Origin: Methanobacteriota archaeon
GTDB lineage: Archaea > Thermoplasmatota > Thermoplasmata > SG8-5 > JAGLSY01
Direction: 5' to 3'
NCBI GenBank assembly: GCA_020696385.1
Contig: JAEHCQ010000003.1
Span: forward strand, 1-64,000
Length of the DNA stretch: 64,000 nucleotides
Numbering within the stretch: the stretch's first letter is position 1; the number at the start of each line of letters is the position of its first letter. This document shows, one piece after another, positions 1 through 64,000 of the stretch. Position numbers and translations under genes: made by a program. The notes beneath the pieces were generated by a model. That model saw only the letters and a list, made by a program, of their open reading frames with translations. It was not told where the DNA came from and did not search any database.

Positions 1-77
1 TGGCCAGCATATTTCATGACAATCTCATTTAATCGATCTCGCTCCTTGCTGAACTCATCCGCCTTGTCCGAAACCAT
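1..77 (-). CDS. 5' part of a gene running off the window (MVSDKADEFSKERDRLNEIVMKYAG...), possibly carboxymuconolactone decarboxylase/AhpD-like
   Basis: Open frame from ATG at 77 to the window edge; family guess from the N-terminal sequence only. Confidence 0.45.
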   Translation of the reverse strand, partial: MVSDKADEFSKERDRLNEIVMKYAG

Positions 78-350
78 GAATGGTGAAAGGCGTGGGATTT
101 AGAAATAGTTTTGGTATTATTTTGGAATTCTATGGTATTCTAAAGACAGCGGAAGAGGCATTGAGGCTATATTTACCATAATTCATCCACAATCCTTTTA
201 TACAGTATCTATATTGGAGGCTTTCCTACAGAGGTATATGGATGCGAGAACGAAGTGATTGCATTCGGAACTTCGAAAGGATTCGAAGTTTCAAATGTGT
301 GAAACAAGTTCACTCATTCGAAATCTCAACATGAAATGGAGAGATTAAAC

Positions 351-731
351 ATGGCATTGTGGCAAGGACGATCCTCAAGAAAGCAGTCAGGTGGCAAATA
401 CAGACCACACAGAAGCAAGAAGAAGCATGAGATATCCACGGAATTTCAGTTCTCAGTAATTGGCGATAGGTCATCCAAGAAATACAGGACATTGGGCGGA
501 AGTAGCAAGAACAAGATCCTGTCTGCACAGATGGTCAATGTTTTTGATCCAAAGAAAGGAAAGGTCATCAGAACCGAAATATTGACTGTGACAGAGAATC
601 CGGCCAACCCCAATTACGTGCAAAGGAACATCATCAATAAGGGTGCTGTCATCCAGACAGAGCTCGGCGATGCAAAGATCACCTCAAGAATGGGACAGGA
701 CGGCGTTGTCAATGCAGTCCTTATAGAGTAA
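351..731 (+). CDS. rps8e: 30S ribosomal protein S8e
   Basis: MALWQGRSSRKQSGG...NPANPNYVQRNIINKGAVIQTELG...GQDGVVNAVL signature; ATG 351 follows GGAGAG. Confidence 0.97.
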   Translation: MALWQGRSSRKQSGGKYRPHRSKKKHEISTEFQFSVIGDRSSKKYRTLGGSSKNKILSAQMVNVFDPKKGKVIRTEILTVTENPANPNYVQRNIINKGAVIQTELGDAKITSRMGQDGVVNAVLIE

Positions 732-741
732 AGGTGCGGCC

Positions 742-1032
742 ATGGTCAGAACCAGAGCCAAGAACATAATACTCTGGCCTACATATTTTGATATCAAGAA
801 ATGCCGAGAAGAGGGACGTAGAGTTCCTAAGAAACTCGGCATAGATAGTCCAGAGATAGAAGATATTTATAAAGCAGTTAAGAAACTTGGCCATAAAGCA
901 AAGATGGAAGCGGATAAATCACACCCTGGCACACCATCTGGACATGAAGGCCGAGTCCTTGTTGAGAAAAGTGATGTCAAGAAGACCGAACTAATTCATC
1001 TCGTTGCCACTGAACTTAAGAAGAAGAATTGA
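742..1032 (+). CDS. srp19: Signal recognition particle 19 kDa protein
   Basis: ILWPTYFD...EGRRVPK...GRVLV motifs; directly after rps8e. Confidence 0.93.
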   Translation: MVRTRAKNIILWPTYFDIKKCREEGRRVPKKLGIDSPEIEDIYKAVKKLGHKAKMEADKSHPGTPSGHEGRVLVEKSDVKKTELIHLVATELKKKN

Positions 1033-1052
1033 TTTCACAACAATCATATTTT

Positions 1053-1343
1053 TTAACGGTCCTGGGGTGTCTCAACCTCTTCCACCAGCTTCTTTCCTGA
1101 AGATACACTGTCAATGGAATGTACGACTGCTCCGCAATCCCTTATGACAGAATCAACATTTTCGAAGTTGATATTTGATCCATCGATAGTTATCTTTATG
1201 CTCTCGGTCTCTTGATCCACCTCATCAAGGGCGCAGTTAACACCTGCAATACCCTCGAGCGCGCTCAGGCGACGAGATACTTCTATTATCGACGGACTAT
1301 GTGGTTTCAACACATCCAGTACCAAACGTTTTATGTCTGACAA
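1053..1343 (-). CDS. DUF211 family protein
   Basis: [12 protein letters not shown]...[10 protein letters not shown] motif typical of archaeal DUF211. Confidence 0.85.
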
Positions 1344-1385
1344 TACTATTCACTCCCGACACAATGGTCGATATTATTCAGATAG

Positions 1386-1548
1386 TGGAACTGGTATTTT
1401 AAGGTTTTGAAGTAATAGCCCCGAGTGAGCATGCTTGGGCGATTTTTCTTTTGGATTGGAAACCTTGTTCTTTTGGAGCCCAAGCCAGCGGAGCGAGAGG
1501 AAAAGAAAAGGCTTCCTGGAACTGGTATTTTAAGGTTTTGAAGTAATA
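1386..1548. mobile_element. 99-bp structured non-coding element (1418-1516) flanked by perfect 32-bp direct repeats
   Basis: TGGAACTGGTATTTTAAGGTTTTGAAGTAATA at 1386-1417 and 1517-1548; internal stems GCTTGGGC/GCCCAAGC and GGAAACCTTGTTCTTTT/AAAAGAAAAGGCTTCC; homologue at 26019-26117. Confidence 0.7.
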
Positions 1549-1634
1549 ACAGAGCGACCATAGGCAATCTTTTGATCACATTATACAAAATTAGGAATGT
1601 AAACTATATACCATCAAAGAGTAATGATGTCTTG

Positions 1635-2621
1635 ATGGAAGAAGATCACAAGCATGACAATTCAAATAACCATGACCATTCAGAGAGTCATGGTCATTCC
1701 CACAACCACAACCACGGAATTGGTGGCGATGGCATGATAGAGAAGGGGCTGAAGTTCGCAATAGTCCTGACATTTGTCTTTTTTGTTGTCGAGATAATCG
1801 GTGGATTCATGTCCAGTTCCCTTTCACTTCTGGGGGATGCTGGACATATGCTACGTGATGTTTTCGCGCTCATGCTTTCCCTGGGGGCGGTCAGCCTGGC
1901 CAGGAAGCTCCCGTCCAAGACGAAGACCTTTGGCTATCACAGAATAGAGGTCTTCGCGGCCTTTGTCAATGGTCTTTTTCTGATAATCATCAGCTTCTGG
2001 ATATTCATCGAGGCCTTTCAGAGATACTTCGATCCAGAGCCCATCGAAAGCGGCATAATGTTCATTGTCGCGGTCATCGGCCTCATCGTCAATATCGTGA
2101 TCGCTTTCAAACTTCATGGTAGCGAGGACTTGAATGTCAGAAGTGCTTTCATTCATGTTCTGACCGATCTAATTTCATCGGTAGGCGTGATAATTGCCTC
2201 GGTCTGGATATACTTCACTGGCCAGACCATCGTGGACCCCATTGTGGGATTCGCTATCGCGATCTTCATCCTGGTATCCTCGATAAAGATAATTCGAGAA
2301 TCCGTGCATATTCTGCTGGAATTCACACCACCAGGCATTGATTTTGATGATGTCGTTAAGGACATCCAATCGGTCGAAGGAGTGGAGGATGTGAACAATG
2401 TGCATTTGTGGTCGCTTTGTTCCCACATCAATGTAGTGGACGCGCATATCCAGACCAATGCCAGTGATCTGCATGAGGTGGAGCTTATCAGTAAGAACAT
2501 CAAGGCTACACTTCAAAAATACAATGTCAAGCACGCCACCCTGGAATTCGAATGCGAGGCATGCGATGAGTGCCAGAACGGCTGCGTCATCGATAGTAAA
2601 GTAAAGGTAATGGAACATTAA
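1635..2621 (+). CDS. czcD: Cation diffusion facilitator (CzcD-like Zn/Co/Cd exporter)
   Basis: His-rich N-terminus, SLLGDAGHMLRD and HVLTD metal sites, 6 TM helices, Cys-rich tail. Confidence 0.92.
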   Translation: MEEDHKHDNSNNHDHSESHGHSHNHNHGIGGDGMIEKGLKFAIVLTFVFFVVEIIGGFMSSSLSLLGDAGHMLRDVFALMLSLGAVSLARKLPSKTKTFGYHRIEVFAAFVNGLFLIIISFWIFIEAFQRYFDPEPIESGIMFIVAVIGLIVNIVIAFKLHGSEDLNVRSAFIHVLTDLISSVGVIIASVWIYFTGQTIVDPIVGFAIAIFILVSSIKIIRESVHILLEFTPPGIDFDDVVKDIQSVEGVEDVNNVHLWSLCSHINVVDAHIQTNASDLHEVELISKNIKATLQKYNVKHATLEFECEACDECQNGCVIDSKVKVMEH

Positions 2622-2627
2622 GGTTCG

Positions 2628-3134
2628 ATGACGTTTATTATAAGAGGATATGAGCCGAAGGATCTGGAAGCTTGCAGAGGTCTCTGGCAAGACCTGACCC
2701 AAAAGCATCGGGACCTGTACGAGGACCAGACCATCGGAGGAGATGATCCAGGCAAATATTTTGACGAGCATCTGGAGATAACGGGTGCGGACAATATCTG
2801 GGTGGCGGAGAAGGATGAGATGGTTGTCGGCCTTACTGGTATGAGAAAGGACCTTGATGATGGCTGGGAAATTGAGCCAGTCATGGTCAGACCTGATGTA
2901 CAAGGCCAGGGCATTGGTCGGGCACTCATCGAGAAGATGATCGAGGTTGCCCGCGAGAGGGAAGTAAAATTCCTTTCGATAAGGCCAGTATATCGAAATG
3001 AGGAAGCTATTGCTGTGTTCCACAAGATGGGATTCATAAACCTGGGTCACGTCGAGCTTTTCATGCAGCTCGACGGAGATACCGCCAGATGGAAGCCAGG
3101 TGCAAAACTGCATGACAAAGAGTTCAGTTATTGA
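2628..3134 (+). CDS. GNAT family N-acetyltransferase
   Basis: VMVRPDVQGQGIGRALI acetyl-CoA motif A; N...FHKMGF. Confidence 0.9.
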   Translation: MTFIIRGYEPKDLEACRGLWQDLTQKHRDLYEDQTIGGDDPGKYFDEHLEITGADNIWVAEKDEMVVGLTGMRKDLDDGWEIEPVMVRPDVQGQGIGRALIEKMIEVAREREVKFLSIRPVYRNEEAIAVFHKMGFINLGHVELFMQLDGDTARWKPGAKLHDKEFSY

Positions 3135-3167
3135 AAATTTAATATAAGGCAAGGATAATGACCTTTC

Positions 3168-3821
3168 ATGACGGATATCCAAGTAATCGATGGCAAGACA
3201 TTCAAGGCTGGCAAGATACTCTGCCTTCTCCGCAGTTACGCAGCCCATGCAGAGGAGATGGGCAATGCTCCTTCGGTCAAGCCAGACTTCTTTCTCAAGC
3301 CCTCATCAGCAATTATATTCCAGGATGAGAATATAATCATACCCCCACAATCCGAGGAAGTGCATCACGAGGTGGAGCTGGCCATCCTCATCGGCAAGGG
3401 AGGAAGCAATATTCCTGCTAAGAATGCCGAACAGCATATTGCTGGCTATGGAATTCTGATAGATGTAACAGCCAGAGATATCCAGGCCAAGGCGAAGAAG
3501 AATGGGAAGCCGTGGGCCATCGCAAAGGGCTTCGACACCTTCGCGCCAGTCTCAGATTTTGTCAAGAAGGAGAAGGTAACAGATGTCCATAATTTAGACA
3601 TCTGGCTTCATGTGAATGGCGAGATGCGTCAGAAGTCAAACACCTCCAAGCTTCTGTTCAAAATACCAGAGATAATCGAATTCATATCAGCCAGGATGAC
3701 CCTGGAGCCGGGCGATATCATCGCCACCGGGACCCCAGAGGGAGTATCAAGAATAATGCCAGGTGATATTGTGGAAGCTGGCATTGATGAAATTGGGATA
3801 CTTAGGGTTGGTGTGGAATAG
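3168..3821 (+). CDS. Fumarylacetoacetate hydrolase family protein
   Basis: FFLKP, HHEVEL, DVTARD, AKGFDTF, TGTPEGV motifs. Confidence 0.93.
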   Translation: MTDIQVIDGKTFKAGKILCLLRSYAAHAEEMGNAPSVKPDFFLKPSSAIIFQDENIIIPPQSEEVHHEVELAILIGKGGSNIPAKNAEQHIAGYGILIDVTARDIQAKAKKNGKPWAIAKGFDTFAPVSDFVKKEKVTDVHNLDIWLHVNGEMRQKSNTSKLLFKIPEIIEFISARMTLEPGDIIATGTPEGVSRIMPGDIVEAGIDEIGILRVGVE

Positions 3822-3880
3822 AAAAAATGCAATCCTCAAGGTTAGAGCTTGGAGATTACATTTAGATTATTGATTCGATT

Positions 3881-4192
3881 TCAATGGCAGGGATAGTAGC
3901 CAGATTCTTCATGCATATGCTCCTCGCACTCTTCATAATACTCATGACCAACTGATTCACAATATTCACTGGTTTCCCCGTAACCCTTTTCATAATTCTC
4001 TTCACAATATTCATGAGTCTCACCGTATTCGTCACATTCATGATCCGAGCCATAGGTTCCTCCATCAGACATCATTCCCATGTGACCACCATTCCACATT
4101 CCATTGTTCAGATTGCCTAAAACAACTATGCTGGATGCGCCCAGAACAACTAAACTCAATGCTATCAAAGTAGCTACAAATACTTTTTCCAT
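3881..4192 (-). CDS. Small exported His/Cys/Glu/Met-rich protein (candidate metal binder)
   Basis: Signal peptide/TM followed by GHMGMM and repeated HE(Y)C(D/E)E motifs, ends PCH; divergent from copA. Confidence 0.65.
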   Translation of the reverse strand: MEKVFVATLIALSLVVLGASSIVVLGNLNNGMWNGGHMGMMSDGGTYGSDHECDEYGETHEYCEENYEKGYGETSEYCESVGHEYYEECEEHMHEESGYYPCH

Positions 4193-4200
4193 ATTATTAC

Positions 4201-4214
4201 TTAACTATAGTTAA
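4201..4214. promoter_or_regulatory. Perfect 14-bp palindrome, candidate operator in the copA divergent promoter region
   Basis: TTAACTATAGTTAA between the two divergent start codons. Confidence 0.4.
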
Positions 4215-4312
4215 TATAGCTGCCAGTATATTAATGTTTAGCCAATGCAGACCTGCTGTTCATAAAAGCAAGGGAACAACCTTATTAACCCGATTATTAC
4301 TAACAATAGACA

Positions 4313-6547
4313 ATGGAAGAGAAAGAAATAACACCTGAAAATCAAACATCTATCAAAGTAGGAGGTATGACTTGCGCCGCATGCGTGAAGACCATCGAGA
4401 ACACACTGACCAAGCTGGACGGAGTGTCGGATGTCAATGTCAGCCTGGGCAATGAGCGGGCTTACATCACATATGACAGCCAGACTGTCAGTGACAAGGC
4501 CTTCAAGAAAACTGTGAAGAAGGCAGTTACAAAAGCCGGATACGACTATCTCGGCTGGGGAGACGAGGATACAAGCCAGGCCGAAGAAAAAGCCATGGAA
4601 GCTTCCCTGGCCTCCAAGAAAAATCGATTTATTATCGGATTTGCGGTATCACTTCCATTGATGGCCATGATGTACCTCGACATCATGCCTCCAGGTGGAA
4701 TTTCCATGCCGTATTTCATGCTGGCTATTACGATAATTCCATTCATTTACACCAGCCAACCGATCTTCCGGCATGGTTTGATGGCCCTTCAAAACCGCAA
4801 TCTGGACATGAACGTCATGTACTCCATGGGAATAGGAGTGGCTTATGGCTCCAGCTTGCTGGGTACTTTTGAGATCGTGCTGACACCGGACTTCATGTTC
4901 TATGAAGCAGCCTTAATGTTGGCTGCTTTCCTGATGCTCGGCAAATACATGGAAGAAGGGGCCAAGGGAAAGACAAGCCAGGCCATCAAAACACTCATGG
5001 GGCTGAGAGCGAAGACCGCGACAGTCATACGCGATGGCCAGGAGATGGAGCTGGCCATTGAAGATGTTATCATTGGCGACATTATAATTGTCAAGCCAGG
5101 GGAAAAAATACCGGTTGATGGAACAGTGGTCGGCGGCGAAAGTTATGTTGACGAATCCATGATAAGTGGCGAGCCAGTGCCTGTCCTTAAAGGCACTGGG
5201 AACGATGTCATTGGTGGCACGATCAATAAGAACAGTGTGCTGAGGATAGAAGCCCGCAAAATTGGAAAGGACACTGTACTGGCTCAGATAATCCAGATGG
5301 TGGATGATGCACAGAGCTCGAAGCCAGATGTTCAAAGGCTGGCTGATAAAGCCGTTACATGGTTCATACCAGTTGTTCTGAGCATCGCGATCATCGCGGC
5401 TGGCATCTGGTATGCTTATGATAATGACCTGCTAAATGCACTCACTGTCCTTATTTCGATACTTGTCATCGCATGTCCATGCGCGCTGGGTCTGGCAACA
5501 CCCACCGCTGTCACGGTCGGCCTGGGCAGAGGAGCCGAATTGGGCATACTTATCAGAAGGGGTGAGGCCCTGGAGACATCGGGTCGGCTTACAACCGTAC
5601 TTTTTGACAAGACTGGCACGCTTACAAAAGGCGAGCCAGTTGTTACAGACATCATTCCATTTGACATTGACGAGAAAAAACTTCTGGAATATACAGCCAG
5701 TGTTGAGAAAAATTCTCAACACCCGCTTGCCGAGGCCGTGGTAAATGCGGCCTCGGAGCGCGGCATTCCGCTGAAAGAAGTGTCTGACTTTGACACCCTT
5801 GGCGGAAAGGGCGTGAAGGCGAAGCTCGGCAATGAAGAGGTGCATATCGGAACCAGGAGCTTCATAAAAGCGTCTGGAACCGCCATTAGCGACGATATCG
5901 AGGGTAGGATGGGTGAACTTGAGGCTCAGGGAAAGACCGCGATAATGGTCGCGATAGATGGCAGGATCGCGGGACTTATGGCCATCGCGGATCAGATCAA
6001 ACCAACGACCAAGGCCGCCATAGAGAGCCTTGGCAGGATGGGGCTGGAGGTCGGCATGGTCACCGGAGACAATAAGAGAACGGCTCATGCGATTGCCAGC
6101 CAGATAGGTATCACGACAGTACTGGCGGAGGTGCTTCCTGGAGATAAAGCCAGGAAGGTGAAAGAGCTTCAGGACAAAGGCGAGGTCGTGGCCTTTGTCG
6201 GCGACGGCATAAACGATGCCCCCGCACTGGCACAGGCGGACGTCGGCATCGCGATAGGCAGAGGAACAGATGTCGCAAAAGAAAGTAGCGACATCGTGCT
6301 GATGAAGAGCGATCTCATGGATGTGGTTGGGGGCATCCAGCTGAGCAGAAAGGTTATGACCCGTATCAAACAGAACCTCTTCTGGGCCTTTGCCTACAAT
6401 TCCGCTCTTATCCCGGTTGCCGCGGGAGTGCTTGTTCCTCTGGCTGATTTTCATTTCAGGCCAGAGTTCGCTGGACTGGCAATGGCGATGAGCTCAGTGA
6501 CTGTAGTGAGCCTGTCGCTTATGTTGAGAAAGTATCAGCCAAAGTGA
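4313..6547 (+). CDS. copA: Cu(I)-translocating P1B-type ATPase
   Basis: GMTCAAC metal-binding domain, CPCALGL, DKTGT, GDGINDAP, YN and MAMSS motifs. Confidence 0.96.
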   Translation: MEEKEITPENQTSIKVGGMTCAACVKTIENTLTKLDGVSDVNVSLGNERAYITYDSQTVSDKAFKKTVKKAVTKAGYDYLGWGDEDTSQAEEKAMEASLASKKNRFIIGFAVSLPLMAMMYLDIMPPGGISMPYFMLAITIIPFIYTSQPIFRHGLMALQNRNLDMNVMYSMGIGVAYGSSLLGTFEIVLTPDFMFYEAALMLAAFLMLGKYMEEGAKGKTSQAIKTLMGLRAKTATVIRDGQEMELAIEDVIIGDIIIVKPGEKIPVDGTVVGGESYVDESMISGEPVPVLKGTGNDVIGGTINKNSVLRIEARKIGKDTVLAQIIQMVDDAQSSKPDVQRLADKAVTWFIPVVLSIAIIAAGIWYAYDNDLLNALTVLISILVIACPCALGLATPTAVTVGLGRGAELGILIRRGEALETSGRLTTVLFDKTGTLTKGEPVVTDIIPFDIDEKKLLEYTASVEKNSQHPLAEAVVNAASERGIPLKEVSDFDTLGGKGVKAKLGNEEVHIGTRSFIKASGTAISDDIEGRMGELEAQGKTAIMVAIDGRIAGLMAIADQIKPTTKAAIESLGRMGLEVGMVTGDNKRTAHAIASQIGITTVLAEVLPGDKARKVKELQDKGEVVAFVGDGINDAPALAQADVGIAIGRGTDVAKESSDIVLMKSDLMDVVGGIQLSRKVMTRIKQNLFWAFAYNSALIPVAAGVLVPLADFHFRPEFAGLAMAMSSVTVVSLSLMLRKYQPK

Positions 6548-6712
6548 GCATAGTGGGCATAGTAAGCATAGCATAGTAAACAAAATGAGGCATGAAAGGC
6601 ATCTCTTTATATTAAGTAAATTAAATTTAACTAACTATATTTAGTTCACATGGCGATGTCTGTTGCCGCCGACCGCGACAACAGATATTATGTTGAAAGG
6701 TGTGATTGTAAA

Positions 6713-9700
6713 TTAGTAATTATTTATGGTCCAGGTCGTGTCCGAACCAACCTTTATCCAGTATCCATTACCATAGCTCATTGTGTCCGAATTGGACAGT
6801 ATCTCCATGAGGTATGCATTGGCTGGGTTGAAGCCTTCTATCTGAGTAGCTCCAGTCTCTATCTTGATATCCAATACGGTCTTGGCTTCCAAACCAGGAT
6901 ATCCCACGAGGTTCCATCCAGCCTTCAGCTCGATCGATATATTATCAGATACAAGACCAGCGGTAACAAGGTCATCATTGCTATTGACATTCAGCCAGAT
7001 ACCCATATCATACCCGACTGAATCAAGAATATCCAGAACATCGGGCCTTGTGGTTATATTACCGACCCATTTATTGGATGGTGCCAGAGCATCATAATAT
7101 AGAGCGTGGTTCCAATTGATATTTCCATATGCATTACCCAGTGATGTTCCTTTCTGCACCACTGGAGATGATATCAAATTCCACCCAGAGTTCACGGGAG
7201 TTGATATCTTGCCCGCCTGTTTGGTCGCATTCACATATTCGCCCTGTGAACCAACAGCACCTATTATGTAGAAATAATCATTAGAATCGCCCTTGCCAGC
7301 CCCACTATCCAGATAGCCAGAATTTCCATGGCCCATGGTATCAATCAAAGCATATCCTGTACCATTGGCATCAAATGAGGTGCTTCTGTAAATATTGTAG
7401 GTGACCACATCAATATCTGTGGATGAAAGTGTCCATTGGAGCAGTATATCCGAATTCCCTGTGCCAGATAGTTCTGCAATGGGATCCTGTGGAGCCTGAA
7501 GTGGTACTGGTACATACACGCCCTTCCAAACATTGGCTCCAGTCCCATCACCAGTCCCATTATTGGTGATGATATCCATTCGCCCATCTGAATCGATGTC
7601 TGCAAGCTCCATTGCTCCGTATAAACCGCCATCAGGCAACCCTGTTGTGACATATGTCCAGGTGGGAAGTACATTCTTCATTGGAGTTATACCGAAACTA
7701 CTGGTACTGGATCCACTCACTATGTCCAGTGAGCCATCTATATCAAAATCACAAATATCAAGGCCAAGACTATTATCTGTTGATGGATTTGATAGGTATG
7801 ACCATGTACCGTCGCCAAGACCACCCCAGATATGTACTCCATCACTTGCTGTCACTATGACATCCGCATTGCCATCATCATTGACATCCCCAAGACGAAC
7901 GTCCCTATATTCACCATTTGTGGATGGCAATCCAGTGGATGACTCTGTCCATCCATCATTTGAATCTCCCAAATAGACCTTGATGGTCCCATTTACCGTG
8001 AGCAGGTCAATGTTGCCATCATGGTTCACATCTGCATGATCCAGGCACCTGTAGCTCCCTGTGACCGGTAGTCCAAAAGTAATGTACCATACGCCGGTGC
8101 CGTCACCATTCCATACGGTGATCCCTGCATTTCCTCTTGAGCCAGCAGCTATATCCATATTTCCATCATCATTGAAATCTGCCACTGTCAGTCCATCAAA
8201 TGTTCCAGATGAGGGGAGTCCATTCGTCTTCTGGGTCCACCCTCCGGCTCCATCGCCGATCCATGCTTTTACACCAGGAGCTGCTGTGGCAATAATGTCT
8301 GGCTTACCATCATTGTTAAGGTCAACAGACCTAACCTTCCTGAACCTGCCATTGAAACTGGGTGTTGAAAAAGCTGTCCAGTTGCCAGTTCCATCGCCGG
8401 TCCATATCTCAATACCGCTATTATCAGTCGCGAAACATAGGTCCAGCTTACCATCAAGGTTAACATCAAGGACCTCGATGTCATTTATGAGTGATGAAGT
8501 GGATGGTGGAACAAGTTGACTCCAGGCATTGAGTCTCCTATCCACATCAGCCTTCCAGATAACTATGCCAGTTGATATCCCGACACCGATATAATCCAGT
8601 CTGCCATCATCATCTATATCAGCAATTGATATATCTGAATATACAAGAGCTGCTGGAAGTCCTCCAGTTTGCAGGAACCAGTTATCCTGGCTGTCTCCAG
8701 ACCAAATAGAATTGTTTGTACCAGTGGGAGCCGCGTATATGTCAATGTGTCCATCGATATTGGCATCTCCCACCTCCAGTGAATTGTATGTGCCTGTGAA
8801 GGGGAGGTTGAAGGTCATGGTCCATACTCCCAGGCCATTACCGCTCCATGCTCTGACCCCTTGGCCAGCATCATGCGTGGCCACCAGATCCAGGTCGCCA
8901 TCCATGTTCATGTCCTTCATCTTCACATCAGAATAAGAACCCACGCTGGGTAGACCATTATTGCTGGGTGACCAGCTTCCAGTCCCATCGCCCGTCCAGG
9001 TCGATACACCATCGGTCCTTGATGCCGCGATGTCCAGATCCCCATCATTGTCCAGATCGCCTATGTCCACGCCCTGGGCGGTGAAGGAATTGGGTATATT
9101 ATTGTCGCCATGCACCCAGTTGCCAGCTCCATCTCCCAGCAATACCTGTACACCTTTCTCCGCGGGTGATGCAGAGCATCCGGCAATGATGTCCAGATCC
9201 CCATCATTATTGACATCCCCCATCACTATTGAATTGAAATCGCCAGTTGGTAATCCATTACTGGCATCTGTCCATGTGCCAGTTCCATCCCCGGTCCATG
9301 CAAATAGGCCCGTGGTAGTGGCTATGGTAATGTCTGGCTTACCATCATTGTCGAGGTCGCCAATGGAAGCGTCATTGGAAATCATGCTCCCAGTAGGTGG
9401 TGTGAAGGAAGCCCAGTTACCATCGGAATCTCCGGTCCAAATGAGCAGACCTCCTGCCTGCTGACCTACCAAGATATCTTGTGAGGCATCATTATTGAGG
9501 TCAGATGTCTCTATAAAAATGAATGAGTTAGAAGTGTCTGGTGAATTGAAACTGGACCATTGTATCTCAGGATCTGAACCAAGAGCAGGTAGTGCTGGCC
9601 CAGGCTGATACATAGTATCTCCCGGAGTATGTCCAACCCTCACTCTCTCATTATTATTGACCGAGAACCCCGAGGTCAGCATCGCAATGCATACAAGCCC

Positions 9701-9754
9701 ACAGAGCATCAGGGTCAATGGCCTGACGAATGCTCTCAATATTTCACCTTTCAA
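6713..9754 (-). CDS. Secreted FG-GAP/VCBS repeat protein (14 repeats, likely two 7-bladed propellers) with FN3-like and C-terminal GWNL-repeat domains
   Basis: Signal peptide; 14 D-x-(N/D)-x-D-G-x-x-D type repeats in two groups of seven; GWNLIS/GWNLVGYP tail. Confidence 0.88.
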   Translation of the reverse strand: MKGEILRAFVRPLTLMLCGLVCIAMLTSGFSVNNNERVRVGHTPGDTMYQPGPALPALGSDPEIQWSSFNSPDTSNSFIFIETSDLNNDASQDILVGQQAGGLLIWTGDSDGNWASFTPPTGSMISNDASIGDLDNDGKPDITIATTTGLFAWTGDGTGTWTDASNGLPTGDFNSIVMGDVNNDGDLDIIAGCSASPAEKGVQVLLGDGAGNWVHGDNNIPNSFTAQGVDIGDLDNDGDLDIAASRTDGVSTWTGDGTGSWSPSNNGLPSVGSYSDVKMKDMNMDGDLDLVATHDAGQGVRAWSGNGLGVWTMTFNLPFTGTYNSLEVGDANIDGHIDIYAAPTGTNNSIWSGDSQDNWFLQTGGLPAALVYSDISIADIDDDGRLDYIGVGISTGIVIWKADVDRRLNAWSQLVPPSTSSLINDIEVLDVNLDGKLDLCFATDNSGIEIWTGDGTGNWTAFSTPSFNGRFRKVRSVDLNNDGKPDIIATAAPGVKAWIGDGAGGWTQKTNGLPSSGTFDGLTVADFNDDGNMDIAAGSRGNAGITVWNGDGTGVWYITFGLPVTGSYRCLDHADVNHDGNIDLLTVNGTIKVYLGDSNDGWTESSTGLPSTNGEYRDVRLGDVNDDGNADVIVTASDGVHIWGGLGDGTWSYLSNPSTDNSLGLDICDFDIDGSLDIVSGSSTSSFGITPMKNVLPTWTYVTTGLPDGGLYGAMELADIDSDGRMDIITNNGTGDGTGANVWKGVYVPVPLQAPQDPIAELSGTGNSDILLQWTLSSTDIDVVTYNIYRSTSFDANGTGYALIDTMGHGNSGYLDSGAGKGDSNDYFYIIGAVGSQGEYVNATKQAGKISTPVNSGWNLISSPVVQKGTSLGNAYGNINWNHALYYDALAPSNKWVGNITTRPDVLDILDSVGYDMGIWLNVNSNDDLVTAGLVSDNISIELKAGWNLVGYPGLEAKTVLDIKIETGATQIEGFNPANAYLMEILSNSDTMSYGNGYWIKVGSDTTWTINNY

Positions 9755-9993
9755 CCTTAGGTCTGTAAAAAATATCGACCTACAATTTCTATATATTGAT
9801 GTTATATATATACCTTTCCACTGTACTATATTTAAATGTTTGCATAAAGCTTAAATAATATATTTATTAGAAGATATGAATATTAATGGCTCCGACCACT
9901 GCTTTAGAACAATAAATTATTGTTCAACATAATATTTAAATGTTCTGACCCTATATGGAGGATGGGCAATGCCTGTAATGAGGTAAGGATCAG

Positions 9994-12900
9994 ATGTATT
10001 CTGAAAATTCTAAGACCATCGTATGGTCGTTGATCGTACTGGCCATGATCATATCATCCTCAGCACAGGTCCTCTCCGACCCTGTGGAATTCGACGATAC
10101 AGATGGTACAAGGACCGCCCAATGGGATCTGATGACACCATCGGATCATGACTTTTACAATACCACGATGGAGCCAGGCTACCTCAATCTTTCCCAGTAT
10201 GGATCATCCTGGTTGCAGACCTCCTTTGAGGATTTCAATACATCAAAGGATTTTAAGATCAAGAATGATATTGATATAAGAGCAGATGGCTCCATCGCAC
10301 TGAAACAGAACCAGGCTCAGGAATTACTGACAAATGGTAATTTCACCACGGATGGCGATATTGAATGGGACTTCCAGAATCTTGGAGACAGCGCTACTGG
10401 CCAGTGGGCCAATGAGAGATGGGAGATACTATCTGTTGACCCGTCCCCTGTCGCCAGTTATAGCTCCAGTACGTGGCTTAATCAGAGCTTCAATCTGCCC
10501 TCTGTGCCATCTGACATGAATATCTCGGCCTTCCACAATTTCACATTGGGCGATGAAACATATGAGATCAATAATGGCTCCCTTGCCAGGATAATGATCA
10601 AGTCTCCTTGGGATCCTCCAGTCATACTTAATTACAGAGACTGGGCAAACATATCAGATATGGCATGGGTAGAGCTATGGTCTGACAACAGGAGCATGTT
10701 CAATTCATCTGGCCTGTACACCATATCACTTTTCACCTTTACAGAATCCAATGAGTCCAACAGGCAGTTGGGAGGAGTCCAACCAGGTGTCCTGAACCTT
10801 TGGGATGATGCCTCGATCAAGTTCTCGTCCTATGAGAGCGATGGCTGCTTCACATCGGAAGTACTGGACGCAGGCTCGCTCGTCCTTTGGAACAATATCT
10901 CCTGGACTGAAAGTCTACCATCTGGAACGGACATATCTTTCCAAGTAAGAGCCGGCAATTCACTTGATCCAGAGGACAGCATATGGTCCAATTGGTCCAC
11001 CCCACTCACGGACCCAGCCAGCTCGACTATCGATCTGCCTGTGAGCCAGTTCATACAATACAGGGCCAATTTCACAACATCCATGACGAATATCACACCG
11101 ATCCTCAGTGATGTTAATATCTCTTACAACAGGCATTATCTCAATGGTGTGCTTGAGACCATGGACCTGATACCTGGCAATGTCACGAACTGGGGCTTCT
11201 TCACTCACTCCGAGGAACTCAGAGGCCAGTATGTGAGTTATAAGTATTCCACGGATAGCGGGGTCAATTGGTACCCTGTGCCTCCAGATGGTGATCTGCG
11301 ATCGATAACACCCCTGAACATGATAAGGTTCAGAGCATTGCTGAATACCATGGACACTTCAATCACTCCATCGGTCAGATCCATGCAGCTGGACTATGTG
11401 GCCAGTGATCCAGCTATATCACTGGAAGGGCAATGGGACATGCCCGAAGTAGAACCGGGCATGGTCACCCGCCTTCATGTATTCCTCAATAATACGGCCC
11501 AGAGCACATCATCAAGCACCTGGCTTAGCATCTATCTTGATCCTAATATGATGTTCATGTCAGATAATGCGGATGCCCTCAGCATTTTCTACGAAAAGGA
11601 ACTGGACAATTCAACAGGCATCTATCGCTATCATTTCACTGACACCCCTCAAGGAAATTACTCTTTCTGGCTTGAGGCAAGGGCCAATACAGGTATTGAC
11701 AATGGGACCTCCACATCGACCATAATGGCCATTGAATACAATGATCCGCTTGACAATCGTGTTGGATCCTATCTTAAAGAGATATCCAATACCCTGATAT
11801 CGCCTATGATCTCGCTGGAGGTACTCATTGACCCCCATAGCGCGGATGTGGGTGATGTAATCCACTATTGGATAATGGTCAACAATACTGGCGGTGGAAG
11901 CTCGCCTGCATCCTGGCTAAATGGAACCTTGGACAATAGGTTGGACTTCCTCGATTCTGCAGGCAGCAGCCTCAATGGCTCAGATATAAGCTGGGAACTA
12001 CCATCGATCGCCAGTTATTCTAATCTGGCGATATCCATGAACATGACCTTGAAGGATAATGTGCTTCAAGGGTCCGCTGTGCCAACATCATTTTCAATAA
12101 ATTACTCAGACATATCTGGATTCATGAGAAGCAGTGTGTCCAATGATGAGGATCTAATATGCGAATTGAGATCAAGTGTGAGCCTTGACATGGTATCACA
12201 GATAGATCATGTCAGACCTGGTGATGCATTCATCATAACAGTATATTACAATAATTCAGAGCATGGAGCTGCCATATCCGTGGATATAGAGATCGAGATC
12301 CCAGACGGATTGGAGCTGGATAGCAGCAGTGTCCCATGGACGAGCTCTGGCGAGAATCACCTATGGAGCTTTTCCAATGTCATGCCTGGTCCACATTCAT
12401 ATACGGCCACTATCAAGGCCCTGGACATATCAGACAGGATAGCGCACACGAACATAACTGCAAGAATGACAGTTATGGATCCCATTGACGGCCTGCAGGA
12501 GGTCATCATACCCAGCCCTCTGCCTATCATGATCGAGAGCTACATCTCCAATATAGAAATGGATGTGATCTCACCATCTCCTCTACTGAGGCCAGGAGAT
12601 ATAATCGTATTCACGGTTTATTACAACAATACAGGAGATGGCCCTGCCTCCCTTGTGACCTTCAGCCTCAATATGCCTTATGGACTTGAGTTCCAGAGCA
12701 GTAGTATCCCTCGCGAGACAGATGTAGCCTATACCTGGAATTTCACCGAGGTATCGCCAGGCTCACATTCTTTCACCATATCCCTCAGAGCGGCAGACAT
12801 TTCAGAGGAGAGCGTACGGGCAAGCTACAGGGTCATCATGGTGTCCTCAGACCCCATCGATGGTGAGAGACCAGCCGAGTTCTCGGATGATATCACATTA

Positions 12901-13473
12901 GATATCGAGCGCATAATAACCATATGGGAAAAAATATACTGGCCATGGTCGGGAATATTATTATTTATATTATTATCTATAATTATAATTATATTATGGA
13001 ATAAATATAAACCAATCCCTCCAAGTATAGATGATGCCTTCCTGATATACAAGGATGGAAGACTGATATCCCATCAGAAATCCACACATGGGCTCAGAGC
13101 GGAATTGGATGGAGACATAGTGAGTGCCATGCTTACAGCGGTCCAGCAATTCGTAAATGACTCGCTGGACGAGACAGGAACTGACAAGATCAGAAAACTG
13201 GAATTTGGCGACCGCGAGCTATTCATGGAGAGAGGTGAGAATATCTACATGGCCATCATGTTCACAGGAACCCTGACAAAGAAACTGGATGACCAGATAA
13301 CCGAACTTATAGGACAGATAGAGAATGAATTCCCCGAGCTGGCTGCCTGGAATGGAAGGATGAAAGGGCTGGAGAACATAGATGATAAGCTCAAGGAATT
13401 GATCAATGAATGGCAACAGATTGATGATGAACATTCACCAGATGGAGATCATCCATCCGATATTGACAATTAA
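9994..13473 (+). CDS. Large single-pass surface protein (DUF11-like Ig repeats) with cytoplasmic longin/roadblock-like domain
   Basis: Signal peptide, repeated PGD...TVYYNN units, TM helix WSGILLFILLSIIIIILW, then FLIYKDGRLI...SAMLTAVQQFV...LEFGD domain. Confidence 0.8.
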   Translation: MYSENSKTIVWSLIVLAMIISSSAQVLSDPVEFDDTDGTRTAQWDLMTPSDHDFYNTTMEPGYLNLSQYGSSWLQTSFEDFNTSKDFKIKNDIDIRADGSIALKQNQAQELLTNGNFTTDGDIEWDFQNLGDSATGQWANERWEILSVDPSPVASYSSSTWLNQSFNLPSVPSDMNISAFHNFTLGDETYEINNGSLARIMIKSPWDPPVILNYRDWANISDMAWVELWSDNRSMFNSSGLYTISLFTFTESNESNRQLGGVQPGVLNLWDDASIKFSSYESDGCFTSEVLDAGSLVLWNNISWTESLPSGTDISFQVRAGNSLDPEDSIWSNWSTPLTDPASSTIDLPVSQFIQYRANFTTSMTNITPILSDVNISYNRHYLNGVLETMDLIPGNVTNWGFFTHSEELRGQYVSYKYSTDSGVNWYPVPPDGDLRSITPLNMIRFRALLNTMDTSITPSVRSMQLDYVASDPAISLEGQWDMPEVEPGMVTRLHVFLNNTAQSTSSSTWLSIYLDPNMMFMSDNADALSIFYEKELDNSTGIYRYHFTDTPQGNYSFWLEARANTGIDNGTSTSTIMAIEYNDPLDNRVGSYLKEISNTLISPMISLEVLIDPHSADVGDVIHYWIMVNNTGGGSSPASWLNGTLDNRLDFLDSAGSSLNGSDISWELPSIASYSNLAISMNMTLKDNVLQGSAVPTSFSINYSDISGFMRSSVSNDEDLICELRSSVSLDMVSQIDHVRPGDAFIITVYYNNSEHGAAISVDIEIEIPDGLELDSSSVPWTSSGENHLWSFSNVMPGPHSYTATIKALDISDRIAHTNITARMTVMDPIDGLQEVIIPSPLPIMIESYISNIEMDVISPSPLLRPGDIIVFTVYYNNTGDGPASLVTFSLNMPYGLEFQSSSIPRETDVAYTWNFTEVSPGSHSFTISLRAADISEESVRASYRVIMVSSDPIDGERPAEFSDDITLDIERIITIWEKIYWPWSGILLFILLSIIIIILWNKYKPIPPSIDDAFLIYKDGRLISHQKSTHGLRAELDGDIVSAMLTAVQQFVNDSLDETGTDKIRKLEFGDRELFMERGENIYMAIMFTGTLTKKLDDQITELIGQIENEFPELAAWNGRMKGLENIDDKLKELINEWQQIDDEHSPDGDHPSDIDN

Positions 13474-13553
13474 ACTGATAATAATTAATAGAAATAATCT
13501 ATCGAAATATTACCATATCTGACTGGCACATGACTTAATTGCCAGGGTCGATA

Positions 13554-14405
13554 TCAGAACTTATTGACAAGGTAGAGTCTCTTTGTTCGATTGAGATTCA
13601 CGGTTTCGGGTGGCTTGAACTTCTCCTCGGCATTGGCCAGGGCATTTATCAAAGCAACCACATCCTTCTTTACAGGGTTATCCAGATCCATACCGACAGA
13701 TTCTATCTGATGCTTGACAACAGGACTGGCAGTCTCTATGCCTCCATTCTGATTGCAGAAATCCGAAATAATATGATCCACAACACCCACCAATGAATTG
13801 ATATCCTCCTTGTCTATGATATAACTGGCACCATCCAACCCAGATTTTATTTCGATAGTGGTGCTTCTGAGAGTGGCCGCCATTTCGATAAAGGTATCTT
13901 CTACATTGTCTCCGGTCTTCGCACTGGTGATAAAGGCCTGAGCTTCCATCCCATCATAGCTGAACTCTGCTGCCACCTCCCTGAGTTCCTCAATACCGAA
14001 CTCAGCGTCTGCACTAAGATCGCCTTTATTCCCGATAAAGACCAATGGCAATGGACCTGTCACACTGAGAAGTGATGGTAACCAGTACTCTGCCAGGCTT
14101 TGAAGCGTGTCCTTCCTTGTGATATCAGCTACCAGAAGCGCACCTTCAATTCCTCCGAAGGAAAGAGCCTGGGTGAATCGGTATCCCTTTTGTCCAAGGA
14201 TATCCCATACAAGCAATACCATATGTGTTCTGTCCGTGCCAGTATCAAGATATATCTCTTTCTTCGTGACCTTGGACCCGATGGTAGTGATATATTTATC
14301 ACTAAACTGATCTGTTACAAATCGTCTTATCAAACTAGTCTTCCCAACGGCCCCATCCCCGAGAAGGATTATGTTTTTCTTAATTGTCTCATCTGGCATA
14401 TTCAA
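13554..14405 (-). CDS. Rab-like small GTPase (Ras superfamily) with C-terminal helical extension
   Basis: G1 GDGAVGKTS, G2 YITTIG, G3 WDILGQ, G4 NKGD, G5 SAKTG. Confidence 0.92.
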   Translation of the reverse strand: MNMPDETIKKNIILLGDGAVGKTSLIRRFVTDQFSDKYITTIGSKVTKKEIYLDTGTDRTHMVLLVWDILGQKGYRFTQALSFGGIEGALLVADITRKDTLQSLAEYWLPSLLSVTGPLPLVFIGNKGDLSADAEFGIEELREVAAEFSYDGMEAQAFITSAKTGDNVEDTFIEMAATLRSTTIEIKSGLDGASYIIDKEDINSLVGVVDHIISDFCNQNGGIETASPVVKHQIESVGMDLDNPVKKDVVALINALANAEEKFKPPETVNLNRTKRLYLVNKF

Positions 14406-14595
14406 ACTCCATGATTTTTATCGCCCATATTAACCATAGTTATAAAGAATGTTAAGTGAAAGACCGATATAAATATTTGCCATAATTTTAAAAAAAATAG
14501 TGGGTGATCATGCATATGTTTCTTGGCCAAAGGAGACCTGACCACATTCCCAGATAGGCACAAGATTGATATTCACATTGTAAATATATGGGAGC

Positions 14596-15282
14596 ATGGA
14601 CAAGACTATCAACATGAATTTAGACTTGTCACAGGACAAAGCCATGATATCCAAACTCCATGAGATGTATGCGGACATAAAACCAGACATCATACAGAGA
14701 CTGGAAGACTTTGCCAGCAAATGGGAAACTGGCAATGATGAAGATATATTTGCCGAGCTGGTCTTCTGTCTGCTCACCCCCCAATCAAAGGCCAAGGTAT
14801 GCTGGCCAGCAGTTGAAAGGATGGTCAGCGATGGCTCATTGTTCTCGGGCGATCATGATGGCATACTCGAATGCGTGTCCAATGTGCGTTTCAAGAACAA
14901 TAAGACCAAATATATCATGGAAGCCAGGCAGTTCTTTTTAATAAATAGTAATATTAATATAAAAAAGAGAATAATAAAACAAGACCGGCCAAAAGACAGG
15001 CGCGAATGGCTGGTAAATAGCATCAAAGGAATGGGATACAAGGAGGCCAGTCATTTCCTGCGTAATATAGGAATGGGACAGGAATTAGCGATCCTCGACC
15101 GCCACATCCTGCGCAATCTTGTGGCCATCGGCATCATAGATAAGATGCCGACATCTATCTCACCAAAGAGATATCTGGCCATCGAGGAGAAGATGGCCAT
15201 TTTCGCATCCGACATCAATATTCCAATGGATCATCTGGACCTCCTGCTGTGGTACAAGGAAGCAGGCGAGATATTCAAGTGA
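14596..15282 (+). CDS. ogg: 8-oxoguanine DNA glycosylase/AP lyase (Ogg2 type)
   Basis: ELVFCLLTPQS, HhH KGMGYKEASHFLRNIG, AILDRHILR, DLLLWY. Confidence 0.92.
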   Translation: MDKTINMNLDLSQDKAMISKLHEMYADIKPDIIQRLEDFASKWETGNDEDIFAELVFCLLTPQSKAKVCWPAVERMVSDGSLFSGDHDGILECVSNVRFKNNKTKYIMEARQFFLINSNINIKKRIIKQDRPKDRREWLVNSIKGMGYKEASHFLRNIGMGQELAILDRHILRNLVAIGIIDKMPTSISPKRYLAIEEKMAIFASDINIPMDHLDLLLWYKEAGEIFK

Positions 15283-15375
15283 TATCTAATGCTCATTCTC
15301 ACAGAGATTAAGGCTCTCGTATAATTACGTTACTTTTATATGGGAATATTGAATACACCGATTAGAGTGATTGTT

Positions 15376-16065
15376 ATGGCTGCCACAAAGGGAAAAAGCG
15401 CAAGCAAAAGCAAAGCGAAAAGTACTCCGAAAGCAACTCCAAAGGCTAAACCAGCGGCTAAGCCGAAGGCTAAGTCCACAGACTGGTTTGCTGACCTGGA
15501 TGCCGAACTGGACAAGAAGACCGAAAGAGCAATTGATGTAGATGGCGGATCCAGCTCGAAGAAGGAAACGCTCAACAGAACACTTGTTGAGGATTTCTGG
15601 AAGATCGTCCTGAGATTCGAGAAGATCAATATCCATTTCTCTATCGAGCCAGCATACAGTGAGTTTGCTAAATTCGAGAAGTATCCCTTTGAGTGGACGA
15701 TGAAAGAGAATGCAGCCTATATTGACATAAGCGAGATCAAGATAGCTGACAAGACCCAGAGCGATAACAGGGTCGGAGATATTCTCAGATTCAAATATTA
15801 CAAGCTCAATGGCAAGGACCATGTCAGATTATCATTCGAATTCTGCGAGGGCGAGCATTACTACAAATATTCAGGATGGAAGAGAATGTTCGGCGAGTAT
15901 GTCGCATATGACACCTCTGTAAAGAATGCGAACCTGGATGAAATTCATGCCATACTGGCAGATATCGTCAGGTCATGGTACGAGTCCCACCTGAGAAGGG
16001 ACAGGGATGTCCTCCTCAAGCACATGGATAAGAGCTACGAGAAGGGCGAGACCTATACGGAATAG
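15376..16065 (+). CDS. Hypothetical protein with Lys/Ala/Pro-rich N-terminal tail
   Basis: Long ORF with GAGTGA RBS; low-complexity basic N-terminus then globular domain. Confidence 0.8.
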   Translation: MAATKGKSASKSKAKSTPKATPKAKPAAKPKAKSTDWFADLDAELDKKTERAIDVDGGSSSKKETLNRTLVEDFWKIVLRFEKINIHFSIEPAYSEFAKFEKYPFEWTMKENAAYIDISEIKIADKTQSDNRVGDILRFKYYKLNGKDHVRLSFEFCEGEHYYKYSGWKRMFGEYVAYDTSVKNANLDEIHAILADIVRSWYESHLRRDRDVLLKHMDKSYEKGETYTE

Positions 16066-16200
16066 ATTACAAACTATTCCGCATCTTTCATTTTCTATGA
16101 TCCAGATTCATCGCTATCGGGATCTATCATTATCAAAAACTGGCATAGCATATTGCCAGCATAACATATTGTCAACAATGTATATGCAGGTCAATGCAAG

Positions 16201-16352
16201 CATGCCCCGTCCCGAGAGACGCAGGGGCGGGGTACTATATTCATTGAGGATTCAAGTGACAGTTGCGATGTGCCAGTAAGAAGATAAACACCTCGCATTT
16301 GAAAGCGAGGTGTCAAATTAAGCCCCGTCAGGAGTTCAACGATGGACGGGGT
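16201..16352 (+). mobile_element. Cluster of IS200/IS605 end-like GC-rich hairpins (non-autonomous remnant)
   Basis: CATGCCCCGTC...GGCGGGGT, ACACCTCGC...GCGAGGTGTCAA, GCCCCGTC...GACGGGGT; shares sequence with 48506-48628. Confidence 0.55.
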
Positions 16353-16464
16353 CCTTATCAACACCCCATTTAACAAACGAACACCACACACTGCCGCACC
16401 CAGCTTAACAAATCGAATCCTAAATACCAAATGGCCGAATATCCAAAACAAAGGCCAGAACAGA

Positions 16465-16683
16465 TCAAATACCATTCTTAAAAGACGGAGAGAAGAACCT
16501 GCCTTCCTCCTTTTCGAACTTGTTGAAGGTCTCCAAAATATCGATGCAATCAAAGCAGAAACCATTTCTCTTATCATCGGGCAAGACCACAAGTGAATTG
16601 CCACATTTTCTACAAGAAGTATGACTGGTAAAAGCCTCGTCGGCCTGTAATGCAACATGCCTTAAATCGGGTCTCAGATCCAT
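16465..16683 (-). CDS. Small zinc-finger protein
   Basis: CRKC-x15-CFDC motif. Confidence 0.65.
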   Translation of the reverse strand: MDLRPDLRHVALQADEAFTSHTSCRKCGNSLVVLPDDKRNGFCFDCIDILETFNKFEKEEGRFFSPSFKNGI

Positions 16684-16827
16684 TTGAACACCAATATATT
16701 CAAGTCCTGTGTGCATCCCGTAGAAGGGTTATGAACAAGGCATATATATAGGTTTTTTTATCTGACTTTATCTAATTATATATTGGGCATAGCCAGGTAT
16801 TTTTATATTCATTTTTTATAAAAATAT

Positions 16828-18138
16828 TTAGCCTCTTATTTCGCTCATCCTTTTTATACGTTTCTGTAGAGCATCCGGTGTTCCGATATCATGTCTCATG
16901 AAAACTTCACCTTTGATGGAGCTCACGGCCTTCTCGCAGATCCGCTCGGCCTCGAAAATATCATCGGCAATTCCTATAACGGCAAGGGATCTAGAAGATG
17001 TGGTAAACACCTTGCCGTTCTCCTCGTTCACAGAGGCATAATAGAGCTTCGCCCCCATGCTTGTGATATCATCCTCATCCAGGGTGATCTCCGCACCCAC
17101 AAGGGATTTTACACCATACCCCTTGGGCACGATATACTTGCACACTGTCGCCTTATTCTGATACTTGGCCATCTCTGGCTTCAGGTTCCCATCCACCATA
17201 GCCTTGCAGATGTCCAGAAAGCTGGATTCCAGCAATGGGAGGACATTCATCGCTTCGGGATCCCCAAAACGCGCATTGAACTCCACACACCGAACTCCAT
17301 CCTTGGTTGCGATGAAACCTCCGTACATCACGCCCTTGTAAGGCACTCCGCATTCCTCCCGGAGTGCGTCGCATGTTCTCTGGGTTATGGCCAGTGCTTC
17401 CTCATAATCTCCTGGTCTCAGGAAAGGTAATGAATGGTCATGATCTGAATAACTGCCCATACCACCAGTATTGGGGCCAGTGTCTCCCTCATAGGCTCTT
17501 TTATGATCCTGTGCAAGAGGTGAGCCGATAACTGTGAAACCATCGGATAGTGCCTGAAGACTGAATTCCTCGCCAATGAATTTTTCTTCGATAACAACAG
17601 AGCCGTGCTTGAGAATGCATTCCTCAGCGTATTTCAAACCATCTTCTATTGTTTCCAGATGCTCACCACTGAGCTTCACGCCTTTTCCACCGCATAGCCC
17701 ATCATCCTTGACGACATATTCCCCAAGTCTTTCCAGCCATGCCCTCATTCCGTCCATATTGTGGAATACGGCATATTTTGCATTTCCAGGAATGTCATAT
17801 TTCTCAAAAAGACCTCTTGTGAAAGATTTACTGGTCTCCAATCTTGCAAGTTCTTTTGTGGGGCCGATGCAGGAAATTCCTGCTTCCATTAGCTCATCGA
17901 CCAATCCAGCCTCAAGTGGTCCTTCTGGTCCGATGATGGCCATATCGATCCCTTTTTCCATTGCCCAATCTGTGATCTTCTCGATCTCGGTCTCAGCCAG
18001 GTAGAGAATGTCATCACAGTATCTGGCTATCCCCGGATTACGGTTCTTCATTACCACATACAATGCTACTTCATCCCTACTCAAAGCCTCAATGATGGCA
18101 TGCTCCCTGGCGCCTCCGCCCACTACAAGAACTTTCAT
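16828..18138 (-). CDS. purD: Phosphoribosylamine--glycine ligase
   Basis: VGGGAREHA, GPEGPL, QDHKRAYEGDTGPNTGGMG, EFNARFGDPE. Confidence 0.97.
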   Translation of the reverse strand: MKVLVVGGGAREHAIIEALSRDEVALYVVMKNRNPGIARYCDDILYLAETEIEKITDWAMEKGIDMAIIGPEGPLEAGLVDELMEAGISCIGPTKELARLETSKSFTRGLFEKYDIPGNAKYAVFHNMDGMRAWLERLGEYVVKDDGLCGGKGVKLSGEHLETIEDGLKYAEECILKHGSVVIEEKFIGEEFSLQALSDGFTVIGSPLAQDHKRAYEGDTGPNTGGMGSYSDHDHSLPFLRPGDYEEALAITQRTCDALREECGVPYKGVMYGGFIATKDGVRCVEFNARFGDPEAMNVLPLLESSFLDICKAMVDGNLKPEMAKYQNKATVCKYIVPKGYGVKSLVGAEITLDEDDITSMGAKLYYASVNEENGKVFTTSSRSLAVIGIADDIFEAERICEKAVSSIKGEVFMRHDIGTPDALQKRIKRMSEIRG

Positions 18139-18237
18139 GTTATCAGGGGTTGATTGCGCAGGGCATTGTTAAGGATTACGGAGAGTTAAATGCCATCGCA
18201 GATAATCTTTTTAACCTCCCTAGCCATATTAACCGAC

Positions 18238-18615
18238 ATGCAAGAACTGACTGGCGTGAAATTCGTGGAGAAGAAGTCAAAATTCTTCGCCCATCTTTAT
18301 TCAATAAACTCGCCAGATGAGATTGATGAAATCCTGAAGATCCACCGCAGAAAGTACAAAAAAGCCAATCACCATTGCTTCGCCCTGTGCTTTTTGAAGG
18401 ACGGCCAGCAGGTGGAGATGGCAAAGGATGACGGAGAGGTTGGTCATCCTGGTAGAGTTCTACAGGAGATACTGAAAAAGAATAAGATGGACACGCATGT
18501 GCTTATCGTGTCCAGGGTATTCGGCGGTATCAAACTGGGAGTAGGCGGAGTATCACGGGCTTTCAAGGAAGCTGGCAATGGCGTGATGGATCGTTTTAAT
18601 GAACAGGCCGATTGA
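18238..18615 (+). CDS. YigZ/IMPACT family protein (N-terminal domain only)
   Basis: EKKSKF, KANHHCFA, DDGE, VSRVFGGIKLGVGG. Confidence 0.9.
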   Translation: MQELTGVKFVEKKSKFFAHLYSINSPDEIDEILKIHRRKYKKANHHCFALCFLKDGQQVEMAKDDGEVGHPGRVLQEILKKNKMDTHVLIVSRVFGGIKLGVGGVSRAFKEAGNGVMDRFNEQAD

Positions 18616-18719
18616 TTGTTGTTACCATTGTTGTTAATATGCGTTGAGATATATTATTATGATATTATATATTATCGATATATATTAATATTAATATCAA
18701 TTAGATAAATATGGCAATA

Positions 18720-19106
18720 TCACATCACTTTTGTCAATATCTGGGTATTGAAAAGCTTACCCAAATATACCGCAAATATGCAGACTACGATGGTTATAGT
18801 GACATAGGTCGCGGCCTTCATTGTATCGCCATTCTCGAAGAAATTTAATATCTCATAACTGAAGGTACTCATGGTGGTGAAGGCCCCCATTATACCAATA
18901 CCAAGAAACACCTTCCACTCGGTCGAAAGATCCAGCTTACTTAGGGATGAGAACATGATGACACCCAGAAGGAAAGAGCCAATGATATTGACTGCCAGAG
19001 TCCCATATGGTAGTCGGGGCTCATTGAGAAGGTCACCTACCCCATAGCGGAGTATTGCGCCGATAAAGCCACCAGTGCCCACAAGCAATGCAAGTTTGAG
19101 ATCCAT
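18720..19106 (-). CDS. crcB: Fluoride channel Fluc/CrcB
   Basis: GGFIGAILRY, GTLAVNIIGS, GAFTTMSTF motifs. Confidence 0.94.
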   Translation of the reverse strand: MDLKLALLVGTGGFIGAILRYGVGDLLNEPRLPYGTLAVNIIGSFLLGVIMFSSLSKLDLSTEWKVFLGIGIMGAFTTMSTFSYEILNFFENGDTMKAATYVTITIVVCIFAVYLGKLFNTQILTKVM

Positions 19107-19173
19107 ATTTATTACCACACCATTTCAGAAGTCAATAATAGATGATGGTTTATGAAATTTTGGATAGTGGGAT

Positions 19174-19218
19174 CTTTCTAATCGCCTATTCTCAATCTAT
19201 TACTAGCGATTAGAAAAG
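19174..19218. terminator. Inverted repeat between prsW and crcB (terminator-like)
   Basis: CTTTCTAATCGC...GCGATTAGAAAAG. Confidence 0.45.
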
Positions 19219-19258
19219 TTAATACGATAACATTCAAATCCCCAACATAGTATTTACT

Positions 19259-19930
19259 TCATGATGCAGAATCCTTGGTGAGGAAAATAAGTAACATTGC
19301 CAGTGCCATCGCTCCAATGAATGCGATAAGGCTAGCAGACGATGCCAGGTAATTGTAGACTCCGTGCATGAGAACTGCCAGAAGGTAGAAGGGTATGATA
19401 ACTAGCCAGGAGCTATGATCCACAACATATCTTGCATATCCCTGGCCAGTTAGGGCTGTCGCACTGGCATGCAAAGCGCAGGCCGCGAAACTTCTGAGTA
19501 TCGCAGTCATCAGGAAGGATTCCCAGCCACCATCATTCAATGCCGATAACTCGTACAGCAGGTTCTCGGTGGCCGCAAAGCCCAGGCCAGCAGTTGCTCC
19601 AAGTATTACTCCATCCTGCAGGGAGCCTATATCCCAGCCAGTGAACTTCAGACCCAGAGGCTTGGCGAACTCCTCGGCAAAGGGTGCGATAACCACGACC
19701 ATGAATAGGGCGGATGAAGTATATTCACGAGGGCTGAAGCCTGGAGCCAGCATCTCCAAAATGATAGCTATGATAACTGCAAAGCCCGCTCCCCAAATGA
19801 ACATGATGAGCAAGCTGGACATTGACAGAACTGTATTGGAGCCCTTCATGAGCCAGCCTATCCAAAATATGGATGGCAAGAAGGCCACCAGAAGGAAAAA
19901 AACAATTGTCTGCAAGAGATCGATGTCCAT
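19259..19930 (-). CDS. PrsW family intramembrane metalloprotease
   Basis: EEFAK, GFAATEN, LHASAT, HGVYN motifs in a multi-TM protein. Confidence 0.9.
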   Translation of the reverse strand: MDIDLLQTIVFFLLVAFLPSIFWIGWLMKGSNTVLSMSSLLIMFIWGAGFAVIIAIILEMLAPGFSPREYTSSALFMVVVIAPFAEEFAKPLGLKFTGWDIGSLQDGVILGATAGLGFAATENLLYELSALNDGGWESFLMTAILRSFAACALHASATALTGQGYARYVVDHSSWLVIIPFYLLAVLMHGVYNYLASSASLIAFIGAMALAMLLIFLTKDSAS

Positions 19931-20035
19931 GATACATGCTCCTGTAACATGTAATGGCGGCCAATAATATAACTATTTTTTCGTGGAACCTATTTAATAT
20001 TACCTGTCCTTAGCACGAACTTCGAAGGTAGCTTC

Positions 20036-21601
20036 ATGACATATCTTAAATTCACAGATTTCGGGCTGATAAAACCGATAGAACGCGCATTAGGCGATAT
20101 CAATTACGTTGATCCAACACCGATACAGCAACAGTCCATACCCTCATTGCTCAAAGGCCGTGACATTCTAGGTTGCGCTCAGACAGGAACTGGAAAGACC
20201 GCAGCTTTCTCATTGCCGATCATCCAACACCTGGCCAAGAACAGACGAAAGCGCGAGACCGGAATTGTTCGCGCTCTCATAGTGACCCCCACAAGGGAAT
20301 TGGCCGACCAGATATACCAGAACATGAGAATGTACGCAAGATATCTTGATGTCAATTCTGTGGTCGTATTTGGCGGAGTGAAACAGAACCCCCAGGTCAA
20401 GAGCCTGAACAGAGGTGTGGATATTCTGGTCGCAACCCCAGGCAGACTTCTGGATCTGATCCAGCAGGGCTATATCAAGCTGGAGAAAGTGGAGATATTT
20501 GTGCTGGATGAAGCAGACAGGATGCTGGATATGGGATTCATACACGACATCAGGCGAATTTTGGGATACCTGCCAGATAAGAGACAGACGATGTTCTTTT
20601 CGGCCACCATGCCTCCAAAGATAGTCAAGCTGTCAAAGTCAATGATCCATGATCCGATCAGGGTGGATGTCACACCAGAAAAGCCAGTCCTCGAATTCAT
20701 AGACCAGCAATTGTTTATGGCAGAGATGAACCAGAAGACAACGGTTCTGATGAATATTCTCAAAGAGGATGATGTCAAGAAGGCACTCGTCTTCACGCGC
20801 ACGAAACATGGAGCCAATAAGATGGTCAGGCTACTGGGGCGCGCGGGCATAGATGCAGAGGGCATACATGGTAATAAATCACAGGCAGCCAGGCAGAGTG
20901 CGCTGGCTGATTTCAAGAATGGTTCCGTAAAGGTGCTGGTCGCTACAGACATCGCAGCTCGTGGAATAGATGTAGAAGGAATAAGCCACGTTATCAATCA
21001 CGATATACCGGATGTTGCGGAAACCTATGTCCACCGTATTGGGAGAACCGCACGTGCAGGCTCCAGCGGGATATCCATATCACTTTGCAGTAAAGAAGAA
21101 CAGGGGTCATGGAGAGATATTGAGAAGCTTATCAAACAGCCGATCCCAGTATCTGATGTGAAACCTTATCTGGGCAATGTCAAGTTGATGCCAGAAGTAA
21201 AAAAGCAACAGCCAAAGCCAAGACAGAGGGTGCAGAAGCAGCATGGCCGAAGACCCGATAATAGACAAGGCGGAAAACCAGGTAATAAACAGGGTGGAAA
21301 GCCAGGCAACCGCCAGGGATATAAGCCTGGCGGGCAACAGAGTCATAAACCGGGTGACCAACAAGACGGAAAACCAGGTAATAAGCAGGATGGAAAGCCA
21401 GGCAACCGCCAGGGATATAAGCCTGGCGGGCAACAGAGTCATAAACCGGGCAATAAACAAGGCGGGAAGCCCGGTGGCTATAAGGGAGGCGGAGGTGGCG
21501 GAAGAAAGCCCAATCCACACAGAGATAGCCGTCGCCAGCAGCAGAAGCAGCCCAAGAAGAGCAACAATGACAGGCAAGGAAATAATATGATCATGCGATG
21601 A
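20036..21601 (+). CDS. DEAD-box RNA helicase (RhlE-like) with repetitive Gly/Lys/Gln tail
   Basis: Q motif, AQTGTGKT, PTRELA, DEAD, SAT, HRIGRTAR. Confidence 0.95.
   Translation: MTYLKFTDFGLIKPIERALGDINYVDPTPIQQQSIPSLLKGRDILGCAQTGTGKTAAFSLPIIQHLAKNRRKRETGIVRALIVTPTRELADQIYQNMRMYARYLDVNSVVVFGGVKQNPQVKSLNRGVDILVATPGRLLDLIQQGYIKLEKVEIFVLDEADRMLDMGFIHDIRRILGYLPDKRQTMFFSATMPPKIVKLSKSMIHDPIRVDVTPEKPVLEFIDQQLFMAEMNQKTTVLMNILKEDDVKKALVFTRTKHGANKMVRLLGRAGIDAEGIHGNKSQAARQSALADFKNGSVKVLVATDIAARGIDVEGISHVINHDIPDVAETYVHRIGRTARAGSSGISISLCSKEEQGSWRDIEKLIKQPIPVSDVKPYLGNVKLMPEVKKQQPKPRQRVQKQHGRRPDNRQGGKPGNKQGGKPGNRQGYKPGGQQSHKPGDQQDGKPGNKQDGKPGNRQGYKPGGQQSHKPGNKQGGKPGGYKGGGGGGRKPNPHRDSRRQQQKQPKKSNNDRQGNNMIMR
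21266..21475 (+). repeat. In-frame tandem repeat, 24-nt unit with 96-nt higher-order duplication
   Basis: CAAG(G/A)CGGAAAACCAGGTAATAA... at 21266 and 21362; encodes (QxxKPGxx)n. Confidence 0.9.
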
Positions 21602-21858
21602 GCTGTTATCAAAACAACAGTTGCCTTATTAAGGATTATATAATTCAAAAAAATACTTCGGAAAGAATTAATTACTTTCATGCCTATATGAATGATATCG
21701 GAGAGAAGAATCTTGGATGTCTGGCTTGTTCAGATATTGATTTGCAGTTCTATGGTGATCCAGGAGCAGCAGATGCAACTATGATCCGTAATCGGGTCGT
21801 AAGCCAGAAATGAAAACGAATGCCCCATCCTGGGCAGGGCATGTATTTAGGTGATAGG

Positions 21859-22131
21859 ATGAACGATGAATTCAATATATTATGGAGAAAGATAAGTAGC
21901 TTCGAGGGAGAGGACTTCAAGACTTGGAGAGAAATGCTGTTCACCTACAGGATTGAAGGGGATGTCATGCGCACCAGCAGGACGAAATTCAATCTGTCCA
22001 AATCAGATTTTCAGATAGCTTATGAGATGGTTCCCATCAAGGATCCCAGCGAGTTGAAGGGTAAGGTGCGGGGCGCGTCTTATATCTGGGCCATACTGAA
22101 TGACCCGAGAATATCCGGCGGCAAGTGGTGA
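21859..22131 (+). CDS. Conserved hypothetical protein
   Basis: GGTGAT RBS; ends VRGASYIWAILNDPRI. Confidence 0.7.
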   Translation: MNDEFNILWRKISSFEGEDFKTWREMLFTYRIEGDVMRTSRTKFNLSKSDFQIAYEMVPIKDPSELKGKVRGASYIWAILNDPRISGGKW

Positions 22132-22376
22132 GGTCTTTCTCACCCAGTGCGATTACTTATGGAATGGGCTACCCATCTTTTTCATATTGAATTTAAATGC
22201 CAACTAAGAAAATGATTGATGGGCCCGGGCAAAATTATGGTAGAATCCACTCAATTTGTGTAGAATTTAATCACAAATATTTAAGGCGGCTAAGGATAAA
22301 ACATTCATATAATTTCGAGATAAGTATAATACAGTCAACAGAAAATATTATTCAGTATGATACAATTTCATTCGCG

Positions 22377-23282
22377 ATGGACGAGGTTGACCTGACCATA
22401 ATCAAAGAGCTGTGGGCGAACTCAAGAATTACCATTAGAGAGCTTGCAGACAATTTAGATATATCCGTGAACAGTGTACACAAGAGAGTCAACAACCTTG
22501 AGAACGAGGGCATAATTGAAAACTTCATTCTGATACCAGTTAATCTCCACCCAGCTTCAGCATGGGTCTTGATATTTGGCAAGTCAAATTCTCCTTCCCT
22601 GGAGAAATCAATTAATAAACTGGGAAAGAAGGGAAACATCAATAAAGTGGTCTCGTGTTTGGATAACTGGGTCATGGTAAATGGACATCTTAGGAAGATA
22701 TCAGATCTTAAGAACTTCACTGAAGATGTTGTTAGAGAGCTGGCCATCGAAGAATATACCTTTGGCATTTTAACTGACGGTGAAATGAAAGACGAAACTC
22801 CACCTCTTTCCAAACTGGATTATCAAATATGTAATTCAATGGCCAATAATTCAAGAAAATCCATGTCGGACGTTGCCAAGGAGCTGAGCGTGACCCCAAA
22901 AACTGTAAAAAGAAGATTGGCAAAAATGGAGGAGGAGGGATCGGTTTACGCCAGGATCCAATGGCAGCCCACCGTGGGCTCTGAGATCATATCATACATG
23001 TACTTGACCTTGAAACCTGGCATATCAAAGCGAGAGGTCGTCAGAGACTTATCTAATGATCACTCACCACATTTTATTCAACATTATGAATTCAGCAATC
23101 TTCCAGATTTCATGTTTGTGGCTATCTGGGGAAAGACCTTGAGGCAGATAAATGACATTCAGCAAGAACTCAAGGAAAGTGGAAAGTTCAAGAAGGTCAC
23201 GACCAATGTGCAGTACAAGGCCTATCATTTTGACACTTGGGCGCATGAACATGTTCGAAAGATGGGCGAAATAAAATACTAG
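22377..23282 (+). CDS. Transcription regulator with two tandem Lrp/AsnC-type wHTH units
   Basis: MDEVDLTII...NSRITIRELA...SVHKRV and LSKLDY...VTPKTVKRRL; paralogue at 35560. Confidence 0.88.
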   Translation: MDEVDLTIIKELWANSRITIRELADNLDISVNSVHKRVNNLENEGIIENFILIPVNLHPASAWVLIFGKSNSPSLEKSINKLGKKGNINKVVSCLDNWVMVNGHLRKISDLKNFTEDVVRELAIEEYTFGILTDGEMKDETPPLSKLDYQICNSMANNSRKSMSDVAKELSVTPKTVKRRLAKMEEEGSVYARIQWQPTVGSEIISYMYLTLKPGISKREVVRDLSNDHSPHFIQHYEFSNLPDFMFVAIWGKTLRQINDIQQELKESGKFKKVTTNVQYKAYHFDTWAHEHVRKMGEIKY

Positions 23283-23293
23283 CCAGTATTTTT

Positions 23294-23425
23294 TTTCATG
23301 GACGATTTTTCACCCTATAAGTTAAAAAATTATCTATTTCATCTGCTAGATTTGTATCAATTTTAACTCAGGCTCCGAACATGAGATTATAACGTATTCG
23401 GGCATTATTTTTCTTGAGGTGTAAG
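23294..23425 (+). promoter_or_regulatory. Conserved promoter cassette copy A
   Basis: TCATGGACGATT...AACATGAGATTATAAC...GAGGTG; homologous to 36510-36643 and 41176-41306. Confidence 0.65.
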
Positions 23426-23851
23426 ATGATAGAAATCGACGAACTATTCAAGAAAGCCGAAAAATCCGGCAGTAAGGAATCCATAGCCACTGTATATAAG
23501 AAAAATGATCATACAATTGATATTGGTGTCAGAATCGAGGAAGAAGCCTTGGCTCATATCTTCACAGCCACATCCATTGAACTGGGTCTATCTTCTGACG
23601 GTAGTGTTGATTTGGAACAACTTAACAAGACAATTTCAATACTTTGGAAGCTCAAGGATATGGGTTATACCCTGTGCTATGACGGAAATGGATCGGTGTA
23701 TGCCGAACGGATCACAACCAGGGAGGATGTGAAGAAGCATGTTGAAGATATTCAGAAACTGCTGTCCAGTGACTTAATTTTTATGAATTCAAAATCCAAC
23801 ATTGAGAATAATGATAAAATTAATGTAAAAATAGGTGATAAATATGAATAA
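23426..23851 (+). CDS. Hypothetical protein, paralogue of 36862-37236
   Basis: Shared MGYxLxYxGNGSVYxER motif. Confidence 0.8.
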   Translation: MIEIDELFKKAEKSGSKESIATVYKKNDHTIDIGVRIEEEALAHIFTATSIELGLSSDGSVDLEQLNKTISILWKLKDMGYTLCYDGNGSVYAERITTREDVKKHVEDIQKLLSSDLIFMNSKSNIENNDKINVKIGDKYE

Positions 23852-24311
23852 TAATAATGTAAAAAATACGACAAAAGATAGTGAGCTTGAATTAAAGAAT
23901 GATAGAACGACCGAACCAATCTTCGAAGATGTGAAGATAAATACGAAGATAATGCTTGCAGCATTGTGGGGAGCACATTTCATGCTCTGGACATTTGGAG
24001 ATATGGCATCTCTTCTGCAGCAACTGAATGACCCAGTTGCAAATAATTTGTTGTTATTTGTTGCAGTCCCAACTGCGATGGCTCAGGCATTGATGATATT
24101 CATCAGCCTTACAGGGAAACCAAAGATGGCTCGTACGGCAAATATAGGTGTGGCCTCAGTATTCCTCCTATTGAATGTAGGGTTCATATCTGAAGCAACA
24201 GCGCCCTGGCAAGCTCTTTTGGGTGTGACATATCTTCTGTTCACTGTACTGATAATCAAGTATGCATGGAAGTGGCCCCAGCAGGAATCTCAGCCCCGAG
24301 GTGAAAACTAA
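23844..24311 (+). CDS. Four-TM membrane protein (DUF6326-like)
   Basis: KINTKIMLAALW...GD, RTANIG, YAWKWP; GGTGAT RBS. Confidence 0.75.
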   Translation: MNNNNVKNTTKDSELELKNDRTTEPIFEDVKINTKIMLAALWGAHFMLWTFGDMASLLQQLNDPVANNLLLFVAVPTAMAQALMIFISLTGKPKMARTANIGVASVFLLLNVGFISEATAPWQALLGVTYLLFTVLIIKYAWKWPQQESQPRGEN

Positions 24312-24404
24312 TTAAAACAATTGTATCCACAGATATTGGCCAACCAAAGAGAAAAATCTAATATCTGTGGAATACAATTCCATATAAGAAAATCGGTGAT
24401 TATC

Positions 24405-25541
24405 ATGGATATCTCATTTCTACCCTCTGGCTATTTGATCTCGACAATAAATGAAAATGAATATAAAACATCCAAGGAAACTACCTTTCTTGTTAGAGCG
24501 CTGAGAGTGAAAAACACTCTTAAAAAGAAGGTTTCAATTAAAGAACTCCAATTTGATATCATATCAAATGATGTCAGTGTACAGAAAATCAGCTATTCAG
24601 GAGATATATTGACAGCCAGAGCCAATCAAGTGGTAAAACTATTGGAAATGATCGGCAAAAAACAGGAAGGCCCACTAGCTGAGGCATCACGTCTAGCAAA
24701 TGCACAATTTTTCATGGGACAGGAGGAGTTCTGGAACCCTGATAATTTTGTCTCGGGTAATGAATTAGATCACCAGCAGGAGACTGGCATCAGGCTTGAG
24801 GTATTTCGATTGGTCTCAATTAATCCGATCGATGAACTGGAGTGCACGGTGATCTACGAACTGGATAATGAAGAGAAGAAGGAAACAATATCAATTCCCA
24901 TAAAGGCGTACAAGACAAAGAATGAATATATCTTTCCGCTGAAGGGTGACTGGTTGGTCTGGGGTAATTGTGATGATACAATGAGTCATAGAACAATGCA
25001 CTCCCAGGAATTTGGAATGGACTTGGTGAAATTCAATGATGACATGATGATGCCTCAAATTGGCTCGACTCCAAACAAGGATTTCAAGATGTACAATAAA
25101 GAGATCATTGCAATTGCTGATGGAAAGGTCATTGATTGTTTTGGAAATTCACCCGAAAATCCTGCAGCTCCAGACATGCTCCCAGATGAGGAGATCGCAG
25201 ATATAGCTGAGAAGTATGGATTTATTGTGGCTGCATCGGGAAATTATGTGGTATTGGAGCATGATAATGGCGAATATTCATTCTATGGCCATATGGTAAA
25301 AGATAGTGTCAAAGTCGAGAAAGGACAGACGGTAAAGCAAGGACAAGTTTTAGGGCGACTTGGAAACTCAGGAAGTTCTACTGGACCACATTTACATTTC
25401 CATTTGATGGCTGGACCTGATCTCATGACTTCCAGAGGATTGCCCTGCCATTTTACCAATATCATGGATTTTACGGGTCAGAAGGTGGAGTTCATTCAGA
25501 AGAACTTAATGGTCGTTCATACAATTGAGGGTCCGGTGTAA
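24405..25541 (+). CDS. M23 family metallopeptidase
   Basis: GNYVVLEH, YGHM, GNSGSSTGPHLHF motifs. Confidence 0.9.
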   Translation: MDISFLPSGYLISTINENEYKTSKETTFLVRALRVKNTLKKKVSIKELQFDIISNDVSVQKISYSGDILTARANQVVKLLEMIGKKQEGPLAEASRLANAQFFMGQEEFWNPDNFVSGNELDHQQETGIRLEVFRLVSINPIDELECTVIYELDNEEKKETISIPIKAYKTKNEYIFPLKGDWLVWGNCDDTMSHRTMHSQEFGMDLVKFNDDMMMPQIGSTPNKDFKMYNKEIIAIADGKVIDCFGNSPENPAAPDMLPDEEIADIAEKYGFIVAASGNYVVLEHDNGEYSFYGHMVKDSVKVEKGQTVKQGQVLGRLGNSGSSTGPHLHFHLMAGPDLMTSRGLPCHFTNIMDFTGQKVEFIQKNLMVVHTIEGPV

Positions 25542-25611
25542 ATGTCCAAAAGCAATTATACCTCTGAAAACATTCCCCTACCTAAGGGAAATTCTTAAAT
25601 ATATAAAAAAG

Positions 25612-25684
25612 TGGGCCCGCCCAGATTCGAACTGGAGTCTAGCGCCCCCGAAGCGCCAAGTATGCCAAGCTAACCCACGGGCCC
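25612..25684 (-). tRNA. tRNA-Pro (CGG)
   Basis: GGGCCCG acceptor stem, anticodon arm GGCGC-TTCGGGG-GCGCT, T-loop TTCGAAT; no intron, CCA not encoded. Confidence 0.95.
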
Positions 25685-25797
25685 TTATCAGCAGGGTAAA
25701 ATGAAGTCCAGTATAAAGATTATCTTCAAGGGAAATCTCAATTTTCGAGAAGGCTGAATCTCAGCAAAGCTGAGCTTTCGCAATCTCGGCAAACCGA

Positions 25798-25987
25798 GCT
25801 TGGGCGAGTTTTTTTAAATGCGACTTCATCAATTGATCCCACGCATTTATTTTATCAAACGTATGCAATGGGTTTGATTCGACTTGTTACCCTTCTTCTT
25901 CTTTTTTTTAAGATGTGCATTCCGGGAATGCATGCATCTTTTTTATCAAACACATGCATATGAATTTGATTCAGGAGCCAGTGCCAG
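25798..25987. mobile_element. Degenerate copy of the pseudoknot element, interrupted by two related ~65-bp twin-hairpin inserts (25816-25882, 25910-25973)
   Basis: Removing the inserts restores GCTTGGGCGAG-T-tract-CTTGTTACCCTTCTTCTTC-T-tract-GGAGCC; inserts share TTTTATCAAAC..ATGCA..TTTGATTC. Confidence 0.6.
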
Positions 25988-26018
25988 TCATTTTAACAGA
26001 TAAATATAAAACAAATTG

Positions 26019-26117
26019 CGAGTGAGCATGGTCGCCCGAGTTTTTCTTGTTACCCTTCTTCTTCTTTTTGGAGGGCGACCCAGCACAACGAGCACTAAAA
26101 AGAAGAAATTGGAAGCT
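26019..26117. mobile_element. Second intact ~100-bp pseudoknot element
   Basis: CGAGTGAGCATG, stem GGTCGCCC/GGGCGACC, stem TTCTTCTTTTT/AAAAAGAAGAA; same layout as 1418-1516. Confidence 0.7.
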
Positions 26118-26136
26118 CTAACCCACGGGCCCTTAT
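26118..26136 (-). repeat. 19-bp duplication of the tRNA-Pro 5' end
   Basis: CTAACCCACGGGCCCTTAT identical at 25670-25688 and 26118-26136. Confidence 0.85.
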
Positions 26137-26244
26137 TTGCGTCCCTGGTATTGTTAGGGGGTTGATATATATTTTGATGTGGGCTATATTGATGTTTCAG
26201 TATGGTGGTGGTAATTCTCTCTGCATTGGGGGGGTGGTGGAGCG

Positions 26245-26424
26245 TCAATCCTTCATAAACGCCTTGACCAGACCGAAGAGGATGAATCCCACGCCCAGGC
26301 CCACCAATACACCTACTGCCGCGTTCCCAAAATAAATTCCAAGGCCGATACCGATCATCAATGGGCCAACAAATAATAGCCCTCCAGCATTGTCAGATCT
26401 TGATTTCCCATTGTTTTCCATCAT
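26245..26424 (-). CDS. Small Gly-rich two-TM membrane protein (59 aa, not in ORF track)
   Basis: MMENNGKSRSDNAGGLLFVGPLMIGIGLGIYFGNAAVGVLVGLGVGFILFGLVKAFMKD. Confidence 0.75.
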   Translation of the reverse strand: MMENNGKSRSDNAGGLLFVGPLMIGIGLGIYFGNAAVGVLVGLGVGFILFGLVKAFMKD

Positions 26425-26779
26425 GATTCCCTACTCCTCTGATTATAATAATGTTTTGAGTATTTATTTGTATCTTAGATCATGGGTCAATATGAAAGAA
26501 GATGGGAGCGCGTTCTCTGCAACCCATTACAATGTCTCTGCAGAGCGTCTTCTCTTTGAACATGCTCCGTCTAATTGAACCAACTGAACCAAGGCGGGCG
26601 AGGTGGTCTTCATCCTTTGAGACATTATTCCCACACACTGGCATACCCCTCTTAACAAACCTCCACCACACCTGTAATTCACCATAATCCAAATCTTTAA
26701 ATACTTTGTGCGATATATCTAACATTATGTTTGAAATATCAAACAAAAAGTTAGAAAACAACTACAATGGTGATAAATC

Positions 26780-27568
26780 TTGAAAGAATTGATAAGAACA
26801 GATAAGTTGTCCAAATACTATGGAAAGAATGGTAGTATAAAGGCAGTGGACAAACTAGATCTGAAGGTGTATGAAGGAGAAACCTTTGGTCTTCTTGGAC
26901 CAAATGGTGCAGGAAAAACAACCATCATAAGAATGTTGAGCGGTATAATTAGCCCCAGCAATGGCACGGCTTCTGTAAATGGTTTTGATATTGTAAAACA
27001 AGATATAGAGGTCAAGAGGATCACTGGCCTACTCGCTGAGTCCCCTGGTCTTTATGATAAATTAAGTGCATACGAATTTCTTGAATTTATGGGAGCACTT
27101 TATGAAGTGCCAGAGAATATACTAAAGCAGAGGATAGATCATTACCTCAAGATATTTGCCTTAGACGGACGACAGGATTACCTTCTTGAAGGCTTCAGCA
27201 GGGGAATGAAACAGAAAGTACTGATCGCCGCAGCCATGGTACATGATCCTGCAATCATATTCCTTGACGAGCCGACCTCGGCATTGGATCCGCGAGCTGC
27301 TCTCACTGTCAAGCATCTATTGAAGGAATTATCTGAAGATGCCGGGAAGACAATATTTGTTAGCAGCCACATCCTTCCCATAATTGAAGAGTTATGTGAT
27401 AGAATTGGCATAATAAATGAAGGAAAACTTATTACAGTGGGTACGGTCGAGGAAATACTTACGCAGGCCGAAAAGCCCACTCTTGAAGAGGCATTTATTG
27501 CCATGACTGGCGGTGTTGATAAAAAAGAACTTCTTGCATGGAGGGAACAGGGCAATGGCAGTGCCTAA
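26780..27568 (+). CDS. ABC transporter ATP-binding protein
   Basis: GPNGAGKTT, FSRGM, LDEPT, SSH. Confidence 0.95.
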   Translation: MKELIRTDKLSKYYGKNGSIKAVDKLDLKVYEGETFGLLGPNGAGKTTIIRMLSGIISPSNGTASVNGFDIVKQDIEVKRITGLLAESPGLYDKLSAYEFLEFMGALYEVPENILKQRIDHYLKIFALDGRQDYLLEGFSRGMKQKVLIAAAMVHDPAIIFLDEPTSALDPRAALTVKHLLKELSEDAGKTIFVSSHILPIIEELCDRIGIINEGKLITVGTVEEILTQAEKPTLEEAFIAMTGGVDKKELLAWREQGNGSA

Positions 27569-29114
27569 ATGGTTAATTATTGCGAGAAATGAGTATTTAA
27601 TTAGCACAAGCTCTATCAGAAAGATAAGGCAGATATTTCCATTTTTGGTTATAATATTCTTAGGTGTTTACCTGGGATACATAGCTCCAAGAATTGTAGA
27701 TGTCTTATTGGATGATTTCCTATTATTCTTTCTTTCCCAGACAGCTTTGACAATGATCCGCCTGATACTATTCATGTTCTTTCTCTGGTTCATTATCTTT
27801 CCAATAGCCAATACTCTTAAATTCGAGCATATGGACAATAAAGAACTATTGTTATCAGCCCCTCTAAAATCCAGTGACCTTTTGATGGGAAAATTTCTGG
27901 GCCAAGCCCCTATTTACTGCATTTTTATTACCCTCATAACGGGATTTTTCACTGCCTTGCTTATACCTCTTGGTATTGATATGTTGCAGGTAATTATCAT
28001 AGTTTTGGCCTTTGTATTAATCTTATTATCTGCAGAGTGGATTGGCATTTTGATAGCCAGCATACTTCGCACAAGATTGGAGAAGAGTGCCAGAGGAAAG
28101 GACATCGGAAAGGCCCTTTCTATGATCATCGCATTACCTCTGATCGCATTGATGTATGCAATAATAGGCGGGGGCTTGATGGATGCTGTTGAAAGCTCTG
28201 GAACCAGTACACCTGTTGATAATTTACTTATGATGCTTCCCAGCACTTGGGGTGCCAATATAATAATGGATTTTGGATTGAATCCCGGAGATATCAGTTC
28301 TGTATGGCAGGACACTATCATCAATTTTGGGGGTCTGGCCTTCTTCTTCATTGCTTCCTTATGGATTGGCTCAAAGCTAGCCGATAGGGTATACAGTCTT
28401 GAAGCTATGGGTTTTTCATCATCAATGGTAATGCGCGACGGATATTTCTACAAGGCTATTAAGAAAATCGGGGGTGGCCAGTCTTTTGGAATTCTTCTGG
28501 CCTCTGCGTTTAAGGACTACAGCAGAAGGTATGAGAATCTATCCAAGATAATCTATATTGTTAGCCTTATGATCATGTTAAAAGTATTCTTTGGTAGTGA
28601 TGATGCAGAGAGCCCCTTAGATGCTGTCATCCTTCTTTTCTTCATATTCTCGCTCTTGGCTGCTTTTGTAGTCGGGGAGGTAACACTGCGTGGAAAGGAA
28701 GCATTATTCATCTTCAAGAAAGCCCCATCTGGTGAGGGGAAACTCATCAAGACCAGATTAATTATGGGGCTGTTAATTATCCTTCCAATTGGGGTTTTAA
28801 TAACTTTATATTCTCTTATAATAATCCCTCAAATATCTATCATTATGATATTAGGATATACTGCAGTGATGATCATCGTGGTAATGTCAAATGTGGCCTC
28901 AGCTCTTGGGATAGCAATATTGAATCCAGTATACAATGAAAAGGAAAGTATGGTGAATGTTATGATCATGGCAATGATTGTTCCACAAATATCATTGATG
29001 TCATTGATATTCCTTGATGATCCTTGGAATATCATAATAATAATAGTGACCAATTGTGTGCTCGGAGCTTTATTACTAAGCCTCGGGACTTTGAAGTTAA
29101 AAAGAATGGAATAG
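27555..29114 (+). CDS. ABC transporter permease (~12 TM, duplicated ABC-2 type)
   Basis: Overlaps ATPase stop; two halves each of about six hydrophobic helices. Confidence 0.85.
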   Translation: MAVPKWLIIARNEYLISTSSIRKIRQIFPFLVIIFLGVYLGYIAPRIVDVLLDDFLLFFLSQTALTMIRLILFMFFLWFIIFPIANTLKFEHMDNKELLLSAPLKSSDLLMGKFLGQAPIYCIFITLITGFFTALLIPLGIDMLQVIIIVLAFVLILLSAEWIGILIASILRTRLEKSARGKDIGKALSMIIALPLIALMYAIIGGGLMDAVESSGTSTPVDNLLMMLPSTWGANIIMDFGLNPGDISSVWQDTIINFGGLAFFFIASLWIGSKLADRVYSLEAMGFSSSMVMRDGYFYKAIKKIGGGQSFGILLASAFKDYSRRYENLSKIIYIVSLMIMLKVFFGSDDAESPLDAVILLFFIFSLLAAFVVGEVTLRGKEALFIFKKAPSGEGKLIKTRLIMGLLIILPIGVLITLYSLIIIPQISIIMILGYTAVMIIVVMSNVASALGIAILNPVYNEKESMVNVMIMAMIVPQISLMSLIFLDDPWNIIIIIVTNCVLGALLLSLGTLKLKRME

Positions 29115-29131
29115 AAAAAAAGGTGATATAG

Positions 29132-29551
29132 ATGAAAGACAAACTCGGAATAATGTTGGGGATCGCGGTCATGATCATGGTATTGTTTACCATGGGACTG
29201 TGGGTTGCGAATGTTGCGAATATTGAGGATTTGGGAGCAGAGGATTTCATCATGCCCATAATCATCATCGTCCTGGTGGGCTTCGCCATGTTGATAGTCA
29301 AGGACAAGATAAGCAATGTCAGGCAAAACCTGCCATCTGATGATGAGAGGATAAGGATGGTCAACTACAAGGCAGGATACTATGGCTTCATTGCTGCGAT
29401 ATGGAGCGCGGTGTTTGGGCCAACACTGTATGACATCATCTATAATGACGAGCTGCGAGGTGGTCTTGTGACGGCAACAGTTGTTCTGGTGGGTGGTTTC
29501 ACATTTGTGATATCGTTCCTGATCCTCCAATCGAGAGGTGATGCTGTTTGA
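29132..29551 (+). CDS. Membrane protein (DUF2178-like)
   Basis: DDER...KAGYYGF motif; precedes an XRE HTH gene. Confidence 0.75.
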   Translation: MKDKLGIMLGIAVMIMVLFTMGLWVANVANIEDLGAEDFIMPIIIIVLVGFAMLIVKDKISNVRQNLPSDDERIRMVNYKAGYYGFIAAIWSAVFGPTLYDIIYNDELRGGLVTATVVLVGGFTFVISFLILQSRGDAV

Positions 29552-29602
29552 AGAACGCCTTCTGGTACCTGGGTTTTCTTTCTGACAGGATGGGGCGGTA
29601 GG

Positions 29603-29794
29603 ATGAGAACCCGCATAAAGGAACTAAGGGCCAGGCATAATCTGACGCAGGAGGATCTGGCGCGAAAGGTGGGTGTCCGCAGGGAGACGATAGTCTACCT
29701 TGAAAAAGGCAAATACAATCCATCATTGAAGATGGCACACGACGTGGCTGTGGCTCTGAAATCCACAATTGATGAAGTGTTCATCTTTGATTGA
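29603..29794 (+). CDS. XRE/Cro-type helix-turn-helix regulator
   Basis: [29 protein letters not shown]. Confidence 0.92.
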
Positions 29795-29806
29795 TTGAAC
29801 ACTGGC

Positions 29807-31144
29807 TCATTTCTTCTTCTTCATGCCCTGCAATGCATTCAGGAGTGGGAATGGACCACCCTTGCCCTTGCTGTTCTTCAGATTGATCTTCAATGTGAGG
29901 ATCTTCTCGGTGGAGAATAACTTGCCAGCCAGCAGGATCATCACTGCCGTGAATATCACCTGATAGATTATCCCGAAGAATATCGGGGTGTATAGGCCAG
30001 TGTACATGGCTTTAGCAGCCAGCACGGGATAAGAGAATGGTATGGCGTATATCACACCCTGTATGGCCGAAGGAAGCTGGCTGATATCCACGAGCATGAG
30101 AGCGATAGCGGGTATGAAGATGGGCACGTAAAGAACTCCCATCAATGCCTGGGCGCTTCTGACATCCTCGGTAAGTGCGCCAAGAAGGACCGCGACAGAA
30201 AGTGCGGCTATCAGTGATAAGAAGAGGGTGACAAGTAACAGGATTATACCAGTGGTGGATGGAGCCAGCCCGATCTCTGCAAGATTGAGGCCAGCATCAT
30301 CACTCATGGACGCCATCGAGCTTATGTAATAGGATAGGCCAGCCATATAGGCGATCACAGCAAATATGGACACTGCCACGACCCCGCCGACCTTGCCGAA
30401 CAATATGGAATTCCTGGATACCGGCATTGTAAGAAGTGTCTCTAGTGTTTTCTCTTCTTTCTCAATGGCGACCGAAGTTGCCGCCAGCTGAGCCGCCATG
30501 ATAAGAAGCATCATCATCACCATTGGGATCATCATGCTCTGCAACATCATCTGCTCGGATATCCGGCCAGGTGAGACATTTTCCACGATCTCGCCGTGTA
30601 TGACCGCTTCATTGGACAATAGTACAGGATTTTCCACCATCCAAGGTTCTTGGTCCGGGAAGGCTTCAGTTAGTCTTTCATCCACGATGACCTGTATGTA
30701 TTCCCTGAGATAATTTCTCAGAACAGAAGAGGGTATTTCCTCGCTTATCGAGTATGTCTCCATGATCGTGTAGAATTTCACGACCACGCTGGAATCGTTC
30801 TCAATATTGTATGAAAAATCAGGAGGTATGACCACGATCACACTGTATTCCGGATCGGGTTCATCGAATAGCTCCTCGGGGGCATATTCAGACCGATCAT
30901 GAATGGTCACTCCTTTATCCAGGAACACGTCTATCAATCGAGCGGATCCATTTCCAATATCATTATTGATCAATGCGATATTGATATTACTCGCACTCTG
31001 CTCAACTGATTCGACAGTCGCACTCATGGCCGTGCCCATCAGAGGGAATATCAGAACTGGCACGATTATCATTCCAAGAAGAAGACGAGGATCCCTCACC
31101 ATCTCCTTGACCTCTTTCCTGATTATATTGAAAAGCGCGCCCAT
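29807..31144 (-). CDS. ABC-2 permease (NatB-like)
   Basis: RKEVKEMVRD, EKEEKTLETLLTMPVSR..ILFGK; GAGGTG RBS before ATG 31144. Confidence 0.88.
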   Translation of the reverse strand: MGALFNIIRKEVKEMVRDPRLLLGMIIVPVLIFPLMGTAMSATVESVEQSASNINIALINNDIGNGSARLIDVFLDKGVTIHDRSEYAPEELFDEPDPEYSVIVVIPPDFSYNIENDSSVVVKFYTIMETYSISEEIPSSVLRNYLREYIQVIVDERLTEAFPDQEPWMVENPVLLSNEAVIHGEIVENVSPGRISEQMMLQSMMIPMVMMMLLIMAAQLAATSVAIEKEEKTLETLLTMPVSRNSILFGKVGGVVAVSIFAVIAYMAGLSYYISSMASMSDDAGLNLAEIGLAPSTTGIILLLVTLFLSLIAALSVAVLLGALTEDVRSAQALMGVLYVPIFIPAIALMLVDISQLPSAIQGVIYAIPFSYPVLAAKAMYTGLYTPIFFGIIYQVIFTAVMILLAGKLFSTEKILTLKINLKNSKGKGGPFPLLNALQGMKKKK

Positions 31145-31201
31145 ATCACGTACCACCTCTCTTTGGTCGGTGCCCAATAATGCAATCGCTTCGCTCTCGC
31201 A

Positions 31202-31987
31202 TTATTCCGCCCCCCTGTTGGTTGGGCTTGTCAGATGATCGGCCAAGTCTGGATCATCTTCACCCCTGGTGACCTTGATGAACACTTCCTCAAGGTTCAT
31301 TGCATCGTATTTCTCGATTAATCCTTTGGGTGTGCCAGTATCGATAATTATCCCATCATCTATCAATGCGATACGATCGCACAGGAACTCGACTTCCAGC
31401 ATATTGTGGCTGGATAAGAGAACAGAAACGCCCTGGTTCTCCACATATTCCCTTATAATCTTTCTAACATAATAAGCGTGATTGACATCAAGTCCACTGG
31501 CCGGCTCGTCCATCACGGCCAGTCTTGGAACCGTCATTAGCGATCGGGCTATCAGAAGGCGACGGCGCATACCCTTGCTGTATTCCTTGGTGCGGTCGTC
31601 TATCCTCTCGTCGAGGCCAGCGATCTCAACTCCCCTCTGCACGACCTCGTTTGTTTTTGCGGGATCATCATCGAAGAAACCAGCCATGAACTCCAGATAC
31701 TCCCTGCCAGTTAGTTGCTTGTAGGATCCTGCTTCTTCAGGCAGGTAGCTGATTATCTTCCTTATCTCATCGGGTTGCTTGGCGACATCGATGCCGAAAA
31801 TTGTTGCCTGGCCAGATGTCGGTGTGAGAAGGGTGGTGAGTATCTTCAAGGTTGTGGACTTGCCAGCTCCGTTTGGGCCAATGAGGCCGAATACCTCGCC
31901 CTCATTCACTTTGATGGACAGGTTCTCCAGTGCAATCACATTCTTGTAATGCTTGGTCAGGCCAATTGTCTCGACAGCGACAGACAT
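31202..31987 (-). CDS. ABC transporter ATP-binding protein (NatA-like)
   Basis: GPNGAGKST, YSKGM, MDEPASGLD, SSH. Confidence 0.93.
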   Translation of the reverse strand: MSVAVETIGLTKHYKNVIALENLSIKVNEGEVFGLIGPNGAGKSTTLKILTTLLTPTSGQATIFGIDVAKQPDEIRKIISYLPEEAGSYKQLTGREYLEFMAGFFDDDPAKTNEVVQRGVEIAGLDERIDDRTKEYSKGMRRRLLIARSLMTVPRLAVMDEPASGLDVNHAYYVRKIIREYVENQGVSVLLSSHNMLEVEFLCDRIALIDDGIIIDTGTPKGLIEKYDAMNLEEVFIKVTRGEDDPDLADHLTSPTNRGAE

Positions 31988-32055
31988 ACACCTGTTTATG
32001 AAACTGGAATATAAATACATATCTCGGGCATTCCGTGAGAGCCCATGCATCATTA

Positions 32056-32472
32056 TCACACACTGCGCCTATTCTTCCGATCATACCTTTCCTGTTCCAC
32101 ATAATAACAGCTGGCCAGGTATCCGAAGAAGAATAGGGGCACATAGACGATCATAAAAGAAGGGTCTGCATCGACATAGTCCTTGGTGTAATGCCTGAGA
32201 AGTTCGTCATTTGGCACGAAAGCACTGTATGGCGTGAACTCCGGTTCAGTCCAGTTATAATCATTGTACAGCACGGTACTGAAGGACTGGTAGGCGATGA
32301 AAGAAGAATCATATTCGTCCATGACATCAACTGTAAAGCCATTGTAACGATCTACATGGGATGGGTAGATCGGAAGTATGGAGATGAAAAAAGCCAAAAT
32401 AAGAAATAATGATATTTTGGCAATATCCGGCTTCAATAATTTGATGATGGCCATCTTCTGATCTTCTCTCAT
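32056..32472 (-). CDS. Hypothetical two-TM protein
   Basis: ORF with N- and C-terminal hydrophobic helices. Confidence 0.65.
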   Translation of the reverse strand: MREDQKMAIIKLLKPDIAKISLFLILAFFISILPIYPSHVDRYNGFTVDVMDEYDSSFIAYQSFSTVLYNDYNWTEPEFTPYSAFVPNDELLRHYTKDYVDADPSFMIVYVPLFFFGYLASCYYVEQERYDRKNRRSV

Positions 32473-32546
32473 ATTATTAATATTGTAAGTACTGGCATAT
32501 TAATTTTTTGGTTGTTGATTCCGAACTGGTCTGCACTCCATAAAGA

Positions 32547-32759
32547 CTATATTTCATTTGATTTGAACAGCTTACCCATTAATCCAACAAGAAAAATTAT
32601 GAACAATAATCCAATGATTGTTTGTATCATTCTATAATCTTCGAAAGCATTAGTAATTCCTGATGTCCACAACATAATTAGATTGATTAAGAAAATCAAT
32701 ATGAGACCAAAGCCGCCTAAAACAATCATCAAATCGAATTTATCTTTGAAATCAAACAT
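32547..32759 (-). CDS. Small two-TM hypothetical protein
   Basis: 70-aa hydrophobic ORF with upstream purine-rich RBS. Confidence 0.6.
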   Translation of the reverse strand: MFDFKDKFDLMIVLGGFGLILIFLINLIMLWTSGITNAFEDYRMIQTIIGLLFIIFLVGLMGKLFKSNEI

Positions 32760-32857
32760 ATAGCCACTCTTCCACTCACCTATTAATCACCTCTGGACTT
32801 ATAGAGGTTTCGTCCCACCTTCCGAACCGAGCCTTTATTACCAATGCATATTGTCAA

Positions 32858-33679
32858 TCACTTGCCACGCATAGGATTTCCAATATCCCCGGCCTCGAGT
32901 ATCTTTCTTACCTCGGCCAAGTCAATAGAATCAAATACTTCCCAGAACCACAATTTAGCCTCTTCTGTGCGCTTGGCCAGCTCCTCGCCGTTTGGAACAA
33001 GTACGAACTTCTTCAGCCTCTCGTCTATCTCCGGGGGTAGATCGTACTTCGAATAACGGGTGTGGAATTGTGACCGCATAGGGCAATGCTTGATCCTCAG
33101 AACCTCGACAAGGGGCCTGAGGGTCATGCCAGTGTAGAATCCATAGGCGTCCATGAACGTCCCTCTGTTAAGCTCCTTGGTCGTCATTATCTGGAACATG
33201 TCGAACATGGTCTTGAGCATCTCCAACCTGGAGCCGAACCTCTCGATCATCGCATCTATGTCCAGACCAGTGTCTTTAACCAGGGACTTCTTATCAAAAT
33301 GAATCAACGGTATGCCATGAATGTCGTACTGAAGAAATCTATCAGCCTCGGTGTTCTCCTTTTGTATGGCCAGGTCGATGAGTAAGTAGGGGCTAGCTCC
33401 CTTTATCCGATAAAAGAATTGTGAATGGCCGTGGAAGGTTGGCTCTGGAATTCTGAACTTCAGATCCACCCCATATGACTTCTCCAACGCTCCCTCAACC
33501 AGGTCGAAGGTCTCTTCAACTTTGTCATCATCGACGATCAATATCACGTCGATGTCCGACCAGGTATCCAGCCTGTCAAAGGATATTCCTCCCATCTCCC
33601 ACATGGCATGTACATGGTCAAGAGGTTCCAGGGCTTTCTTCAGGCTCTCTGCTATATCCTCATGGCTTATTTTAGAAAT
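32858..33679 (-). CDS. Pol-beta-type nucleotidyltransferase domain protein (probable ATT start)
   Basis: WEMGGISFDRLDTWSDIDV catalytic motif; frame open upstream of ATG 33604 to GGTGAT-ATC-ATT at 33677-33679. Confidence 0.8.
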   Translation of the reverse strand: MSKISHEDIAESLKKALEPLDHVHAMWEMGGISFDRLDTWSDIDVILIVDDDKVEETFDLVEGALEKSYGVDLKFRIPEPTFHGHSQFFYRIKGASPYLLIDLAIQKENTEADRFLQYDIHGIPLIHFDKKSLVKDTGLDIDAMIERFGSRLEMLKTMFDMFQIMTTKELNRGTFMDAYGFYTGMTLRPLVEVLRIKHCPMRSQFHTRYSKYDLPPEIDERLKKFVLVPNGEELAKRTEEAKLWFWEVFDSIDLAEVRKILEAGDIGNPMRGK

Positions 33680-33853
33680 GATATCACCAGCACGGATAAT
33701 GACTGGATGGATAATAATGTTATGATTTGATCATTATGATAAACAGTAAGGCAATGAGAAAGCAAGGGTGGGTGCCAACAATGTACCAGTGTGGTGGGGG
33801 CCATATGGATGGCGGGAGAAATAATAGTTCAAAGCTATGTCTTCAGTCCAAGC

Positions 33854-35398
33854 TCACCTTGCCCCAACAGCCTTCATCATGTGTGTTTTCATCTTCTTCT
33901 TGGTATTGTAGTCGTGGATAACATCGACCGGCCGTCCGGTTGATGGATCAATGCCAGACCAGTACATGCACGTGCTGGGTGTCATCGGGGTCGGGGTGAA
34001 CAATTGAAATTGCTCCACATTTCGCAATTTCTTTATCTCATCTACGAGAGCCAGCACCTCTTTCTCATCATCCCCCGGATGCCCGATCATGAAATAGTAG
34101 CGTAATGATTGCTTTCCATCCGGGTTGAGTCTTTCAAAATGAAGAATGAAATCAGCCAGTCGCTCATTCCTTTTGTTCATCAGGGCCAGTACTTTTTTAG
34201 ATGTGTGCTCGGGAGCTATTTTCAGGGTTCCGGAAACGTGGTGAGCCGACAGCTCCCGCATGTATTCCTCGCTCTCCATTGCCAGATCATATCGCACGCC
34301 ACTGCGAACGAAGACCTTCTTCACACCCCGGACTTGCCTGGCTTTTCTCATTAGACTGATAAGTCGCTCATGGCTCTTGTCCAGCTTGAAGCAGTTGATA
34401 CATTTCCCATCACACCCAACACAATCCATGCCGTACATATTGGCTGACGGTCCACCCAGATCATCCACATAGCCCTTGAATTCCGGGTGCTTGGCCATCC
34501 TCTCGATCTCGAATATGATGCTTTCCTCGGATCTGGAAATTATCTTGCTACCCTGATGCAATGCCAGGGAGCAGAAGCTGCACTCGCCGATACAGCCACG
34601 GTGAGTGACCACCGAGAACTGAGCCATTTTCAAATTGGATCTCGAATGCATCTTTCTTGAGAATTCCATGGAATAAAGTCGATCAAGATGATCGGAAGAA
34701 TAATTGGGGGATCTGAATTGTAGAAGGAAATCGTGTTCATACTGCTGGGCCAGGTTTTTGTTTATAGAAAAGCCAGCCTGCATTTCGCAGAACTTCTCCT
34801 TGCTGGCCTTTATCTCAGTAAAGGAGGGCAGCTGATGAAAATCATCGGGAACTTCCTTGCTGATGATGCATGTGCCCTTCACGCCTGTGAGCTCTTGTCC
34901 ATCACTCGCCTTTTTGGCCAACTGGACAATTTGTTTTTCCCCATTGCCGTAAACCAGCACATCCGCCCGGCAATCATACAAGATACTCCTTCGCAGATCA
35001 TTGTCCCAGTAGTCATAATGGGCAAAGCGGCGAAGCGAGGCTTCTATGCCACCGATTATGATCCTGCACCCCTTGAAATAACGGCGAAGGGCATTGCAAT
35101 ACACGATCAATGCACGATCTGGCATGTCCGGCTCATCACGCCTCATTTTTTTCAGAGGCGTGTAATTGTTCAACATGCTGTCTATCGAGCCAGATGTGAC
35201 ACCGAAGAACAGTTTTGGTGAGCCAAGTTTTGTGAAGTCCGCCTCCACCAGAGGTTTTTCGATGATGCCGACAGAAAAACCTTCCGCATCCAGCACTCGG
35301 GCTATCATTCCCACAGGAGAGAGCGGATGGTCGTCCCAATATTCCGCGCTTATCAGAATTATATCGAATTCACTGCCAGTTCGAGATATCACAGACAT
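33854..35398 (-). CDS. YgiQ/UPF0313 radical SAM protein
   Basis: GGIEASLRRFAHYDYW, RGCIGECSFC, DLGGPSANMY, QLFTPTPMT. Confidence 0.93.
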   Translation of the reverse strand: MSVISRTGSEFDIILISAEYWDDHPLSPVGMIARVLDAEGFSVGIIEKPLVEADFTKLGSPKLFFGVTSGSIDSMLNNYTPLKKMRRDEPDMPDRALIVYCNALRRYFKGCRIIIGGIEASLRRFAHYDYWDNDLRRSILYDCRADVLVYGNGEKQIVQLAKKASDGQELTGVKGTCIISKEVPDDFHQLPSFTEIKASKEKFCEMQAGFSINKNLAQQYEHDFLLQFRSPNYSSDHLDRLYSMEFSRKMHSRSNLKMAQFSVVTHRGCIGECSFCSLALHQGSKIISRSEESIIFEIERMAKHPEFKGYVDDLGGPSANMYGMDCVGCDGKCINCFKLDKSHERLISLMRKARQVRGVKKVFVRSGVRYDLAMESEEYMRELSAHHVSGTLKIAPEHTSKKVLALMNKRNERLADFILHFERLNPDGKQSLRYYFMIGHPGDDEKEVLALVDEIKKLRNVEQFQLFTPTPMTPSTCMYWSGIDPSTGRPVDVIHDYNTKKKMKTHMMKAVGAR

Positions 35399-35559
35399 CA
35401 GATAGTATGAAACCTATTTTTAATTTGGTATATTGTATAGGGTATGATATTATATATAATACATAAATACGAATGTTTCAGCATATAATATGTCCGAATA
35501 ACCAATTAACAATGCAATTATCGAAAGATTTAAGAACTATTATGTACATAATCTGTCCC

Positions 35560-36492
35560 ATGGATGAGACAGATATCAAGATCACAAGCATATTGCATGG
35601 GAACTCGCGAATATCGACAAGAGAGTTGGGAGATATACTGGACCTATCGGTGAACAGTATTCATAAAAGATTGAATGCCCTCATTGATAATGGTGTTATC
35701 GAAACTTTTGTCATGGGCCCATCCTGTTCCTCTATAGAACATGTGTCTGTATTGATCATGGGAAATTCATCATGCTCATCCATGAATGAATGTGTGGCCA
35801 ATCTGGGAAAGGACAAGAATGTGCTAAAGATCATAGTAGGACTGGACAATAAATTGTTCATATCCTGCATCATTCCTAATATATCAGATCTGAGAGAGCT
35901 GACCGACCATTGTATACAGGCTGGTGAGCTGGAAGATTATCAGGTGGGCATATTCGATATCCCCGTATGCCAAAAGAAGAAGAAAAGTGATGAGGATGAA
36001 GAGGAAACAAAGAAAGTCAAGCTCACAAAGCTGGACTACAGGATCATACACAGCTTCTCCAAGAACTCACGGCGACCAATATCCGATGTCGCGGATGATC
36101 TGAATGTATCACCAAAGACAGTTAAAAGACGACTGGCAAAGTTGGAGAAAGAAAGCCTTGTAGGTTCCGGCATCCACTGGCAACCCACCATGACCAATGA
36201 TATAATCACCTATCTGTCAGTTACCGTGGATCCTGGTATAGATGTTATGGAGCTATTCACGAATTTGAGGGAAAACTATTGCCCCAACTTCATCACTCTG
36301 TACTCCTTCGGCAACCTGCCGGACTTCATCTTGATACTGTTCTGGACCAAGACCATGAGGGAGATGAATGACATTCAGCAGGCCTTGAGAAAGGAATACG
36401 AATTCAAATCAATAAGGTCCAATATGCAGTACAGAGCCCATCATTTTGATACATGGTTGGACGATCATATCAAGAAAAGAGCCGAGCTGTAA
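35560..36492 (+). CDS. Transcription regulator with two tandem Lrp/AsnC-type wHTH units
   Basis: Paralogue of 22377-23282 (NSRIS.RELG, SPKTVKRRLAKLE, WQPT, QYRAHHFDTW). Confidence 0.88.
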   Translation: MDETDIKITSILHGNSRISTRELGDILDLSVNSIHKRLNALIDNGVIETFVMGPSCSSIEHVSVLIMGNSSCSSMNECVANLGKDKNVLKIIVGLDNKLFISCIIPNISDLRELTDHCIQAGELEDYQVGIFDIPVCQKKKKSDEDEEETKKVKLTKLDYRIIHSFSKNSRRPISDVADDLNVSPKTVKRRLAKLEKESLVGSGIHWQPTMTNDIITYLSVTVDPGIDVMELFTNLRENYCPNFITLYSFGNLPDFILILFWTKTMREMNDIQQALRKEYEFKSIRSNMQYRAHHFDTWLDDHIKKRAEL

Positions 36493-36509
36493 TTCTTGGC
36501 CAGGCAATT

Positions 36510-36643
36510 TAAATTGTCCGTTTTAAACACATAAAAGTAGAGAAATCGCCCATTATCTCCCAAAATAAGATATTTTTTTGTCTGTTTCATCTAACATGAG
36601 ATTATAACCCTAACTGACAATATTCTTATTGAGGTGATAAAAA
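36510..36643 (+). promoter_or_regulatory. Conserved promoter cassette copy B
   Basis: TGTCCGTT...AGAGAAATCGCCCATTAT...CATCTAACATGAGATTATAACC...GAGGTGA. Confidence 0.65.
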
Positions 36644-36865
36644 ATGAAACGATACAACCCGAGTGACAATATCATGGTCATACCATCCGCCCAATATCCA
36701 CATATGATATCCATGCCAGATCGCAAGAACACAGTTCATTATGATCTCCACTCTCCTCAAAAGAAAACCAACAGGCCTGACAAGATCAATCTGGTCAACA
36801 GAACAGCCATTTCGGTCATGTCCACTATAACCGGTCTGATATTGAAATGGAGGTCTGAAAGATGA
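36644..36865 (+). CDS. Small hypothetical protein, first gene of a 4-gene operon
   Basis: GAGGTGA RBS; stop overlaps next start (ATGA). Confidence 0.6.
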   Translation: MKRYNPSDNIMVIPSAQYPHMISMPDRKNTVHYDLHSPQKKTNRPDKINLVNRTAISVMSTITGLILKWRSER

Positions 36866-37236
36866 TGGACCTGGCGAAATTGGAGGCAAAGACAAAGGAG
36901 TCATGCCACAAGGAATCGATAATGGCAGTTGAGAAGTACCGTGGGTACAAGATAGGCGTGGGACTCAGAATAAACAAGAAGAACACAAAGAGGTTCTTCA
37001 TCGCACTATTGGTATCCCTGGGCATCAATGAGGATTGTACCATTGACGTTGATATCCTTGAAAAGAAAGTGGAAGCCCTTAGACAACTGGACAAAATGGG
37101 GTATAAGTTGAGCTATGGGGGAAATGGCTCGGTATATTGCGAGCGAATGACAAAAAAGGGGGAAATGGAGAAGAGAATATCAAAACTTCAGGAAGTTCTG
37201 CCTGAATATTTGGGGTGTGAACTAATTGACAGCTGA
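36862..37236 (+). CDS. Hypothetical protein, paralogue of 23426-23851
   Basis: GGAGGT RBS; MGYKLSYGGNGSVYCER. Confidence 0.8.
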   Translation: MMDLAKLEAKTKESCHKESIMAVEKYRGYKIGVGLRINKKNTKRFFIALLVSLGINEDCTIDVDILEKKVEALRQLDKMGYKLSYGGNGSVYCERMTKKGEMEKRISKLQEVLPEYLGCELIDS

Positions 37237-37423
37237 GACTGATATACATTACATGCCGAGGAATCCAAAGGGCCCACCAGAACCGCTCCCTTACGTAGAG
37301 GTAATATCTTGTGCAATAAGATTGAAAGAATATACATTCAGGAAACTTGAAGCCAGGTTAGACCGGGGGGAGATAACTTTGGATGAGTTCAAAAAGGATG
37401 TGATGGTATTGAGGGAGATCTAG
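37226..37423 (+). CDS. Small protein with SHOCT-like C-terminus
   Basis: RKLEARLDRGEITLDEFKK. Confidence 0.65.
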   Translation: MTAETDIHYMPRNPKGPPEPLPYVEVISCAIRLKEYTFRKLEARLDRGEITLDEFKKDVMVLREI

Positions 37424-37428
37424 GGGGT

Positions 37429-37740
37429 GTGGAAATGAGAACAGATGATCCTCACATGACATTGATTCCTCCTATATTAGACATGAAAAGCCTACGGAGA
37501 TATCAGAAAATTATAAGATCTTCTGATACCAAAGAGCAGGCAGATGAACAACCGCCCACTGTTCATCTGGGCATTGGACTGGCAATTATCGCATCCATGA
37601 CGGCATCGATAATTGCTTATGTCAGTGCCATCCAGCTCAGGGCCGCAGTGATGAGGTCTCTGGAAGGAAGGCTCGCCAATGGTGAAATATCTGAGGCAGA
37701 GTTCAAGGAGCGCGTGAAAGAGTTGAAGACAGCTATCTGA
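37429..37740 (+). CDS. Small TM protein with SHOCT-like C-terminus
   Basis: TM helix then LEGRLANGEISEAEFKERVKEL. Confidence 0.7.
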   Translation: MEMRTDDPHMTLIPPILDMKSLRRYQKIIRSSDTKEQADEQPPTVHLGIGLAIIASMTASIIAYVSAIQLRAAVMRSLEGRLANGEISEAEFKERVKELKTAI

Positions 37741-37765
37741 TCTTCAACTCTTTATTTATTTTTTT

Positions 37766-37800
37766 ATATCAATATCAATATCAATATCAATATCAATATT
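37766..37800. repeat. (ATATCA)n microsatellite, ~5 units
   Basis: Direct reading of the intergenic sequence. Confidence 0.8.
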
Positions 37801-37867
37801 ATTATGTCTGAGGAATAAAAATATACTGGACAGAGTATGCCTAATATTATACAAATAATTCTATATT

Positions 37868-38044
37868 TTATTCTTCATTTAATTGTTTCACCCTCAACTC
37901 CGCCTTGGATAGGATATCATCCGCGACCTTGGCCAGCTCCATGCCTTTCTCATAGAGCTCGACAGCCCTTTCCAGCTCGAGATCATCATCTTCAAGCTCC
38001 TTCACGATCTTCTTCAGGTCCTTAACTGCCTTTTCGAACTTCAA
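37868..38044 (-). CDS. xseB: Exodeoxyribonuclease VII small subunit (58 aa, not in ORF track)
   Basis: TTG start after GAGGTG; MKFEKAVKDLKKIVKELEDDDLELERAVELYEKGMEL...AELRVKQL; overlaps xseA end. Confidence 0.92.
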   Translation of the reverse strand: MKFEKAVKDLKKIVKELEDDDLELERAVELYEKGMELAKVADDILSKAELRVKQLNEE

Positions 38045-39215
38045 TTTCCTTCACCTCTCCTTTTGCTTTACCATCTCTGAACATTGCCTTGAACTCTCCT
38101 TTCTCCAGGTCTGAAACATCACGTATCATATTCCCATCCTGGCTAAATGCCACCAGACCTTTCTCCTTTATTCCCGCCACCCAGGAGGATCTCAGCATAC
38201 TATCATTCTCAACAAGTATCGATCGATCCACCATCATTTTCTTCACTACCGAATGATCGATCTTTTCCTGAATCCGGACAATAGAATCTCGCTGCCCATC
38301 GATCCGCATCTTCATAGCCCGCCCGATCACATCCATATCGCACAGGTCCAGTGTCTGCCGGTTATTCCGCAGGACATATTCCATGGCCCCAGTCAGGCGT
38401 TCTGCCGCCATGCTCTTTTCCTGAATGACCTCCGACATATTATTGACGACCAACTTGGCAGCGGCCGTAGGTGTTACGGCAAAAGCGTCCGCGACCAGAT
38501 CGGTTATCACCTGATCCACATCATGCCCAACTGCAGATATCGTAGGAGTGGAGCATCCGAACACAGCGCGTGCCAGCTTCTCATCATTGAAGCACCACAA
38601 ATCCTCCATGGAACCACCTCCGCGGCCAAATATGATGATGTCCACCATATCATCAAGAGCTCGCAAGCCTTGGATGATACCTTCACTTGCTCCTTCGCCC
38701 TGCACTCGCGAGTCATAAAGCAGGACATCGATGGGAGGCCCATCCTCGAAGACACTGATCATGTCCTGGAGGCCAGCTCCCTTGATACTTGATATCAGAC
38801 CTACGCTTCGTATGAATTTTGGTATCGGCTTCTTGTGCTCGGGCTCAAAAAGACCCTCAGCCTGCAACTTGGTCTTCAGCTCTATGAACTTCTTGTATAG
38901 GTCACCAGTGCCCATTGCCTTTATTTCTTTGACATCCAGCTGATAATTCGAGCCTCCGGGGTAGGTGGATATATCACCAGTCAAGATCACCTTCATGCCA
39001 TTATCCAGCTTGAGGTCCTTAATTACATCAAGGCGGCTATTCCACATCACACATCTCAGAACCGCGGTATCATCCTTCAGTGAGAAATACAAATGTCTTT
39101 TCATCCCTCTGAAATCAGTTATCTCGCCTATTACGGATACATTATGAAAGGCATCCTGGCCTCTGACCAGGTCCCGTATACGAAAAGCGACCTCGGAAAC
39201 AGTTAATGGATTCAC
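38022..39215 (-). CDS. xseA: Exodeoxyribonuclease VII large subunit
   Basis: HLYFSLKD OB-fold, GRGGGSMEDLWCFNDE, SAVGHDVD, TPTAAA. Confidence 0.95.
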   Translation of the reverse strand: MNPLTVSEVAFRIRDLVRGQDAFHNVSVIGEITDFRGMKRHLYFSLKDDTAVLRCVMWNSRLDVIKDLKLDNGMKVILTGDISTYPGGSNYQLDVKEIKAMGTGDLYKKFIELKTKLQAEGLFEPEHKKPIPKFIRSVGLISSIKGAGLQDMISVFEDGPPIDVLLYDSRVQGEGASEGIIQGLRALDDMVDIIIFGRGGGSMEDLWCFNDEKLARAVFGCSTPTISAVGHDVDQVITDLVADAFAVTPTAAAKLVVNNMSEVIQEKSMAAERLTGAMEYVLRNNRQTLDLCDMDVIGRAMKMRIDGQRDSIVRIQEKIDHSVVKKMMVDRSILVENDSMLRSSWVAGIKEKGLVAFSQDGNMIRDVSDLEKGEFKAMFRDGKAKGEVKEIEVRKGS

Positions 39216-39454
39216 ATGTCAACATTCTGTTGTTATCTAATAAAGGTTATTGAGAGGGGGGTGGGAGAAAGTAATAGGTAGCACGGTAGAGAAAATATCG
39301 AGAGAAGTGGAAGATTAGACATTTTCCACCGTGCATTAACTACATTATAACGATAGTTAATAAACTTTACTACTGCCTACTTATTTGACTCATGCTCATA
39401 ATATTAGAGATAGGTATTGGATATTGGATATAATATTGAGAAATAATTAAGGAC

Positions 39455-39826
39455 ATGGACGATCATCAAGGTGCGATGAAAGGAAATATCGATAAGGACA
39501 TCTTGCCATACATAATTGATTCGATACCCGCTGAGCTGACATTCATAGATGAGAATGATCTCATTGTGTTTTGGAGCCAGCCCGAGACAAAGATATTCAG
39601 CAGGCCAGACGGTATCCTGGGAATTGATATTAGAAAATGTCACCCCAAGAAAAGCCAGGATGATCTGGAAAAACTGCTTGCGGATATGAGATCTGGCTCC
39701 ATTGACAAGAAAACAATGAGAACCGTGAACAATGGCATGGATATTCAGGTAGAATACGTCGCTGTTAGAGACAGCGATGGCAAATACAGAGGATGCCTTG
39801 AGGTATGTCGGGTGCTGGATAAATGA
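39455..39826 (+). CDS. Stand-alone PAS domain protein
   Basis: IPAELTFIDEND...IFSR...GIDIRKCHP...GKYRGCLEV. Confidence 0.85.
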   Translation: MDDHQGAMKGNIDKDILPYIIDSIPAELTFIDENDLIVFWSQPETKIFSRPDGILGIDIRKCHPKKSQDDLEKLLADMRSGSIDKKTMRTVNNGMDIQVEYVAVRDSDGKYRGCLEVCRVLDK

Positions 39827-39844
39827 TACCTTCATTTGGAATGA

Positions 39845-40915
39845 TCAGAGATCACCATACGCCTTCTTGATCTCTTTAGATGTTATTCTGGCCCTTTGGT
39901 CTTTTTTTCTTGCAAGGATGAATAATTCCCTCTGCATTTTCTTGTAATCACCATATCGTTCCTGCTCAAGATCACCCCTCTCGATCGCTTCCTTTATGGC
40001 ACATTTTGGTTCTGTACGATGTCTGCAATCATTGAACTTACATTGTGAGGCCAGTATCTCAATGTCCTCGAACATGGATCCAAGTGTTGTCTCATTACCC
40101 CACAGGCCAAGCTCGCGAATGCCGGGATTATCAATGACCAATGCTCCATTATCCAATACCATCAACTCGCGATTTGTTGTCACATGCCGGCCATGAGAAT
40201 CATGCTCCCTAACGGATCCTGTTTTCTGTTTTTCATGGCCAAGCAAAGTGTTTATGATAGTGGATTTACCAACACCAGAGGAACCCACGAGGCTTATCGT
40301 GATGGCAGGCTGGAGATATTCCTGTATCACATCCAGACCTTCTTTTCCCAGGGCGCTGGTGATATGTATTGGAATATCGGCATCGATCTTTCTGATAGCA
40401 TCTATCTTACTCTCTACATCCGCACATAGATCGGATTTATTCATTATGATGACCGGACGGGCTCCACTCTCGTGAGCCGCAAACATATATCTCTCCAGCC
40501 TTCGAATATTGAAATCCAGGTCCAGGCCAAGAACAATGAATATTATGTCAATATTGGATGAGATAACCTGGGCCTCGGTGATAAGATCCAGATTGCTGGC
40601 AACTTTCCTTTCAAGCGCGGTCCTTCTTGGTAAAAGACCATGTATAGACATCTTGCCAGTTATCCCATTACCCTTGACCGCCACCCAATCCCCGACAATT
40701 GGGAAATCACTTCTCTCCGTGGTATTGAACCTGAACTTGCCAGTGACCTTGCCCTCAAGTTCACCCTGTTCGGACATCGCGGTGTAAAGATTGACATGTT
40801 GGGCAGTTATGCGTGCGGGAATGAATCCCAAATCGAGATAGTTTTGGAAGGCCTCCTCAAAATAGGCAGACCATCCGAGTTCTTCCAGTTTCATAATATC
40901 GAAATTGAAAGTCAT
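39845..40915 (-). CDS. rsgA: Ribosome small subunit-dependent GTPase A
   Basis: OB-fold VGDWV, circularly permuted NKSD / GSSGVGKST / DNPGIRE, zinc finger CKFNDCRH...C. Confidence 0.93.
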   Translation of the reverse strand: MTFNFDIMKLEELGWSAYFEEAFQNYLDLGFIPARITAQHVNLYTAMSEQGELEGKVTGKFRFNTTERSDFPIVGDWVAVKGNGITGKMSIHGLLPRRTALERKVASNLDLITEAQVISSNIDIIFIVLGLDLDFNIRRLERYMFAAHESGARPVIIMNKSDLCADVESKIDAIRKIDADIPIHITSALGKEGLDVIQEYLQPAITISLVGSSGVGKSTIINTLLGHEKQKTGSVREHDSHGRHVTTNRELMVLDNGALVIDNPGIRELGLWGNETTLGSMFEDIEILASQCKFNDCRHRTEPKCAIKEAIERGDLEQERYGDYKKMQRELFILARKKDQRARITSKEIKKAYGDL

Positions 40916-41175
40916 AGAATAAATATATTTCGCTCATTCAATAAAAATTAGCCAGACTTGCTTCCACTGCCTATTGGCACATGGAAAGGTGCGGGGCGTT
41001 TTCAGTCAAGTTTTCTACAATTTCGGCTCTCATAGACTTTACCTCCGACTGAATAGATATTGAACAAAGGTGTATAAATAAATATTGAGATGGTAATTTG
41101 ATAAAATTCAGACAAAATCAATGCAAAAACAAGATGAATGAGCAAAAAACAATTATCGAAGATACCCAGACATAT

Positions 41176-41306
41176 TTTCATGTCCGATTCTTTAACAGAT
41201 AAGCAGAGAAACATCCCATTATTTCATATTTTTGTTTTATTTTTTTACTTCCGCATCTAACACCAAAATATAACCTATTCTGACAATTATCATAATGGTG
41301 ACAAAG
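41176..41306 (+). promoter_or_regulatory. Conserved promoter cassette copy C
   Basis: TCATGTCCGATT...AGAGAAACATCCCATTAT...CATCTAACACCAAAATATAACCTATTCTGACAAT...GGTGA. Confidence 0.65.
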
Positions 41307-41615
41307 ATGAAGATAAAGAAAAGATCAATAAAGAAAGGTGAGCTAGAAAAGGGGAATAAAGCCAAGGTGATAGGCATGGTGCTGGTAATGAGCCTCATCG
41401 CAATGGGTATGGGATATGGCATAGCGATGAAGCCGTTGCTAACCACAAAAGCATGTGATACGCAGAAGATAGTAGCCCCGATCCATTCGGATGAAATTCC
41501 AAATGAAGTAGATATGGTGGATCCAATTATTCCAATGACCGCATCACCAAAGGCATCATGTGTGTATGACAATGCAGGATGCTCCGGAATAGCAAGTGAC
41601 GTCAGGCATATTTAA
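41307..41615 (+). CDS. Small exported/membrane-anchored protein with conserved C-terminal peptide (paralogue of 44562-44885)
   Basis: Basic N-terminus, hydrophobic helix, ends AGCSGIASDVRHI. Confidence 0.75.
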   Translation: MKIKKRSIKKGELEKGNKAKVIGMVLVMSLIAMGMGYGIAMKPLLTTKACDTQKIVAPIHSDEIPNEVDMVDPIIPMTASPKASCVYDNAGCSGIASDVRHI

Positions 41616-41627
41616 TTCAGGATTAGA

Positions 41628-41661
41628 AGAACTGGCATCTTGCCCAATTGATGCCAGTTCT
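41628..41661 (+). terminator. Hairpin downstream of the small exported protein
   Basis: AGAACTGGCATC-loop-GATGCCAGTTCT. Confidence 0.6.
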
Positions 41662-41777
41662 CTCATACCTGTGATTGTGTGCCTGCAATATTTTTATTTT
41701 AAAATATATATTATATGCGTGGTATTTAAATGAGCGCTCGGGAAATATTTTTATCACTTAGCATTCTAACTATCTGC

Positions 41778-42719
41778 ATGCGATTCAAGTTCTACGACGA
41801 GGTGGATCCGGACCAGGTGAATGACATAATGCTCATATGCCATGGTGAGCCAGCTGACCGCAAACTGGTCGATAAGGTTAGGAGGACCGATCCTTTCAAT
41901 TCTCCCTGGTTCAGGATGTACGCTGTGGAAAAGGGACAGATAATGTCCCAGGTAGGCGCGACATATCCCATGATAGAGACCGCGCAGGGCAAAATGAAAA
42001 TTGGATATATAGAAGCCGTCGCCACCTTTCCCAGATATGCCAAGAAAGGTGTGGCCAGGAAGCTGATGAACAAGGTGCATGAACACATGATCGAGGATGA
42101 TGTGGATCTATTCTTCCTCGGTGCATCCAGGACCAGTGTGGCTCCACTTCTCTATTCTGATCTTGGCTATCATGTAATTGGAGAATATGACTGGGGGATG
42201 AAAAAGCGCCAGACATATCCAAAGACCGGCATCACCATGAAGGTGCGACGACACAAGATAGACAATGGCGATGAGATGTTCAGGAAAGCCATCAAAGGAA
42301 AATTGGGATTCATCCATAGGCCAGATGATTATCCTAAAAAGAAATCAACCTGGGGAGCCTTCTATCAAAAAGCAGTTACATTCTATCGAGATGAAAAACC
42401 AATTGGCTATGCCTATGTAAGGTTCATGGGTGAATATTTAGGGATAAGAGAGCTGGTATGCCCCAATGGCAAGGACTTTGCCCCATGCCTTCAAGCCCTG
42501 GAGAACCACTTCAAAAAACCAGAATATGTGACTCGCTCCTTGGTCGGCCCCTCACCTAGCCAGGCCAAGAAATATGAGGACTATGGATTCAGGACAATGG
42601 ACACATGGGGAATACACATGGCCATGGATCCAAAGGGCAAGATGAACCAGAAGCAGTTGGAAGAGCTCCTGGGAATCGATAAAGACTTATTTCAGATCAA
42701 GTCTTTGGACACTTACTGA
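41778..42719 (+). CDS. GNAT family acetyltransferase (Eis-like, tandem GNAT)
   Basis: IEAVATFPRYAKKGVARKLM...LYSDLGY. Confidence 0.85.
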   Translation: MRFKFYDEVDPDQVNDIMLICHGEPADRKLVDKVRRTDPFNSPWFRMYAVEKGQIMSQVGATYPMIETAQGKMKIGYIEAVATFPRYAKKGVARKLMNKVHEHMIEDDVDLFFLGASRTSVAPLLYSDLGYHVIGEYDWGMKKRQTYPKTGITMKVRRHKIDNGDEMFRKAIKGKLGFIHRPDDYPKKKSTWGAFYQKAVTFYRDEKPIGYAYVRFMGEYLGIRELVCPNGKDFAPCLQALENHFKKPEYVTRSLVGPSPSQAKKYEDYGFRTMDTWGIHMAMDPKGKMNQKQLEELLGIDKDLFQIKSLDTY

Positions 42720-42749
42720 ATAAAATGTTGATCCTTTGCCAGACTGTGC

Positions 42750-43014
42750 ACTCCAGCCCATCATCTTTAAATGGAAATAAGATGATCAGATCGACACATG
42801 CGGGGTATCCAGCCTGCATGGAATGCCTGGTATCATGGGAGGAGTGGCCGCAATCTTCGTGGTTGCTGGTCTTGACGTACAATCACAATTGATGGCCATC
42901 GCGATAACAGTGGCCATCGCAATAGGATCTGGCTGGTTCGTGGGACAGATACTCGCTCTTCTCGGAACGAGGATACTTCCATATGATGATTCGGAAGAAT
43001 TCCTGGATGAGTAG
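42750..43014 (+). pseudogene. C-terminal remnant of an Rh50-type ammonium transporter
   Basis: IDTCGVSSLHGMPGIMGGVAA...YDDSEEF; in-frame TAA at 42778; N-terminal three quarters absent. Confidence 0.75.
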
Positions 43015-43118
43015 AATAACAACAATAACCGGGGCAGGTGATTTTTCCTGCCCCGATACCCTTTTATTTTGACATGTCAAGATTCGGTTTATATATCAAA
43101 ACTAGCCTAATTCATTTT

Positions 43119-43874
43119 ATGTGTATGGTCGGCCCAAACTTGATAACTTTGCTCGGAGTCTTGATATTATCTGCGATGATATATGGACTTCTAAAGATCC
43201 ATATGGACGAGATCTTTGCAGGACTACTGGCCACAGGATTTTTATCATTGGGAATCATGGTAAATCTGTATGGAGTGCCATACGGAATGCCCAATCTTGA
43301 CCTTATCAAGGTCGGAGCCGCGATAGGAATCATCGCGACAATCGCCTATTATCTTTACGAGAGAGATAAAGTGTATCCAGATAAGAGAATATACAAGGCA
43401 TGGGGATTTGTTGTATTCATCTCGATATTGATAGTGATAGGAGGGCTTTTCACCACGACCGATAGATACCATGACCATTACTATGGCTCATTGTCGCCAG
43501 CCGGTACTTGGAATGAGATGGGAGCATCTTCCTCAACTGAAGGATATGCACAGTTTGGTACATTTTCTTTTGATGTAAAACCATTGGATTTTAAAATATT
43601 TGCCATAGCAAATGGCTCGGACATTGGAGTATTGGAATTCACGACAAATACAGGCACAGCACCCCAGGACATGACCTGGCATAATGGACCAGAAGGGGCT
43701 GAAGCTACCTATTTCGACTATAATCCAGCCGGAGGTGAGATCAACCAGGGCGATTACATTAATTTGACTGGCCTGAGTCCAGATACTGCCTATGAATTTG
43801 AAGTATTCCACACCAAAACAAATACCGTGGTTCCAATGACAGGAGTAGATGGTAATTTCACAACAGAACCGTGA
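43119..43874 (+). CDS. Four-TM protein with extracellular beta-rich C-terminal domain (pilin/FN3-like)
   Basis: Hydrophobic N-half; GEINQGDYINLTGLSPDTAYEF. Confidence 0.7.
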   Translation: MCMVGPNLITLLGVLILSAMIYGLLKIHMDEIFAGLLATGFLSLGIMVNLYGVPYGMPNLDLIKVGAAIGIIATIAYYLYERDKVYPDKRIYKAWGFVVFISILIVIGGLFTTTDRYHDHYYGSLSPAGTWNEMGASSSTEGYAQFGTFSFDVKPLDFKIFAIANGSDIGVLEFTTNTGTAPQDMTWHNGPEGAEATYFDYNPAGGEINQGDYINLTGLSPDTAYEFEVFHTKTNTVVPMTGVDGNFTTEP

Positions 43875-43920
43875 AGGTCCCCAATCACATTCATATACAC
43901 CAATCCCCATATTCCCTTCA

Positions 43921-44292
43921 ATGTCCAAGGGGAAGAGATCGGGTAATAAAGAGAGACAAAAAGAGGAGACCAGAAGATCCTATCTGCTGTTCGTGTATTA
44001 TCTGATATTGCTATTCATCGGCATACTGGTGATGTACATCGTCAATGTGATATTCGGAGAGATATCATACGCGGTTCTGACCTTCGCTTTCTTCGCAATT
44101 TTCATGGTATGGCTCATCATCAAGACCTCGAGAAACAATACCAAAGTGCTTCGATCATACGATTACATGCACTCGGTCAATAAGATGCAGCCCAGGAAGA
44201 TCAAGAACACGCGGTGGAAATCATCCCTGAAGCATCAGGAGAAGGCCCGTAAGACCAAGTACAAGGCCTATGATAAGAAGCGATACAAATGA
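43921..44292 (+). CDS. Two-TM basic hypothetical protein
   Basis: Two hydrophobic helices flanked by Lys/Arg-rich segments. Confidence 0.7.
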   Translation: MSKGKRSGNKERQKEETRRSYLLFVYYLILLFIGILVMYIVNVIFGEISYAVLTFAFFAIFMVWLIIKTSRNNTKVLRSYDYMHSVNKMQPRKIKNTRWKSSLKHQEKARKTKYKAYDKKRYK

Positions 44293-44453
44293 TTATTTTT
44301 TTATTTGATATTTGTTATAATTATTGGGGCAAAATACCACGCGATCTTCAGATTTCGACCTCATCTCATTAATTCCTGAAAGTGCCCACTTATTGGTCAC
44401 TTTTGCTCATTTTAGTTATGAACTTTGACCACTCTATATAGAAATAGACTTCA

Positions 44454-44548
44454 TGAGGGCTCCCCAAACTCGGCTTTGGGATATGAGCCCTTATTGAATC
44501 CAACCCAAGCAAATACTGCGGTATTGTAGCTTGGGGATGATTCAACAA
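44454..44548 (+). ncRNA. Two-hairpin structured leader / candidate small RNA
   Basis: AGGGCTC-CCCAAA...TTTGGG-GAGCCCT and TTGAATC-CCCAAGC-AATAC(TGCG)GTATT-GCTTGGG-GATTCAA with cUNCGg loop; TATA-like sequence at ~44434. Confidence 0.5.
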
Positions 44549-44561
44549 AAGAGGTCGGGAT

Positions 44562-44885
44562 GTGAAAAAAATGACAATGAGAAGTATAAGGAAAAAGAGG
44601 GCAAGTACGATGAAAGACAGCTTCAACGGAACATTACTGGTTGCCGTATTCGTGACAGCCTCCCTATTGTTCATGGGAGTAGGATCATTGGCAGCAAGCC
44701 AAGATCGCGAGGTAACAGACACGGCCAGAGCACCACCAACAGGATATTACACAATAACCGGGGCCGATGGAATACCTGTTCACACTACACAGATAGACAC
44801 AACAAGCCAGGCACCACCAGTAAAGGAGATCACAACAAGCCAGGGCGGATTGTCAGGATTCGCAAGCGGTGTCAGCCACGTTTAA
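44562..44885 (+). CDS. Small exported/membrane-anchored protein with conserved C-terminal peptide (paralogue of 41307-41615)
   Basis: Basic N-terminus, hydrophobic helix, Thr/Pro-rich linker, ends GGLSGFASGVSHV. Confidence 0.75.
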   Translation: MKKMTMRSIRKKRASTMKDSFNGTLLVAVFVTASLLFMGVGSLAASQDREVTDTARAPPTGYYTITGADGIPVHTTQIDTTSQAPPVKEITTSQGGLSGFASGVSHV

Positions 44886-44960
44886 GGCTGATACCGTTCC
44901 ATTTTATTTTATTCATACTGAACCAAAATCCTATTAAGTTGGTTCGTGGTTGTACATAAT

Positions 44961-45581
44961 ATGGCAAATAAAGTGAAGGATAAGCTTGAGCCCATTGTCT
45001 GGGCTAGTGCCGGATTGCTGGTGATAGGAATGATCCTGGCCTGGTACAATCTGATAATGTTCGATATCGGACCTTTCAATGTCTGGCTTGACAATGACAT
45101 ATACAGATACCTGGCATTTATCCCCGCCTTTATGAGCATACTGCCCTGGTCGAACGCGGTCTTCAATAAACAGCCGATCTGCCTGAGGAACTCGGGCATA
45201 TTTCTGTGCATGACACTTATACTTCCAAGCATGATTCTGGGAATTATCGCGATAGTAATCGTCTACGGAAGGGGAATAGCTGGCTCTACCGGTGAAGGGG
45301 ATGGAAAGCCCGCCCTGGAATTCTCACTGTCCAGGACATGCGAAGGTGATGCTTTCGACACCTTTCCAAGATCCACAACACGGATAGACATCGAGAAAAC
45401 TCTGGCCATTCTAAAGGCCAGAGATTATACCGAACTCTCTAACACAGGTAATATGTGTGAAGTGGAGAAGGATGGCATGGAGATCACGATATTCTCCAGT
45501 GGCAGATTACTTGTTGGATCTGCAGACTTTGATATTGCTAGCAAGACAGCAGCGATGATCTATGAGATGATCGTCGAATAA
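44961..45581 (+). CDS. Three-TM protein with soluble C-terminal alpha/beta domain
   Basis: TM helices then ...EITIFSSGRLLV... Confidence 0.75.
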   Translation: MANKVKDKLEPIVWASAGLLVIGMILAWYNLIMFDIGPFNVWLDNDIYRYLAFIPAFMSILPWSNAVFNKQPICLRNSGIFLCMTLILPSMILGIIAIVIVYGRGIAGSTGEGDGKPALEFSLSRTCEGDAFDTFPRSTTRIDIEKTLAILKARDYTELSNTGNMCEVEKDGMEITIFSSGRLLVGSADFDIASKTAAMIYEMIVE

Positions 45582-45717
45582 TGGGTTGATCGAAACCACA
45601 CACTATACCCCTAGATTCCCTGGTACCAACAAGATTTTTCACACCATTGGTAAAAACCTCTAAATACTCTTTTGCATTACAGTCTCATGCCCTTGTTCAA
45701 GGGGAGGATGCGATATA

Positions 45718-46344
45718 TTGGCTCTTTCATGGCTCATTCCGCAGGAGAAGAAATTTTTCGACATGATCATTGAGCAGAGTGCTAATGTCAAAGGCGGTGT
45801 CAAGTACCTGAATACAATGATGACCGATTTCACCGATCTAGAGCAAAAAGCGCATAATCTGAAGAAGATCGAGAGAAAAGGGGACCGCATGGTGCATGAT
45901 ATACATGAGGAATTGAACAAGACATTCATCACCCCCATTGACCGGGAGGACATCGTAGAGCTCACATCATCGCTGGATGACATACTGGACCATGCCGATA
46001 ATGTGGCAGATAATATCGTGCTGTTCAAGATCGAAGAACCCACGAAGGCGATGATAGATCTGGTGTGCAATTTCAACAGAGCGGTGGAAGAGGTGGACAC
46101 GGCAATTAACCACCTAAAGGACATGAAGAAGCCGAAGGATACAAAACACTGCTGTCGCGAGATAAGTAATTTCGAGCGTGAGGGCGATACGATCTACAGG
46201 AAGGCCATAGCCGAATTATTTCAAACCGAGGATGCCATTGAAATTATCAAGCTCAAGGAGCTATACACTAATATAGAATTAGCAGTAAACAGGTGTGAGG
46301 ATGTAGCCGATGTTTTGAACGGCATCCTGATCAAATACGCCTGA
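45718..46344 (+). CDS. DUF47 phosphate transport regulator (PhoU-like)
   Basis: ERKGD...LNKTFITPIDREDI...LDDILD; upstream of pit. Confidence 0.92.
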   Translation: MALSWLIPQEKKFFDMIIEQSANVKGGVKYLNTMMTDFTDLEQKAHNLKKIERKGDRMVHDIHEELNKTFITPIDREDIVELTSSLDDILDHADNVADNIVLFKIEEPTKAMIDLVCNFNRAVEEVDTAINHLKDMKKPKDTKHCCREISNFEREGDTIYRKAIAELFQTEDAIEIIKLKELYTNIELAVNRCEDVADVLNGILIKYA

Positions 46345-46357
46345 CCGGAGATATATT

Positions 46358-47395
46358 ATGGCTATTGAGCAGTTTATGTTTCTGGGCTCAACGGTCATTA
46401 TCCTTGCCCTGATATTTGACTTCACAAATGGTTTTCATGATTCAGCGAATGCAATCGCCACGGTGGTCTCCACCAAGGTTTTGTCTCCCGGAAAGGCTGT
46501 GGCCATGGCCGCTTTCTTCAACTTCATCGCAGCTTTTGCTGGGAGCACGGCCGTGGCATCCACGATGACCAAGATCCTTCACCTGGAGAATTTCGGTTAC
46601 GAGCAGGCCAAGATCGTTCTCATCGTAATGTTTGCCGGCGTGCTGGGGGCTGTGATCTGGAATCTCTTTACATGGATATTAGGACTGCCGACATCATCTT
46701 CCCACGCCCTCATCGGAGGTGTGATAGGTGCTGGAATTGTCTCGGCCGGATTGGGTGCCGTGCAATGGACAACACTATGGACCGTTATCATATTCATGGT
46801 CGTATCACCACTTATCGGTATGCTCTTTGGTTTCCTGTTGATGACTGCTGTTCTATGGATAGTTCGCAAGAAAACACCACGTTCAGTAGACGGCTACTTC
46901 AAGAAACTCCAGCTTTTCAGCGCAGCTCTTTTCAGCTTCAGCCACGGTCTCAATGACGCCCAGAAGACCATGGGGATAATCGCAACGGCTCTATGGTGCA
47001 TGGGCTGGTACGGCGCGACCGCGGACGTCAAGCACCTGGACATCAATCTCTGGATAGTCCTTTCAGCCCACTCGGCCATCGCGCTGGGCACAATGATGGG
47101 GGGCTGGCGGATAGTCAAGACCATGGGCAGTAAGATAACGAAGCTCGACCCGATACATGGTTTTAGCGCGGAGACCGCGGGTGCTGGGGCTGTCATCGGA
47201 ACTTCACTTTTAGGCATCCCTATCAGCACGACACATGTGATTTCTTCATCCATTATTGGAGTTGGCGCGACCAGACGATTGAGCGCCGTGCGTTGGGGGG
47301 TTGCAAGGCGCATTGTGTGGGCGTGGATATTCACGATCCCGAGTGGAGCAGTGGTCGGGGCGTTTATCTATTATATCGCGGCCGCGGTGCTTTGA
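46358..47395 (+). CDS. pit: Inorganic phosphate transporter, PiT family
   Basis: NGFHDSANAIAT, GLPTSSSHA, SHGLNDAQKTMG, PISTTH. Confidence 0.96.
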   Translation: MAIEQFMFLGSTVIILALIFDFTNGFHDSANAIATVVSTKVLSPGKAVAMAAFFNFIAAFAGSTAVASTMTKILHLENFGYEQAKIVLIVMFAGVLGAVIWNLFTWILGLPTSSSHALIGGVIGAGIVSAGLGAVQWTTLWTVIIFMVVSPLIGMLFGFLLMTAVLWIVRKKTPRSVDGYFKKLQLFSAALFSFSHGLNDAQKTMGIIATALWCMGWYGATADVKHLDINLWIVLSAHSAIALGTMMGGWRIVKTMGSKITKLDPIHGFSAETAGAGAVIGTSLLGIPISTTHVISSSIIGVGATRRLSAVRWGVARRIVWAWIFTIPSGAVVGAFIYYIAAAVL

Positions 47396-47618
47396 TATTG
47401 TTTTATTTACATCCACAATATTTTTATTTATAATTGTTTATAATTATTAAATTAAAAACCATCTATTCCATAGTTTCATCTTTCACACCCTAGAGTTATA
47501 GATGAAATAGAGGGTTCTGTGGTGTTATTATTTTGGAAGGTGATTCATGCTCCATAGCCCCGTTCCCCAACCACAACCCTTATCTGCCTTCCCTCAATTA
47601 ACCAATTGGAGATAGAAA

Positions 47619-48380
47619 ATGTTCTCAAAAGCGATGGTCAAGATCCCATGCAAAAACATGGTGAATGGGATTACCACAGCTGGACTTGGCAAGCCAAATT
47701 ATGATCTTGCCATAAAGCAACATTCACATTATGTCCAAGCACTGAAAGATATAGGGCTTGAGGTAACTGTTCTCAAGGCAGACGAAAATTATCCAGACTC
47801 GACATTTATCGAAGATACCTGTTTAATGACACCAAAATGTGCGATCATCACAAATCCCGGTTCCCATTTAAGAAGAAATGAGATCTGTGCAGTTGATGAA
47901 GCCGTAAAGGACCTGGGTCTGAATATTGAGTATATCAAAGACCCTGGGACTCTTGATGCAGGGGACATCATGATGGTAGGCGATCATTATTTTGTAGGGC
48001 TGTCAGAAAGAACGAACATTGAAGGTGCCAGGCAGTTGAATACCATATTGGAGAATTATGGTATGAGCTCATCGACAATCGAGCTTGAGAATGTACTCCA
48101 CCTGAAAACTGGAATATCATATCTTGAAAATAACAATTTGCTTGCTGCAGGTGAGTTTTTGACAAAACAAGAGCTCCAGACATTCAATATTTTAAAAGTG
48201 GATGTAGATGAAGGTTATGCTGCCAATTCGGTCTGGATCAATGACCATGTTCTTGTACCAGCTGGATTTCCAAAAACAAAGAATATGATCGAAGATGCAG
48301 GCTATAAGGTCATTGAATTAGATGTTTCTGAATTTAGAAAGCTGGATGGTGGCTTGAGCTGTCTGTCATTGAGATTTTGA
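47619..48380 (+). CDS. Dimethylarginine dimethylaminohydrolase
   Basis: PDSTFIED, LDAGD, LHLKTG, KLDGGLSCLSLRF catalytic Cys. Confidence 0.9.
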   Translation: MFSKAMVKIPCKNMVNGITTAGLGKPNYDLAIKQHSHYVQALKDIGLEVTVLKADENYPDSTFIEDTCLMTPKCAIITNPGSHLRRNEICAVDEAVKDLGLNIEYIKDPGTLDAGDIMMVGDHYFVGLSERTNIEGARQLNTILENYGMSSSTIELENVLHLKTGISYLENNNLLAAGEFLTKQELQTFNILKVDVDEGYAANSVWINDHVLVPAGFPKTKNMIEDAGYKVIELDVSEFRKLDGGLSCLSLRF

Positions 48381-48505
48381 TTAGTGTTCACACGCCATAC
48401 CCCCACATAGAGTGAGGAATTACCATATACAACCGATCTTCCACCTGAAAACTAGATTTTACTGATATTATAAGATTCTAAACACGCGAATTGAATTGCT
48501 GGGGT

Positions 48506-48628
48506 CATGCCCCGTCTGAAGCGATGCCGAAGGCGAGCGAGAGGGCGGGGTTTCACCAATTGGACAGGTGACAATACCAACGTGCTCTCTATTTGAAAAC
48601 CTCGCCTGTGAGGGCGGGGATGTTCAAA
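48506..48628 (+). mobile_element. IS200/IS605 end-like miniature element
   Basis: Hairpins GCCCCGTC...GGCGGGGTTTCAC and CCTCGCCTGTGAGGGCGGGGATGTTCAA ending in TCAC/TCAA; no transposase ORF. Confidence 0.6.
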
Positions 48629-48660
48629 CTTATGATTTTTAATCGGCAGCTACGCTGCAT

Positions 48661-48702
48661 GATTAAAAATATAAAATGGACCCCTCGGCCGAAGCCAAGG
48701 GG
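48661..48702 (-). terminator. Terminator of the 23S transcript
   Basis: GC hairpin CCCCTTGGC-TTCG-GCCGAGGGG followed by T-rich tract on the minus strand. Confidence 0.65.
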
Positions 48703-48712
48703 TGTGGGAAAT

Positions 48713-48744
48713 GCCATATACAACCTGTGTAACGGACAAGCCGA
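48713..48744 (-). other. 3' arm of the pre-23S processing stem (BHB motif)
   Basis: Inverted repeat of 51750-51781; central helix GACG/CGUU with 3-nt bulges. Confidence 0.8.
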
Positions 48745-48766
48745 AACTGTTAAGCGTCTAGTATAT

Positions 48767-51744
<2,978 letters not shown>

Positions 51745-51749
51745 GACTA

Positions 51750-51781
51750 TCGGCTTGACACACGTCCAGGTTGTATATGGC
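51750..51781 (-). other. 5' arm of the pre-23S processing stem
   Basis: GCCATATACAACCTGGACGTGTGTCAAGCCGA pairs with 48713-48744. Confidence 0.8.
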
Positions 51782-52025
51782 GTATGAATGGTATCATCGA
51801 TCAAAGAAGGCGTACCTTCCAAGGTTATACAATGTTCCTCTCTGATCTCGTCCCTTCCCCGATAATACAGCTTGTATCGCCGGGTGCACGGTTGCCCAGG
51901 CCAGTATATATATATTACATATATTGGTCTGAGTAGAAGCCCATGAAAGTAGGTCGAGTATAAAAAGGTAACCCATGATACATGCGGATTATTGAAGATA
52001 TTTAAGTCATGCCAGATAATGTATC

Positions 52026-54662
52026 TCATTTCTGAAACTTTTTCATATTCGTCAGGTATTGCTCTTCCGATATCTTGCCTGAATCATAGGCTTTTTTCAG
52101 GCGTGCGATCTTATCATTATTACTGAGATTCTTGCTCTTTGACTGTTCTGCTAGCTTGGGCGTAGGCTTTGGTTTGGGTGTAGGAGATCTCAAAGGCATC
52201 ACCGGGGCTGCCGCCGGCGCAGGCGCAGGTGCTGGAGCCTCCAAAGGCGCCGATTCCTCCACTTCATTAGTGGCTGGCTGGCTCTTTCCTCCACCGCGCA
52301 GTAATAACAATAATACCAATATGCCGAGTATTATCGCCGCTATCAGGGCCCCATATGCCCATGAAGGAGTTACTGTCTCGATGTTACTGGCTGTTTCATT
52401 CGTTCCAGTGCCTGAAGTGAAAGAATCCTCATCCATGAAGTCAGCGATCCCATCTCCATCTGCATCTGCTGGCTCATCTGTATCGTCCAGTGGATCTGTT
52501 CCGGCCAGTATCTCTTCCGCGTCGCTCCATCCATCATTGTCATTATCCGTGTCTGTGGTGTCTGGTGTTCCATCGCCATCAGTATCGTTCTCCACCGGAT
52601 CGATCACAACTGGCGCATCAGAGTCTGGTTTGATAAGTATAGTCAGGTTCACAATGTCTGTTCCCTGGTCATTGTCATCCACCGTCACATTGGCCCAGAA
52701 GGTTCCGCTTGCATCTGGAACTCCCCAAAGCAGGCCAGATGTTGAATTGATAGAAAGCCAGGTTGCATTGGTCTCCAATGTCCATTCAAGCACGTCCCCG
52801 TCAATGTCTGTGGCATCCATATCCAGAACATAGGCATCACCTACCATTCCGTCTGGAACCGTCGCATCGTGGATAAAGGGCGGATCCTGCACATTGTCAA
52901 CTGTCAAAGTGAAATTGGAGATGTCAAAACCCCCCAGACCATCGGAAACGTTCACCTCTACAAAATAATCTCCAACATCATCATTGCCAGGTGTTCCCGA
53001 CAGAATTCCTGTGGTATTGACCATGCTGAGCCAAGTTGCATTTGTGGCCAGGGTCCAGAGCAAGACATCATTGGTTGGATCAATGTCTGTGGCATCGTAA
53101 TCCACTGAGTAAGTCATATCTTCAGGAGTCGAGGTTACATCGGCAGTTTCTATCACTGGATCATCATTGACATTATCCACTGCCAGGGTAAAATTAGTGA
53201 AGGTATCGGCATGGCCGCAGTAAAGGTCCAGTGAAATATTAACCCAGTAAGTGCCCGGATCATCATTTGTCGGGGTACCGGAAAGAAGGCCTGTGACATT
53301 ATTGAAATTCAGCCAAGTTGCATTGGTTTCCCCTTGCCAAGTCATTGTGTTGGCGACGGGGTAGTTCAGGTAATCTCCACCCACTGTGTTATAGTTAACG
53401 CTATACAACTGGTCCTCCTGAGCAAGCAAAATATTTGCTGGGGTTATCATGGGTTCTTGGTGCAAGCCTTGAAGGTATGGCCTTGTCTCCCCTTCTTTCA
53501 TCGCCCAGACACTGGTGAAATTCCAGTTCGCGAAGGTGGATTGGGTCAACATCTGGGGTGTGTTCTTCGGTATTCCATAGGAAGATGTGGAAACACCCGA
53601 CGCTCCAGTATCCCAATAGCTGTCTGTCACAGTGCCTGGGATATCCGAAACAAACCCAGATGCATTTGCACCCGATGGTGTGCCTATGCTATAGCTTGTC
53701 CTTATGGTTCCAACATTGTATGAACAAAATCCACCAGCACGGTCACTACAGGTTACATTCCCTGTAGCATAGGAGTCCTCAACAGTACCGTGATTACGGC
53801 CAACAAATCCACCGTTCCAGGAATAGCTACTGGGTATGTCACCAGTTGCATAGCATTGTTTGATCGTACCGCCATTATAGCCGATAAAGCCCCCAAGTTG
53901 CTCATCAGTTGCCTGCAGGTCGCCAACCGCGAATGAGTTCATAACCAGACCACTGGAAAGGTAACCTATGGCCCCACCGGCAGCATACTGGTTGCACTGT
54001 ACATTACCAAAGGCAGAGCAGCCATTCATGTCAAGGCCTATGCCATGGCCGACAAGACCACCAGAATTGGTATGGGTTGAGGAAGTTGACACATTGGTGC
54101 TACAATTATCGATCGAGCCACCAGCCTGCCCAACCAAACCCCCTGTGTTCATTCCACCACTGACGTCTCCCTCAACATGACAATTGCTCAAGGAAGCATA
54201 ACTCCTTCCAGCCAAACCCCCTGTGTTACCGCCACCGATAATGCTCACTTCTGAAAGAGTGATGTTCTTGATCGTGGCAGAAGCACTGGCCACCCCAAAG
54301 AAACCCTGAAAAGAATATACAGAGCGGTCTATTGTCAATCCGGTCACAGTGAATCCAGCGCCGTCGAACGTACCATTGAAAGTGCTTAACCAATCGCCTA
54401 TAGGATCCCAACCACCACTACCCCATGTTGAGGTGTCACTGGCATCAATATCATTTGCTAGTGTATAATTTGCAGAAACATTGTTCTTCATATTCTGGAG
54501 CTCGACCAAATTGGTTATGATATACGGATCAGCAACTGTCCCTGTTCCGGCAAAGGTCGATTCTTGGTTGTCCAGTATGCTCGATCCTGCGGGCATGATG
54601 ATACTCAGGGAAACTGTGCTCAATAACAATGCTATTACTATGGATAATATCTTTTTATTCAT
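52026..54662 (-). CDS. Surface protein: GLUG-motif beta-helix, cadherin/Ig repeats, TSP3-like Ca-binding repeats, TM, Pro-rich linker, SHOCT-like tail
   Basis: GGLVG repeats, three ATWL..N..TG.L.G.P units, DTDGDG repeats, C-terminal LKKAYDSGKISEEQY. Confidence 0.88.
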   Translation of the reverse strand: MNKKILSIVIALLLSTVSLSIIMPAGSSILDNQESTFAGTGTVADPYIITNLVELQNMKNNVSANYTLANDIDASDTSTWGSGGWDPIGDWLSTFNGTFDGAGFTVTGLTIDRSVYSFQGFFGVASASATIKNITLSEVSIIGGGNTGGLAGRSYASLSNCHVEGDVSGGMNTGGLVGQAGGSIDNCSTNVSTSSTHTNSGGLVGHGIGLDMNGCSAFGNVQCNQYAAGGAIGYLSSGLVMNSFAVGDLQATDEQLGGFIGYNGGTIKQCYATGDIPSSYSWNGGFVGRNHGTVEDSYATGNVTCSDRAGGFCSYNVGTIRTSYSIGTPSGANASGFVSDIPGTVTDSYWDTGASGVSTSSYGIPKNTPQMLTQSTFANWNFTSVWAMKEGETRPYLQGLHQEPMITPANILLAQEDQLYSVNYNTVGGDYLNYPVANTMTWQGETNATWLNFNNVTGLLSGTPTNDDPGTYWVNISLDLYCGHADTFTNFTLAVDNVNDDPVIETADVTSTPEDMTYSVDYDATDIDPTNDVLLWTLATNATWLSMVNTTGILSGTPGNDDVGDYFVEVNVSDGLGGFDISNFTLTVDNVQDPPFIHDATVPDGMVGDAYVLDMDATDIDGDVLEWTLETNATWLSINSTSGLLWGVPDASGTFWANVTVDDNDQGTDIVNLTILIKPDSDAPVVIDPVENDTDGDGTPDTTDTDNDNDGWSDAEEILAGTDPLDDTDEPADADGDGIADFMDEDSFTSGTGTNETASNIETVTPSWAYGALIAAIILGILVLLLLLRGGGKSQPATNEVEESAPLEAPAPAPAPAAAPVMPLRSPTPKPKPTPKLAEQSKSKNLSNNDKIARLKKAYDSGKISEEQYLTNMKKFQK

Positions 54663-54817
54663 GAACTCACCGGTATTATTATGTATTGGTTATACCAGAC
54701 ATTTGATAAATATTTTTCATAACAATTGTTTTGTTCGTATCTTATGATATATCTAATATATATTGAGAATAAATATATGATATGATGTCTTATCTATTAT
54801 AATAAAAGGTGAGGGAT

Positions 54818-57800
54818 ATGAAGAAATTTAGTGTAACCTTGTTAGTGCTAGTAATGATAATGTCCAGCATGGTTCCTATTGTGGGAGCCAGCGGACAAGA
54901 TATCGAGACAGTTCCAAATGCAGATCCAAGTCTTGTGGCAGAATGGAACTTCGATGAGGATGCTGGCCAGTGGGTGAATGATACTAGTGGTAATGACAAT
55001 AACGGAACTCTTGGAGCAGACGCTGGCTCTGCCGGAGATGATCCCTCTTGGACCACAGGCATATCTGGAACTGCACTTAACTTCGATGGTATTGATGATT
55101 TTGTTAGTGTGGACCATGACCCAACTCTTGATCTTACAACATCCATGACCATATCTGCTTGGATATATGCGGATGATTATGGACAAGGACATGCGAGAAT
55201 TGTGGAAAAATCAGGAACTACCGATTCTATTTGGGTTTTTGGAATTAACTCAAATTGTGTATATTATGGAATATTCAAAGGAGGGGGGCAGACATATTTT
55301 AACAATGCAGGGACGCTGACAAATGGTAATTGGCATCATTTAGTCGGAACCTGGGATGGTTCAACCATGAGGGCTTATGTCGATGGAATTGATACCGGGG
55401 TCACAGCATCACTGACTTCACCATGTGATAGCTCTGTTCAGCCAATTACATTTGGCAAAAGGGTAGCTCCCACTAATCTTGCATATTTCAATGGCATCAT
55501 CGATGAGGCAAAAATATGGGATAGAGCTTTGGATCCAACAGAAGTAATGGACAGTTACGCATCTATCGCAGTATCATATAATATAACAAATATTTTCCAA
55601 CTTCAGAATATGAGCATTGACTTAGCTGGCAATTATACTTTAATGAATGACATCGATGCCAGTGTTACCTCCACTTGGAATGGTGGATCTGGCTTTGAGC
55701 CTGTAGGGACAACTGGGGCCGGGTTCACTGGAAATTTTGATGGAGCTGGTTTTGAAATATCAGATATATTCATCAACCGTCCCCTGACAGACTATGCTGG
55801 GCTGTTCGGATATATGGATACTGGCAGCGCAATTACTAATGTTGGGATCGTAAACGCCAATATAACAGGCGGCGTCTTTGTTGGTGCGCTGGCGGGGGAG
55901 AAATGGAGCGGAACCACCATAAGCAATTGCTACAGTACGGGCAGCATGGTGAGTGTCAGCATCTCTCCGAACTCTATCGTTGGCGGACTGGTGGGACGAA
56001 ACCAGGGCTTCATCAACAGTTCGTACAGCACGGCAAGTGCGACCGGCAATTTTGACAATGCTGGCGGACTGGTTGGTATAAATGACGTTGGAACCATCAA
56101 CAATTGCTACAGCTGGGGCGCAGCTTCCGGCAATTGGAATGTCGGTGGACTGGCAGGTACGAACTACGGGACCATCATCAATTCATACAGCAAAGGAACC
56201 GCGACAATCACGGGCTCCAATGTCGGCGGGCTGGTTGGCAATAGCATCGGCGGCACAGTAACCAGTTCCTACTGGGATACTATGACATCGACACGACCAA
56301 CAAGCGATGGCGGAACCGGAAAAATCACTGCCGAAATGATGAGCCAGGCAACGTTTGACCCGCCATGGGACTTCAATACCATCTGGGGAATTGCAGAGGG
56401 CAGTACCTACCCTTATCTGAAAGTTACAGCACCTGGGCCAGTTCTTAATGTCAATACAATGGAAAATTTCACAACCATTCAAGAGGCTATCGATGCCGTG
56501 AACACAACCGACGGTCATACGATAACTGTTGATACTGGCACATATCTTGAAAATGTGGTCATCAACAAGTCCATCAGCCTTAGGGGCGCGGGATATGCAA
56601 CAACAATAATCGACGGCCAGCTGCTCGGTGATGTGGTCCTCATCACATCAGACTGGGTAAACTTATCCGGCTTTTCAATGATTAATGCTGGAGCCGGTGC
56701 ATGGGATTGGGCTGGTATAGAGCTCGACAATGTTCAGTACTGTAATATATCGGAGAACCGGCCACACCATATGGATTGGGAAGGAATTTATCTTGAGAAT
56801 TCTGATTACAATACCCTTTACAATAATTATGTGGATAATAATGGAAGGGGTATGTTCATAAGAGACTCGAATTGGAACGACATCCTGGATAATACTGTTG
56901 TCGATAATGATTATTCGGTCATGGTGCTGACATGGATTATCGGCTCCAATGACAATACTCTGATTGGAAACATAATAAATGACAATGACTACGGTCTATC
57001 CATCTCCACCTCCAGAAACACAGTAACTGGCAATAAGTTCTCTGCCAATTACTGGTACAATATTAAAATATCAGGTGGAGGAAATTCCAATGTGATCTCT
57101 CATAATTACATCAATAATACCATTAACGGCGGAACAGACGGGGCCATATATCTTACCAATGCCGGGGCAAACACCATCCATGACAATTATATTTTCAATA
57201 ATCGGTTTGCTCTGATCTTATACCAAACATCAGGTTGCCAGGTATATGACAATCAAATGCTTTCAAATACCGAAGGGATCTTTATCCAGTATGCACACAA
57301 CAATGATATCACTGGAAATGTAATATCAAACTCGGTTGTCGGCTTCAGGGCATGGAGTGATTGCAGTGGCAACTACATTGTGAATAATAATATCACTGGA
57401 AGTACCAACAAGGGATTAGAGTTTGATTCCTCAACACTGAACAATTATATTTACCACAATAATATAATCGGAAATGTACTCCAAGCAGAAGATAATGGCG
57501 CGAGCTTCTGGAATGATAGCTTCCCATCCGGCGGAAACTACTGGTCGGACTGGATAGCTCCAGACGCGATGGGAGGGTTGTATCAGGATATTCCGGGAGC
57601 CGACGGGATCGTTGATAACCCCTACTCCGTGCCAGGCGGCGGGAACCAGGACGATCATCCTGTCACAAGCCCAGACGGATGGACATCAATAATCGCGATG
57701 GGGCCGGTACAGAATGTTAATACTGGCGAGAACTTCACAACCATCCAGGAAGCCATTGATGACGCAAATACGCTGGATGGACACACGATAACCGTGGACA

Positions 57801-60800
57801 GCGGTACTTATGTTGAGAATGTGCTGGTCAATAAGGAATTGACCATTATTGGAAATGGCACTGCAAACACGATCGTCGATGGTGCAGGCAATAACAATGA
57901 GGATGTATTCTTTGTCACTGCAGATAATGTGATGATAACAAATATGAACATAACAAATGGCGGGACCATCGCGGGAGATGCTGGGGTCGAGGTCAGTGCA
58001 TCCCATTGTATCATCCAGAATATCAGCTTTGACAATTTCCCATGGGGAGCTGTCAGGCCTCTTGGCGCTGACAATATCACCATAAGGAACAATGTGATCA
58101 CTGGAACAAGCTATTGTGTTTACATTCAATGGAGTGATTACTGTGAGGTCTATGATAATAACATATCGGGAAACAGCCAGGATGCAATTTCATTTCAGAA
58201 TTCCAATTGGAACACTGTGAGAGATAATGAGGTATGGCTGAACGCGGGTTCTGGATTATGGGTGCAGAGTTCTAAGAACAATACATTTGCCAACAATACA
58301 CTGGCTCTGAATATTTATGGCATGGACTTCAGTTCAGATTCAGATAATTCAATGATAATTGATAATGATGTAATATCCAATACCTTCAGCGGGATAAATA
58401 TATGGTCATCAGACTGGTGCCATATTCAGAACAATACGATATCTGGAAATGATTATGGAGTGAGTATTGGAAATTCCAATAATTGCACTATCCTTGAAAA
58501 TACCATATCTGGCGGCTCCTTTGCCATAAATCTGAACGGATGCTCTGAAACCGATGTCATGGAAAATAATGTAGCAGATTCAAACTATGGTATTCAGGCA
58601 GATAATTCAAACACAATATTGATAGATGACAATGATATTTATATGACCATTACAAGGGCCATATATTTCTTATCTGGCTCGCATAATAGCACGGTCACAA
58701 ACAATCGCATTGATGATTCTGCTGGCCACGGCATCTTCATGTCCGATTCGGCCTACATAACACTGACCAACAATACCATCAGGAACTGTACAAGCATGAA
58801 TTGGGCTGGAATTGTGTACTGGAATACGATCTTCACCAATGTATCGAACAACAAGCTACACCACAATTATTGGGGTATCGTGGTCCAGGGCCAGTCAACT
58901 GATAATGATTTCTGGAACAATGAGATAAGGTGGAGTGATCAGCATGGGATCTGGTCAAAGGATGTCGGTGGAAGCCAGGAAAGGAACAGGTACATTGGAA
59001 ACAATATCACAGAGAATGGTGTTGGGAACTTATGCGACGGTATCTATCTGGAAGGAATAGATGGTGATAACAATACTGTCGCAGGGAACTGGGTCGCGAA
59101 CAATGGCCGGAATGGTATTAAAATTCAAAACTCCGCAGGCCATCATATATCAGACAATACGATCCTTGACAATACCGGGAATGGTATCATGCTAGAGGAC
59201 TCAGAATGGAACACATTGAATGGCAACAATATATCCCATCACATGAACACAGACCCCAGGGGTATTCTCCTGGACAATAGCCAATGGAACATGATAACTA
59301 ACAACACACTATGGGACAATGGTGATGTGATATGCCTCTTCTGGACATCACAGAACAACACAGTAAAATTCAATGAGATACACGAGGCTCCTGGCCAGGG
59401 GATATATGTGGGAACTGGTTCCACTAACAATATCTTTGAACAGAACACGATCTCCAATATCAACAGTGCTGGAATATATATCCAGTCAGATGATAATGAT
59501 ATTATTGAAAATAGTTTCTCTTTGGGAACATCCTTTAATGTGTATCTGGACGATTGCAGCGGTGTAACTGTCAGTGGAAATGATATGATCGATGGTAGCT
59601 TTGGAGTATATGCCACAGACGCACCAAATAACATTGTCGAAGGAAACAATATATCCAATTTAGGGAAAGCTATCTATGCTGAAAACTCAGATTACATGAT
59701 GATCGACAATAATGATATGTTCAATAACAATATGGCGATCCATATCTTATCCAGCTCTTTCGATTGCACTGCAAAGAACAACCGAATTGATGGTTCAACT
59801 TCCTACAGCATTGGGATCGAAAACTCTGGCCGCATTGATCTGATGAACAATACCATCCAAAATGGTGTTGCAGGAACAAGCTGGGCGATCTTCTTGTGGA
59901 ACACCAACTGGATCAATATATCGGAAAATACAATGTTCAATAATGAAGGCGGAATAAGGATGCAGTCGAATTGTCACAATAACACAATCTGGGACAATAT
60001 CATATCCAGTAATGTAAATGGCATTTACCTGGAATTGACAAGAGACTGTAGTATCTACCACAATGACTTCATTGCCAATACCATCCAGGCCTATGATGAT
60101 AGCTGGGGCAATAACTCCTGGGACAATGGCTACCCATCTGGCGGTAATTACTGGAGTGATTATGGAGGTGCAGATGTCATGTGTGGACCATTGCAGGATA
60201 CCTGGGGTAGTGACAGCCTGGGCGACACCCCATACACAAGTATCATCAGTGGAACAAATCAGGATAATTACCCGCTCTTGCACCCATCAAACTACATAGA
60301 TGCTGTCGATCCAGTATCGCAGATCGACACAATATCACCCTATTGGTGGAATATCTCACCATTCGCAATAACCGCGAATGTCAGCGACCCAGGAAGCGGA
60401 ATTGACCACATCGAACTCTGGTACAGTTACGAGGGTGGCGCATGGACCTTCTTCGGCAACACGACCAGCTTTTCATGGACATGGGATTTCACATGGCCTG
60501 ATGGAGAAGGGGATTATGATTTCTACTCCATTGCCATTGATAATTCTGCCAATGTCGAGAATGCTCCTGGTATCGCGGATGCAGGAGCTTATTATGATAG
60601 CACTGCTCCGATCATCAGTGCAGGGGATGATACAACTATCAACTCGGCCTATCAGCAGGATTCCTCCTACTTCGAGATAGGATCTGGCATAGGCAATAAT
60701 TCATGGACTGTTTTATCTGGCCCAGGCAATATCACTTTCACAAGCCAGTGGTCGGAAGATCCGTGGATCAGCGCGGACATGGATGGCCTATACATACTGC

Positions 60801-62629
60801 AACTGAACGCAACAGACAATGCAGGCAACTGGGCTGTGAGCAATTTCACGCTATTATGGGATACGGTCGCACCAGTCGCGACTGTCGGAATAGACATTGA
60901 CACCAGTGTACAGATCTTCAAGGACGCCTTCGCCAGTGATATGCTATCTGGAATGGACAATTACACATGGAGCGTGGCTTCAGGATCTGGCAATATCACT
61001 TTCTCAGATGAGTGGTCGCAGGATACGTGGATCAGCGCGGATATGGACGGCGTGTACGTGATACAGCTTAATGTGACAGATATCGCAGGCAACTGGTTCG
61101 TGGATGAGTTCATACTTAGATGGGACACAACGGCTCCAAATGTAGATGCAGGAATTGACATCCAGACCAATGCCCAGGAATTCAGAAATGCCTTTGCTGA
61201 CGATGCCACGTCGGGGATCGCCAGTTATGAGTGGTCCATGGTATCTGGCCCTGGAAATCTAACCTTCGGAACGCCAGATGCAGAGGACACCACCATCCAG
61301 GCAGATACGGATGGTGTTTATATCGTGCGGCTCACGGTCACGGACAATGCAGACAATATTGGATGGAGCGAATTCAATATGACATGGGATCAAACATCTC
61401 CAGAAGTATCGGTCAGTATCAATGGGTCAGCCTTCCAATCAGACCAGTATTATATGACTGGATCGACGAATATCAGCCTGGATGCCTTTGATAATACAAC
61501 TGGCATTGATGAGGTATGGTACAGGGTGTTCGACGATAGTGGTGGATGGACAAACTGGATTCAATTCACAATCAATTTCACCCTGGGACAATATGTGTCT
61601 AATGGATTCTGTTACCTGGAATACAATGTAACAGATAATGTGGGAAATATACGATCTGGCAATACATCATTCTTCATTGATGATGCTGCACCTACCACGA
61701 CCATTGATTTTGGTGATTCTATGTTCATCAATTCCCAGCAAAACATCAACCTAACAGCTGTGGATGATGGAGCTGGACTAAGCGCGATATGGTATCGGGT
61801 TTGGATAGATAATGGTAATAACTGGCAACCCTGGGATGAATATTCAGATGAGTTCAACCTCCCGGATAATGAAGCTGATGATCGAGTATGTTATATCGAA
61901 TTCTACTCAATTGACAAACTTGGAAATAATGAGGGAGTTCACAACCAAACTATATTCCTGGATATCACCGGACCAGAGATATATGAAATAAGCCCAATTG
62001 CAGGAGAGGCTGGAGTGTCGGTAAATACCACGATCCAGATAACATTTGATGAAGAAATGGATCCATTATCCGTGATCTCTGCGATCCAGATCTCACCTTC
62101 CATAGATTATGATATAGAATGGATAGGACCTAATGTTTCAATCATTCTGACCCCATTGGAGCTACTTGATAATGGAACACTGTACACGATCACAATAGGG
62201 AATACGATCATGGATATTGCAGGCAATACAATGGAAAATGACTTCATATTCCATTTCTCGACCCAGGTGGACACGGACGGAGATGAAATACCTGATGACA
62301 CAGACCCGGATGATGATGATGTAATTCCAGATGATCCAGACGATGATGATCCGTTGGATCCGGATGATAGCGATGATGATGAGCCAATTACAGACGATCC
62401 AGACTTCAACTTCATGTGGATCATAATCATATTGATCGCCGCCCTGGTAATTGGCGCACAACTCTTCCTAATGAAGGGAAAGAAGCAAGATGATGAGGAT
62501 GAAGTATCTGATGAAGAACCAGATAACGAAGAGGATGAGATAGAGGAAGATGAAGGAGAAGAAAAAGAGGAAACAGATGAAAGTCAGGCAGTGGAAGAAG
62601 ATGTGGAAGGGGAGATCCCTGAAAGCTGA
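54818..62629 (+). CDS. Giant (~2600 aa) surface protein: LamG, GLUG, NosD/parallel beta-helix x2, Ig-like repeats, acidic repeats, TM anchor
   Basis: WHHLVGTWDG LamG, GGLVG, duplicated FTTIQEAID..DGHTITVD.GTY.ENV and GGNYWSD, three SG.GN.TF repeats, C-terminal TM plus Glu/Asp tail. Confidence 0.9.
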   Translation: MKKFSVTLLVLVMIMSSMVPIVGASGQDIETVPNADPSLVAEWNFDEDAGQWVNDTSGNDNNGTLGADAGSAGDDPSWTTGISGTALNFDGIDDFVSVDHDPTLDLTTSMTISAWIYADDYGQGHARIVEKSGTTDSIWVFGINSNCVYYGIFKGGGQTYFNNAGTLTNGNWHHLVGTWDGSTMRAYVDGIDTGVTASLTSPCDSSVQPITFGKRVAPTNLAYFNGIIDEAKIWDRALDPTEVMDSYASIAVSYNITNIFQLQNMSIDLAGNYTLMNDIDASVTSTWNGGSGFEPVGTTGAGFTGNFDGAGFEISDIFINRPLTDYAGLFGYMDTGSAITNVGIVNANITGGVFVGALAGEKWSGTTISNCYSTGSMVSVSISPNSIVGGLVGRNQGFINSSYSTASATGNFDNAGGLVGINDVGTINNCYSWGAASGNWNVGGLAGTNYGTIINSYSKGTATITGSNVGGLVGNSIGGTVTSSYWDTMTSTRPTSDGGTGKITAEMMSQATFDPPWDFNTIWGIAEGSTYPYLKVTAPGPVLNVNTMENFTTIQEAIDAVNTTDGHTITVDTGTYLENVVINKSISLRGAGYATTIIDGQLLGDVVLITSDWVNLSGFSMINAGAGAWDWAGIELDNVQYCNISENRPHHMDWEGIYLENSDYNTLYNNYVDNNGRGMFIRDSNWNDILDNTVVDNDYSVMVLTWIIGSNDNTLIGNIINDNDYGLSISTSRNTVTGNKFSANYWYNIKISGGGNSNVISHNYINNTINGGTDGAIYLTNAGANTIHDNYIFNNRFALILYQTSGCQVYDNQMLSNTEGIFIQYAHNNDITGNVISNSVVGFRAWSDCSGNYIVNNNITGSTNKGLEFDSSTLNNYIYHNNIIGNVLQAEDNGASFWNDSFPSGGNYWSDWIAPDAMGGLYQDIPGADGIVDNPYSVPGGGNQDDHPVTSPDGWTSIIAMGPVQNVNTGENFTTIQEAIDDANTLDGHTITVDSGTYVENVLVNKELTIIGNGTANTIVDGAGNNNEDVFFVTADNVMITNMNITNGGTIAGDAGVEVSASHCIIQNISFDNFPWGAVRPLGADNITIRNNVITGTSYCVYIQWSDYCEVYDNNISGNSQDAISFQNSNWNTVRDNEVWLNAGSGLWVQSSKNNTFANNTLALNIYGMDFSSDSDNSMIIDNDVISNTFSGINIWSSDWCHIQNNTISGNDYGVSIGNSNNCTILENTISGGSFAINLNGCSETDVMENNVADSNYGIQADNSNTILIDDNDIYMTITRAIYFLSGSHNSTVTNNRIDDSAGHGIFMSDSAYITLTNNTIRNCTSMNWAGIVYWNTIFTNVSNNKLHHNYWGIVVQGQSTDNDFWNNEIRWSDQHGIWSKDVGGSQERNRYIGNNITENGVGNLCDGIYLEGIDGDNNTVAGNWVANNGRNGIKIQNSAGHHISDNTILDNTGNGIMLEDSEWNTLNGNNISHHMNTDPRGILLDNSQWNMITNNTLWDNGDVICLFWTSQNNTVKFNEIHEAPGQGIYVGTGSTNNIFEQNTISNINSAGIYIQSDDNDIIENSFSLGTSFNVYLDDCSGVTVSGNDMIDGSFGVYATDAPNNIVEGNNISNLGKAIYAENSDYMMIDNNDMFNNNMAIHILSSSFDCTAKNNRIDGSTSYSIGIENSGRIDLMNNTIQNGVAGTSWAIFLWNTNWINISENTMFNNEGGIRMQSNCHNNTIWDNIISSNVNGIYLELTRDCSIYHNDFIANTIQAYDDSWGNNSWDNGYPSGGNYWSDYGGADVMCGPLQDTWGSDSLGDTPYTSIISGTNQDNYPLLHPSNYIDAVDPVSQIDTISPYWWNISPFAITANVSDPGSGIDHIELWYSYEGGAWTFFGNTTSFSWTWDFTWPDGEGDYDFYSIAIDNSANVENAPGIADAGAYYDSTAPIISAGDDTTINSAYQQDSSYFEIGSGIGNNSWTVLSGPGNITFTSQWSEDPWISADMDGLYILQLNATDNAGNWAVSNFTLLWDTVAPVATVGIDIDTSVQIFKDAFASDMLSGMDNYTWSVASGSGNITFSDEWSQDTWISADMDGVYVIQLNVTDIAGNWFVDEFILRWDTTAPNVDAGIDIQTNAQEFRNAFADDATSGIASYEWSMVSGPGNLTFGTPDAEDTTIQADTDGVYIVRLTVTDNADNIGWSEFNMTWDQTSPEVSVSINGSAFQSDQYYMTGSTNISLDAFDNTTGIDEVWYRVFDDSGGWTNWIQFTINFTLGQYVSNGFCYLEYNVTDNVGNIRSGNTSFFIDDAAPTTTIDFGDSMFINSQQNINLTAVDDGAGLSAIWYRVWIDNGNNWQPWDEYSDEFNLPDNEADDRVCYIEFYSIDKLGNNEGVHNQTIFLDITGPEIYEISPIAGEAGVSVNTTIQITFDEEMDPLSVISAIQISPSIDYDIEWIGPNVSIILTPLELLDNGTLYTITIGNTIMDIAGNTMENDFIFHFSTQVDTDGDEIPDDTDPDDDDVIPDDPDDDDPLDPDDSDDDEPITDDPDFNFMWIIIILIAALVIGAQLFLMKGKKQDDEDEVSDEEPDNEEDEIEEDEGEEKEETDESQAVEEDVEGEIPES

Positions 62630-62689
62630 TTATTAGCTTTCAGTATCCCATCTTCTGAGCATCGATCAAGATCCAATACCCTGGCATCT

Positions 62690-63139
62690 CTATTTATCAA
62701 GAACAGGAAGTCTCACTTCCTCTTTCACTATGTTCAGAACTATCTGGGTGTATGTTCTCTCCACGAATTCCATACTGGATATCCACTTGATGAACTTGTT
62801 CAATTCGCGGCGGTTATGGAACCTGGCCACGATCATCGAGTCCCAATCCCCAGTGATATCATAGACATTGACAACATTGGAATTCTTTGAGATATTATCT
62901 TGGACGGAAATCATTTTTCCCCTGGATATCCGCATTCCAATGACAGCCAGCAGATCGAATCCGAACTTCTGCGGATCGAGAACTGGCGCATAGCCCTTGA
63001 TGACTCCATCATCTTCCATCCTGCGCACGCGGTTGGCCACAGTGCTCATGGAAACACCCAGCTCCTTCGCCATCTGCCTGAAGCTCTTTCGGGCATTCTC
63101 ATTCATAGACGCGATTATTTTGAGATCGAGATCATCCAT
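62690..63139 (-). CDS. Lrp/AsnC family transcription regulator
   Basis: MDDLDLKII...NARKSFRQMAKELGVS, YDITGDWD. Confidence 0.94.
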   Translation of the reverse strand: MDDLDLKIIASMNENARKSFRQMAKELGVSMSTVANRVRRMEDDGVIKGYAPVLDPQKFGFDLLAVIGMRISRGKMISVQDNISKNSNVVNVYDITGDWDSMIVARFHNRRELNKFIKWISSMEFVERTYTQIVLNIVKEEVRLPVLDK

Positions 63140-63188
63140 GCAGGATAATGGGCTTTAACATTTATTAAATTAACTGTATATTTTATAT

Positions 63189-63245
63189 ATAATTGATTCA
63201 TTTGACCATTAAATTATGAATATATCATTCAAATGAATCAATTAT
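63189..63245. promoter_or_regulatory. 17-bp perfect inverted repeat (23-nt spacer) between lrp and glnA
   Basis: ATAATTGATTCATTTGA / TCAAATGAATCAATTAT. Confidence 0.65.
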
Positions 63246-63317
63246 TTTCAATATATTATAAGTATCATTATTTCATGTTAGGAGAATCGGTCCATGAGGC
63301 CAATAGGGGTGTTGAAT

Positions 63318-64000
63318 ATGCACAAGAACATTTCAGAGATATTGGAAGAAGCAAAGAGGGTGAAGCTCGAGAACGTCAGGGTCCAGTTCACGGACATACT
63401 TGGAAACCCAAAGAATATCGTGATACCCGAATGGAGGCTGGAGGAAGCATTGGATGAAGGAATCGCCTTCGATGCATCTTCCATCGAAGGGTATGCCACC
63501 ATTGAAGAATCTGACTTGATAGCGAAGCCGGATCTCGGCTCGTGGCAGATATTACCAGAATCATTGGAAAAACGAGTGACAGCCAGGCTCAACTGCGACA
63601 TATACCGCACAAATGGCGATAGATACGCCGGAGATCCAAAATACGTGCTTGAAAAAGCGATGAAGAAGGCAAGCGACATGGGCTACTCTGCGAATTTCGG
63701 GCCAGAATGTGAATTTTTCCTGCTAAAGATGGTGGATGGAAAGCCAACTACCATTCCTAATGATACTGGCGGTTACTTCGATCTGTCACCTAGAGATCTG
63801 GCCGAGAATGTCAGAGGCGATATCTCTGCACTTCTCCAGGAAATGGGATTTCAAGTTTACACCACGCACCATGAAGTTGCTGCTGGCCAGCATGAAATTA
63901 ACTTCCAATATTCCGACCCGCTGACAACAGCAGACAGAGTGGTCACGCTGAAGTACGTGTCTAAGATCATTTCACTCAGGAATGATCTTCACGCCACCTT
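63318..64000 (+). CDS. glnA: Glutamine synthetase type I (runs off window)
   Basis: VQFTDILG, FDASSIEGY, GPECEFF, HHEVAAGQHEI. Confidence 0.95.
   Translation, partial: MHKNISEILEEAKRVKLENVRVQFTDILGNPKNIVIPEWRLEEALDEGIAFDASSIEGYATIEESDLIAKPDLGSWQILPESLEKRVTARLNCDIYRTNGDRYAGDPKYVLEKAMKKASDMGYSANFGPECEFFLLKMVDGKPTTIPNDTGGYFDLSPRDLAENVRGDISALLQEMGFQVYTTHHEVAAGQHEINFQYSDPLTTADRVVTLKYVSKIISLRNDLHAT

Follow-up and report, generated by a model that had tools for sequence, protein, structure and literature searches.

In the portion of PMC2266710 cited here, IS1549 and IS1634 are the only prokaryotic insertion elements reported with long target duplications of variable length (8-514 bp); the same text describes the IS1634 family as common in Euryarchaeota and gives its long duplications without a mechanistic model. 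Both are DDE elements of 1.5-2 kb with inverted ends. REP/BIME (REPIN) repeats, which are mobilised by RAYT transposases and flank their genes, are small, protein-free, structured and strand-asymmetric; they occur in tens per genome, mostly just 3' of genes, persist across a lineage, and are built on an imperfect palindrome of 20-40 nt. Surrogate-gene-end cassettes (organelle homing-endonuclease ORFs, CIMEs and att-flanked elements) carry genes, use one target each and duplicate the end of the gene they enter, leaving a displaced copy behind the insert that differs mostly at synonymous sites. Structured RNAs provide a further comparison: telomerase RNA and the SAM-II and preQ1-II riboswitches contain H-type pseudoknots with a major-groove triplex in loop 1, and PAN and MALAT1 contain ENE/A-tract triple helices.

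The element described here, referred to hereafter as E, resembles REP and REPIN sequences in small size, lack of protein, structure, strand asymmetry, copy number, location 3' of genes and persistence in a lineage, and many of the genomes that carry it have a single-copy gene for a Y1 HUH transposase. It differs from them in that its unit is a 96-nt pseudoknot with interleaved stems and in that it is flanked by long duplications. With the surrogate-gene-end cassettes it shares the duplicated gene end, the mostly synonymous differences between copies and the displaced copy behind the insert, yet E is 96 nt long, encodes nothing and is found at dozens of genes. Unlike IS1549 and IS1634, E has no inverted ends, and its host genome has no IS1634-type or DDE_Tnp_1 transposase.

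The window, that is, the whole 64,000-nt stretch of DNA that was analysed, contains a 32-nt direct repeat whose two copies are 100% identical (left copy X, 1386-1417; right copy X', 1517-1548). A repeat search gave a spacing of 131 with 99 bp between the copies. The preliminary description had reported a non-coding 99-bp segment between perfect 32-bp repeats that carry the TATA-like box of the DUF211 gene, and both points hold. The minus-strand word AAACCTTAAAATA is present in each 32-mer, at plus-strand positions 1395-1407 and 1526-1538. The DUF211 gene itself lies on the minus strand at 1053-1343 (PF02680, E 1.3e-35, 121.9 bits), and its promoter region is duplicated. DUF211 retains the proximal promoter copy, and the distal copy would transcribe through E in antisense. 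Downstream of E and co-oriented with it is a cation-efflux (CDF) gene (1632-2621, plus strand; PF01545, PF16916) whose start codon is uncertain. The flank-duplication score of the locus was 32, compared to a 99th percentile of 15.0 for 1000 random pseudo-sites.

Two genomes of the same genus (G002 and G001) contain a single 32-mer at this locus and no insert. The empty site anticipated by the preliminary description thus exists as far as the repeat is concerned, but in G002 it is not clean, as it holds about 30 nt that resemble the 5' part of E (the BLAST alignment extends 30 nt into E). This stretch, which is similar to the 5' third of E, is present in the window at 1549-1577 on the plus strand (ACAGAGCGACCA..GGCAAT.TTTT) and may be an older truncated copy of E or target homology. 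Comparable 5' remnants were found at further E loci.

E occupies positions 1418-1516 of the plus strand and scored 99.4 bits against the covariance model (R1) of a dispersed structured family whose members begin with CCGAGCGAGC and end with AAAAGGCTTCC. All of its parts are read on the plus strand. A conserved 5' motif (1421-1433; consensus CCGAGCGAGCAGG, here CCGAGTGAGCATG), in which alignment columns 7-16 are nearly invariant, is followed by the 5' arm of stem A (1433-1440), which pairs with the 3' arm at 1478-1485. Between these arms are pyrimidine run 1 (TTTTCTTTT, 1444-1452), which makes up loop 1 of the pseudoknot, and the 5' arm of stem B (GGAAACCTTGTTCTTTT, 1458-1474), which pairs with 1501-1516 and leaves G1467 bulged. 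Loop 3 (1486-1500; family consensus CCAGCRCAGCGAGG) is conserved, with invariant or nearly invariant alignment columns 70-82. The purine run and tail (AAAAGAAAAGGCTTCC, 1501-1516) form the 3' arm of stem B, and the last base is the fixed junction with the right duplicate. No inverted pair joins the two ends of 1418-1516, and E has no terminal inverted repeats.

Covariation was assessed with 40 distinct members of the family. The two stems together scored 0.255 compared to 0.145 in shuffled alignments, a value that none of 500 shuffles equalled, and every slid register of the stems fell below the true one. Alignment cells were paired in 79.1% of cases (72.1% in shuffles), and 18 of 24 pairs had changed on both sides (7 of 9 in helix 1 and 11 of 15 in helix 2). 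E is an H-type pseudoknot whose two interleaved stems are backed by covariation, as first proposed from the topology of the window copy. In the tracts of stem B the antiparallel match exceeded the parallel match in 23 of the 40 sequences, and the reverse was seen in none. When run 1 was matched to the purine run, the parallel match was longer in 8 of 40 (six distinct tract types), the two were equal in 26 of 40, where the tracts are mirror-symmetric, and the antiparallel match was longer in 6 of 40, all from one lineage. This polarity suggests that run 1 lies parallel to the purine strand as a Hoogsteen third strand and forms a U.A-U/C+.G-C triplex on stem B. Interleaved stems and a U-rich loop 1 whose polarity is parallel to the purine strand of stem 2 are features of the triplex pseudoknots mentioned above, and a purine tract near the 3' end is a feature of the 3'-end-protecting triple helices; unlike these RNAs, E is multi-copy and mobile and has neither sequence similarity to them nor a match in Rfam.

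The preliminary description had favoured folding of the minus strand on the basis of a G-U pair in stem B. Our analysis does not support this, and the wobble is the other way round. In the ungapped register T1465.G1510 pairs as G.U on the plus strand, and the A.C mismatch falls on the minus strand; the stem A alignment contains 36 G.A/A.G cells across the family. Because of this wobble, the tandem G.A pairs, the parallel pyrimidine run and the co-orientation of E with upstream genes, the evidence favours the plus strand of the window as the strand that folds. Nested minimum free energy folding gave unremarkable z-scores on the two strands (+0.48 and -0.95); since nested folding is blind to pseudoknots, these values were not used as evidence.

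In the host genome, a 50-contig draft that is 94.5% complete, 55 nhmmer matches merged into about 41 dispersed copies of a unit of about 96 nt. Of 151 genomes of the class, 33 carry E according to the covariance model: every sampled member of eight families and none of 21 others. A pattern scan returned 51 stretches, 50 of them from Thermoplasmata-type MAGs, and viral contigs gave 0 matches to the family pattern. E matches no Rfam family (two chance-level matches, E 2.2 and 3.1, both lie beyond the element), and no description of it was found in the literature searched. Host-genome copies are at most 0.94 identical to their nearest neighbours (median 0.86; 0.84 for the window copy). By this measure the copies within the genome are old and no recently active intragenomic source is visible, yet several of the duplications are perfect. 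The occurrence of E in every genome of eight families would fit a host-maintained element no less than a selfish one.

The position of E relative to genes is biased. Twenty of 37 copies sit at most 130 nt after a co-oriented ORF of at least 100 aa, compared to 137 of 800 intergenic-like random sites, and the genes upstream are housekeeping or tRNA genes. As E is mostly just 3' of a gene, it is the end of the gene that is duplicated. Where tRNA-Ser and other tRNA genes are the targets, the repeat starts in the T-loop, and contig C50 carries tandem tRNA genes. Insertion polymorphism was compared at four loci: the window, PEPCK, UPF0179 and a guaA-type GATase. The PEPCK locus is filled in G003 and empty in G002 and G001; a 43-nt leader is left out of the duplication, and behind the displaced copy the spacer of the empty-site genome is missing. 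UPF0179 is empty in G002 and G003 and has a 5' remnant in G001. The guaA-type locus, which shows three generations of the C-terminal end, is filled in G002 and empty in G001.

Flanking duplications are the rule for E. In the host genome 28 of the 41 copies exceeded the 99th percentile of the scores at 1000 random sites, and 14 of the 41 exceeded even the highest control. The direct duplications abut the 3' end of E and range from 17 to about 310 bp depending on the locus, which exceeds the usual range of DDE elements and, together with the missing terminal inverted repeats, bears out the view of the preliminary description that this is not a typical DDE insertion. In other genomes 17 of 42 copies are duplicated, further families included; one subfamily, from a different genus, lacks duplications (scores of 12 or less for 11 copies). 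The right copy begins about 0-13 nt past the 3' end of E in most duplicated copies (exceptions about 34-110 nt). At older loci the left copy is up to about 56 nt away from E, partly owing to modules nested in E.

The duplication noted in the preliminary description is confirmed, but the repeats cannot be read simply as target-site duplications. Between the two copies at coding loci, differences fall on codon positions 1, 2 and 3 in 26, 16 and 86 cases (86 synonymous and 42 non-synonymous); in the 11 loci whose ORF reaches 200 aa or more, the corresponding counts are 10, 3 and 60. Because the copies differ mainly at synonymous sites, they are not target-site duplications decaying in place; they differ like two functional alleles. 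The copies on both sides of E usually extend through the stop codon. A remnant of the 5' part of E follows the right-hand copy at 6 of 29 loci, and at 5 of 29 the sequence before the left copy resembles the 3' end of E (both above the 99th percentile of controls), although microhomology between the 3' end of E and the site before the left copy was not significant overall (Mann-Whitney p = 0.18). Tandem arrays of two to three units occur at C47:27147-27593, C2:12211-13707 and C44:62073-62395.

Three other readings were considered and rejected. For translation from E into the right copy, 18 loci gave frames of 11/5/2 and no common start codon; the frame of the right copy is often shut by a stop 4-5 codons upstream. 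The differences between copies, judged by eye, are not adenine-specific as in the template and variable repeats of DGRs. Core-like words of an attC-like site were seen in a few stem variants only.

Enzymes that might mobilise E were sought in the host and related genomes. A reverse transcriptase partner, one of the candidates of the preliminary description, was not found: PF00078 gave no match in the host genome or in three other genomes of the genus, which as incomplete genomes cannot prove absence. By BLAST presence sets, 3 of 23 genomes with E have a reverse transcriptase, against 10 of 38 that lack E. E is like SINE and non-LTR elements in being non-autonomous and structured and in having variable target duplications, a fixed 3' end and an A-rich tract nearby. 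It is unlike them in that there is no reverse transcriptase in the host or genus, and in that truncated copies keep the 5' part and lose the 3' part, the opposite of 5' truncation. Searches with DDE_Tnp_1 (PF01609) and IS1634 (NF033559), the two DDE families covered, gave 0 matches in the host genome; with these absent, no terminal inverted repeats and no short duplication of fixed length, E does not qualify as a MITE. The HUH partner also suggested earlier fared no better. The only Y1 protein of the host, encoded on contig C50, is a TnpA of IS200 type (NF033573, 119.5 bits) and not a RAYT (28.2 bits against a cut-off of 80). One E lies 270 nt downstream of this tnpA, but E was present within 1.5 kb at 0 of 29 other Y1 loci. 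A linkage of E to tnpA was rejected, since the two are adjacent in the host genome only and the flanks of tnpA are not syntenic beyond the genus. By BLAST presence sets tnpA occurs in 16 of 23 genomes with E and 13 of 38 without; this co-occurrence tracks phylogeny and is only a weak lead.

E is best read as a new, non-autonomous, structure-dependent insertion element. In its specific form this reading describes a lineage-wide, protein-free and strand-asymmetric insertion element of about 96 nt in sediment Thermoplasmata, whose copy-in duplicates the DNA upstream, and we would give that form an even chance of being correct. The plus strand of E, in a single-stranded state that we infer to be RNA or ssDNA, would fold as the H-type pseudoknot, with a sequence-variable stem A of 8-9 bp and a stem B formed by a pyrimidine run and a purine run; the pyrimidine run of loop 1 would probably fit into the stem B major groove and give a U.A-U/C+.G-C triplex. 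Most insertions would take place just downstream of genes and tRNA genes. The copy-in event would have a fixed end at the 3' terminus of E and would recopy between 17 and about 310 bp of the DNA that precedes the entry point, either because widely staggered breaks are filled in or because a nascent strand returns upstream. As a result the gene end, or in the window the 32-bp promoter stretch, would stand on both flanks of E. Homologous recombination with alleles of other lineages, gain and loss of array units, nested hairpin insertions and 3' truncation might then reshape the locus.

An alternative that we consider possible, though with the chances clearly against it, is that the moving unit is the gene end together with E, exchanged between alleles, with a fixed end at the 3' terminus of E and a variable stretch upstream. 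A fragment or circle would re-enter the same locus of another chromosome or lineage by homologous recombination (Campbell-type or one-sided). The incoming end would serve the gene, the resident end would be displaced behind E, and E may be useful to the host as a 3'-UTR or trailer RNA, for example as a 3'-end-protecting triplex pseudoknot or a terminator. Such exchange would account for the allele-like differences at the 11 long-ORF loci, for copies that extend past the stop codon, for the arrays and the three generations at the guaA-type locus, for the presence of E in all sampled genomes of eight families and for its co-orientation bias with upstream genes, and a crossover in the 5' part of E is expected to leave the remnants seen after the right copy. 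It leaves unexplained, however, how E first arrived at a new locus and, unless donor and recipient were of the same lineage, why a non-coding 32-bp duplication is perfect in the window. There is also no known agent that cuts or ends a molecule exactly at the 3' end of E, and the displaced PEPCK copy lacks the empty-site spacer after it.

Local tandem duplication is less probable still. Folded E might stall replication, after which the upstream DNA and E would be doubled, by re-annealing of the nascent strand upstream or by unequal recombination between sister chromosomes, and one E would decay from its 3' side. The arrays, the 5' remnants behind some right-hand copies and the five loci with a resemblance to the 3' end of E before the left copy would all follow from such events. 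On the other side, the overall test for microhomology was not significant and the allele-like divergence of the copies is not expected from duplication in place. In addition, G002 has the 5'-like remnant of the window but no full E, and thus the full E arrived after the remnant existed.

We think it very unlikely that E is a guide-RNA-like scaffold akin to the omega RNA of TnpB, in which X' would be the guide and E would target or home to alleles with a matching gene end. The portion of PMC10097598 cited here gives the omega RNA of ISDra2 a scaffold of 116 nt that contains a pseudoknot and a triple helix and precedes a 16-nt guide derived from the flank. The parallel is one of layout: E is a scaffold of about 96 nt with a pseudoknot and a probable triplex, directly followed by a copy of nearby sequence, and synonymous recoding would protect the copy within the gene. 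However, none of the 29 candidates scored in the host genome matched the TnpB zinc ribbon (PF07282), the stem layout is different, and neither sequence nor Rfam connects E to known guide scaffolds. Moreover, the length of X' ranges between 17 and about 310 nt and is much greater than that of a guide, and several X/X' pairs, being identical, would be self-targets. The genes upstream are housekeeping genes, whereas an omega RNA is encoded at the 3' terminus of tnpB or at the right-hand end of an IS200/IS605 element.

There is an equally slight chance that a tyrosine or serine recombinase made E as a miniature att-flanked integrative element, with the flanking repeats as attL and attR. Direct repeats that lie at gene or tRNA 3' ends and regenerate the end of the gene look like integrase footprints, as do the tRNA-Ser and other tRNA targets whose repeat starts from the T-loop. 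Integrase elements have one target and a shared att core, whereas E has dozens of unrelated targets, each with its own repeat of 17 to about 310 bp, and an insert of about 96 nt with no att core in common with its flanks; none of the 13 upstream genes scanned had an integrase beside it. An assembly artefact, named in the preliminary description as a refutation, or a repeat that arose by chance is hardly credible: although the genome is a draft and the contigs from four DNA runs cover parts of the window structure with none spanning all of it, an independent metagenome run yielded one contig that matches 1258-1435 at 99% identity or more and bridges the left junction, the same architecture recurs at 28 host loci and in many independent assemblies, and orthologous sites are filled in other species.

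Taken as an insertion element, E adds a new structured family to those known: a pseudoknot supported by covariation, probably with a triple helix, which is not in Rfam and is found in eight families of uncultured sediment Thermoplasmata. It also has duplications that are both long and variable although the usual enzymes are missing from its host genome; duplications of this kind are otherwise reported, in the cited portion of PMC2266710, for IS1549 and IS1634 only. The duplication lets DNA enter the tails of genes harmlessly, as genes and tRNA genes stay intact and a spare, allele-like end is left behind the insert. The same route can create promoter duplications, as in the window, tandem tRNA genes, as on contig C50, and possibly T-loop introns. 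A bolder version, for which we see an outside chance similar to that of allele exchange, is that E represents a new class of prokaryotic mobile element, an active single-stranded pseudoknot-triplex that uses no known transposase or reverse transcriptase, carries a variable piece of the preceding gene, enters that gene in other chromosomes or lineages and replaces its end; the displaced copy directly behind the 3' end of E may then be a homing or guide sequence. If this is true, the same event at tRNA genes, with entry in the T-loop and a spare 3' half, would directly generate non-canonical tRNA introns as well as split-gene layouts in archaea.

The 99-bp segment at window positions 1418-1516 is non-coding and lies between identical 32-mers (1386-1417 and 1517-1548, 131 bp apart), confirming the perfect direct repeats reported in the preliminary description. 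On its minus strand the repeat contains AAACCTTAAAATA, located upstream of the DUF211 gene (1053-1343, minus strand; PF02680), and a plus-strand cation-efflux gene, recognised by domain search, lies downstream of the right 32-mer. An 80-aa ORF antisense across the element and both repeats (1346-1588, minus strand) is most likely spurious. The left junction was bridged by a contig of a separate public run (1258-1435, at least 99%); no contig from the public runs spanned the whole structure. An empty site with one 32-mer, which that description had suggested looking for, is present in two genomes of the same genus, G001 and G002, where the element is absent. In G002 the single 32-mer is followed by ~30 nt resembling the 5' third of the element, and the same stretch lies behind the right repeat in the window (1549-1577).

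The insert was also expected to have further genomic copies, with flanking duplications of their own. A search with BLAST and a profile from the first copies in the genome carrying the window (G000, with the window at C33:1-64000; 2.28 Mb, 50 contigs, estimated 94.5% complete) gave 55 nhmmer matches, which merged to about 41 copies. Twenty-eight are compact (92-96 nt each); the other 13 owe their greater length to one or two nested hairpin modules. In the flank-duplication test, the 120 nt to the left of a site were aligned with the 120 nt to its right; 1000 random pseudo-sites of the genome served as control (99th percentile 15.0, maximum 40). The window locus scored 32, and 28/41 copies exceeded the control 99th percentile, 14/41 the control maximum. 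Longer flanks revealed duplications of up to 225-256 bp, and of about 310 bp on contig C50. In most duplicated copies the right repeat starts about 0-13 nt past the last base of the element (about 34-110 nt in a few), while the left repeat ends 0-56 nt ahead of the 5' motif; a hairpin module nested between that motif and stem A, one of the two helices, forms part of this gap. When 29 loci were compared for a 5' remnant of the element behind the right copy, 6 exceeded the control 99th percentile, four of these being full next array units. Duplications of the same geometry occur in other genera and families (94 bp in G021, 92 bp in G020, 80 bp in G003, 78 bp in G048), as do tRNA T-arm repeats of 29-37 bp in G014 and G018, and a species-wide scan found duplication in 17 of 42 copies. 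Flanking duplication is thus a trait of the family. In a subfamily of another genus (L072-L086; G007, G010, G012, G018) a GC-rich hairpin, CTGGCGCG-CCCA-CGCGCCAG or the variant CCAAAGTCC..GGAC..TTGG, stands in front of the element, which ends in AAAAATACTC; 11 copies of this subfamily scored 12 or less in the flank test, showing no duplication.

Two kinds of nested module were seen. The double-hairpin module, one or two per long copy, consists of an AGATGCG..CGCATCT hairpin followed by an ATCAAGC..GCTTGAT hairpin (C33:161080-161221, C33:252806-252994, C46:40825-41038 and C2:12400-12598). The second is a hairpin, CTGAATCTCAG-CAAAG-CTGAG, between the 5' motif and stem A, found in G000 at C33:199748-199946, C48:100952-101130 and C47:27440-27593 and at the UPF0179 locus of G001 (L177).

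Orthologous sites differ across the genus. The PEPCK site is empty in G002 and G001 and filled in G003, with the same 43-nt leader; the UPF0179 site is empty in G002 and G003, and in G001 holds only the 5' motif and the module. At the guaA-type GATase locus G001 is empty and G002 carries a compact element with both repeat copies, the G000 copy having since been enlarged by hairpin modules that the G002 ortholog lacks. The insertion at tRNA-Ser is common to G000 and G002. Filled and empty sites show that copies are both gained and lost over the time in which species of one genus separate, and shared filled sites that some insertions are older than species splits. The G000 copies are old relative to each other: nearest-neighbour identity is 0.86 at the median and 0.94 at most (0.84 for the closest relative of the window copy). 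Perfect flanking repeats of 17-48 bp at five G000 loci are an oddity beside such old copies. No element fragments were found at the contig ends of G000, so the oddity is not readily explained by collapsed young copies.

Copies lie preferentially behind genes: 20/37 have a co-oriented ORF of at least 100 aa ending no more than 130 nt upstream, compared with 137/800 random intergenic-like sites and 415/3000 random sites of all kinds. Twelve of 13 upstream products scanned are ordinary genes and one has no Pfam match; they include purQ-type GATase, pyridine-nucleotide disulphide oxidoreductase, proteasome alpha, PEPCK, formate-THF ligase, UPP synthase and an M50 peptidase. Both duplicates normally extend through the stop codon, which leaves the gene intact and places a spare gene end behind the element. 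Among the exceptions is the window copy, whose site is a divergent promoter region.

The element was found with covariance model R1 in 33 of 151 class genomes sampled, with up to 27 scored matches per genome. Every sampled genome was positive in eight families (f1 4/4, f2 2/2, f3 2/2, f4 9/9, f6 5/5, f12 7/7, f15 2/2, f19 1/1) and none in 21 others (for example f7 0/15, f9 0/16, f13 0/15, f18 0/17, f20 0/12). An exact-pattern scan of one genome per species (about 185,000 species) returned 51 stretches, 50 of them in MAGs labelled Thermoplasmata, Thermoplasmatota, Methanomassiliicoccales or Methanobacteriota. The single match outside the archaeal group, in a Sulfuritalea MAG contig (L154), could reflect chance, binning contamination or transfer. 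Viral contigs gave no match to the pattern, Rfam holds no matching family, and no description of the element was found in full text outside subscription journals and supplements.

The two interleaved stems of the preliminary description were upheld by covariation in 40 distinct compact copies from 16 genomes. Paired cells of the two helices reached 79.1% (72.1% when shuffled) and the covariation score 0.255 (0.145 when shuffled); none of 500 shuffles attained the observed values, and six slid registers were all lower. Changes on both sides occur in 7/9 pairs of stem A and 11/15 of stem B. Stem A is freely variable in sequence (GGCTAACCC/GGGTTAGCC, GGGTCACCC/GGGTGACCC, GCTTGGGC/GCCCAAGC), with a frequent mid-stem tandem G.A/A.G variant (36 such cells); sequence is conserved in two stretches, the 5' motif CCGAGCGAGCAGG and loop 3 CCAGCRCAGCGAGG. 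The order S1a, loop 1, S2a, 3 nt, S1b, loop 3, S2b, in which S1 strands form stem A and S2 strands stem B, is that of an H-type pseudoknot. Loop 1 is a pyrimidine run. Where the stem B purine strand lacks mirror symmetry, this run tracks it in parallel, with T matched to A and C to G (TTTCTTTCTC/AAAGAAAGAG, TTTCTTTTT/AAAGAAAAA, TTTTTCTT/AAAAAGAA, TTTTCCTTT/AAAAGGAAA). Its parallel match exceeds the antiparallel one in 8 sequences (6 tract types), equals it in 26 and falls short of it in 6, all of one lineage; the Watson-Crick arm has its longer match in antiparallel polarity in 23 sequences and in parallel polarity in none. A putative loop-1 major-groove triplex predicts both polarities. Run polarity, the tandem G.A pairs, stem A counts (G.T 14 vs A.C 8) and co-orientation with upstream genes favour the plus strand as the folded one. 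Minus-strand folding had been argued from the stem B wobble, but T1465.G1510 is a plus-strand wobble.

In the coding parts, duplicates differ at codon positions 1/2/3 by 26/16/86, with 86 synonymous and 42 non-synonymous differences; restriction to the 11 loci whose upstream ORF reaches 200 aa gives 10/3/60. At the guaA-type 3' end (C33:199600-199950) the final 17 codons occur in three consecutive versions. The in-use copy and the one behind the element encode the same 17 residues and stop, with 6 synonymous differences, and the third is a more diverged remnant with no element before it. Decay in place should alter all codon positions, so simple decay of a target duplication does not account for the repeats. 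The pattern fits repeated overwriting of both copies by homologous recombination with functional alleles of insert-free lineages, or import of gene end and element as a unit from a diverged lineage. A reading-frame check lent no support to translation running across the element and on into the right copy.

We favour, at about even odds, a non-autonomous insertion element that would be recognised in its single-stranded pseudoknot form; its 3' end would be fixed while a variable stretch of upstream target is re-copied, and allelic recombination would follow. The main rival, in which homologous recombination (Campbell-type or one-sided) carries the gene end from allele to allele together with the element, accounts better for allele-like divergence, arrays and 5' remnants, but leaves the first arrivals and the fixed end unexplained. 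Duplication by local slippage, a guide-RNA-like role for the right copy, flanking repeats as an integrase footprint and an artefactual structure all rank lower.

The fold proposed for the element resembles triplex pseudoknots and ENE-type triple helices. REP/RAYT systems share its position and persistence, SINEs its fixed 3' end and variable duplications, and surrogate-gene-end cassettes its duplicated gene end. IS1549/IS1634 share long variable repeats, reported as 8-514 bp and lacking a mechanistic model (PMC2266710), and TnpB omega RNA resembles it in a scaffold with pseudoknot and triplex followed by flank sequence (PMC10097598). Each of these closest systems has one aspect in common with the element; apart from those shared aspects, the defining features tested were not found.

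Searches of G000 for RVT_1, the TnpB zinc-ribbon domain, DDE_Tnp_1 and the IS1634 transposase model gave no match. RT is present in 0/4 genomes of the genus and, among 61 relatives, in 3/23 with the element and 10/38 without it (BLAST presence sets), so the suggested co-occurring RT was not borne out. The only IS200-type tnpA of G000 (by NCBIfam), a Y1 HUH transposase gene at C50:2010-2357 (minus), has an element 270 nt downstream, but none of 29 other Y1 loci from relatives has one within 1.5 kb. Its neighbour genes are not conserved beyond the genus, and Y1 co-occurrence (16/23 genomes with the element, 13/38 without; BLAST presence sets) follows phylogeny. The tnpA gene is no more than a candidate partner.

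The order at C50:1231-2396 is tnpA, tRNA gene, element. About 310 nt, comprising the final ~57 nt of tnpA, the spacer and the complete tRNA, recur behind the element and leave two diverged full tRNA genes of 87-88 nt, called tRNA-Phe(GAA) by ARAGORN. tRNA-Ser(GGA) at C11:632534-632618 likewise lies upstream of a copy. Repeats at tRNA genes begin in the T-loop (GGTTCGA...), as seen in G014 (L079), G018 (L077), G000 (C11:632374-632618) and G002 (L089). Were the gene-proximal copy to decay, the element would turn into a T-loop intron.

Follow-up and report, generated by a model that had tools for sequence, protein, structure and literature searches.

A dispersed non-coding cassette family in Thermoplasmata with a covarying fold, a triple-helix signature and duplicated gene ends

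The DNA analyzed here is a window of 64,000 nt, the whole stretch under study, which is contig C33 of the archaeal genome G000 (2.28 Mb, assembled in 50 contigs). A search of the whole window against Rfam at the gathering threshold matched the archaeal LSU rRNA alone (48762-51749). The two elements on which we focus, hereafter copy A and copy B, are members of a family of non-coding cassettes of about 100 nt and had no match in this search. Both were located where the original prediction had placed them on one shared scaffold: the motif CGAGTGAGCATG occurs exactly at 1422-1433 and 26019-26030, two matches where 0.26 were expected. The first of them, copy A, lies between two identical copies of a target sequence, with the following features.

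1386-1417, forward strand: X, the 32-nt target sequence, first copy of the direct repeat, identical to 1517-1548.
1419-1516, forward strand: copy A, a full-length cassette of the subfamily with the AAAAGAAAAGG tract (nhmmer E = 1.9e-23; 101.4 bits with our covariance model R1).
1421-1426, forward strand: 5' strand of the closing helix P0, CCGAGT, pairing with 1493-1498 (GCGAGA), tandem G.A included (covariation and RNAalifold).
1433-1440, forward strand: 5' arm of helix S1 (stem A), GCTTGGGC, pairing with GCCCAAGC at 1478-1485.
1443-1452, forward strand: U tract 1, TTTTTCTTTT, the proposed Hoogsteen strand, with a parallel match to the purine tract.
1458-1474, forward strand: apical loop and U tract 2, GGAAACCTTGTTCTTTT, 5' strand of helix S2, in a duplex with 1501-1516.
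1501-1516, forward strand: 3' purine tract and tail, AAAAGAAAAGGCTTCC, 3' strand of S2 and precise right end of the cassette, X' starting at 1517.
1517-1548, forward strand: X', the second 32-nt target copy, followed by a degenerate head-like relic (ACAGAGCGACCA...).

Neither junction of copy A shows microhomology. At the same site in G002, a genome of the same genus, the 32-nt X is present once and the cassette is absent; the degenerate head relic is found in both genomes. The second element, copy B, belongs to an array next to a tRNA gene.

25611-25684, reverse strand: tRNA-Pro(CGG), identified by ARAGORN, whose 5' end contributes to the direct repeat on either side of the copy-B array.
25667-25688, forward strand: X of this array, AAGCTAACCCACGGGCCCTTAT, antisense with respect to the 5' end of tRNA-Pro, recurring at 26113-26136 with a 2-nt insertion.
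25746-25987, forward strand: older composite cassette of the copy-B subfamily, with a head, an additional hairpin module and, at 25816-25882 and 25907-25973, nested double-hairpin modules.
26017-26112, forward strand: copy B, a cassette of the subfamily with the AAAAAGAAGAAA tract (nhmmer E = 2.9e-14; R1 98.1 bits).
26030-26037, forward strand: S1 5' arm, GGTCGCCC, pairing with GGGCGACC at 26073-26080.
26041-26051, forward strand: U tract 1, TTTTTCTTGTT, whose match to AAAAAGAAGAA scores 8.5 in parallel and 6.5 in antiparallel direction.
26056-26069, forward strand: U tract 2, TTCTTCTTCTTTTT, Watson-Crick partner of the purine tract (duplex of -19.4 kcal/mol).
26097-26112, forward strand: purine tract and tail, AAAAAGAAGAAATTGG, identified by the duplex and parallel-match tests.
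26113-26136, forward strand: X' of the array, a displaced copy of the tRNA-Pro 5' end, as read in the sequence.

The older cassette is truncated after CCAG, its S1 arms no longer pair, and its bases 25883-25906 match the copy-B loop exactly. Together, copy B and this decayed cassette form an array bracketed by a repeat of 22-24 nt that includes the tRNA-Pro 5' end. The original prediction had drawn copy B from 26019 to 26117. Its location was correct, but its end was not, since the fold ends at 26112 and is followed by the duplicated tRNA end. The prediction had also described a change of stem A between the two copies, at five positions and with pairing intact. The pairing is indeed intact, both copies having perfect 8-bp reverse complements, but the altered positions are four (2, 4, 6, and 7 of the 5' arm).

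The fold comprises three helices with covariation support: the closing helix P0, S1 (stem A), and the pseudoknot helix S2. From 5' to 3', the cassette is made of the P0 5' strand, CGAGCAGG, the S1 5' arm, CGAG, U tract 1, the apical loop, U tract 2, GGAG, the S1 3' arm, CCAGCRCAG, the P0 3' strand, 2-3 nt, and the purine tract with its tail. The usual pairs of P0 are C-G, C-G, G.A, A.G, G-C, and C-G (CCGAGC with GCGAGG), and the conserved junction places GAGCAGG opposite CCAGCRCAG. S1 is hypervariable, and is capped by a C-G pair plus a tandem G.A, above which lies a U-rich terminal loop.

The comparative evidence for P0 and S1 comes from 23 clean copies, in which 81% of the cells are paired, versus 61% in shuffles, and 12 of the 15 pairs have changes on both sides. 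Their covariation score of 0.549 compares with 0.183 in shuffles and was reached by none of 500 of them; slid controls scored between 0.03 and 0.12. In P0 (columns 11-16/85-90), five of six pairs changed on both sides. RNAalifold, run with no structure as input, predicted these helices again along with two pairs in the junction; 10 of 12 pairs were compensatory. These results agree with the earlier claim that structure rather than sequence is conserved, and the further genomic copies do covary. The pair tables contain 17 G.U cells versus 4 A.C cells, which indicates that the sense strand is the folding strand. Single-sequence folding energies equal those of shuffles (z of 0.36 and -0.85), hence the evidence for the fold is comparative, not thermodynamic. 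We conclude that the family and its nested fold are very likely real. The idea of a functional folded family is thus supported, yet it was incomplete: around stem A, which forms just the central helix, the fold adds a closing helix, a pseudoknot, and a probable triplex, and the mobile or recombining nature of the cassette, its flanking copies of the end of the upstream gene, and the spread over several families of the class (see below) had been missed.

The helices vary in ways that can be followed among copies. In 'short' variants, 6-7 Watson-Crick pairs without a fixed sequence take the place of P0 altogether (GAATTTT with AAAATTC is one case), and in one S1 variant that recurs (GTGAGGGC with GCCCGAGC), a third tandem G.A lies inside the stem. 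A K-turn, the motif bound by L7Ae, may be considered: the tandem G.A is conserved in P0 and at the top of S1, and by inspection alone one may place a 3-nt bulge between S2 and S1. Orthologous cassettes at a tRNA locus (C44:62072-62166) are nearly identical, with about one difference per 100 nt or so by our reading of the alignment. One orthologue pair has compensatory double changes in S1 and an unchanged 35-nt loop (ATCACCC/GGGTGAT versus CTTACCC/GGGTAAG). The copy at C11:492666 is chimeric, with arms of two S1 types, and its G002 orthologue pairs. Finally, nested modules are variably present between orthologues. They lie in the loop beside the U tracts or between head and S1, positions that leave the strands of the putative triplex intact.

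The third helix, S2, would be formed by U tract 2 and part of the apical loop, which are complementary to the purine tract and tail at the 3' end of the same cassette. Its two sides change together between subfamilies (GGAA/TTCC, GTAA/TTAC, GTGA/TCAC, CACCA/TGGTG, and GGCAAC/GTTGCC). We parsed 51 of 55 copies, the four with long inserts being dropped, and computed duplex energies for the 49 distinct sequences among them. The loop binds its own tail with -17.3 kcal/mol, as opposed to -12.6 for swapped and -10.2 for shuffled tails. The relatedness of the copies means that permutation counts overstate their independence, and the comparison was also made with one representative of each of the 24 purine-tract types: the duplexes with the own tail average -18.05 versus -13.43 +/- 0.64, a value that none of 5000 permutations reached. 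For copy B, only 2% of foreign tails bind U tract 2 equally strongly. These comparisons make it likely that the pseudoknot forms. As only 2-3 nt join P0 to the purine tract, geometric reasoning suggests that P0 packs beside S1, or else that P0 and S2 alternate.

In each of the 51 copies parsed, S1 closes the loop that holds both U tracts. While U tract 2 is antiparallel to the purine tract, U tract 1 is its mirror partner: it runs in the same direction, with U facing A and C facing G. Among the 49 sequences, the match of U tract 1 is better in parallel than in antiparallel direction in 28, equal in 21 (those with mirror-symmetric tracts), and worse in none. The preference of U tract 2 is the opposite, with 34 better in antiparallel direction, 13 equal, and 2 worse. 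Counted per tract type, U tract 1 is better in parallel in 17 of 24, equal in 7, and never worse, whereas shuffled U tracts 1 give a symmetric outcome (358, 1135, and 357). No tail swap, over 500 permutations, reached the observed parallel score. Asymmetric tracts hold the register, as in AAAAGAAAGAGTGG with TTTTCTTTGTCACC and AAAAGAAAGGG with TTTTCTTTCCC. U tract 1 of copy A is mirror-symmetric, and this copy alone therefore cannot separate the two directions. Mirror repeats are not the product of any ordinary DNA process known to us. In U.A-U / C+.G-C triplexes, the pyrimidine third strand as a rule runs parallel to the purine strand, and we regard the parallel match as the sequence signature of such a triple helix. 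Judging from these pairing patterns, U tract 1, U tract 2, and the purine tract probably form a triplex physically. The same code is equally valid in DNA, as T.A-T / C+.G-C.

The cassettes are dispersed in the genome, where an iterated nhmmer search gave 45 matches, about 23 of them clean full-length units. Fifteen matches exceed 100 nt, and 13 of these are full or near-full units with nested insertions; the remaining matches are partial. The covariance model R1, built from the 23 clean copies of G000, matches 29 of 61 related genomes, with 1-38 matches per genome. These include the four other genomes of the same family (4/4) and 16 of 17 other genomes of the order (2/2, 2/2, and 12/13 in three other families). 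Four further families of the class also have matches, and 13 other sampled families have none. The cassette family is old and lineage-wide.

In agreement with the original prediction, which had recognized no named family, the search of six cassette copies against Rfam up to E = 10 returned chance-level rows of microRNAs, leaders, and ctRNAs, all far under the gathering scores. A scan of a genome collection with a loose degenerate pattern listed matches that are nearly all bacterial and that we take as chance; one Thermoplasmata MAG among the matches listed has a weak R1 match (30.7 bits). In viral contigs, none of 80 tested loci with the loose pattern and none of three with a tighter pattern match R1, and no viral carrier was found with these patterns. 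At the level of listings and abstracts, the full-text literature gave no description of the cassette family or of an archaeal element resembling the ENE (see below).

Cassettes are found in sense orientation just 3' of stop codons and of tRNA genes. We searched from -30 to +120 nt upstream of each of the 45 copies for the end of an ORF of at least 100 aa: 17 copies have one in sense (co-oriented) only, 4 in antisense only, 6 in both, and 18 in neither. The distance from the end of the sense ORF to the cassette is mostly between -1 and 14 nt, and several of the copies in the last class adjoin tRNA genes in sense orientation. There is no TATA-like signal at a fixed distance across 83 upstream regions, which argues that the cassette is not an independent RNA gene.

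Direct repeats flank 24 of the 45 copies of G000 at a score of at least 13, versus none of 45 mismatched controls, and 11 of 30 copies in relatives versus one of 30 controls. Their length is 16-91 nt in G000 and reaches 117 nt in a relative. X corresponds to the sequence that immediately precedes the cassette, usually the end of the gene before it, and at least 25 different flanking sequences were found, which are ends of protein and tRNA genes. No motif marks the start of X across the 29 repeats listed; it begins at GTTC in the tRNA cases (the T-loop region) and in two protein-gene cases (L096 and L030). The right end is exact, X' starting 0-1 nt past the tail in at least 12 copies, and on the left side 2-60 nt of unique 'filler' can part X from the cassette. 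Often, X' runs on into the start of a cassette (its first 5-13 nt) or into a degenerate 5' portion of one, and there are deletion derivatives that skip the hairpin.

The comparison of sister genomes reveals orthologous sites with and without a cassette, including four G002 cassettes at sites that are empty in G000. Behind one tRNA gene there are two cassettes in G000, both followed by a copy of the tRNA 3' end, and only the distal one in G002, which indicates that the newer unit is the one next to the gene. At a locus common to both genomes, X and X' are identical within each genome and differ at about eight sites between genomes. Beyond the identical core, duplicates differ almost only synonymously, by our reading of the translations: 12 of 13 differences at C3:2428, and 4 of 4 or 5 of 5 at C2:13703. 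Such differences speak for the joining of two gene alleles and against local slippage. At C22:311394, the gene end in the displaced copy is of G002 type, and the copy in use resembles the allele of a third genome, G003. Together, these observations suggest that units made of a gene end and a cassette may pass between related genomes and be added through recombination, homologous or one-sided.

Several known routes of mobility fit poorly. Transduction of 5' sequence was rejected, as seven unique filler stretches have no second match in G000 or in the examined loci. Target-primed retroposition was discarded because the reverse transcriptase domain PF00078 was not found in G000 (94.5% complete) or in the three other genomes of the genus; it occurs in 13 of the 61 genomes, of which only five are among the 29 with cassettes. 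Nor do the cassettes resemble MITEs: copy A has ends (GCCCCGAG... and ...AAGGCTTCC) that form no inverted repeat, and the duplications are long and variable. A site-specific integrative element of tRNA genes would be expected to have one att core, versus the at least 25 different repeats found here. Clustering of the ORFs within the G000 assembly (at least 50% identity over at least 60% of the length) gave one family of five members and none larger, and the cassette-rich contig C2 carries ordinary chromosomal genes (an aIF5B-like GTPase, FTHFS, transporters) and no mobility enzyme. G000 has an IS200-type Y1 transposase gene in single copy (C50:1965-2396). Among the 61 genomes, 20 have both Y1 and cassettes, 9 cassettes alone, 9 Y1 alone, and 23 neither. 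Of 16 Y1 loci examined, 4 share a 176-aa neighbour and one, that of G000, has an R1 match within about 3 kb of the gene. These data link the Y1 transposase to the cassettes only loosely.

One of the closest likenesses is to the ENE and its A-rich tract (KSHV PAN, MALAT1, MEN-beta). In MALAT1 the 5'-to-3' order is U tract 1, apical part, U tract 2, and A-rich tract, and the order of the tracts in the cassette is the same. Going by the cassette's letters, tract 2 is likewise the Watson-Crick strand and tract 1 is compatible with a parallel Hoogsteen strand, and the C residues of both U tracts face a G of the purine tract, as in C+.G-C. The cassette also lies, like the ENE, at the 3' end of transcription units. 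It differs in its archaeal host and its tens of copies per genome, in a genome-encoded purine tract whose pairing runs on into the apical loop as a longer pseudoknot helix, in the tandem G.A pairs of its lower stem, and in its extra closing helix. Double ENEs in transposon RNAs of plants and fungi are borne by mobile elements, as the cassette is (PMC13541005); in the excerpts of this 2026 review, archaea are mentioned for riboswitches and H/ACA complexes, not for ENE-like elements.

The REP, BIME, and REPIN sequences of bacteria are also short, extragenic, imperfect palindromes with many copies behind genes and compensatory changes in their stems. The cassette shares with them possible roles as an mRNA 3' barrier or terminator, and the pairing of REP with RAYT, a Y1 enzyme, recalls the single-copy IS200-type Y1 gene of most cassette-bearing genomes. 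However, REP elements carry a GTAG-type tetranucleotide that the cassette lacks, the cassette fold is far more elaborate (pseudoknot and triplex signature), long target-derived direct repeats (16-117 nt) flank it, and cassettes do not flank the Y1 gene. The att-flanked, cis-mobilisable elements at tRNA genes offer another parallel, since each tRNA-linked cassette is closed by a repeat of the tRNA 3' end and new units are added beside the tRNA. Yet the cassettes are gene-free, about 100 nt long, and targeted to dozens of ends of protein and tRNA genes, and one site-specific integrase cannot explain this range of targets and of repeat lengths. Finally, H-type pseudoknots with major-groove triples (telomerase RNA, the SAM-II and preQ1-II riboswitches) have a U-rich loop strand alongside a U:A helix made with a downstream strand. 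The topology of the cassette is alike and supported by covariation, but the cassette is not 5' regulatory, has no ligand context, has much longer helices (an S2 of about 16 bp), and is repeated and mobile.

The best single reading of these data, which in our estimate falls somewhat short of an even chance, is that a recombining DNA cassette carries a cap for RNA 3' ends that resembles the ENE. Transcripts of the upstream gene, either read-through or processed, would include the folded cassette, whose triple helix would bury the RNA 3' end and block 3'-to-5' decay. The cassette would then be an archaeal analogue of both ENE-type stability elements and REP-type 3' barriers. As DNA, it would travel with a copy of the last 16-117 nt of a gene; such units of gene end and cassette would be swapped between related genomes and inserted beside the gene by homologous, Campbell-type, or one-sided recombination. 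This route would explain the arrays, the repeats that are identical within a genome, and the empty sites in sister genomes. Some observations count against an RNA cap: 18 of the 45 copies have no long ORF end nearby and 4 are antisense only, and behind one tRNA the older cassette lies beyond a T-run. The missing TATA-like signal, the short link between P0 and the purine tract, the validity of the pairing code in single-stranded DNA, and the shuffle-like folding energies weigh on the same side.

One may suppose instead that the fold acts as single-stranded DNA, in the manner of REP/REPIN, of IS200/IS605 ends, or of integron attC sites, as a substrate for recombination or transposition by a candidate HUH enzyme, the Y1 transposase conserved in the order, any effect on RNA being incidental. 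We consider this possible, if on the unlikely side. The cassette clearly is mobile or recombining DNA with a precise right end, copies have exchanged S1 arms (as in the chimera described above), and the pairing code also holds in DNA. By our reading, the junctions GAGCAGG / CCAGCAC are conserved imperfect inverted repeats with fixed A.A mismatches. Y1, with its single copy and its partly conserved neighbour, is present in 20 of 29 cassette-bearing versus 9 of 32 cassette-free genomes. However, this co-occurrence largely tracks one clade, three genomes at least 90% complete (G029, G032, and G041) have cassettes without a Y1 match, and proximity to the Y1 gene is limited to the one locus in 16. 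Moreover, the 'peel and paste' mechanism of Y1 leaves no target duplication, whereas the repeats here are long and variable, and the orientation of the cassette follows the upstream gene, which also speaks against a DNA substrate.

The placement directly after stop codons and tRNA genes, in sense, would suit a portable transcription terminator or insulator, in which the U tracts stop RNA polymerase and the helices and purine tract modulate this, for example by pairing with the U tracts. Each cassette has two T-rich tracts, and the nested double-hairpin modules end in T runs. The U tracts, of T4-T8, resemble archaeal termination signals, such that transcripts could end before the purine tract, a point that bears against the RNA cap. 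A terminator, however, needs neither a purine tract complementary to U tract 2, nor a U tract 1 that mirrors this purine tract, nor a closing helix, and all three covary; nor does a plain oligo-T signal need C residues matched by G in the purine tract. We judge it improbable that termination is the main role. Least probable, in our view, is selfish DNA whose mirror repeat forms H-DNA or a hairpin and stalls replication, leading to tandem duplication and template switching, with the repeats as a by-product and a fold that serves neither host nor RNA. Such a process would fit duplications that are long and variable (up to 117 nt), second units that restart the cassette and stop after 5-13 nt of head, derivatives that skip the hairpin, and repeats that are identical within a genome and different between genomes. 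But H-DNA in a duplex has no use for a purine tract in cis, the junctions of copy A lack microhomology, the nearly synonymous-only differences of the flanks point to joined alleles, and several families of the class have conserved both the cassettes and their junction motifs.

New findings of this analysis are the architecture of three helices and a probable triplex, its distribution within the order, and the duplication of gene ends next to protein genes. In viruses, vertebrate long non-coding RNAs, and eukaryotic transposons, RNA 3' ends are known to be protected by triple helices. That the cassette is the first ENE-like element of prokaryotes is a proposal that we put forward as doubtful but worth stating. 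In this view, a genome-encoded RNA triplex (U.A-U/C+.G-C) would cap archaeal mRNAs and read-through transcripts of tRNA genes at their 3' ends, and the mobile cassette bearing it would install itself behind genes along with a spare copy of the gene end. If true, protection of RNA 3' ends of the type seen in eukaryotes and viruses would be present in Thermoplasmata and would move there between genes. An archaeal counterpart would extend this protection to a new domain and provide a compact natural model of about 100 nt, whose dozens of natural variants would amount to a compensatory-mutation experiment for all three strands. The covariation model is now available to annotate the family, which accounts for several puzzling duplicated tRNA ends in G000 and related genomes. 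With their long duplications of gene ends, the cassettes also reveal a way, not described before, in which non-coding modules are added behind genes, and this bears on the evolution of archaeal 3' UTRs, of tRNA loci, and perhaps of unusual tRNA introns.

Cassettes contain nested modules of about 65 nt, each with two hairpins and T runs. Two of these double-hairpin modules lie in the window, inside a cassette, and many other cassette copies of the same genome (G000) also carry them. The modules sit in the cassette loop beside a U tract, mostly immediately after one, and they are variably present or absent when orthologues from G000 and from the same-genus genome G002 are compared. A second type of module, also with two hairpins (CTGAATCTCAGCAAAGCTGAGCTTTC...TCTCGGCAAACCGAG), has its insertion point precisely at the junction of the cassette head with the 5' arm of the S1 stem.

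Nested modules and their positions
Window 25816-25882: double-hairpin module, inside cassette
Window 25907-25973: double-hairpin module, inside cassette
Window 25754-25798: second module type
G000 C33:72915, C33:199934, C47:27461 and C48:101112: second module type

Two deletion derivatives were found on contig C11 of G000 (C11:568218 and C11:52333). In both, the purine-tract tail directly follows the cassette head, as though the hairpin had been passed over.

Other repeats were also observed, some of them close to cassettes. In both genomes, cassettes are adjoined by a further repeated element with GGGGCGGGG-type hairpins (e.g. TACCCCGCCCC...), as in these G002 loci:
L078 (G002:C22): GGGGCGGGG-type hairpin element beside cassette
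L088 (G002:C11): GGGGCGGGG-type hairpin element beside cassette
At C2:9680-9860, G000 has an CTACATGCCCCAGAGTAA-like unit of about 18 nt repeated in tandem, and the same site in G002 holds a cassette with a single unit of this kind at its flank. The imperfect tandem repeats at window 21238-21453 (period of 24/72/96 nt), within a purine-rich stretch, are probably a repetitive coding region.

Cassettes also occur next to tRNA genes. One on contig C50 of G000 lies between a pair of tRNA-Phe(GAA) genes, each with a called length of 87-88 nt:
G000 C50:1231-1318: tRNA-Phe(GAA)
G000 C50:1710-1796: tRNA-Phe(GAA)
The sole IS200-type Y1 transposase gene of G000 (C50:1965-2396) is located just upstream. 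At the tRNA-Pro(CGG) locus (window 25611-25684 and 26113-26170), the sequence that lay upstream of the gene has been displaced by the cassette array, and cassette-side sequence now precedes the intact gene. The duplicate of the tRNA 5' end (26113-26136) adjoins an AT-rich, TATA-like stretch around 26157-26175, which is apparently the former promoter.

Follow-up and report, generated by a model that had tools for sequence, protein, structure and literature searches.

Two neighbouring genes, each with a product of approximately 100 residues, lie on the forward (+) strand of the window, a stretch of 64,000 nucleotides from the genome of an uncultured sediment archaeon (G000; 50 contigs, 2,277,883 bases, 94.5% complete). 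Gene A (41307-41615, + strand) encodes 102 aa with a basic N-terminus, a hydrophobic helix at residues ~21-39 and an ectodomain with two Cys that ends CSGIASDVRHI-stop. Gene B (44571-44885, + strand) encodes 104 aa with a basic N-terminus, a helix at residues ~22-42, the block DTARAPPTGYY, a Pro/Thr-rich spacer and the end LSGFASGVSHV-stop. Their reading frames were listed as 41295-41615 (106 aa) and 44562-44885 (107 aa), respectively; ATG 41307 and ATG 44571 are the likely true starts, since each is preceded by an SD-like motif and aligns with the starts of orthologues. An earlier note had described both genes as ORFs of ~105 aa with RSI(K/R)K, a hydrophobic helix and shared C-terminal ends, and both ORFs and all of these motifs were confirmed: A carries RSIKK, SLIAMGMG and the end AGCSGIASDVRHI, and B carries RSIRK, SLLFMGVG and the end GGLSGFASGVSHV. 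Among three relatives of the same genus (G001-G003), A has an orthologue in G002 (E 4e-38) and B has orthologues in all three (E 4e-23 to 7.5e-34).

The putative promoter and short 5' region of A (41210-41306, + strand), as read from the sequence, include a TATA-like AAAATATAA near 41266-41274 and an SD-like GGTGA at 41297-41301. G002 carries an almost unchanged copy of this block, even though the two A proteins share only 55% identity, and BLAST detected no further copy of it in G000, with only scattered 11-mers in the window. Downstream of A, a hairpin (41628-41661, + strand) with a perfect 12-bp stem (41628-41639/41650-41661) is followed by a T-run (41691-41700) and likely marks a transcript end or acts as a stabiliser; its stem and loop are kept in G002, where the pairing offers no covariation to judge by.

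Upstream of B lies a putative promoter/operator cassette (44372-44456, + strand) with a palindrome GTGCCCA-N5-TGGTCAC (44382-44400), a third half-site TGACCAC (44426-44432) and a TATA-like CTCTATATAG (44432-44441). The cassette is kept upstream of the B-type gene in G000, G002 and G003 and falls at a contig edge in G001, and copies also precede three other gene types in the genus, which encode a 42-47-aa protein, a ~120-aa two-helix SHOCT-like protein and an MFS transporter. Through this shared palindromic element, B would be co-regulated with the other small membrane-protein genes that carry it. A candidate SD-like sequence, GGATGTGA (44558-44565, + strand), was read 5 nt before ATG 44571 and is kept, along with the UTR, in G002, G003 and the cassette copies. 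The 5' leader also contains an inserted double-hairpin repeat of ~91 nt (44457-44547, + strand) that G003 lacks at the same place. The leader folds at -65.6 kcal/mol (z = -5.26), which none of 200 shuffles equalled. The repeat is dispersed, with 17 further BLAST-matching places extracted in G000, while a strict regular expression matched the B copy alone; compensatory changes were seen in 3 of 20 predicted pairs in a nine-sequence alignment. Neither Rfam (E <= 1) nor ARAGORN gave a match on the locus. A T-rich stretch 3' of B, TTTTATTTTATT (44902-44913, + strand), is a possible archaeal oligo-T terminator.

These features correct the regulatory picture. The note had placed A behind a conserved promoter cassette with its own terminator; the hairpin and T-run are present, but the repeated cassette stands upstream of B, not A, and is common to several small membrane-protein genes. 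Similarly, the structured leader attributed to B is real in its structure, yet represents one copy of a mobile double hairpin that has inserted there.

Members and motifs of the family

A and B are distant paralogues within an undescribed family of 15 distinct sequences, 13 of which came from a protein database of 5.8 billion clusters and 2 from the DNA of the relatives. A search of 401 genomes of the class found clear members in a single Thermoplasmata genus only, in its 4 genomes. The sole class-level match outside the genus, in G350, was not counted; it scored 23 bits inside a 389-aa frame, spanned profile positions 18-84 and lacked the tail. No Pfam or NCBIfam family was found for A, B or the member P0012, a single-sequence query with P0012 found no relatives in the genome contigs, and ESM Atlas matches (T6SS Hcp fragments) were regarded as noise (best score 0.81, below the lead threshold of 0.9). 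The source name of P0001 in the cluster listing is 'Thermoplasmata archaeon' only.

All 15 members have a basic N-terminus (net charge of +3 to +7 over the first 20 residues), a single hydrophobic helix with the end [SGT]-[LI]-x-x-[LM]-G-x-G, a Pro/Thr-rich, apparently disordered ectodomain, and the C-terminal core motif [SC]-G-[FYIMT]-x-S-[GD]-[VIA]-x-H-[VI]-stop. The earlier note would have been refuted by loss of the motif in further homologues; retention in 15/15 decides this point in its favour. The tail is also the least variable segment, with a mean column entropy of 0.97 bits versus 1.38-1.64 bits elsewhere. A search of stop-to-stop frames of at least 20 aa on all 50 G000 contigs found the strict tail motif at the frame end in A and B only. 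Likewise, a family pattern, derived post hoc, occurs twice in the G000 six-frame translation (4,555,566 residues), both times followed by a stop, where ~0.001 occurrences are expected from composition; the motif sharing of A and B is therefore far beyond chance.

BLASTP aligned A and B at no E value up to 100, so that the evidence for their paralogy comes entirely from the profile and from the intermediates P0012 and P0013, which bridge the A-type and B-type sequences. The middles of A and B, previously called unrelated, have instead diverged: D66 and K85 in the spacer are invariant in a 14-row alignment, as are G36 and G38 in the helix, and L32 is nearly invariant (at least 90%). Conservation of these five positions suggests a role for helix and spacer beyond that of a generic leader.

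The helix could be the working part of these proteins, which would then be small regulatory or structural subunits that, like bacterial small membrane proteins, pack on a larger membrane protein through the G-x-G face, with the tail as a secondary contact. L32, G36 and G38 are conserved across types that share only 22-29% identity overall, the helix motif present in 15/15 members occurs just three times in the whole G000 six-frame translation, and the B cassette is common to other small membrane proteins and an MFS transporter, all of which would agree with such a role. We nonetheless consider it unlikely, as the tail is still the most conserved segment and no membrane protein is consistently adjacent; a 211-aa membrane protein downstream of B (with a TBP-like C-terminal domain) was rejected as a partner, being full-length only in G000 and G002.

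The types differ in further respects. A block DTARAPPxGYY directly after the helix is conserved in the B-type. Small residues occupy positions -3/-1 before a conserved Gln in 10/11 B-type sequences and in 0/4 A-type and intermediate sequences, which have Met at -1 of the homologous site (a reading of the sequences against the signal-peptidase rule). Tails end S-H-[VI] in 8/11 B-type sequences, the exceptions being I-H-V and A-H-V, R-H-I/V in the A-type and M-H-V in the intermediates, and Cys is absent from most B-type tails.

Selection and proposed arrangement

Whole-gene dN/dS was 0.32-0.55 in all 6 B pairs, and with the single A pair (G000/G002; dN 0.25, dS 0.94) was <0.6 in all 7. Over the last 13 codons of B, distant pairs showed 8-9 synonymous versus 3 non-synonymous differences (pS 0.79-0.89, pN 0.10), and the B-type tail is under protein-level purifying selection. 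The A tail, with one orthologue pair to compare, was no more constrained than the rest of the gene, with 6 non-synonymous versus 2 synonymous changes (pN 0.21, pS 0.20), all of which fell within motif classes. That A and B are chance ORFs, or owe their conservation to an overlapping non-coding element, would agree with the lack of any family or fold match, but is next to negligible as an explanation given these ratios, the near-saturated synonymous change in the B tail while its residues are kept, and a start context and frame conserved in 4 genomes; furthermore, the antisense frame over A is shortened in G002 (72 aa vs 111 aa).

Between G000 and G002, A and B are 55% and 56% identical, respectively, while the genes on either side share 87-88% identity; such rapid divergence next to better-conserved neighbours is typical of proteins exposed at the cell surface. 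AlphaFold2, run with a 14-row alignment, predicted one helix at residues 18-42 (pLDDT of about 80 across residues 21-30), with nothing folded confidently outside it (mean pLDDT 57.7), where low confidence with 14 rows is a weak sign of disorder. The strongest 19-residue hydropathy windows scored 2.07 and 2.31. We infer the topology from charge and hydropathy.

The reading that we favour, at a probability of roughly 45%, is that these are anchored (or secreted) N-in/C-out proteins that display a docking motif at their free C-terminus. A and B would be translated genes for small bitopic proteins, each with its own conserved promoter region. The short basic N-terminus would remain cytoplasmic, and the hydrophobic helix with its invariant G-x-G would insert via Sec as a signal anchor, exposing ~60 residues of flexible, Pro/Thr-rich, fast-evolving chain outside the cell. 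At the end of this chain, the free C-terminal decapeptide [SC]-G-Phi-x-S-G-V-x-H-V-COOH, under constraint, would most likely serve as a short linear docking motif for an extracellular or membrane partner. In the B-type, the helix may be a cleaved signal peptide instead of an anchor, and the ectodomain released, given the small -3/-1 residues in 10/11 sequences.

Candidate partners

No neighbour of the family genes is conserved across G000/G002, G003 and G001; the genes around A and B encode RsgA, a GNAT, membrane proteins and a PAS_10 protein. Across the 4 genomes, no receptor, kinase, Opp, protease, transporter or modification gene is linked to the family. A tandem-HTH Lrp gene (35473-36492), to which the earlier note had tied a possible peptide signal, has no demonstrable connection: it lies 4.8 kb off with several genes on both strands between, is not near the G003 family gene, and shows no linkage outside the G000/G002 synteny block. 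A TPR-ATPase near the G003 family gene was likewise rejected as a receptor, its G000 orthologue being on another contig (C22), and the HATPase_c proteins of G000 are located away from A and B.

The signal-spacer-tail architecture itself held up, in that a basic stretch and hydrophobic helix are followed by a rapidly evolving spacer and by conservation at the very C-terminus, and is what suggested peptide-pheromone precursors, in which the helix is cleaved, the spacer trimmed outside, and the C-terminal ~10-13-mer becomes a diffusible signal sensed by a receptor or after import. The tail kept in 15/15 members, the plausible -3/-1 cleavage site of the B-type and the different paralogue tails within one genome (CSGIASDVRHI vs LSGFASGVSHV) are consistent with such precursors, as are SBP_bac_5 peptide-binding proteins (7 matches at 6 loci in G000, none near A/B). 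The presence of SBP_bac_5 is expected in a peptide-scavenging archaeon. Pheromones usually diversify between species, however, and this tail is nearly identical across them; receptor, kinase, Opp and protease are linked in 0/4 genomes, and Met stands at -1 in the A-type and intermediates. In addition, archaeal quorum signals are described as small molecules, and no archaeal peptide signal is named, in the sections available of two publications (PMC12240190; PMC13464002). We therefore judge the pheromone interpretation unlikely, and nothing yet ties A or B to peptide signalling. A retained anchor or docking motif fits better given the invariant G-x-G of the helix, the B-type DTARAPPxGYY (both unlike generic leaders) and a tail nearly identical across species and paralogues.

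In G000, PDZ matches were confined to one 451-aa Peptidase_M50 protein (C11:577324-578676), where PF13180 and PF17820 each score slightly under the cut-off; this protein is a potential reader of the tail. The family could comprise substrates or ligands of this single PDZ-bearing site-2 protease (S2P), whose extracytoplasmic PDZ would bind the free C-terminus; intramembrane cleavage of the helix would set free either a basic N-terminal peptide on the inner side or a hydrophobic peptide on the outer side. The members would be N-in/C-out single-pass proteins with helix-breaking glycines; their inferred topology and G-x-G agree with what is known of S2P substrates, and most B-type tails end S-H-V, resembling class I PDZ ligands (S/T-x-Phi-COOH). 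The A-type R-H-I/V and intermediate M-H-V ends are not class I, however, and S2P is, to our knowledge, near-universal, whereas members of the family turned up in a single genus. Genomic linkage to the family is absent, and no test was positive; a complex prediction that paired the PDZ region (residues 195-330) with the C-terminal 45 residues of B gave 0.00 in two runs without controls, and speaks neither for nor against binding. We regard this possibility as remote. It is also quite unlikely that, for the first time in an archaeon, the family represents a ribosomally encoded extracellular peptide-ligand system, a joint claim in which the decapeptide, released or tethered, would be read by a surface or membrane receptor (e.g. 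the S2P PDZ domain or a giant surface protein), with A and B as two channels and a dedicated regulator for the B operator.

A tail rich in Gly, Ser and Cys (GCSG, SGFSSG), and conserved as C-terminal core peptides are, together with the GNAT gene downstream of A, could also point to RiPP precursors with a modified Cys/Ser/Gly-rich core. This is highly improbable: YcaO (PF02624), the cyclodehydratase expected for thiazole/oxazole-type precursors, gave 0 matches in G000 (94.5% complete), with positive controls in 5/14 reference genomes, no maturase is conserved beside any member, most B-type tails have no Cys, and a strongly hydrophobic helix, here of 19-21 residues, is atypical of RiPP leaders. 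The GNAT was rejected as a partner; GNATs are very frequent in G000 (4 in one 12-kb stretch), and the adjacency means little.

Comparison with known systems

What is documented here is a mini-protein family, previously undescribed and restricted to one genus, whose free C-terminus is under unusual constraint; comparable families are common in uncultured archaea and seldom interpretable without experiments. If the tail acts as a ligand or signal, this would introduce peptide-based communication at the cell surface to the Archaea.

Like Phr/PapR/NprX (RNPP, Firmicutes), the family combines a small product and a putative export signal at the N-terminus with a variable spacer and conservation at the C-terminus, here with two paralogues in one locus. 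RNPP pheromone precursors are ~40-60 aa, however, versus 100-106 aa in the family; the adjacent TPR receptor and linked Opp were not found beside A/B, the helix and post-helix block are conserved, and the tail, far from varying with the pherotype, is kept from species to species. The host is also an archaeon, and the available text of PMC12240190 and PMC13464002 names no archaeal peptide signal.

PDZ-read C-terminal tails (OMP Y-x-F/DegS; class I) share the constraint at the extreme C-terminus and an aliphatic last residue, with Ser at -2 in most of the B-type, and the family tail would lie on the outer side, where the only PDZ detected in G000 (S2P) should lie. Unlike these, the A-type and intermediates are not class I, and the conserved stretch of 10 residues is longer than a PDZ ligand. 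No S41 tail protease was found in G000.

PGF-CTERM/archaeosortase signals similarly place a conserved C-terminal motif on an exported archaeal protein. They are tripartite (motif, hydrophobic helix, basic tail), whereas the C-terminal 60 residues of the family are hydrophilic and end at the motif, and its sole hydrophobic segment is N-terminal (residues 18-42); together with the lack of an NCBIfam match, this speaks against a signal of this kind, which would be the sorting option of the earlier note. Archaeal type IV pilin-like proteins were also rejected. In these, the class III signal peptide is cleaved at [KR]-[GA] immediately ahead of the hydrophobic stretch, and a folded pilin domain comes next; a small residue does precede the helix here, but the flanking NG-T, GA-R, KA-K and RA-P misfit the FlaFind-type pattern, and the ~60-residue ectodomain has no confident fold.

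Small bitopic proteins of the MgrB/AcrZ/KdpF type, modulators of larger membrane proteins, are mostly <50 aa and have no long ectodomain with a conserved end, unlike the A/B family, which resembles them in its single helix with conserved small residues, its lineage-restricted distribution, and its monocistronic, regulon-embedded genes.

Two distant members of one small-protein family

Genes A and B lie on the forward strand, within open reading frames listed at 41295–41615 and 44562–44885, and encode products of 102 and 104 amino acids, respectively. Judging from start context and alignment to orthologues, translation probably begins at ATG 41307, with GGTGA 5 bases upstream, and at ATG 44571, with GGATGTGA 5 bases upstream. 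Both products have a basic N-terminus (RSIKK in A, RSIRK in B), a single hydrophobic stretch ending in SLIAMGMG or SLLFMGVG, and a hydrophilic remainder that runs to the stop codon as CSGIASDVRHI or LSGFASGVSHV; an earlier note had described two small proteins sharing these three features, and both frames read as it stated. Neither protein matched Pfam or NCBIfam.

BLASTP detected no similarity between A and B, and their middles had been taken as unrelated. Across the 2.28-Mb assembly, no other frame ends in the strict C-terminal pattern, and a looser family pattern, drawn up post hoc, has two occurrences among the 4.56 million residues of the six-frame translation, both of them here and followed by a stop, where ∼0.001 are expected. 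Used as a query, A retrieved the B-type gene of G003, a second genome of the genus, at E = 0.0017. When 1.84 billion representatives were searched exhaustively with the profile, just three proteins reached E ≤ 0.001. Among these, P0012 is encoded on a 15.6-kb contig and carries two A-like cysteines and the tail CSGMSSGAMHV together with the B-like GPDGVP and PSPK; P0013 is a relative of P0012. Columns G36, G38, D66, K85, G96, S99 and H103 are invariant in a 14-row alignment. Judged by sequence comparison, these results show that A and B are truly related and that their likeness is more than chance; the profile, the match from A to the G003 gene, the bridging P0012 and the invariant columns (D66 and K85 among them) indicate that the middles are diverged homologues.

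The family is narrowly distributed. Among 61 relatives, convincing matches to B (E 7e-66 to 4e-23) were confined to the window's own genus and its four genomes, all remaining matches having E ≥ 0.02, and A had an orthologue in G002 only (E 4e-38). When the family profile was run over the class (401 genomes from 105 genera), five genomes gave matches at E ≤ 0.001, four of them belonging to the window's genus; no member turned up in the sister genus or elsewhere in the order. The fifth match (23 bits) lies inside a 389-aa frame, lacks the tail and was not counted as a member. Searched against a protein database of 5.8 billion clusters, the family alignment retrieved 11 proteins first and 13 in the next round; the database proteins and two sequences read from relatives' DNA make up 15 distinct members. 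P0001, one of these, is annotated in one source as a hypothetical protein of 'Thermoplasmata archaeon', and the family is undescribed.

The C-terminal tail and the hydrophobic helix

Conservation of the C-terminal motif in further homologues had been set as a test beforehand, and the motif was kept: the tail [SC]-G-[FYIMT]-x-S-[GD]-[VIA]-x-H-[VI] stands at the extreme C-terminus of 15 of 15 distinct members, with a glycine three residues before its first residue in 12. All 15 also have the helix motif [SGT]-[LI]-x-x-[LM]-G-x-G and a net charge between +3 and +7 over the first 20 residues. Mean column entropy was lowest in the tail (0.97 bits), the other four segments ranging from 1.38 to 1.64 bits. 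B-type proteins have in common DTARAPPxGYY right after the helix, as well as GPDG[IV]P.

Codon analysis gave dN/dS values of 0.32–0.55 across the six B pairs; in the A pair, dN was 0.25 and dS 0.94. Identity between the window's genome (G000) and G002 was 55–56% for A and B, against 87–88% for neighbouring genes. Distant B pairs show, in their last 13 codons, 8–9 synonymous and 3 non-synonymous changes (pS 0.79–0.89, pN 0.10), so that selection acts on the peptide and not on an overlapping nucleic-acid signal. The tail of the single A pair has the contrary pattern (6 non-synonymous, 2 synonymous), although all changes remain inside the motif classes.

AlphaFold2, run on the family alignment, predicted one helix (residues 18–42), with a mean pLDDT of 57.7 and nothing confidently modelled outside the helix; hydropathy maxima over 19 residues were 2.07 and 2.31. 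Through the positive-inside rule, the basic N-terminus and hydrophobic helix suggest N-in/C-out insertion of A and B. By our own reading against the signal-peptidase cleavage rule, small residues occupy −3/−1 ahead of a conserved glutamine in 10 of 11 B-type sequences, and methionine occupies −1 in all four A-type and intermediate sequences; the helix may be either a cleaved signal peptide or a retained anchor. The most economical mechanism would be a flexible chain, membrane-tethered or secreted, that offers its free, constrained C-terminus as a motif for docking; the helix, too, may have a part in function.

Upstream elements and gene neighbourhood

The earlier note had placed a conserved promoter cassette and a terminator at A. 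A 12-bp hairpin with a T-run does follow A and is kept in G002. The ∼95 bases upstream of A, including a TATA-like box, are nearly identical in G002, and this block has no further copy in the G000 genome; the repeated cassette stands upstream of B instead (44372–44456). There its palindrome reads GTGCCCA-N5-TGGTCAC, the recurring form being GTGACCA-N5-TGGTCAC, accompanied by a third half-site, TGACCAC, and a TATA-like box. In G000, G002 and G003 the cassette is kept ahead of the B-type gene, and in G001 it lies at a contig end. It occurs in 2–4 copies per genome in the genus (loci L045–L054 in G001–G003); no copy turned up in the sister genus, and four of the five family genomes have the cassette. 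Further G000 copies lie on contig C11 at 344470–344529 (−), 350316–350389 (+) and 2877–2925 (+). Besides the B-type gene, copies precede genes for a 42–47-aa basic protein and for a two-helix protein of ∼120 aa whose end is SHOCT-like; a more diverged one lies ahead of an MFS transporter. Given this recurrence before the B-type gene and other gene types, the cassette appears to mark a small candidate regulon that has an operator of its own.

Between the cassette and the Shine-Dalgarno sequence of B lies a ∼91-base double hairpin (44457–44547; z = −5.26). The structured leader reported for B is thus real as a structure; its absence from exactly the same place in G003 and its dispersed copies indicate an insertion, not a family feature. 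Related copies, whose stems are constant while their loops differ, occur on at least seven contigs (in G000, C47:121885–121985, C11:710697–710790, C11:530800–530885, C22:264433–264520 and others). The element, ∼70–100 bases, reads GAGGGCTC..GAGCCC, then TTGAATnCAA-CCCAAGC..GCTTGGGG-ATGATTCAA, and hairpin 2 has a Shine-Dalgarno-like 3' strand (GGGGATGAT). Compensatory changes occur at three of the 20 predicted pairs in a nine-sequence alignment, and five of the eight fuller copies lie in sense orientation 7–114 bases upstream of an ORF. The window's copy had no Rfam match.

Around A and B, the G000 order is a PAS_10 gene (39455–39826), RsgA (39845–40915, −), A, a GNAT gene (41730–42719), a variable stretch (42720–44560), B, a gene for a 211-aa membrane protein (44946–45581) and, beyond it, a PhoU-like protein and a PiT phosphate transporter. 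G002 keeps this frame with different genes between GNAT and B; the stretch is not homologous between these two closest genomes (window 42720–44560 vs 7800–11940 of L041, the G002 locus), and A and B frame what appears to be a variable surface-gene slot. In G003 the B-type gene directly follows the PAS_10 gene, with unrelated GNAT-like genes converging on it, and in G001 the family gene's neighbour is an unrelated 404-aa membrane protein. No partner gene is thus conserved.

The slot in G000 holds a 63-aa ORF and two membrane proteins, one of 278 aa that weakly matches an Ig/fn3-like domain and one of 147 aa; from translations only, that in G002 holds a 576-aa membrane protein with a PAAR-like end by eye, a methyltransferase-like ORF and a radical-SAM-like ORF. 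The 63-aa ORF (42823–43014), hydrophobic, Gly/Ala-rich, acidic at its end and without a Pfam match, looks like a possible C-terminal remnant of a larger membrane transporter. The sole recurring neighbour of the family is the PAS_10 gene, which encodes a small stand-alone protein (39455–39826 here, L041 4530–4919 in G002, L042 1900–2253 in G003) and, in each of the three genomes where that side is assembled, precedes a family member by 0.2–1.5 kb, the opposite-strand RsgA intervening in G000 and G002. RsgA, a ribosome-assembly GTPase, is mainly bacterial and organellar; this full-length RsgA/YjeQ-type archaeal copy (PF03193, E 5.5e-46) may have been acquired by transfer. For the GNAT following A, the probable start is 41778 (MRFKFYD...), the one used in G002, rather than 41730, and contig C11 carries an unusually dense group of four GNAT genes within 12 kb (341000–353000, L061). 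The 211-aa protein, full-length in G000 and G002 only, has three predicted helices and a C-terminal domain weakly like half a TATA-box-binding protein (E 0.003 in NCBIfam, well short of the cut-off); on its own, this ∼90-residue domain is matched in 12 of 31 relatives, where the open frames span ∼90–360 aa.

Comparison with known signalling and sorting systems

The proteins had been proposed as archaeal peptide-signal precursors, possibly sensed by tandem-Lrp regulators, or as part of a sorting system. We regard signal precursors, variants included, as an improbable minority reading. For an RNPP-type pheromone, no TPR receptor adjoins the family genes; a TPR-ATPase does lie near G003's family gene, but its G000 orthologue is on another contig. 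SBP_bac_5 proteins are encoded at six loci in G000, unlinked to A and B. The tandem-HTH Lrp-type gene is genuine (35473–36492, two AsnC-type HTH domains); it lies 4.8 kb upstream with genes on both strands between, and no connection to A or B was found. For a RiPP precursor, the GNAT gene beside A is uninformative given four GNATs in one 12-kb stretch, and the genome has no YcaO. For archaeosortase-type sorting, the AlphaFold2 model shows no C-terminal helix; neither the Lrp link nor the sorting idea is supported. As for a PDZ ligand, the genome's sole PDZ matches fall in one M50 site-2 protease, and no S41 protease was found in the genome. A limited literature search found no archaeal peptide pheromones, which is no proof of absence; archaeal quorum signals are described as small molecules and the field as poorly characterised (PMC13464002, PMC12240190). 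Lineage-restricted exported mini-proteins are common, and in this family the strictly kept free C-terminus provides a concrete and cheap experimental handle.
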